Shown: piece after piece, positions 1 through 21,250 of the stretch
Numbering within the stretch: position 1 is the stretch's first letter
Layout of the letters: every line of letters starts with the position of its first letter
From: Paramicrosporidium saccamoebae KSL3
Taxonomy: Eukaryota > Fungi > Cryptomycota
Direction of reading: 5' to 3'
Assembly: GCA_002794465.1 (NCBI GenBank)
Contig: MTSL01000076.1
Location: 1-21,250, forward strand
DNA length: 21,250 bases
Position numbers and translations under genes: made by a program
The notes under the pieces: generated by a model
Databases searched by the model: none
The model's input: the letters and a program-made list of their open reading frames with translations, nothing else
What the model was told of the DNA's origin: nothing

Positions 1-132
1 ATTCCCAAAAGCCATGCTAATCAGTTTTCTACGTCACACCTATATAGACCATCACCCTCAACATACCGGATTAGGGCCGCTGATTGCCAGTAAATGTTAT
101 GAGGTACTAGCTAAATGTACAGAATGGTTTAT

Positions 133-3100
133 TCAGAGTTCTTCATGGGAATCGTCAGTGCTGTCATCAGTTACTTCTGTCTCACGGAGAATCTTGGCCA
201 CCTCTTCATCGTAAGTAGACCATTCGGGGATGATTCTTCGGGCTTGATCCAACTTGGTTTCGTCCTTCCGGAGGGGATTGCTGCACAGATCAATTGACTT
301 GGCCTTTGCCTTGCTTTGATCATCACACCATGTCTCACACCACAGCCATTCACTCGGCAGCGCATGGATTGGCACCTCGTGCTGCAAATTGTTGGGAAGA
401 TCCTGATCCAGGTTTGCGAGTGAAGCAGGGTCAAAAGAAAGCGGCTGATATTGGGCACGGAGACGTTCACCTACGGCCTCGGCACGGAATCGAGCCATGT
501 CCACTAGGAACAGGGCCGAGATGTGGTAGGGAAGACCACGCAAATAGTCCTCCCAATAGCCGCTCTTCCAGAATTGCAACGGAATGCTCTCCCGACGCGA
601 CTCGCAGAACGGCACAAATCCATAAACACAATCTTTCATGTCAGTGCGCGCCAGCTCTGCCACATCACCACGCATCACCTGGTCAGCATCGACATACACG
701 AGCCGTTGTACAGTGTGAGGGAAGGAATCGAGGAAGAGGATCTTGTGGGCCCAGACGCGGCGGTGTTTACGCGATTGCGGGTTTAGCCAGCCGGGCCAAT
801 GGAATCGGTGGAATTCATAGGTAAAGCCCAGGACGCCTGACAGTTTGGAAATGGACTCGCGTAGAGCGGGAGTGATAAAGTTGGCGATAATCCAAAACTT
901 GACGGGTTTGGTAGTGTTTTTACTGACACTGCGCATCATGATCAGCACAAGTCGCTCATAGACAGCCCCCGAGACGATGGTAAACACGTGAACCGTGTCA
1001 TCTTTGGTGGAAGGAAATCTACACAGCGTTAATAGAACTGATTTGGTACAATGAGGGAAGCTTTTGACGACTGAGAATGGATTCGTCGCCCATGGCAACT
1101 TCAACATTGGCGACTGCCATATTAAAGGCGAGACTTGCGAGTGGGACTATTGTAGGAGCTGAAAGTCGCAAATATTCATTTGGCGACACTTGGAGAGTGT
1201 ATAAGCCTGGATCACCATGCAATTGGGTGTATCCAGGAAAAGCCATAGAAACACTGCGATCAACCAGACGGTTATCCAGACGCAGCTCTAATGGAATTCC
1301 TTGCAACCCACGTCCCGAACTGCGCACCACTGCCTCCAAAACCAATCCCCTCAGAATTACTCGTACTGCATCAGCCGGAGAGGTAAGATTATCCATGTCG
1401 GCAGTGTCACTGGCTCCGTCAATATCCCATGCAGAAGGCGTGTTGAGCATCAGTGCATAATGACTGTCGGGGATAATATGAGTAAGGGTGCCGTCAAAGT
1501 GGCGGAACCGGTAAACTCCCTTTGCGGGCAGATCAGTGTACTTTGGCTGCACATTGGGAATGATTATTGCATCAACCATGGTCGCCAATTCCTACAATAA
1601 TCAGACCAATCGGGATAGTACGAGAAGGATTGCAGAAATCTTGGCAGCCTGCACTGAGAATGGGCTGAGAAGTACTTTGATCTGCACCAAAGCCGTCTCA
1701 TTCTCAACCTCAAAGTGGCACACTTTTTCCAGAGGAATGTCCATTACTGTCTTTCCTGTGAACAGATGGGAGTGTTTCTGCATGAGCGCTACAAGATGGC
1801 CAGTGAACAGGGTCATTTGGGTGAGCGCTGACGGCTCACGCTCCAACTCGAAATTGATACGGAGCGCCTGAAGCGTTTCTGTGCGACGCTGCCATTCCGC
1901 TTGCAGCCAAGTGGGAATGTCTGAAACGGCGACGGGAGTAGTGAAAGGACCATAAATGTGTCCGTTAATGGAGACTACAGGACCCTTATCCGCCATTTCA
2001 CATAGATCAGACACAATTTGTGAATTCTCCTCTACCCATCTCTGCAGTTCCGCATTGTCCAAGTCTTGTGGATCGTCTTCGAGACCATCCAATGCAGCTT
2101 CGGGGGTAATCTCTTTTCGATGCAGTTTCCAAAGCAGTTGTGTGTTTGTCGTGGGGGACCCAATTGGAACAATCTTTAAGCGCATTTTGCGGTCCGTTTT
2201 ACCTACCGCCTCCAACCAACTCTGTACCATTTGCACATCTCCTTGTCGATGCATCTCTGCCACCACAACCACTGCGAATGCACAATTGTCAGTGGCTCGG
2301 TCCGAGTAGATCCATTCAGTCCACGGCACCATCTTTTGTGCATAATTTTGTTGCATCGAAAAGATTTCAGAATGGCGCGACTTGAACGTCTTTTCGTCGT
2401 CCAACAGCAAAGACAGATAGTCGGACGAATCGTCAATCTGCTGCGCCATTACAGCCACCTGCAGATTGTAAATTTCCTCCTGGTAAACTTGCATCACTTT
2501 GCGTTGCCACGACTACAGGGTTAGCAGAGATTAGGGGTTACAGTGAGATTGAAATCAATTGTTCTTCCATTGACATATGCGACAATCTCATTGGGAGCTC
2601 CAAACTTGATGGCAAACTTTTTAGCTTCCTCGGCCAACTGAGTCGCCTGGGTCATTTGAATCAGATCGTCCATGTCCAGACCAGTGTTAATCTCCAATTC
2701 GCCCATCACCTCTTCCAACAAGACGGAGGTATCCACCTTTGTTCCCAATTCACGCGCCTTTAAAACCTACAAGATGTATGATTAGATCAACGCGGCTGCG
2801 GTACCCGTTTGAGGAAGGCCACGATGGCGATTCGTCCGTATTGCCGATAGACGGCATATACAGCTGCAGTTAAGGAATCCTCAGCGGCAGTAAGTACTAG
2901 AATCATTTGTACGGGAATCATTTGTCCAACCACCCGTACAATGTCCTCTAACAGACTTGACGCAAAAGAGTCCAAATCCATTACTATGGTCAGTGCCACC
3001 ACATTGCGTGCCAGCGGATAAAACTGTCCCGAGGGCGGTCTCATAAGTGCGCGGAATGTCCGTGGCCATTGTTTATAACGATGGTCCCGACTCAGATCAT

Positions 3101-4187
3101 TGAGTACAATTGCTGTTGAGGTGCGCACGTCGAATCGGAAGGGTGCAACCTGCAACGAACTTGCCATCAGCTGTCGTCCGACCATTTCAAAGTCCTCAAG
3201 CTTGAGCAAAAAACGCTTCACCAACGACTGATATTCTCCCAGAAATTCCAATAGCGTTTGGAGCTCGAAATGGAGTGACTGCACTTCGGCGCCGTTAATG
3301 GAGATGATTGTTTCGGGAAGATTAAAATGCTGGGCCAGCATTGTCGCCTTTTCAATCACCTCTTTTGTTGGTCGAACTGTCGAAAGATGCTTTACCAACA
3401 TGGGCGCATTCTCAGAGATAAAACTCAGCGACTCTAAGGGTTTTGATGAGTCCAGGATGGTCTGCAGTGCTTGCAACCCAAATTGTTCAACATTCTTGGA
3501 ATTGGCCGGATCTTCCAGTCGGTATTGGCCATGTGCAGTGTCCACGGTGATGGGAGTGGGGCCGTACCCCTTCATTTCCAACTCTAATCCGAATCCACCT
3601 AGCTCGGCGTCAGCCGGATCAGGACAGTCTCGATGCACCAAATGACGATACACATAGCGAACCTCACCATCAAGCGCTGCCTTTTTGAGGATTCGGTGGA
3701 ATGGCAGAAATGTCGGGCTGCCGATTTTTGAATAGAGTATCACCATTGAGCCACGATCGCCCAGCATATGACCATACGTGTCTTTTGGATCAGAGGCGTT
3801 TTCCTTAAGGGTTGAAATCGACTTTCCCAAATTCTCCGGATTGCAGACTGATTCGCCTTGGTATACTGCAAACGTTTCACATTCGGGCGCATCATGGGGT
3901 CTCAATTTTTCATGCACAACAATCCTCCCGGAATAGAGGCGATACTTTGCGGCCCTTTCCAACAATTCCTTTTCGGTTGGGGATAATAGGGACGAGGTGG
4001 CTTGGTCGATGGACTCTCCATTGGCAAGCCGTTCCAAAAAGGTCCAAAAGCTGTTCGGGTGCAGTATGGAGAGGAATTCGCTCGTCTCCAGGGACTGGGC
4101 GGAGCAGTAGGAGAGCCAAGGTGCCGTTACCTTGGCCGTCTCCACCACTGATAACAGTACCGACACTGCCACAAAGGAAAATCTCAT
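133..4187 (-). CDS. UGGT: UDP-glucose:glycoprotein glucosyltransferase (GT24), 5 exons, ~1308 aa
   Basis: Exons 4187-2805, 2766-2542, 2512-1622, 1591-1050, 1018-133 join in frame (3927 nt) across GT-AG introns 2767-2804, 2513-2541, 1592-1621, 1019-1049. Signal peptide MRFSFVAVSVLLSVV; GFGLELEMK motif; C-terminal GT24 domain (YER..IMM.SV, KILFLD, YVDADQ, FWKSGYW, YHISAL, NLDQDLPNN, WLWCETWC); ER-retention-like C-terminus HEEL. The ORF track start at 4229 is 14 codons upstream of the likely ATG. Confidence 0.96.
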
Positions 4188-4417
4188 AGCGATGTCCGGC
4201 GTCCAAGTACAATTAAGGGGGCGTCTCAATATTTGCCAAATTAGTACAGATCAGGATCCTAAACCTTTAAATTTGCCACATCTCAGTGTAATCACTATTA
4301 GAGCATCGTTTCGCTTCTATTGGCATTAAAGCCAGGCATATCATCACACTCGGATTTACCATGACTCACAAATGACCATAATGACCCCCTCCTCTGACCA
4401 GGAGTAGTGGGACAAAC

Positions 4418-5584
4418 ATGCATGTTACAGAGGAGGACTCTTTAAACGTTGCGAGCGACTCTACTGCTTTGAGCGAACAGTCAAAGTCGCATTACTCTGA
4501 GCGTGACAAGACGTACTTTTTCTACTATGCCCTGCTGAGTCACCAGCAGAACATGTTGATGGACTCGGTCCGTACCACTGCCTATCATACTGCCATTACG
4601 CAAAATGTCGCTGACTTTGCGGGAAAGGTGGTCCTGGACGTCGGCGCGGGTACAGGAATCTTGTCATTCTTTGCGGCCCAAGCCGGTGCACGTCGGGTGT
4701 ACGCTGTAGAGGCCTCCAATATGGCGGCACATGCCGAGACATTGGTAAAGGCCAATGGTATGCAGACCATCATCAAGGTGGTAAAGGGCAAGATTGAAGA
4801 AATTGAATTGCCCGAAAAGGTGGATGTTATTATTTCCGAGCCCATGGGGGTGCTGCTCGTGCATGAGCGCATGATGGAGACGTTTATCATTGCCCGAGAC
4901 CGATTTCTAAAACCGGCGGGAGCAGTGGTAAAGCCAAACCAAATGTTCCCCTCCACCGGCAGCATCTATATTGCACCCTTCTCGGATGTTGGCTTGTTGG
5001 CAGATGCGATTGGCAAAATTGATTTTTGGGAGAATAAGGAATTTTATGGAGTGGACCTGAGCTCACTCTATGATGCGGCAGCCGTGGGACAAGTCTCCCA
5101 GGCCGTCATTGGCACTGTGGATCCAAAGAGTCTCCTGGCCCCGCCGGCATTGCAGGAATTTGACTTTACCAAGGTCACGGTGGAGGGGATGCGTGAATTT
5201 ACTATTCCGCTCTCCTTCACTGCCACGGCCACTGGCCTGATGCATGGAATTGCTGGCTGGTTCGATGTCATCTTTATGGGCAGTGAGCTGACTAAACAAC
5301 TCACCACCTCTCCCTCCAACGACACCACTCATTGGTATCAGATGCGTTTCATCCTCAATCGTCCCTTTGCCGTCAACCGCGGTCAAAAAGTCACTGGCAC
5401 TCTTCACTTCCAAGCCAACGACCAGCGCTCCCACAATTTGCATCTGAAGCTGCAATTGGTGGGGACGGAGGTGGAAACGGAGGCCTGGTACGCATTGCAT
5501 GACCAGACATATTGGAATCTGAGCGGCACCTCGACGGCATCTCCCGAAAGTCAGGGTATCTATACGCGATTTTTGAATAGCTAA
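4418..5584 (+). CDS. CARM1: Type I protein arginine methyltransferase, CARM1/PRMT4-like catalytic core, 388 aa, no intron seen
   Basis: YF..Y..LS.QQNM..D.VRT helix, VLDVGAGTGILSFFAAQAGA (SAM motif I), AVEAS, double-E loop ISEPMG..L..ERM, HGIAGWFDV and THWYQ loop. QQNM and THWYQ are CARM1-type rather than PRMT1-type. Confidence 0.88.
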   Translation: MHVTEEDSLNVASDSTALSEQSKSHYSERDKTYFFYYALLSHQQNMLMDSVRTTAYHTAITQNVADFAGKVVLDVGAGTGILSFFAAQAGARRVYAVEASNMAAHAETLVKANGMQTIIKVVKGKIEEIELPEKVDVIISEPMGVLLVHERMMETFIIARDRFLKPAGAVVKPNQMFPSTGSIYIAPFSDVGLLADAIGKIDFWENKEFYGVDLSSLYDAAAVGQVSQAVIGTVDPKSLLAPPALQEFDFTKVTVEGMREFTIPLSFTATATGLMHGIAGWFDVIFMGSELTKQLTTSPSNDTTHWYQMRFILNRPFAVNRGQKVTGTLHFQANDQRSHNLHLKLQLVGTEVETEAWYALHDQTYWNLSGTSTASPESQGIYTRFLNS

Positions 5585-5637
5585 GTAGTCAAGTAGCTAA
5601 ATTTTTCTTATTTGGTCAGTATATTGGCGGTCAAGGA

Positions 5638-6882
5638 ATGTTGCTGTGGAATGTAACATTAATCTCCTGGTTAAGTGTCTTGGCGGTGGAAATTGTCCTG
5701 TTGGCCTATGAGAGACCGGAGGAGACGCTGAGATGTCTGCGTTCTCTGGAGACGGCCTTTTATCCAAGTGGAACTGTGATACCGCTAAGTGTCCGGGTGG
5801 ACCGTCACCTCAGTGGAACAGTAAACCAAGGCCTAATCGAGACGATCAGGTCTTTTAACTGGACGCACGGCACAATGAGCATCTTCATCCATCCAGAGCA
5901 TATAGGCTTACAACGCCAATGGCTCTCGGTTGTGGCTACCGACTATACTCTCATTATTGAAGATGACATTGTAGTCAGTCCATTCTATTATTATGCACTC
6001 TCTCATGCTCTAAAGTACAGTCAGCAAAACTTATTGGGCATCAGTCTGCAGCGTCCACAATGGCAAATTGGCGTCAATGAGCATGGACGATTTCGACGTT
6101 TGGATCTACTCTGCGCGCCGCCACTCTACGCGTTCCAGGCCCCATCCACCTGGGGCTTGCTTGTCTTTCCAAAACCATGGAATACACTTTGTAGTACTCA
6201 AGCCATGAGATGGATGGATGGCGCAATCACGACAAAGTGGGCGATTGAGCGTGAATCCGGGCTCATTAGCCCACTAATTGAAGAGTTTTTAGTTGAGCGG
6301 GAAATGAGTATCTTATGGTTTTGGCCTGGGAATCGGACAGTCTTGGCTACTTCTAGGAATGCTATGAGAGGCCACTACGATGACCTGCTATTGGATGATG
6401 AAAGATTTCTGAAGAGGCTAGATCGTTTCGAGCGTCCTTTAAAAGCGTTTAGCCACCTCAGGGTGGCCATGCTTCCTAGCCATTCCAGAGTTACTCCAAT
6501 GTTTCCTAACCATTCCAGAGTTACTCCAATGCTTCCTGATCATTCCAAAGCTACTCTAATGTTTCCTGATCATTCTAAAACTTTTCCAATGTTTTCTGGA
6601 TGCTTTGATCGCATTGAATTTGAGGGAGATTATCCCTCCGTGTGGAGGGGAAAGGATCCTTTGAGATTTGCTGCAGTGATAAGGCATTTACGAAATGTGT
6701 GCCGGATCGCCAAAGTCAACGTTGTGGGAGGCGAGGATGGCTCGGGGGCATTGGACCCAGTCAATTACAATTTTGACTGCAATGTCTATTCTATTCATTC
6801 TATGGGAATTGAGCCTCCCCTTCCGAGCATTAGATGCAATTACACAATCGGTCTATATCCCCATAATACAAGCCCGATATAG
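5638..6882 (+). CDS. Putative GT-A-fold glycosyltransferase of unknown specificity, 414 aa
   Basis: Hydrophobic N-terminus; IVLLAYERP...LRCLRSL; GLQRQWL; LIIEDDIVVSPFYY (EDD metal-binding motif); GISLQRP; STWGLLVFPKPW. Resembles, from memory, an uncharacterised plant/algal glycosyltransferase-like family. Contains an internal 10-aa repeat. Confidence 0.7.
   Translation: MLLWNVTLISWLSVLAVEIVLLAYERPEETLRCLRSLETAFYPSGTVIPLSVRVDRHLSGTVNQGLIETIRSFNWTHGTMSIFIHPEHIGLQRQWLSVVATDYTLIIEDDIVVSPFYYYALSHALKYSQQNLLGISLQRPQWQIGVNEHGRFRRLDLLCAPPLYAFQAPSTWGLLVFPKPWNTLCSTQAMRWMDGAITTKWAIERESGLISPLIEEFLVEREMSILWFWPGNRTVLATSRNAMRGHYDDLLLDDERFLKRLDRFERPLKAFSHLRVAMLPSHSRVTPMFPNHSRVTPMLPDHSKATLMFPDHSKTFPMFSGCFDRIEFEGDYPSVWRGKDPLRFAAVIRHLRNVCRIAKVNVVGGEDGSGALDPVNYNFDCNVYSIHSMGIEPPLPSIRCNYTIGLYPHNTSPI
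6469..6597 (+). repeat. Coding 30-bp tandem repeat, ~4.3 copies (MLPSHSRVTP / MFPNHSRVTP / MLPDHSKATL / MFPDHSKTFP)
   Basis: Units start at 6469, 6499, 6529, 6559 and 6589 (partial); consensus atgyttcctrrycattccararytactcca. Confidence 0.95.
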
Positions 6883-7066
6883 TGGTTGCATCGTGTAGCA
6901 TAAACTATCCGCCACAGGATACAATCTTATCACAGTAGACACCAAGCTGTGCACAATGCGGCACACATCATGGCAATATTCTATAGTATTGACTTTGCGA
7001 GCCAACCAATAAAACAACCTCCTTTATTGGCCACCGCCAAGCCGACTCTGTGCCATCCATCCTTCC

Positions 7067-8131
7067 ATGGCCGAGTTTGGACACGACATAGACATTGACT
7101 CTATCCTGCAGCGGCTCCTCGAAGGTATGACAGTCGCAGTTGCTGACGCATAGTGCGCGGCGGCCGACCGGGAAAGCAGGTGCAGCTGACAGAACAGGAA
7201 ATCCGGTTCCTGTGCGTAAAGTCGCGACAGATATTCCTTGCACAGCCCATCCTGTTGGAGCTGGAAGCCCCCATTAAAATATGCGGTAGCATCAAGGGAG
7301 AGGTTTATAATGGTAGGCGACATCCATGGCCAGTACTACGACCTGCTGCGGCTGTTTGAGTACGGTGGCTTCCCACCAGAGAGCAACTATCTGTTCCTGG
7401 GCGACTATGTGGACCGCGGGAAGCAGTCCCTCGAGACCATCTGCCTGCTGTTGGCGTACAAAATCAAGTATCCCGAAAACTTTTTCATTCTCCGTGGGAA
7501 CCACGAATGCGCCAGCATTAATCGCATCTACGGCTTCTATGACGAATGCAAGCGCCGCTACAATGTGAAGCTGTGGAAGACGTTTACGGATTGCTTCAAC
7601 TGTCTACCGATTGCGGCAATTGTGGACGAAAAGATTTTCTGCATGCATGGCGGTCTGAGTCCGGACCTGCACAGTATGGACCAGATTAGGCGTGTCATGC
7701 GGCCCACAGATGTGCCCGACACGGGACTGTTGTGTGACCTGCTATGGTCAGACCCTGACAAGGATGTCACTGGCTGGAGCGAGAATGAGCGTGGCGTCTC
7801 CTTCACCTTTGGAGGCGACGTGGTGGCGCGTTTCCTGGAGAAGCACGACTTGGACCTCATCTGTCGCGCCCATCAAGTGGTGGAGGATGGCTACGAATTC
7901 TTTGCCCGACGCCAACTGGTGACCCTCTTCTCCGCCCCCAACTACTGCGGAGAATTTGACAATGCGGGGGCAATGATGAGCATTGACGACACGCTAATGT
8001 GTTCGTTCCAAATCTTGAAGCCGTCCGAGAAGAAGCAAAAGTTTTCATATGGAGGGATGAATGTTGGACGTCCGGTGACGCCGCCGCGAAATAACAAGAA
8101 AAAGCAGAAGGATAACAAAGTGACTGTGTAG
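7067..8131 (+). CDS. PPP1C: Serine/threonine protein phosphatase 1 catalytic subunit, 3 exons, 334 aa
   Basis: Exons 7067-7124, 7154-7285, 7317-8131 (1005 nt); introns 7125-7153 and 7286-7316. Reconstructed [31 protein letters not shown]...[17 protein letters not shown]; GDYVDRG, RGNHE, SAPNYC; C-terminal RPVTPPR CDK site. Confidence 0.99.
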
Positions 8132-8268
8132 TGCGTTGTATCAATAAAAGAGATGCGTAACTGTTGATATTATATTGGTTGAGATGTAAAGTATCATGTG
8201 GTGTTGATTTGACCAAGGCTTTTGTAAAGATTCCCTCAATAAGCCTGACTCGCTCATCAACATTTACT

Positions 8269-9102
8269 TTATACATCATTACAGACTTTAACTTTTTCTA
8301 TACGGTTTCCCAAAGAGTCTACCTCATAATCCGATTCGACATAGTCTTCTGAATCAGTGTTTTCCGATTGTGACTCTTCTGATGACGACTCGCAGGCCCG
8401 ATTCCTTTCGTTTTCAAGATACTCATTCTGTTTTTTGATCACTTCGGCGCTATCTTTGCAGGTGGTATAAATGTCCAGTAGCTCTTTGTTCAGTCGCAGA
8501 AACTCTTCACCATAGGAAAACTTGCTCATCACCAGCCGTGCATCGGCCGTCCTTCCACAGATCCACAGTCCCGCCGCCAGAGCTTCGGCACAGTTTAGCT
8601 TCCACGGCCGTCCATAGTTTACAGTATTTGCTGCCACCAAGTACGGCAACAACCGTTCCCCGCCCCGGGGCAGTCGACCAAAGGGCACCGTCTCCAGTTG
8701 CGCCCAGGAACAGTCGACGACGGCAAGACCCGAAGAAATCTGTGCCGTATCAGCGGGGGAGAGGGTACGCACTGCGGAGGGGGTAAGGATGAGTCCGGGG
8801 AACCGGTAGGAAAGTTTAAACTCGGTGAGAATGTCGAGACGGGCGAGTCGACGGCCAGAGCAGCGCTTGGGATCACACTGACCAAAGTCCCACATTCCCA
8901 GTTTAACGCTGGGAGTGATAGGCAGCTCTTCTGCCTCTGCATCCGAGCTGTAAGAGGGGCGGCGCTGTCTGGTCATTTTCCTAATAGTTGATCCCTGGAC
9001 CGACCCTTTCATGCTAATTGAGACATGGTGCGCCAACTCGCTATGTTTAAGGCCCAATAACTCCCATTGGACGCTACGATCTGATGATGAGTCTTGCCCC
9101 AT
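8269..9102 (-). CDS. TSR3: 18S rRNA aminocarboxypropyltransferase Tsr3
   Basis: MWDFGQCDPKRCSGRRL, LSPAD, VVDCSW, RLLPYLVAANTVNYGRPWKLNCAEALAA, FSYGEEFLRLN, acidic tail. Start uncertain (ATG at 9102 or a downstream ATG such as 8976). Confidence 0.95.
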   Translation of the reverse strand: MGQDSSSDRSVQWELLGLKHSELAHHVSISMKGSVQGSTIRKMTRQRRPSYSSDAEAEELPITPSVKLGMWDFGQCDPKRCSGRRLARLDILTEFKLSYRFPGLILTPSAVRTLSPADTAQISSGLAVVDCSWAQLETVPFGRLPRGGERLLPYLVAANTVNYGRPWKLNCAEALAAGLWICGRTADARLVMSKFSYGEEFLRLNKELLDIYTTCKDSAEVIKKQNEYLENERNRACESSSEESQSENTDSEDYVESDYEVDSLGNRIEKVKVCNDV

Positions 9103-9270
9103 AAATGAAGACGATATTTAGTAAAAAGGACTCTCGCTTGAAGTGTCACGATAAGGAGTTCCTGTGCGTAGGCTGTTGTATCGCCACGGGACACTAATAA
9201 TCGACTTGGAAGTACCATTAAGAGCAATCTAACTCGCTTCTATAACTACATTTGCATACACTACAGCCTA

Positions 9271-9594
9271 TCAAAGCTCTTTGTACCATAAATAAAGCTC
9301 CAGATCCGGCATAGCCCGCTGATAAAGTTCGCTTTCTAAAATCTCGTTTACTTGCTCGGGTGGGTCCAATCCCAGTCGTTCGGCCCGCTCCCAACGCATA
9401 CTTCGTGTAATGCCCACACATGGACCATACTTGAAAACCATGTCGAATTGTCGCAAGAGCTCCCGAGCGGCAGCGATATCCGTCTCGGTGAGGGATGAAT
9501 TTTGGTTGTTGACCGTGACATTTTTCGGATCGGCATGACGGAGACGGGTGGTGCGTGTCATTCTAAAATGGCTCTTCTTGGCCGGTGTTGACAT
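9271..9594 (-). CDS. POLD4: DNA polymerase delta subunit 4 (p12/Cdm1-like), 107 aa
   Basis: LLRQFDMVFKYGPCVGITRSMRWERAERLGLDPPEQV matches the p12 signature LRQFD..YGPC.GITR..RW.RA..LGL.PP.EV. Confidence 0.92.
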   Translation of the reverse strand: MSTPAKKSHFRMTRTTRLRHADPKNVTVNNQNSSLTETDIAAARELLRQFDMVFKYGPCVGITRSMRWERAERLGLDPPEQVNEILESELYQRAMPDLELYLWYKEL

Positions 9595-9684
9595 GGCGTA
9601 TCTGTCGTGTGCAGAATAAACAAACGATATTTATATATGTGGCAGCCCTGGGAATTCATGCATGTTGACAATGCTACTACAGCT

Positions 9685-10363
9685 TCAGGAAAATGACTGG
9701 ATGCCTGTGATGGCTCGACCCAAAATGAGTGCATGGATGTCGTGGGTCCCTTCGTATGTATTTACAGCCTCCAGATTCACCATGTGCCTCATGACGTGAT
9801 ATTCGTCGCTGATGCCGTTGCCGCCGAGCATATCTCGACAAGCTCGGGCAATGTCCAGCGCCTTTCCGCAGGAATTCCTTTTGACGATGGAGACCATCTC
9901 TGGCGCCCATTGTCCCTCGTCCTTTAGACGCCCCACTCGCAGGGCGGCCTGGTATCCCAGTGCAATCTCAGTTACCGCATCGGCAAGCTTCTTTTGGAGC
10001 AGCTGGTTGCTAGCCAGTGGTTTGGAAAATTGCTGACGCTGGAGAAGATAGTCGCGGGTGTGCTGGATGCAAAACTCGGCGGCACCAAGAGCGCCCCAGG
10101 CGATTCCGTAGCGTGCATTATTCAGACAGCTGAATGGGCCCTTTAAACCTACAGCATCGGGCAGAATGTTATCCTTTGGCACTTTGACATTGTCCATCAT
10201 AATCATTCCCGTGATGGAAGCTCTTAGTGACAGCTTTCCGTGAATCTCGGGAGCCTCCAGTCCCTAGACACATTAGAGGAGATGTTAGTTGTACTTCCAT
10301 CCCCTTTTCAAGGAGAAAGCCGCGTACTTGTCCGGTCTCATCCTTTGCCCAAACGACAAACAG

Positions 10364-10398
<35 letters not shown>

Positions 10399-11053
10399 CT
10401 CCGCTCAGGAGATAGTGATCATCTTTCAGTATAGCCTTTGTCTCCATACCGTCGGGATCACTGCCATGGTTTGGTTCGGTGAGTCCAAAGCATCCGATTA
10501 ATTCGCCTTTGGCTAGTCGTGGCAAATATTTCTCCTTTTGTTCTGCACTTCCAAAGGCATTGATCGGATGCATTACCAGAGAGGATTGGACACTCATTGC
10601 CGAACGGTATCCACTGTCCACTCTATGGATTGTCAGTATGTTTTTCTGGATGATACCGCTCCACCTCGCGGGCCATGAGACCGTAAGCCACCGAAGAGAC
10701 TCCAGCACATCCGTATCCATCAATGGTGGCTCCCAGCATTCCCAACTCACCCAGCTCCCGCATAATGTTCTTGTCAAATTCTATCGTCAGCGTTAGGTGG
10801 AGCAGTACGTTCATTGCGAAATGCCTTCAGAACCCGGGGGAATAGTTGAGACTGGCAATACTCATGGGCTGATTGACTAACTAATTGTTCCTCCTCGGTC
10901 AGTTGGGCTTGCAAGTTGAGCGGGTCTTGCCAATCAAATTTGACAAACTCTATTGCCATTATAAGCATCAGCAGATGTACTGGAAGACGAATAGCTCCTC
11001 AAAAAAAGTCTCCTGGCCACATGTGATGACGCGACTAATGGCGACATGAACAT
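9685..11053 (-). CDS. GCDH: Glutaryl-CoA dehydrogenase, mitochondrial precursor, 5 exons, 414 aa
   Basis: Exons 11053-10981, 10949-10809, 10780-10657, 10622-10295, 10263-9685 (1245 nt, in frame); introns 10950-10980, 10781-10808, 10623-10656, 10264-10294. [91 protein letters not shown]. Exon 1 encodes a presequence. Confidence 0.97.
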
Positions 11054-11208
11054 TTAAACTCCGAAATCAATTTCGGATGGGTCTAGACATATTTGGAGCA
11101 AATGCTGATTTGAATTGTTGCGTGATGGGAGTAATACCACGATATCGACCTAAATGAGCGGCAGGGAACTATTCATTGCCAGTTGGTATTGACTCGCCGA
11201 CTTGGCGT

Positions 11209-11414
11209 CCAAACATTAGATGGACAGTATTCAAAACATTAGATGGACAGTATTCAAAACATTAGGTGGACAGCATTCAAAACATTGGAGAATGTCGTGT
11301 CCAAACATTGGCAGGTCGAAATGTTCAAACATTGGAGAATTAACACGTCCAAACACGCCCAAACACGTCCAAACACGTCCAAACACGTCCAAACACGTCC
11401 AAACATGTCCAAAC
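11209..11414. repeat. Compound intergenic minisatellite: six 23-24 bp units followed by six 10-bp units, all starting AAACA
   Basis: Units at 11211, 11234, 11257 (aaacattagrtggacagyattca); 11280, 11303, 11327 (aaacattgg plus variable tail); then aaacacgtcc-type 10-mers at 11351-11410. Confidence 0.95.
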
Positions 11415-11555
11415 GTGAAAGAGACTATATTTTTCGTTCCTCCCCTCTGACTTTTCATACCATATTGACAACTACCCGGCACTCGGCATCCAGATAAACA
11501 TTTCATCACTTTACACAATGTCGCATATTCAAGATATGTATTATAACAATGCTGG

Positions 11556-13127
11556 CTAACGTCTCATCTTGACGACACCCTCTTCCGTCACCGGAAACGC
11601 CTCCATGACAAAGGTCGTTGGCGCGGGCCCCTCGGGCGTCATGACGGGAGACCGATCGTACTTTTCCTCCTCTCCAGGCTGATACTGATGATATTGGAGC
11701 TGTTTGAGGGGCGACTGACGACGACGGCCGGGACGTTTCCGACGAGGAACATGGTCAATCAGGGCATCGAGAGGCACAATATCCGCAAGAGAGGGGGAGG
11801 AGGCGGGGAGGGGATCCTGGGAGAGAAAGGCCTCTAGGGCGGCGGCAGTGGAGACGTCCTCGGGGAGGGGCTCATCAACAGGCTTGGGCCTCTTGCGGGT
11901 GACATTGCGGCCTTTGGGCTTCTTGATGGGCTTTACATGGGGATCCTTGTCCTTGGTGGCCTGAAGCATCTCGAGCTGCTGTTGTTTGGCGGCGGCCTGT
12001 TGGGCAATGTAATCTTCGTCAAGTGTCCAAAAACCGCCCTTTCCAGGCTCATCGTGCGGCCGCGGTACCTTTTTGAAGCATTTGTTAAGAGACAAATTGT
12101 GCCGGATGCTGTTCTGCCATGCCGCCTCGGCCGTACGGTAATAAGGAAAACGGTCCTTGATCCAATCGTAAATGCCACTGAGAGTCAATTTGGCGCCATC
12201 ACATTCGCGCAAAGCTTGACTGATCAGAGCAGCATAGCTGTAGGAGGGCTTTTGGTAAATCTTTCCATCATCACCCACCACGGAAGGCACACCATTGATA
12301 TTAGTTGCCGCCCGTCCCACTACTGTGGGTTTGGCATTGGAGGAAAAGGAGAAACAGTTTTGCGCATAGTTGGGATGGCCTGTTTTGCGCTTGGTGCTCA
12401 ACTTGCCCAATAAGTTTGGCTTGATTGGTCGAGTCTCAATGTTACGAGGAAAGGATGCAGCCGAAAAGGCATTAAAGTGGGGATTGGCATAAGAGGCGGG
12501 CTGTTGGTAAAGAGCCTCAAAGAACTCGCTACTCATCACATCGGACGGCTTGACGTGCGGCACGGGTGGAGCACTGTTGTTTCCATTGTACGGAGTGCTG
12601 GCATATGAATCGTCAGCTGCAACGGCGGCAGCACCGAAAAAGTCGAAAAATTGGCCATGCGGATGGGGCGGATGTGTCCAACTGTCGCCATATTGTCCGT
12701 GTTCCCCATATGGTCGCGAATCATCCAGCGCCGGATACCAAATGGCGTCTGGCAGTTTTACTGGCATTGACAGGTCCAAACTGTCCAAGGTTGTCTCGCC
12801 GGTGCTACGTTGTCCCTCCAGTGCATAGTGCATCGTGGGTAGCTGCCAGTTTCCATCATAGTAGCCCGATTCTCCGTGCAATTGGTACCCGCCCTGGAAC
12901 GGCCAACTCAGATCAAACAATGCCTCGCCCTTTCCCTCGCCCGGCCCTGGGAGCTGATTCTGGTAGCCTTCGGCCATGCACAGCTGTGCCAGTGGATCCA
13001 GTCCCTCCACCAGCTCCTCCTCCTCGCCCTTTCTCTTTCCTCCCCCCCATTCCTCACCTGGACGCTTCGCATCCCCCGACACCCGCACCGTTGTCATCTC
13101 AATGCCCTCCGACCCCGCCTTCAACAT
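11556..13127 (-). CDS. Forkhead (winged-helix) transcription factor, up to 523 aa
   Basis: [14 protein letters not shown]...[17 protein letters not shown]...[34 protein letters not shown] at about 12255-12015; the rest is low-complexity with basic NLS-like patches. Start codon uncertain (13127 or 13097). Confidence 0.95.
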
Positions 13128-13246
13128 GATCTGAGCACGCCCACCCCGCTCTGTTTACCCCCTTTTCCTCCCAGGAATATTTCCTTTTTGGGACACTTCT
13201 TTTTCCCAAATTGGTTATCATTCCTGATTGGCCGTGACGCGAGGAT

Positions 13247-13295
13247 GAGGTGTGAGGTGTGAGGTGCGAGGGGGGGAGGGGGAGGGGCAGAGGGG
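13247..13295 (+). promoter_or_regulatory. (GAGGTGT)x3 repeat plus G-tract cluster upstream of the forkhead gene; potential G-quadruplex
   Basis: 13270-13295 reads G7-A-G5-A-G4-CAGA-G4; gaggtgt repeats at 13247, 13254 and 13261. Regulatory function is not shown. Confidence 0.35.
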
Positions 13296-13473
13296 TTAAA
13301 GTAAGATGGTGGGCCAAGTTAGCAGGGTTCTCAGGGTGGACAAGTCAAATTAATGGGTCAAGCATAGCAAATTAATAGGACAAATAGACCAAGAAAAGAG
13401 AATGGGATTGGAAAATGGATTTGCCCAATTAAACGACTTTAAAGCAATCAATTTACAATGTACTATTCAGCTT

Positions 13474-13966
13474 CTATGGACAAGGCGGGAGGAACTTTGA
13501 GGGCGGTTTGCGATGACCGTAGCCTTCAAAGAGCTCGTATATGCTATACACTCGACACTCCAATCCGGGTCGTTTCACATTGCCATACAGAGAGGCTTCA
13601 ATAATGTCCAGCTCCGGCTCGGTGTATTTTCGGGCGCAGCTGTAGCCTGCCAGTTTGGTGGGGTCGTTGGATTCGTTGCCCTTGTACCGATTGACCCGGG
13701 TTTGTAGGATCTGGCAATTACTCACTTCAGTCTTTCCACCCTTTGAGAACGGCGTAATGTGATCATATTCATGACAGAGACAGCCCTCGCAGCCTCGAAG
13801 TCGGTACGACACGATATTACCTGTCGCGTCCAGACGCCATCTGTCACCGTCACGGCCAGGTGCTTCGGTCGACTGCAATTAATCCACTCAAAACGCCTAC
13901 CTTTTTCCAACACTGTTCCTTCATTAATCGCGTAAAGATGCGAAGGTCCCCCTCCGTTGCGGTCAT
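13474..13966 (-). CDS. Stand-alone HNH-family endonuclease-like protein, 2 exons, 154 aa
   Basis: Exons 13966-13901 and 13872-13474; intron 13873-13900 (gtaggc...ttaattgcag). MTATEGDLRIFTRLMKEQCWKKSTEAPGRDGDRWRLDATGNIV..CEGCLCHEYDHITPFSKGG....NCQILQTRVNRYK: DH..P.SKGG..N...N beta-beta-alpha-metal motif. Confidence 0.88.
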
Positions 13967-14085
13967 TTACTGAAAATTAATTACCGCACTTCCAGAGCAA
14001 TTCCAATGTAAGCGACTGAATTTGCATGAGGCTAATAGTAAGACTGTTTATTAGAATCTATAGGTGTACCATTTCAAAAATACAT

Positions 14086-15030
14086 TTATTCCTGTTGCAT
14101 CAATCTACGGGCACGTTCTCGGAGCTGCAAGGTAACGTCATCATCAGAGGAGTAGGAAGAAGAGACAGGTGATCTAGGAGATGCGGGTGATGCAGGTGAT
14201 CCGGGTGGGGTGGCGGGAGCGTGCATACGACGAGGTGGGGACAGGGAGATTTGCCGACGTGAAGATTGAGAGCCTTGCTTCTGTGGTGATTTATGACGGA
14301 TTGGACTACAGCTTGGAAGTCTAGTATTCTGTCGTCGGGGACTTTGTCGTTCTGGGACGTGTCTCTCTGGACTGTGTCTCCTTGAACTGTGCCTCTCTGG
14401 ACTATGTCTCCTTGAACTGTGTCTTTCTGGACTGTGTCTCCTTGAATTGTATCTCTGTGGACTGCGCCTTACCGGACTATACCTTGATGGACTACACCTT
14501 GATGGACTATGCCTTGATGGACTATGCCTTGATGGGCTGCGAAAAGTTTGACGACGGGATGTATTGTCATTCCTCTTGCCATATCTTTTATTATTCCCAC
14601 CATTGTTTCCTTTGAGAGCTTCTCGTTCCGTTTCTTCTTGCAAGACTTTTTTGTATTCTTCTTCTAGTTCTATGGGTATTCCCCCGTTCTGCTTTGCCTT
14701 GCCAACCCATCCCCACAACTCAAAGACGAATTTTTCGGCATGGTCAGCTCCCATGAAGGGAGTTAGGAGAACTCGAAGGTCACCAGCCTCGACCGTTTCA
14801 CGCTCAGCCAGCGTATTGATGACGAGTTCAAGTAGCACTTCATCAGAAATTCCCACCAACTCGGAGAGTCTGCGGTCCATCCAACCCCGCAGACTAGGAA
14901 GAACAACACCAACGAGAGAGAGACGAGTTAGGGTGGAAAGGGATTTGGAAAGTTTGGCCTGTTGTCGTTCGTAGCGAACATCACCACTCTTGACGCCAGG
15001 TAGAAAGGTGCCACCACTACCTCCTCCCAT
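14086..15030 (-). CDS. SRRM1: PWI-domain RS-repeat splicing factor, SRRM1/SRm160-like, 314 aa
   Basis: N-terminus aligns with SRRM1 (F..G...D.R...Q.KL; W...R..E..G..D.V..E...N.L; L..F.....A..F..ELW; ..GIP), followed by SP.R repeats. Confidence 0.85.
   Translation of the reverse strand: MGGGSGGTFLPGVKSGDVRYERQQAKLSKSLSTLTRLSLVGVVLPSLRGWMDRRLSELVGISDEVLLELVINTLAERETVEAGDLRVLLTPFMGADHAEKFVFELWGWVGKAKQNGGIPIELEEEYKKVLQEETEREALKGNNGGNNKRYGKRNDNTSRRQTFRSPSRHSPSRHSPSRCSPSRYSPVRRSPQRYNSRRHSPERHSSRRHSPERHSSRRHSPERHVPERQSPRRQNTRLPSCSPIRHKSPQKQGSQSSRRQISLSPPRRMHAPATPPGSPASPASPRSPVSSSYSSDDDVTLQLRERARRLMQQE
14340..14538 (-). repeat. Coding 15-bp tandem repeat (SPSRH / SPERH / SSRRH pentapeptides) with a 30-bp higher-order dimer
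   Basis: ccttgatggactayr units around 14480-14538; alternating SPERH-SSRRH units around 14360-14450. Confidence 0.9.
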
Positions 15031-16723
15031 GTCACCGACTGACCGCGGTTACACAGATATGGACGACATGGAAGGCATAGAAGGAATGGACGACTCGCTG
15101 TACGACTTGGAGTCGGTGGATTATTCCAGTCTGTCAGTGGCACTGGCTGAGCAGTTGCAGGGCGTGGATGGCCATTTCAACATGTTGCCGTATCTTGAGC
15201 CGTCCGCCGACTTGTCCCAATTGCTAATACTGAATCGAAGATACCAACAGACGCTGCGAGAACAGTTGGTGGCGGTGGAAGAGGCCCAGAAGACGACGAG
15301 GGAACTGCAACGATGGCTAAAGATGCTGGAAACGCAACTGCGGAACCGCAAAAAACCTACAGACGGCGTTTTTGCTCTACCCCGTGCCATTGTCGACCGT
15401 CGAGGCAATACTCCACCCGAAGATGCAGAAACACGGCATTACCGTCAAGTGTTGATGGAATACAATAGGGCGCTGCGTTTTACACTGCGATGGTCGGAAC
15501 GCGAACGGTTCTGTTTGGCACGGGGAGTGCGTCAACAGAACCGTCTACTCTTGGTGGACCAAATTCTGGATGGAGAACACATTTTGGGTTATATGGGTTA
15601 TGGGAGGGTGCAGGTTTATGAGCAGGCAGTGGAGACGGTGCGTCGGATGAGCGAGAGAGAGTTGGAAATGAATTTGGAAGGATTAGATTGGACGCAGATG
15701 TCCATCTCGCATGTTCCCTCACGATCAGCCGATGACTGTCGGATCCAATGGACTACAAATGATCATCCTGTAATCAGTCATGCGCCCTTTCTTCCCGAAG
15801 AAAAAGAGCGTCTCGCTGCATTGGTGAAAAAGTATGGGCCACGGGGAGAATGGGTGACAATTGCAAAAAGTCTGCAGAGTAATCGGACGGCGTGGCAATG
15901 TCTGGCGCAATGGCAATTGCGGAACAACCGGGCCCGCGGAGGAGGCAAATGGACAGCCGATGAGGATCGTATTCTTATTGAAGGAGTACGCATGGGCGGT
16001 CTGGACAGTTGGGCGGAGATTAGCGAATTGTTGGATGGACGGTCGGTCAGCCAATGCACCCATCGATGGAGCAAAACTCTTGATCCGTCTAAACGGATTG
16101 GTCGTTGGACGGAAACGGAAGATGCGTGGCTATTGGCGGCAGTAAGACGGTTGGGCTGTATGAACTGGGCCCTCATAAGGGACTTTGTTCCCCGGCGCAC
16201 CGATGTCCAATGTCGGGAGCGCTATATGAATGTATTGCATCCCAATCTGATCCACAACATCTTTTCCCCCGAAGAGGAGGAAACCTTGCGCAGGGCTGTG
16301 GAAAAGTACGGAGAGGGGAGATGGTCACTGGTGGCAGCAATGCTGCGCACTCGCACTGATAACCAATGTCGACGACGATGGATGTCCATGCGGACGGGAA
16401 AGCCCGAGAAGCCGCGCAAAAGACTCGGTCGACCGAAAAAGCCTACCAAGCCACCTCGAGGACGTCCCCGAAAGAGGCATGTCGAGAATAAAGAGCCTGA
16501 TGAAGCAGATGGATCAGGTAGAGTGGATGAGGCGGGTGAATTAGGTAAAGTGGGTGAATCTAGTAACTCGGGGAAATCTATCAACTCGAGAAAGTCTGCC
16601 AACTCGGAGAGACCTAACAACTTGGGGAAGTCTACCAGCTCGGAAAACTCTGGAGAATCTGATAATCCTGAAAAATCTACACATTCCACAAGACTCAAGA
16701 GATCCAAGAAATCTAATAAATGA
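15029..16723 (+). CDS. SNAPC4: snRNA-activating protein complex subunit 4 (SNAP190)-like Myb protein
   Basis: N-terminal LILNRRYQQTL.EQL coiled-coil like SNAPC4 LQLN..YQ..I.EKL; PPE.AET; RW...ER..L..GV; half Myb repeat (LDW..MS...V.SRS..DCR..W...DHP.I) plus four full Myb repeats. First in-frame ATG is 15029; 15059 has better context. The ORF-track start at 14990 is TTG. Confidence 0.85.
   Translation: MSPTDRGYTDMDDMEGIEGMDDSLYDLESVDYSSLSVALAEQLQGVDGHFNMLPYLEPSADLSQLLILNRRYQQTLREQLVAVEEAQKTTRELQRWLKMLETQLRNRKKPTDGVFALPRAIVDRRGNTPPEDAETRHYRQVLMEYNRALRFTLRWSERERFCLARGVRQQNRLLLVDQILDGEHILGYMGYGRVQVYEQAVETVRRMSERELEMNLEGLDWTQMSISHVPSRSADDCRIQWTTNDHPVISHAPFLPEEKERLAALVKKYGPRGEWVTIAKSLQSNRTAWQCLAQWQLRNNRARGGGKWTADEDRILIEGVRMGGLDSWAEISELLDGRSVSQCTHRWSKTLDPSKRIGRWTETEDAWLLAAVRRLGCMNWALIRDFVPRRTDVQCRERYMNVLHPNLIHNIFSPEEEETLRRAVEKYGEGRWSLVAAMLRTRTDNQCRRRWMSMRTGKPEKPRKRLGRPKKPTKPPRGRPRKRHVENKEPDEADGSGRVDEAGELGKVGESSNSGKSINSRKSANSERPNNLGKSTSSENSGESDNPEKSTHSTRLKRSKKSNK
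16565..16654 (+). repeat. Coding 18-bp degenerate tandem repeat x5 (NSGKSI-like) in the SNAPC4 tail
   Basis: Units at 16565 aactcggggaaatctatc, 16583, 16601, 16619 and 16637. Confidence 0.8.
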
Positions 16724-16897
16724 GCATTTGTATAAATGATGGACATGGGATAAGGATTCTCATGATTGCACCAAGGATGTTACAATGGAAAACTGTATCA
16801 AAGTTGGAAAAATCTTTATAAACAATTGTACCTACCCTATACCCTATGACTTGTGACTACAAATCCTAGTCATGCCATGTAGTCACTCACTGTGTGG

Positions 16898-17359
16898 TTA
16901 CTCAATTAGAGAACCAACCATCTTGAACAGATAGTAGAAAAATGAAAGCAGAAAAAAACCCAACTTGGCAAATGACTCTTTCTTCTTGGCGGGCATCACT
17001 CTAAAAACATCGGTTGGCTCGATCCGTGTTCGTCCGTCCCGCAGCTGCACCGCCATGTACGCTACAAGAGGTACGTTCCATAAAACCCCCGTGATCTGCA
17101 GGCCGAGTAGTAGCAGACCTGACAGAAAAAAGTGAAGGAATACTTCGGGAATGAAAAACTATCATTAGACTCGTCAGTCTGGTTTACCTGGTTGAGCCGA
17201 CGACATAGGTCGATCGGGTTGACATAGTCCATCTCCAGGTCTGAGAACATTATTATCTACAGGTCATCCAAATGACATTGGGGGTACATAGTAAACATTG
17301 ATGAAGAGGAGGACGGCCGACAAGAGGGCCGCCGTCAAGAAGAGCAAAGTCACCAGCAT
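16898..17359 (-). CDS. ERV14: Cornichon / Erv14 ER cargo receptor, 3 exons, 133 aa (not in the ORF track as one gene)
   Basis: Exons 17359-17288, 17256-17188, 17158-16898; introns 17257-17287 and 17159-17187. MLVTLLFLTAALLSAVLLFINVYYIIMFSDLEMDYVNPIDLCRRLNQFFIPEVFLH...WNVPLVAY...PTDVFR....KKESFAKLGFFLLSFFYYLFKMVGSLIE; has the DLE.DY.NPI.LC, NVPL.AY and KESF.KLGF signatures. Confidence 0.96.
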
Positions 17360-17367
17360 GACCCCGG

Positions 17368-18276
17368 ATGACCCCGTTGGTGGAATATGCGCTGCTTGAC
17401 CCCGACAGTCGTCAGGAATGGGTGGTGCCGGTGTTGCGTGAATATCTGCCGCAAATTGGCAGCCTTCCAGAGGCTGAGGTGGTTTGGGGACTGTGGCTTG
17501 AGGGTCTGTGGACGGGAATGGACGATGTTTTGACAGCGGTAGCCCTGCAGGCGCTACTTCAGGATCGAACCGCTTCCCTCTCGTTGGATCCAAAACGATT
17601 AATGCAGGCCAATTTGATCCAAAAAGGCATTGTATTCTGGAGGATATATTTGCATCTTCTTCAGCGGGTCATTGCGTCCATTGACAAGTTTGATGTGATT
17701 ACTTTTTTATTCCCATATGCCGAGGATTTGGATTGTCGTCGGATTATCATTTCCTTTATACATCAGCTGTTTTTGGAGAATGCGTCTCTTATCAAGAGGT
17801 TTCACAGTTCACCCTATCCAGTGGAGATGGTTCCCTGGATGGTAGAGTATGCACCCTCTACCCGTAAGAACATTAGGGTTGTCTAAGTTTTAGATGTTCT
17901 CATTGAATCAGTTCCGGCCCAGATTACCGCCGCACAAGCTCTCGATCTGTTCCGCGCCCACTTGGGAGTCAATCTGGCCCTCAAATATCCTTTGCCTGCA
18001 ACCCAGGATCTTTGCCAACGAATCATTAACCATTGCCAAAAGTACGGCGCCTCGACTGTCTCGGATGCAAAAGAGTCGCTCAAGATTATGGTGCTGGCCC
18101 TCAAGGCCTTTCCAAATCTCATGCCCATGGTGGCTCCCGTACTGGCGACCTGGACGGGGATGTTTGGCGCGGAGCCCGAATTTGTCGCAGCCACCTTGAC
18201 AGCGGCGCAGCAGATTGCTCAGATCACAGCCCTTGTACAGCTGCCCATCTACCGCAAGAGACAGAGTGTCTTGTAG
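17368..18276 (+). CDS. INTS2: Integrator subunit 2-like protein, C-terminal region only, 2 exons, 292 aa
   Basis: Exons 17368-17863 and 17894-18276; intron 17864-17893 (gtaaga...ctaagttttag). LSLDP..L; RRIIISFIHQLFLEN.SL.K.FH..PYP.E..P..V...PSTHVLIES.P; LALKYPLP; AFP.L. These parallel the recalled INTS2 C-terminus (ICS.LHQM.I..P...KLVHFQGYP.ELL...V.GIPSMH; Y.LPKS; AFPPL). Confidence 0.72.
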
Positions 18277-18332
18277 GAGGGAAGGATGGTGAGATCTAAC
18301 ATGTAAAGTAAAAAATAATGGATTGGTGTTAA

Positions 18333-19889
18333 ATGTATCCCACCTCGAGGATTCCTGTACCGCGTTCTGTCAAGCGCTATCCGCCCGACGCAACTCATCG
18401 TATTGCCCTTGCCTCCTCTCCTTCTCAGCAAAAGGCGGCTCGTACAGCCTTGCGCTCTCCTCGTAAGTTTGCTCCTCTTAGTCCGTCGACGGCAATGCGC
18501 CGAATTTCATTCGCTCCGACCCCGAAACGGAATACCCGACTGTCCATGTACGGAGTGCCCGTGGGGTTGGAGAAGAGACAGGGAGGTTCACGACGCGCCT
18601 TGAACGACGGAAAACGGATTATGGTGTGTGCGAGGAAAAGGCCAATGTCCTCGGCCGAATTACGGACTAATGCCACCGATTGCATGACGGTGGATTGTGA
18701 ACGGAATACCCTAAAGATTTCGGCATCGCGGACAAGACTAGATGGACTGACAAAGTATGCAGAAGACTTTGACTTTAGTTTCGATCGCGTCTTTGATGCT
18801 GATGCCTCCAACTCCAAGGTTTACCGGCAAGTCGTGCGTCCCTTGGTAGAGTTTGCATTGAAAGGCGGAAAGTCTACGTGTTTTGCCTATGGGCAGACTG
18901 GCAGTGGAAAGACACACACCATGTTCCATCCCAAAGATGGACTCTGCAATGCGGCCATTAAAGAGATCCTAGAAGCATCTGGCTCGGACGGATGCTACAT
19001 TAGCTTCTTTGAAATTTATCAAAGCCAGCTGTATGATTTGCTGCGGGAGAGGAAAAAGGTAGTTCCCTGCGAAAGGTCGGACGGACAGGTCAAGATCATG
19101 GGACTCGGTGAGGATCATGTGTCGACTGCTGAAGAATCCCTCCAACTGATCCAACGAGGTCTTGCCACACGAGTGACTGGAAAGACGGGTGCTAATGCTC
19201 AATCGTCTCGCAGCCATGCAATTCTGCAATTTTCGCTAAAGCCCTCATCTGATTGTGGACGTCTGACGTTTATTGATTTGGCTGGGAGTGAGCGGGGAGC
19301 CGATCGTGCTGAGGTTGATTATCGGACAAAGTTGGAAGGATCAGAGATTAATAAGAGTCTTCTTGCCTTGAAGGAATGCATTAGGGCAATGGATATGGCC
19401 TCTTCTCATTTCCCCTTTCGACAGAGCAAACTGACGCTCGTCCTGAAGAATTCGATTATCGGAAATGTGCGCACAGCAATGATTGCAACCGTCTCACCGA
19501 CATTGCAAAGCTGTGAACACACTCTGAACACACTAAGATATGCCGATAGGTTCCGAGATTTGGGGGCGAATAATAGGGCCGAGACAGAGGTGGAGATGGA
19601 GATGGAGGTGGATGATAGTGATGCCTCGGAAGGTTTTGATGGGGAGGAGAATGAACCATTGGGAAATACAAACAGTTGGACCGTCTCGCCAATGCCACGA
19701 GATCGGGCAACGCCTGTAAAAACGGTCACTTTTGCCTCGCCCGATCGACTAGAAAGAAGACGTAGAACTGTAATGGACACTATAACACGTCTGCAGCATC
19801 ATGTACAGCAATGCACCGATGCTGATGTTTTGGAACTGTTGGGAGAGGAATTGGTGACTCTGACCAGCGCATTCCAAACTTTGGCCTGA
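18333..19889 (+). CDS. Kinesin-13 family microtubule depolymerase, 518 aa
   Basis: I.VCARKRP; loop-2 RLDGLTKY (KVD-like); FSFDRVF; CFAYGQTGSGKTHTM; SSRSHA; FIDLAGSERGAD; EINKSLLALKECIRA (KEC motif); CEHTLNTLRYADR; motor in internal position. Confidence 0.93.
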   Translation: MYPTSRIPVPRSVKRYPPDATHRIALASSPSQQKAARTALRSPRKFAPLSPSTAMRRISFAPTPKRNTRLSMYGVPVGLEKRQGGSRRALNDGKRIMVCARKRPMSSAELRTNATDCMTVDCERNTLKISASRTRLDGLTKYAEDFDFSFDRVFDADASNSKVYRQVVRPLVEFALKGGKSTCFAYGQTGSGKTHTMFHPKDGLCNAAIKEILEASGSDGCYISFFEIYQSQLYDLLRERKKVVPCERSDGQVKIMGLGEDHVSTAEESLQLIQRGLATRVTGKTGANAQSSRSHAILQFSLKPSSDCGRLTFIDLAGSERGADRAEVDYRTKLEGSEINKSLLALKECIRAMDMASSHFPFRQSKLTLVLKNSIIGNVRTAMIATVSPTLQSCEHTLNTLRYADRFRDLGANNRAETEVEMEMEVDDSDASEGFDGEENEPLGNTNSWTVSPMPRDRATPVKTVTFASPDRLERRRRTVMDTITRLQHHVQQCTDADVLELLGEELVTLTSAFQTLA

Positions 19890-19895
19890 TCAAAA

Positions 19896-20147
19896 TTACT
19901 GTCCTTGTGCAGTAGAGAATTGATGGATCTATTACTGGAATTGTGCAGTGGAGAATTGATGGATTTATTACTGTCCTCATGTAGTGGAGAATTGATGAAT
20001 TTATTGCTGATATTATGCAAATTAAGGCTGTATTCCAGTGTACTGACATTATGCAAGTTAAGGCTGTATTCCAGTGTACTGACATTATGCAAGTTAAGAG
20101 AGTATTCCAGTGTACTGACATTATGCAAATTAAGAGTGTATTTACAT
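19896..20147. repeat. 36-bp tandem array, 7 copies in two sub-types (3 + 4)
   Basis: Type A units at 19896, 19932, 19968 (ttactg....gtgcagtrgagaattgatggatyta); type B units at 20004, 20040, 20076, 20112 (gtactgacattatgcaarttaagr..gtattccagt). Confidence 0.95.
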
Positions 20148-20353
20148 CCCACCCCATAAATCTGTGAGATTAGTGACAAGACCCTTGTACCCGATATTTG
20201 ATCCGTAGACATGTTCGCGTACCTTTTAAATCTGCTACAAAATTGGCTGTTGAGAGAGTAGTAATAAAGTATGAAGACCCTGATGATCTGGGGATGCAAT
20301 ATTCCACAAAACTCCCACTCATTATCATAGAACGTTGAAAGAGTTTATTTACA

Positions 20354-21173
20354 CTACGCAAGAGTAGGATCAATCATGGGCAAGACAAAATGAACCCCAA
20401 AGAACAGGACGAGACATATAATTCCAATGATGAGCAATGTTTGTCTTGGCGACGCTCCCAAACTGAACATTCTCACATTTCTCAGCATTATGCAGTTCAG
20501 AATGATGCGCAGAATGCTCTTTAGCTGATCCATCGCCGCGGGCCCCTCCTCCGGCTCGGCCAACGTCAATCGTCTTGGCTTGGGTGGGGCATGCAGCTTG
20601 GGATCGTCTGGCTGTCGCCTTCCAAACTCGACCCGCTGACCAATCTCAATGGCGACCATTTCGGGGCCGTTGGGCTGAGTCTGTGGCGCCCCGGGGAGCA
20701 ATGGGTCGCGTTCCTTGGCCGTCTTGTCGGGCAGCTGACCCGCCCATTTGGTGCCGTCAACCACAGCGCGTATCGGCGCAAGGAGCGGCGAATTGCCCGA
20801 CGGCAGGACGGCAACTCGACAGACGGGACATTTGGCGCGCGAGAGCATCTGCTCGCCATTGCGCTCCAACTCCGCCTCCAAACAATCCCAATGGAACAAA
20901 TCTGCAATTAGACTTGGCCACAGCGGTACCAAAGCAGGCAAGTCGAACAGTCTGACGAGCACCAGCAACTGTCTCGTGACATAGGGGACAGCTGGCATCG
21001 AAATCACTGTCCTGGAGCCATTGTAAATATGTCCTGACCACACACTATGTCGGTCAAGGAGATGAGAGATGAGGTACTTGGGCATGTTCAGACACTACGC
21101 ATTGTTCACAGACATTCTTCCGGTGCTCAAAGCAGAACAATGTGGTTACTGTGCGACACTTGCAGAGACCCAT
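20354..21173 (-). CDS. ZFPL1: Zinc finger protein-like 1 (B-box-like + RING, C-terminal TM anchor), 3 exons, 252 aa
   Basis: Exons 21173-21078, 21044-20930, 20901-20354; introns 21045-21077 and 20902-20929. [54 protein letters not shown]...[13 protein letters not shown]...KCPVC..AVLP; hydrophobic C-terminal helix. Confidence 0.94.
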
Positions 21174-21250
21174 CTGAACAAGCCGACAGTGCAACAGGGG
21201 ATTCTCTGGTGTGGATGAAAAATGGGAACAAAAAAGAGAGGGGGGGGGGG

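Follow-up and report, generated by a model that had tools for sequence, protein, structure and literature searches.

Paramicrosporidium saccamoebae is an amoeba parasite for which a sister position to Microsporidia has been reported, and about 76% of its genome is gene space (PMC5701793); stranded RNA-seq of its spores has been published (PMC5701793). The window analyzed here, a stretch of 21,250 nucleotides of one of its contigs, contains a gene for an SRRM1/SRm160-like protein with a PWI domain (the PWI gene) and a SNAPC4 gene that are transcribed away from each other, together with genes for cornichon, INTS2, and a kinesin (Table 1).

Table 1. Features of the PWI/SNAPC4 locus and its surroundings, with positions counted from the first letter of the window
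Feature	Position	Strand	Remarks
Studied locus	Paramicrosporidium saccamoebae contig MTSL01000076.1		PWI gene (-) and SNAPC4 (+), divergent
SRRM1/SRm160-like PWI protein CDS, 314 aa	14086..15030	-	ATG 15030-15028; Pfam PWI domain and homologue N termini
CATG	15028..15031		PWI start codon with C at -1; plus-strand ATG 15029 in SNAPC4 frame, probably unused
Spacer, 37 bp	15031..15067		PWI ATG to conserved SNAPC4 ATG; 28 bp to ATG 15059; inversion junction
Conserved 8-mer GACCGCGG	15041..15048		Candidate cis element of the SNAPC4 or a shared promoter
SNAPC4 (SNAP190)-like CDS, 554 aa as annotated	15059..16723	+	NCBI model P0001 starts at 15059
Cornichon and INTS2 start codons, 8 bp apart	17357..17370		Cornichon ATG 17359 (-), INTS2 ATG 17368 (+); second, tighter head-to-head pair
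Other inversion junction, 56-bp spacer	18277..18332		INTS2 stop to kinesin ATG 18333

The identities that an earlier note on this DNA had given to the two divergent genes were borne out by Pfam domains and by matches to solved structures. As in SRRM1/SRm160, the PWI domain (PF01480, 2e-11; residues 47-114) lies near the N terminus, and the protein matched PDB 1mp1 (2.5e-9) and human SRRM1 (6ff4_Y, 5e-9), with its residue 15 aligned to residue 12 of the latter. The Arg/Ser-rich repetitive C-terminal region expected of this family is present as RHSPSR/RHSPER repeats, which are encoded by 15-nt tandem units at 14324-14540, and the C terminus itself (RERARRLMQQE, followed by the stop codon) is conserved. 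The CAT at 15028-15030 is indeed the only Met codon before the PWI domain, the next Met (residue 51) being inside it, and an in-frame TAA lies six codons upstream. In an exhaustive HMMER search, dozens of homologues aligned their own residue 2 to residue 5 of the PWI protein, and orthologue N termini read MAGGTFLPGVK, MGGTFLPGVK, or MGGGTFLPGVK. With dozens of homologues sharing this first residue, sequence comparison firmly places the start of the PWI gene at this CAT; the match from residue 2 on also means that no upstream exon is needed, contrary to one possibility that the earlier note had left for either gene. A word-index protein search with the PWI N terminus gave no match, and a three-sequence PWI profile returned 276 pattern matches and no relatives in a metagenome scan. 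An exact look-up of the 314-aa ORF found no record because the deposited NCBI model is a 396-aa fusion, probably a chimera with an HNH-like ORF.

The SNAPC4 product contains four Myb stretches (9e-57), within the four to five repeats expected of SNAPC4. Its best solved structures were human SNAPC4 (7xur_A, 1.6e-47; query residues 55-447 to 103-517), and the match takes in the helical N-terminal part as well as the Myb repeats. By homology, the protein would bind the snRNA promoter element within SNAPc. A metagenome scan with a SNAPC4 profile yielded a single match (L012, 36% identity). The first in-frame ATG of the plus-strand ORF is, as had been pointed out, ATG 15029 within the CATG, followed by ATGs at 15059, 15068, and 15086. 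A conserved block (DY..LS..LAxQLQ) begins just past 15086, which bars a start-to-start gap larger than the 55 bp allowed earlier and, with it, a far-downstream SNAPC4 start.

To choose among these ATGs, we relied on two metagenomic contigs, L013 and L009, that carry the same PWI/SNAPC4 arrangement. The CATG is present in L013, the closest relative (86% protein identity); a 1-nt indel between it and the conserved SNAPC4 ATG shifts the frame, so that the plus-strand ATG is out of frame and runs into a TAG after 10 codons. The first in-frame SNAPC4 ATG of L013 aligns with 15068. This ATG is conserved in all three lineages with the arrangement, and the exact 9-mer around it, ATGGAAGGC, recurs at position 542 of L009, whereas ATG 15059, the start picked by the annotators, is lineage-specific. 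The downstream ATGs stand in the contexts gatATGg and gacATGg, against cccATGt at 15029, a context weakened by its C at -3 and its T at +4. On these alignments, the most likely start of SNAPC4 is 15059 or the conserved 15068 rather than the CATG, and ATG 15029 is probably not its start.

The literal claim that SNAPC4 is translated from ATG 15029, with the two coding sequences overlapping by 2 nt in one CATG, strikes us as very improbable. In its favor, this ATG is in frame and open, CCTCCTCCC lies directly upstream, and the DRG codons downstream are identical in L009; the broken frame in L013, the weak context, and the annotated start all speak against it. Head-to-head overlapping coding sequences also require that both overlapping start codons be translated, which the comparison with L013 contradicts. 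A C at -1, and hence a CATG, occurs at 5 of the approximately 15 annotated starts on the contig, and an ATG that combines a C at -1 with the right frame and with nine open codons is expected by chance about 7% of the time. The shared CATG therefore seems to be a matter of chance and not a common start. Nor does the microsporidian CCC signal lend support to ATG 15029, an idea that we weighed and dismissed: in contrast to the CCC-like motif just upstream of most microsporidian starts, only about 3 of 15 starts here (ATG 15029, INTS2, and SAM) have a CCC no more than 15 nt from the ATG, and it is not present before the PWI start, 15059, or 15068. In L009, the SNAPC4 frame has no stop for 80 codons ahead of the conserved start, and the gene may have an N-terminal extension there. 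The common DRG codons were discarded as a sign of such an extension, since L013 has no in-frame ATG upstream of them.

The gap between the PWI and SNAPC4 starts is 28 to 37 bp in the window, 36 bp in L013, and up to 281 bp in L009, so that the divergent 5' ends lie less than 1 kb apart, as in bidirectional-promoter pairs, in an arrangement kept in both relatives. With a gap of 36 to 37 bp retained in a second lineage, the earlier argument that two promoters and two leaders do not fit holds. At 57% GC, the spacer lacks a clear TATA-like element. Its overall identity to L013 is 64%, a figure that falls to 50% once a fully conserved run of 10 nt is set aside, compared with about 88% for the whole alignment. 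Against this fast-evolving background, the 8-mer GACCGCGG, part of a palindrome, ACCGCGGT, at 15042-15049, is identical in L013 (75-82) and L009 (581-574), and it ends 19 nt upstream of the conserved ATG both in the window and in L013, as against 31 nt in L009. CCGCGG occurs once in the 2470-bp L009 contig, at this element. As a general promoter motif it was rejected: the window has 6 sites, against 3.7 expected, and the other five are inside coding regions. The human snRNA proximal element was compared with the spacer by eye and set aside, as only TCACC matched.

Gene order in relatives shows that the PWI/SNAPC4 junction was made by an old inversion of approximately 3.3 kb, comprising SNAPC4, cornichon, and INTS2, in an ancestor of the lineage. 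Kinesin (-) and SNAPC4 (+) are head to head in L004 to L008 and L011, INTS2 (+) is followed by PWI (+) in L002, L007, L008, and L010, and the outer flanks of the relatives are collinear with the window after the block is flipped. The N terminus of the kinesin in the window, MYPTSRIPVPRSVKR, matches the kinesins that lie head to head with SNAPC4 in relatives. The inversion thus exchanged the divergent partner of SNAPC4, from kinesin to the PWI gene. In relatives that keep the ancestral arrangement, GACCGCGG is missing upstream of both SNAPC4 and PWI. The derived order is common to the window, L013, and L009, and PWI identities place the window with L009; the SNAPC4 N-terminal identity (56% to L009 versus 55% to L002) does not by itself group L009 with the window.

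That the junction is an artefact, either a misassembly of two loci, as the earlier note had considered, or a wrong gene model hiding an upstream exon, is so improbable that we give it hardly any weight. The source assembly is a Velvet metagenome bin, and a PWI model fused to an HNH-like ORF invites suspicion. However, the same adjacency occurs on two independent metagenomic contigs from different organisms (L013 and L009), and the PWI and SNAPC4 N termini both agree with homologues. A search for inverted repeats at the two inversion junctions, a sign of flip-flop or assembly ambiguity, found none, and the junctions have no flanking repeats.

Similarly tight spacing recurs in this clade. The cornichon and INTS2 genes of the window, each with a single candidate ATG before conserved protein sequence, are closer still than PWI and SNAPC4; kinesin and SNAPC4 are separated by 30 to 38 bp in relatives; and further tiny gaps of 14 to 26 bp were seen. 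Tight packing is also known from Giardia muris, where the median intergenic size is 37 bp and 9.5% of genes overlap a neighbor (PMC7641422). PWI and SNAPC4 form a genuine and evolutionarily stable head-to-head pair in a compact genome; because such spacing recurs in the clade, the pair is ordinary for that genome and no new kind of gene organization. Of the earlier account, the sequence facts of the head-to-head arrangement, the gene identities, the PWI start, and the lack of promoter room stand, while the CATG common to both starts and the status of an extreme case are not supported.

For transcription of the pair, we regard it as moderately likely that one minimal bidirectional promoter serves both genes and that their leaders are very short. 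The spacer, plus some tens of bases at the beginning of each coding region, would form one minimal bidirectional Pol II initiation region, with leaders of at most about 10 to 20 nt. In a pair of this type, the two genes would be co-expressed from a single nucleosome-free region that gives rise to both transcription start sites. GACCGCGG would be a candidate promoter element, as it stays beside the SNAPC4 start even with the long spacer of L009; the 19 nt that separate it from the SNAPC4 ATG are richer in A/T and could be an upstream element for PWI, and with its several successive in-frame ATGs the 5' end of SNAPC4 would accommodate start sites that are not precisely placed. The positions of the transcription start sites (TSSs), the leader lengths, and any role of GACCGCGG are what we infer from comparative sequence. 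An ATG lies within 17 nt upstream of the annotated, model-predicted start in 5 of 15 genes, against 4.0 expected at random. Upstream ATGs are therefore not depleted near these 15 starts, which fits very short leaders.

Alternatively, the promoters may be crossed, each TSS lying inside the coding region of the partner, with complementary mRNA 5' ends and possible mutual interference as the outcome; we think this unlikely, although a serious possibility. A Pol II pre-initiation complex is larger than 28 to 37 bp, and therefore promoter DNA overlaps the partner's coding region in any case. Overlapping transcription was found at >80% of tested E. cuniculi loci (PMC2803860), and sense/antisense dependence has been described for human head-to-head overlapping genes (PMC11890862). 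Approximately 208 nt of plus strand upstream of 15029 are without an ATG. This stretch permits a SNAPC4 TSS inside the PWI coding region and counts against the shared minimal promoter, as do the lack of a clear TATA-like element in the GC-rich spacer and the open, in-frame ATG 15029 with a microsporidian start-proximal motif, CCC, before it. On the other hand, a PWI TSS past 15069 would bring in two in-frame upstream ATGs, at -39 and -48, and with them a short uORF, and in L013 a plus-strand TSS before the CATG would burden the SNAPC4 leader with a 10-codon uORF that stops 5 nt short of the main ATG. L009 has space to spare, and there too GACCGCGG abuts the SNAPC4 start, while upstream ATGs abound in the long spacer.

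One or both genes might instead have no dedicated promoter and be expressed mainly from long read-through or multigene transcripts begun elsewhere, as in microsporidian spores, which we consider improbable. Multigene transcripts are known from Antonospora locustae spores and transcription overrun from E. cuniculi (PMC2803860), spore RNA evidence went into the fused PWI-HNH model, which may be a product of read-through, and tandem spacers such as that between INTS2 and kinesin are tiny too. In a divergent pair, however, read-through from the neighbor yields antisense and not sense RNA, so that transcription of each gene must still begin close to the junction; the conservation of GACCGCGG likewise argues for a local signal.

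The preferred reading, a shared minimal promoter, has a bolder form, which we think rather doubtful: the 36- to 37-bp interval with one conserved 8-bp CGCG-type element would be a complete bidirectional Pol II promoter, newly assembled after the inversion. If so, almost no dedicated DNA would be needed and promoter function would travel with the 5' end of each gene. The inversion would then be a natural promoter swap that left four genes with intact reading frames, each without its former upstream neighbor. The locus shows how far promoter space can shrink in such a lineage, the inversion, with breakpoints within spacers of tens of bases, is a natural experiment, and GACCGCGG is a short conserved element open to testing. 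The reading of the locus itself is corrected at the SNAPC4 start and at the probably chimeric PWI-HNH model.

Among known systems, the microsporidia Encephalitozoon cuniculi and Antonospora locustae are a related lineage in which spacers are likewise too short for separate promoters (PMC2803860). Leaders in E. cuniculi are <7 nt, and head-to-head overlaps there are very rare once starts are corrected, with 9 left of 129 (PMC2803860). The lack of depletion of upstream ATGs at P. saccamoebae starts fits ultra-short leaders as in microsporidia, whereas the microsporidian CCC-like and AAATTT-like signals are not general in the P. saccamoebae contig. The interval of 28 to 37 bp between start codons is unlike typical bidirectional promoters, in which divergent TSSs lie about 100 to 1000 bp apart. 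It resembles them in holding a near-central palindromic element, and as in yeast and mammals, including the overlapping INO80E/HIRIP3 pair (PMC11890862), two divergent protein-coding genes would share one short regulatory interval. Unlike the yeast and mammalian pairs, the PWI/SNAPC4 pairing is not functionally ancient, because the inversion exchanged the partner. Giardia is an unrelated lineage with AT-rich, initiator-type promoters, whereas the conserved element of P. saccamoebae is GC-rich. Intergenic spacing in G. muris is comparable or tighter, and small rearrangements there are associated with tighter gene packing (PMC7641422).

The window corresponds to bases 1-21250 of NCBI contig MTSL01000076.1 (assembly GCA_002794465.1). 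The genome MTSL00000000 is that of Paramicrosporidium saccamoebae KSL3, an intranuclear amoeba parasite reported by the genome authors as the sister of Microsporidia, with a gene space of >76% of the genome (PMC5701793). An earlier note had proposed that the first start codons of a divergent gene pair, SRRM1-like (PWI) and SNAPC4, share one CATG. Both gene names hold, because the best relatives of solved structure are human SRRM1, aligned from SRRM1 residue 12, and human SNAPC4, whose alignment covers the N-terminal helical part. Sequence comparison firmly places the PWI start at the CAT of this CATG. A TAA lies in frame six codons 5' of the ATG, the second Met is residue 51, within the PWI domain, and query residue 5 pairs with residue 2 in dozens of homologues in an exhaustive HMMER search. 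The N-terminus reads MGGGSGGTFLPGVK in the window versus MAGGTFLPGVK, MGGTFLPGVK, or MGGGTFLPGVK in orthologues, an agreement that leaves no need for a missing upstream exon. Degenerate tandem units encode the Arg/Ser-rich tail, the length of which is highly variable between orthologues (proteins of 240 to 391 aa). Because the orthologues all stop at the same conserved C-terminus (RERARRLMxxE, then stop), the deposited model, which fuses the PWI ORF and the downstream HNH-like ORF, is probably a chimera. The HNH-like ORF lacks an ATG start (TTG in the window, GTG in the related contig L002), and therefore a small upstream exon may exist.

Coordinates of features at the PWI/SNAPC4 locus and in contigs of relatives (L handles)
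Feature	Position	Strand	Details
PWI ORF	14086-15030	-	314 aa; PWI domain at residues 47-114
PWI tail, 15-nt tandem units	14324-14540		eight in-register copies
Deposited PWI-HNH model (probable chimera)	13474-15030	-	396-aa product
HNH-like ORF	13474-13878	-	
CATG	15028-15031		
SNAPC4 ORF	open from 14975	+	in-frame ATGs 15029, 15059, 15068, 15086; four Myb repeats
SNAPC4 5' end	15059-15094	+	
Conserved 8-mer (candidate element)	15041-15048		
Inversion breakpoint spacers	15031-15067; 18277-18332		
Cornichon/INTS2 junction	17357-17370	-/+	ATGs 17359 (-) and 17368 (+)
Cornichon-INTS2 gap, L002	2325-2348		14-20 bp
Cornichon-INTS2 gap, L010	689-716		~26 bp
PWI/SNAPC4 spacer, L009	543-823		up to 281 bp
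Contig end 5' of SNAPC4, L002	1-135		
Rearranged INTS2-cornichon region, L004	8025-13719		

The first conserved SNAPC4 block (DY..LS..LAxQLQ; 12 relatives) starts right after the fourth in-frame ATG, which caps the PWI-SNAPC4 gap at 55 bp and excludes a far-downstream start. As to which ATG is used, we regard alignment with L013 as decisive. This metagenomic contig from a different organism encodes a SNAPC4 N-terminal part 86% identical to that of the window and has the same head-to-head junction, where PWI again starts at this CATG. There, a 1-nt indel has shifted the plus-strand ATG of the CATG out of frame, and it encodes MSQLTAAATK followed by a stop; the SNAPC4 frame has an upstream TAG and no ATG ahead of MDGIDGMDD, which aligns with window ATG 15068 (MEGIEGMDD). 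The 9-mer ATGGAAGGC at this conserved ATG is exact in the more distant L009, also metagenomic. ATG 15059, the start in the NCBI model, pairs with ATA in L013 and is thus specific to the window's lineage. The start contexts (cccATGt at 15029 versus gatATGg and gacATGg at later ATGs) agree with a SNAPC4 start downstream of 15029. Since C at -1 is common in the contig (5 of ~15 starts), CATG at a start is routine, and an in-frame, open ATG on the opposite strand has a chance expectation of ~7%. The CATG is present as claimed, but its use as the SNAPC4 start is not upheld; sharing is probably coincidental, a side effect of the sequence context at the PWI start. We concluded that the two starts actually lie 28 bp apart if SNAPC4 begins at 15059, or 37 bp if it begins at 15068.

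The last three ATGs at the SNAPC4 5' end are all in frame, with none out of frame, and ATGGACGAC is present there twice; L013 has two in-frame ATGs and L009 three, and relatives of ancestral arrangement have one ahead of the DY..LS block. Such multiple ATGs may buffer imprecise transcription starts. The L002 contig end carries (CATTCTCTCC)x4 and then a long pyrimidine tract, closed by a CAG that lies 17 nt ahead of the SNAPC4 ATG; this arrangement resembles a 3' splice site or an assembly-breaking repeat.

Gene order in relatives is kinesin(-)/SNAPC4(+) cornichon(-) INTS2(+) PWI(+) HNH(+) Forkhead(+), and in the window it is Forkhead(-) HNH(-) PWI(-)/SNAPC4(+) cornichon(-) INTS2(+) kinesin(+). 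A single inversion of the ~3.3-kb SNAPC4-cornichon-INTS2 block, with breakpoints in two tiny spacers, interconverts the two orders, and the outer flanks (SAM, Methyltransf_10, and RPN11) are collinear once flipped. Inverted repeats flanking the block were looked for, and none were found. The derived order is common to the window, L013, and L009, and so the junction is not recent, nor is it a misassembly, a possibility that the earlier note had raised. PWI identity to the window is highest in L009 (76%, against 67% in L010 and 62% in L002), which groups the window with L009; identities over the SNAPC4 N-terminal part do not resolve this grouping. Reading frames of the junction genes are all intact and conserved, and we infer that their expression survived loss of the former upstream DNA. 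L004 has its INTS2-cornichon pair flipped with respect to SNAPC4 and carries an inserted mannosyltransferase gene, pointing to several small inversions of this neighbourhood across the clade.

The window and L013 are ~88% identical over the whole alignment; by a count from this alignment, identity within the spacer falls to 64%, or to 50% once one fully conserved 10-nt run, CTGACCGCGG, is set aside. In L009, GACCGCGGT is kept directly 5' of the SNAPC4 start region, ~240 bp from the PWI ATG, and contains the sole CCGCGG of that 2470-bp contig. From the end of GACCGCGG to the conserved SNAPC4 ATG there are 19 nt in the window and L013 and 31 nt in L009. The motif was not found upstream of SNAPC4 or PWI in any ancestral-order relative, and it is not a general motif of the genome. 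L013 lacks any in-frame ATG 5' of it, and coding sequence was therefore rejected as an explanation of its conservation. We regard the motif as a candidate cis element associated with SNAPC4. The L009 spacer also holds a 44-bp stretch of 11% GC adjoining the PWI ATG and an in-frame tandem duplication of ~54 nt, and the SNAPC4 frame is open for 80 codons 5' of the conserved start.

The earlier argument that the gap has no room for two conventional promoters is sound. From the observed structure of the locus we infer a promoter mechanism in which promoter DNA must, for lack of room, overlap the partner's coding region, and we favour very short leaders, with both transcription start sites (TSSs) lying inside the spacer or at its edges. 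A serious rival is that the PWI and SNAPC4 mRNAs have crossed, complementary 5' ends; however, TSSs deeper in the partner would give upstream ORFs to the PWI leader of the window and to that of SNAPC4 in L013. Short leaders are further favoured because the conserved element adjoins the SNAPC4 start even in the roomy L009, and because Encephalitozoon cuniculi leaders are <7 nt (PMC2803860). Among annotated starts of the window and contig L001, 5 of 15 genes have an upstream ATG within 17 nt (ACAD, -9; INTS2, -10; orf324, -13; kinesin, -15; g243, -17) versus 4.0 expected at random. Upstream ATGs are thus not depleted beside starts, which favours very short leaders and hints at them genome-wide. 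Both the inversion and the conserved 8-mer offer useful entry points to the study of minimal promoters.

The spacing itself, which had been called an extreme case, proved not to be one. Cornichon and INTS2 start 8 bp apart in the same window, each from the sole candidate ATG ahead of conserved sequence, and are head-to-head in all relatives examined (gaps of 8 to 225 bp). Cornichon exon 1 ends at a 31-nt intron (gtaccc...tag). SNAPC4 is head-to-head with kinesin in relatives, where the N-terminus M-x-SRIPVPRS.KR fixes the kinesin start, with gaps of 30 bp (L007), 38 bp (L004), 143 bp (L011), and 286 bp (L008). The tight PWI/SNAPC4 pair belongs to an already known kind, and a spacing of 28 to 37 bp is not exceptional but typical of the clade and of other compact eukaryotes. 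Unlike in microsporidia, a CCC signal is not general at starts of this contig. In Giardia muris, 9.5% of genes overlap a neighbour and the median intergenic size is 37 bp, comparable to the PWI/SNAPC4 spacer (PMC7641422).

Follow-up and report, generated by a model that had tools for sequence, protein, structure and literature searches.

The closest described systems are found in Microsporidia, which together with Rozellomycota form one clade (PMC5701793). Microsporidian 5' UTRs are shorter than 7 nt, most start codons are directly preceded by a CCC-like (rarely GGG-like) motif, and the S16 and L13 ribosomal protein genes of E. cuniculi lie head to head, 35 bp apart (PMC2803860). Overlapping transcripts have been described as frequent in the microsporidia E. 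cuniculi and Antonospora locustae (PMC2742732). More generally, divergent gene pairs separated by a short distance are preferentially conserved, which probably results from overlapping promoter elements (PMC2871058).

Here we analyse a divergent gene pair of Paramicrosporidium saccamoebae in which the two start codons are 8 bp apart. P. saccamoebae (Rozellomycota) is an intranuclear parasite of amoebae with a compact genome. The genome of strain KSL3 (MTSL00000000) measures 7.28 Mb and contains 3750 genes; PMC12449221 is without any analysis of P. saccamoebae intergenic distances. The pair is located in bases 1-21250 of contig MTSL01000076.1 (assembly GCA_002794465.1), hereafter the window. 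Pfam screening of ORFs in its first 8 kb identified a UGGT gene (133 to about 4187, minus strand), a PRMT gene (4418, plus strand) and a metallophosphatase gene, and no tRNA genes were found in the window. A kinesin gene (18333-19889, plus strand) illustrates the general compaction, its ATG being only 56 bp from the stop codon of the INTS2-like gene described below. The survey of gene spacing covered 39.7 kb of this contig, which corresponds to about 0.5% of the genome. Protein P0001 corresponds to PSACC_01048.

The junction, positions 17357-17377, reads C ATGACCCCGG ATGACCCCGT. Read on the minus strand, the CAT at 17357-17359 is the ATG of a cornichon gene, with 17359 as its first base, and the plus-strand ATG at 17368 begins an INTS2-like ORF (17368-17886; the gene is hereafter called INTS2-C). 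The spacer between both start codons, GACCCCGG (17360-17367), thus measures 8 bp. It forms part of a repeat of which the first copy (17358-17367) contains an ATG that shares two bases with the cornichon start codon, while the second copy (17368-17377) consists of the INTS2-C start codon, the Thr-Pro codons and the first base of a Leu codon. The INTS2-C ATG is preceded by CCCC (-7 to -4), the cornichon ATG by GGGG (-6 to -3). On re-reading, the starts, the repeat and the upstream ORF are exactly as given in a preliminary description of the locus. With both gene models verified, cornichon (minus) and INTS2-C (plus) are adjacent, divergent genes, hence a head-to-head pair. Bidirectional pairs are defined by a common promoter region and transcription starts less than 1000 bp apart; with 8 bp between the ATGs, the two transcription starts would be expected to lie near each other or to have crossed.

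The minus-strand gene was correctly named cornichon. It encodes an ER cargo receptor of the cornichon/Erv14 (CNIH) family. Exon 1 (17288-17359, minus strand, start codon 17359-17357) encodes MLVTLLFLTAALLSAVLLFINVYY and is followed by intron 1 (17257-17287, 31 nt), exon 2 (17188-17256), intron 2 (17159-17187, 29 nt) and exon 3 (16898-17158, stop included); both introns are of the GT..AG type and splicing yields an uninterrupted reading frame. The resulting protein of 133 aa scores 131.6 bits against Pfam Cornichon (PF03311), with residues 5-125 matching positions 2-122 of the 122-position profile, which amounts to a full-length family match. Intron positions are common to P. saccamoebae and its relatives, and the exon-1 peptide has the same length and the same Met1 start in all seven of these relatives, which are known from metagenomes. 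The model corrects the annotation, since the deposited cornichon model has 38 aa.

INTS2-C consists of exon 1 (17368-17863, plus strand), a 30-nt intron (17864-17893, GTAAG...TTTTAG) and exon 2 (17894-18276, stop included), together encoding 292 aa. The sequence at the spliced junction, APSTHVLIES, agrees with intron-less relatives P0003 and P0004 and with PSMHICLD of human INTS2; the deposited 286-aa model splices differently and has its intron misplaced, so that this annotation is corrected as well. The spliced protein scores 51.3 bits against Pfam INTS2 (PF14750, cut-off 25), as compared to 22.2 bits for exon 1 alone, and residues 123-249 match positions 906-1038 of the 1050-position profile. 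The similarity to human INTS2 covers residues 995-1083 of 1204 (E=1.2e-5), and in a profile search the matches to INTS2 proteins, which are 827-1642 aa long, were confined to their C-terminal 250-300 aa. For relative P0004, the structure predicted by AlphaFold (pLDDT 88.5) matches the INTS2 chains of Integrator structures with TM scores of 0.69-0.73. Hence, the C-terminal domain of approximately 300 residues (about 870-1204 in the human protein) is shared with INTS2 of Integrator (human; PDB 7CUN, 7PKS and 7YCX; chytrid proteins of 827-1130 aa) both in sequence and in predicted fold, whereas INTS2-C and all seven relatives lack the N-terminal portion, which in human INTS2 comprises about 870 residues. 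The architecture of a full-length INTS2 (about 1000-1200 aa, spanning the whole 1050-position model) is not found in INTS2-C, and the relatives are equally short. The conserved 292-aa product of the plus-strand gene thus corresponds to no more of Integrator subunit 2 than its C-terminal helical domain, and the name INTS2 is overstated for what is only the C-terminal quarter of that protein. A search with residues 1-720 of Powellomyces INTS2 matched only Geranomyces orthologues, which is uninformative as to a separately encoded N-terminal part. The stand-alone C-terminal domain may be all that the clade retains of this Integrator subunit.

The alignments indicate that the first ATGs of cornichon and INTS2-C are the true translation starts, as had been proposed: each protein aligns from its first Met in the seven relatives. 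Residues 1-50 of INTS2-C are conserved in these relatives; the five closest all have Met1 and Leu4, and the conserved block starts 2-7 residues past Met1. A downstream start at the Met of WTGMDD, the alternative that had been put forward against 17368, is ruled out by this conservation. On the other side, a TGA at 17359-17361, two codons upstream of the ATG at 17368, closes the INTS2-C frame, so that neither an N-terminal extension nor an upstream in-frame exon can exist. A gene structure with an upstream INTS2-C exon, or with cornichon nested in an INTS2 intron, was rejected given this TGA, the lack of any AG between the TGA and the ATG, and the differing upstream neighbours in the relatives.

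Cornichon and the INTS2-like gene are head to head in all eight lineages, P. saccamoebae and the seven metagenomic relatives. Their adjacency and orientation are kept while other adjacencies in the neighbourhood vary among the relatives. The ATG-to-ATG spacers measure 8, 14, 26, 43, 60, 103, 205 and 239 bp, and in the tree the lineages with short spacers are nearest to P. saccamoebae, the sister lineage having a spacer of 26 bp. This range suggests that the ancestral state was a longer spacer rather than a shared CATG, and that, with 14-239 bp in the relatives and 26 bp in the sister lineage, the 8-bp gap is the derived end-point of shrinkage. We therefore consider it likely that this is an old head-to-head pair which underwent extreme but ordinary genome compaction of the kind known in Microsporidia, and this is the best explanation overall. 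A deletion bias would have stripped the intergenic DNA as far as the first codons of both genes.

The preliminary description had instead envisaged that both genes originally shared a palindromic CATG which a recent 10-bp duplication split, giving rise to the 8-bp gap and an upstream ORF, and that shared or abutting starts form a recurring, selected architecture. The repeat on which this scenario builds is real. The two units agree at nine out of ten positions; equivalently, two identical copies of the 9-mer ATGACCCCG are separated by a single base. Such adjacent near-identical copies are as expected for a tandem duplication by replication slippage. Deletion of 17358-17367 would indeed leave a CATG common to both starts, and as the repeat includes the ATG both proteins would remain unchanged. 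At one given site a match of at least nine out of ten has a probability of 3.0e-5, and short tandem duplications with periods of 8-15 are enriched in the window (20 loci observed versus 7.6 expected; TRF reports 21 arrays). By contrast, a first-order Markov random window contains on average 0.385 period-10 loci of at least nine out of ten and 31% of such windows contain at least one, which means the repeat is not significant window-wide; it is unusual only by its position on the start codon, at a post hoc probability of roughly 0.01. Being at most 54% identical at the protein level, the relatives are too diverged for an alignment of the spacers. It is plausible that the repeat was born of an actual duplication event: the simplest readings are that slippage duplicated a short piece around the start, or that the match is due to chance. 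What speaks against an ancestral shared CATG is the comparison of lineages, in which overlapping starts occur in none of the seven relatives.

The recurrence of the arrangement had been deduced from a second near-zero pair 2.3 kb away, where the CATG at 15028-15031 is common to the first in-frame ATGs of a PWI-domain gene (15030, minus strand) and SNAPC4 (15029, plus strand). SNAPC4 was rightly identified (PDB 7xur_A, E=1.6e-47), whereas the name SRRM1 for its partner holds as far as the PWI domain goes, being the only part that is SRRM1-like. The PWI start is robust, with an in-frame TAA seven codons upstream and a conserved TFLPGVK block from residue 8. The SNAPC4 start is ambiguous, since the ATG at 15029 has C at -3 and T at +4 while the depositors chose the one at 15059, which has G at -3; the shared CATG thus depends on a putative start. 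The seven divergent pairs on the 39.7 kb have spacers of -2 or 28 (depending on that start), 8, 187, 228, 230, 631 and 865 bp. The two neighbouring pairs do have near-zero gaps, as had been noticed, and are outliers on this stretch; with five out of seven pairs at 187 bp or more, such tight spacing is the exception even here. Furthermore, the PWI/SNAPC4 adjacency is not conserved but lineage-specific: in two relatives SNAPC4 is head to head with a kinesin gene, with spacers of 38 and 131 bp. Together with the ambiguous start this speaks against a special start-to-start architecture, and we consider the shared-CATG scenario unlikely. The PWI/SNAPC4 pair would rather have arisen independently, in this lineage only, through the same compaction and not by a dedicated start-to-start mechanism. 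In sum, the preliminary interpretation was right in its true starts, near-zero pairs and upstream-ORF arithmetic, and found no support in its shared-CATG ancestry, its special architecture and its use of the name INTS2.

The ATG in the first repeat copy, at 17358, opens a potential ORF of 13 codons, MTPDDPVGGICAA followed by TGA at 17397-17399, which is out of frame with INTS2-C and overlaps its start (17358-17399, plus strand). For this overlapping uORF to be inhibitory it would have to be transcribed, with an mRNA 5' end upstream of 17358. A functional uORF that holds INTS2-C protein low via leaky scanning and is conserved in the clade would fit the context of this ATG, located 10 nt upstream of the main ATG and with A at -3 (17355) better placed than the ATG at 17368 with its C at -3. 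It would also fit the upstream ATGs in four out of five spacers of the compact lineages, of which those of L002 and L006 begin uORFs (9 and 15 codons) reaching up to or across the main ATG. Nevertheless, upstream ATGs in the relatives' spacers are not enriched over composition-preserving shuffles (P=0.07), L005 has none, and the uORFs differ between lineages in position, frame, length and peptide, which makes such a uORF quite unlikely.

Other start-context signals were sought in the same sequences. CCC within 10 nt upstream occurs in only three of the 23 listed contig starts, by which a microsporidian CCC-like signal is ruled out as a general feature and as such an explanation of the repeated ACCCC. 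No spacer motif common to the relatives (ACCCC or ATG..ACCCC..GG) emerged either, the best k-mers being reached by 97-237 out of 300 composition-preserving shuffles. A purine at -3 is found in approximately 70% of the 23 listed starts, suggesting ordinary scanning and leaders of at least a few bases. The purine pattern and the rarity of CCC count against the microsporidian-type leader part of the best explanation.

A last possibility is an artefact: the INTS2-like ORF might be mis-annotated or be what is left of a truncated pseudogene, or the 10-bp repeat might have been introduced erroneously during sequencing or assembly. INTS2-C does lack about three quarters of INTS2, and the deposited local models are imperfect, as the 38-aa cornichon and the misplaced INTS2 intron demonstrate. 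However, the short form is intact and conserved at full length in at least seven other lineages at 30-54% identity, with a clade support of 100/100, and its predicted fold corresponds with high confidence to the INTS2 C-terminal domain. The repeat is not of low complexity, both ORFs are intact and the relatives' spacers are comparable or longer. An artefact is thus highly improbable.

Under the compaction that we favour, removal of intergenic DNA up to the coding sequences implies that both genes would have to use one bidirectional initiation zone. Cornichon and INTS2-C would then be transcribed from a common zone whose determinants lie largely inside both coding regions, and the mRNAs would either have very short leaders, with INTS2-C transcription starting within 17359-17367, or 5' ends that overlap in antisense. 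The stronger claim, that in the Paramicrosporidium clade the transcription signals of both genes are wholly intracoding and the mRNAs near-leaderless or overlapping 5' to 5', is possible, yet we regard it as doubtful.

The resemblance to Microsporidia, a related lineage, includes divergent genes that are tens of bases or fewer apart, no room for separate conventional promoters, and C-rich and G-rich sequence just upstream of the INTS2-C and cornichon ATGs, respectively (PMC2803860). Differences are that the spacer is shorter than that of S16/L13 in E. cuniculi (8 versus 35 bp), that the CCC-like motif is not general on the P. saccamoebae contig, that no AAATTT-like element is present, and that the P. 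saccamoebae genome, unlike that of E. cuniculi, keeps many very short introns. Crowding that makes transcripts start or end inside neighbours, as in E. cuniculi and A. locustae, is likely for cornichon, INTS2-C and kinesin as well, although overlap in those species was established by transcript mapping and is mostly 3' read-through (PMC2742732), whereas in P. saccamoebae it is predicted from the geometry of the genes. With bidirectional pairs of fungi and animals such as HSPD1/HSPE1 the locus shares divergent orientation, short intergenic distance and an adjacency that survives deep divergence while neighbouring gene order changes, usually explained by overlapping promoter elements that rearrangement cannot separate (PMC2871058). 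Such pairs are defined by tens to hundreds of non-coding bp from TSS to TSS, while here 8 bp separate the ATGs, and no functional connection is apparent between an ER cargo receptor and an Integrator-related domain.

The cornichon/INTS2-C pair does not reveal a new mechanism. It does show in one orthologous pair how far intergenic deletion can proceed with genes intact and together, namely to 8 bp between start codons, and a phenomenon so far known from Microsporidia is thereby extended to their less reduced relatives. The pair also draws attention to a clade-specific mini-protein that consists only of the INTS2 C-terminal domain. The graded comparative series provides a basis for testing promoter and leader requirements. 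If transcription signals are indeed intracoding, microsporidian-style gene expression would have arisen in mitochondrion-bearing Rozellomycota before Microsporidia proper, and the series 239 > 205 > 103 > 60 > 43 > 26 > 14 > 8 bp would be a system to study how a bidirectional Pol II promoter survives without intergenic DNA.

Two intact, conserved genes lie head to head with start codons 8 bp apart. The junction reads CACCAGC, ATGACCCCGG, ATGACCCCGT, TGGTG. CAT at 17357-17359 is the ATG of a cornichon gene on the minus strand, ATG 17368 is the first codon of a plus-strand ORF (17368-17886) of an INTS2-like gene, hereafter INTS2-C, and the spacer corresponds to 17360-17367. Two 10-nt tandem units, copy 1 (17358-17367) and copy 2 (17368-17377), are identical at 9/10 positions, the exact 9-mer ATGACCCCG being present twice. 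ATG 17358, with A at -3, opens an upstream ORF in a different frame from INTS2-C; its peptide is MTPDDPVGGICAA and its end is at 17399. At 2.3 kb distance, a PWI-domain gene (-) and a Myb-repeat gene (+) have their first in-frame ATGs within one and the same CATG (15028-15031). Re-reading of the sequence thus confirmed each of these factual statements of the preliminary description; its interpretation is partly supported.

The cornichon gene consists of exons 17359-17288, 17256-17188 and 17158-16898 (minus strand), separated by GT..AG introns of 31 nt and 29 nt. The spliced product of 133 aa matches Pfam Cornichon end to end (131.6 bits), exon 1 has 24 codons in every lineage (MLVTLLF.., MWTTLLF.., etc.), and no in-frame ATG was found upstream of the start at the junction. 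INTS2-C is encoded on the plus strand by exons 17368-17863 and 17894-18276, which flank a 30-nt intron (17864-17893) and yield 292 aa. Its splice junction, APSTHVLIES, agrees with intron-less relatives and is spanned by the alignment with human INTS2. Four relatives of 327-345 aa (40-50% identity) were obtained from metagenome and Logan assemblies, three more distant ones from a profile search.

The spliced INTS2-C protein was recognized by Pfam INTS2 with 51.3 bits (threshold 25), which further supports the splice junction, but only at model positions 906-1038 of 1050. Human INTS2 is matched at residues 995-1083 of 1204. The profile search of 1.8 billion representatives matched only the final 250-300 residues of INTS2 proteins (827-1642 aa), among them chytrid INTS2, which is full-length in chytrids (827-1130 aa). 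For an intron-less relative, AlphaFold predicted a structure (pLDDT 88.5, pTM 0.83) with TM scores of 0.69-0.73 to INTS2 chains of Integrator structures. Confinement of all these matches to the C-terminal part identifies INTS2-C as a stand-alone INTS2 C-terminal domain. The short forms (292 aa here, 316-367 aa in the relatives' proteins P0002-P0007, P0010 and P0017) are monophyletic, forming one clade in the maximum likelihood tree (100/100).

INTS2-C Met1 aligns in all seven relatives and a conserved block (L-x-E/Q-Y ... IVPVLREYLP) begins 2-7 residues past it, the shortest N-terminus being the M-TP-L of P. saccamoebae. This alignment and the adjoining block rule out that translation begins further downstream, at the Met within WTGMDD, which the preliminary description had named as a refuting outcome. 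Moreover, TGA 17359-17361 closes the INTS2-C frame and AG is absent between this stop and ATG 17368, hence an in-frame upstream exon is impossible. Judged from sequence comparison, ATGs 17359 (-) and 17368 (+) are the genuine start codons.

The cornichon (-)/INTS2-C (+) pair is head to head in 8/8 lineages, with ATG-to-ATG spacers of 8 bp in P. saccamoebae and, in the seven metagenomic relatives, 14 bp (L005), 26 bp (L002), 43 bp (L003), 60 bp (L006), 103 bp (L009), 205 bp (L011) and 239 bp (L010). In the tree P. saccamoebae pairs with L002 (95/95) and the three long-spacer lineages group together (95/96). PWI, SNAPC4, forkhead and kinesin genes recur on the relatives' contigs in varying order and orientation: SNAPC4 and kinesin form a head-to-head pair in L010 (38 bp) and L011 (131 bp), and PWI lies downstream of INTS2-C in L002 and L006. 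Gene orders and spacers of the eight lineages identify cornichon/INTS2-C as the sole invariant adjacency, with a progressively shrunk spacer. This argues against the proposal that an ancestral shared CATG was split by a 10-bp duplication. A dedicated, recurring start-to-start architecture is likewise disfavoured, since order differs elsewhere and the PWI/SNAPC4 adjacency is derived, in the P. saccamoebae lineage only. The junction fits deletion-driven compaction that halts only at coding sequence.

The neighbourhood at 11556-19889, forkhead/PWI (SRRM1-like)/SNAPC4/cornichon/INTS2-C/kinesin, recurs in all relatives (L002, L005, L006, L009, L010, L011), shuffled as to order and orientation; three of its members, SNAPC4, INTS2-C and PWI, have to do with the synthesis and processing of snRNA and with splicing. 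In L003 the INTS2-C ATG lies within a CATG (827-830) whose minus-strand ATG is in frame, 45 nt upstream of the cornichon start (784); it could serve as an alternative start that shares the CATG and lengthens cornichon by 15 residues.

With regard to the repeat, a 9/10 match has a chance of 3.0e-5 per site, and random windows of the same first-order composition contain on average 0.385 period-10 9/10 loci, at least one occurring in 31%. Short tandem duplications are approximately 2.6-fold enriched in the window (20 observed, 7.6 expected; TRF reports 21 arrays), so slippage is active here and a true 10-bp duplication is plausible. Since the unit includes ATG, neither protein would have been affected by its duplication, and an incidental micro-duplication is the probable origin of the repeat. 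A likeness of copy 1 to the relatives' spacers (ATG..ACCCC..GG) was rejected, being no greater than shuffles give. Tandem arrays are numerous (19905-20142, 11207-11414, 14339-14535, 16557-16648, 6469-6598): two of 36 nt follow the kinesin gene, those at 11.2-11.4 kb are of 23/24 nt and 10 nt, and others are found within PWI (15/30 nt), the SNAPC4 C-terminal region (18/36 nt) and ORF 5638-6882 (30 nt).

Among seven divergent pairs in 39.7 kb of contig, a sample of ~0.5% of the genome, cornichon/INTS2-C and PWI/SNAPC4 are outliers, the other spacers being 230 bp (UGGT/PRMT), 631 bp (243-aa gene/SAM), 187 bp (MT10/JAB), 865 bp (ClpB/BPL_N) and 228 bp (HSP70/LRR-EEP). The Myb gene is SNAPC4 (7xur_A, E=1.6e-47) and its partner carries an SRRM1-like PWI domain. 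Their shared CATG holds for the first in-frame ATGs (spacer -2), but the SNAPC4 start is ambiguous: the context of 15029 is C (-3) and T (+4), that of the deposited 15059 (spacer 28 bp) G at both positions, and N-terminal conservation is too low to choose. A single UDP-glucose:glycoprotein glucosyltransferase gene (133-4187, minus strand; Thioredoxin_12/13/14, UDP-g_GGTase, Glyco_transf_24) accounts for ORFs 133-1107, 1019-1588, 1601-2497 and 2787-4229 as its exons, its first ATG at 4187 being 230 bp from a divergent arginine methyltransferase gene at 4418.

The genome of P. saccamoebae KSL3, an intranuclear parasite of Saccamoeba (Rozellomycota), comprises 7.28 Mb with 47% GC and 3750 gene models (MTSL00000000), made with Maker/Augustus trained on Rhizopus. 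The deposited annotation mishandles the ultra-short introns (29-31 nt) at 16898-17359 (-) and 17864-17893 (+): deposited cornichon has 38 aa (17188-17359) versus 133 aa in the three-exon model, and deposited INTS2-C, hypothetical protein PSACC_01048, 286 aa versus 292 aa.

Both genes may be served by a single bidirectional initiation zone, with promoter determinants within coding sequences and leaders either very short or with the 5' ends of the two mRNAs crossed. These putative features match those measured in Microsporidia, where 5' UTRs of <7 nt and a 35 bp head-to-head S16/L13 pair (PMC2803860) as well as frequent overlapping transcripts (PMC2742732) are described. The junction does carry a microsporidian CCC-like signal, which contig-wide precedes only 3/23 starts; a purine occupies -3 in ~70% of the starts listed. 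Use of the microsporidian signal by P. saccamoebae is therefore not claimed. The INTS2-C stop is just 56 bp (18277-18332) from the same-strand kinesin start, so the INTS2-C 3' end must overlap the kinesin promoter and leader.

If the INTS2-C mRNA starts upstream of 17358, ATG 17358, in better context (A at -3, versus C for ATG 17368), would intercept scanning ribosomes, leaving the main ORF reliant on leaky scanning. Additional ATGs lie farther upstream, at 17301 and 17272. Upstream ATGs in 4/5 compact spacers are not significant (P=0.07), and comparison among relatives found no conserved feature. On the cornichon strand, 269 nt upstream of the start (17360-17627) are ATG-free, a run as long as this occurring at just 0.8% of contig positions and not shared by the relatives' cornichon genes; it could be a long leader, antisense across the INTS2-C 5' coding region.

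As a general rule, divergent pairs at short distance are hard to separate, probably owing to overlap of their promoter elements (PMC2871058), and cornichon/INTS2-C matches this. Novelty is modest, residing in the eight-lineage spacer series and a clade-specific INTS2 C-terminal mini-protein; the junction itself is a case, extreme but ordinary, of a long-established bidirectional pair subjected to genome compaction.
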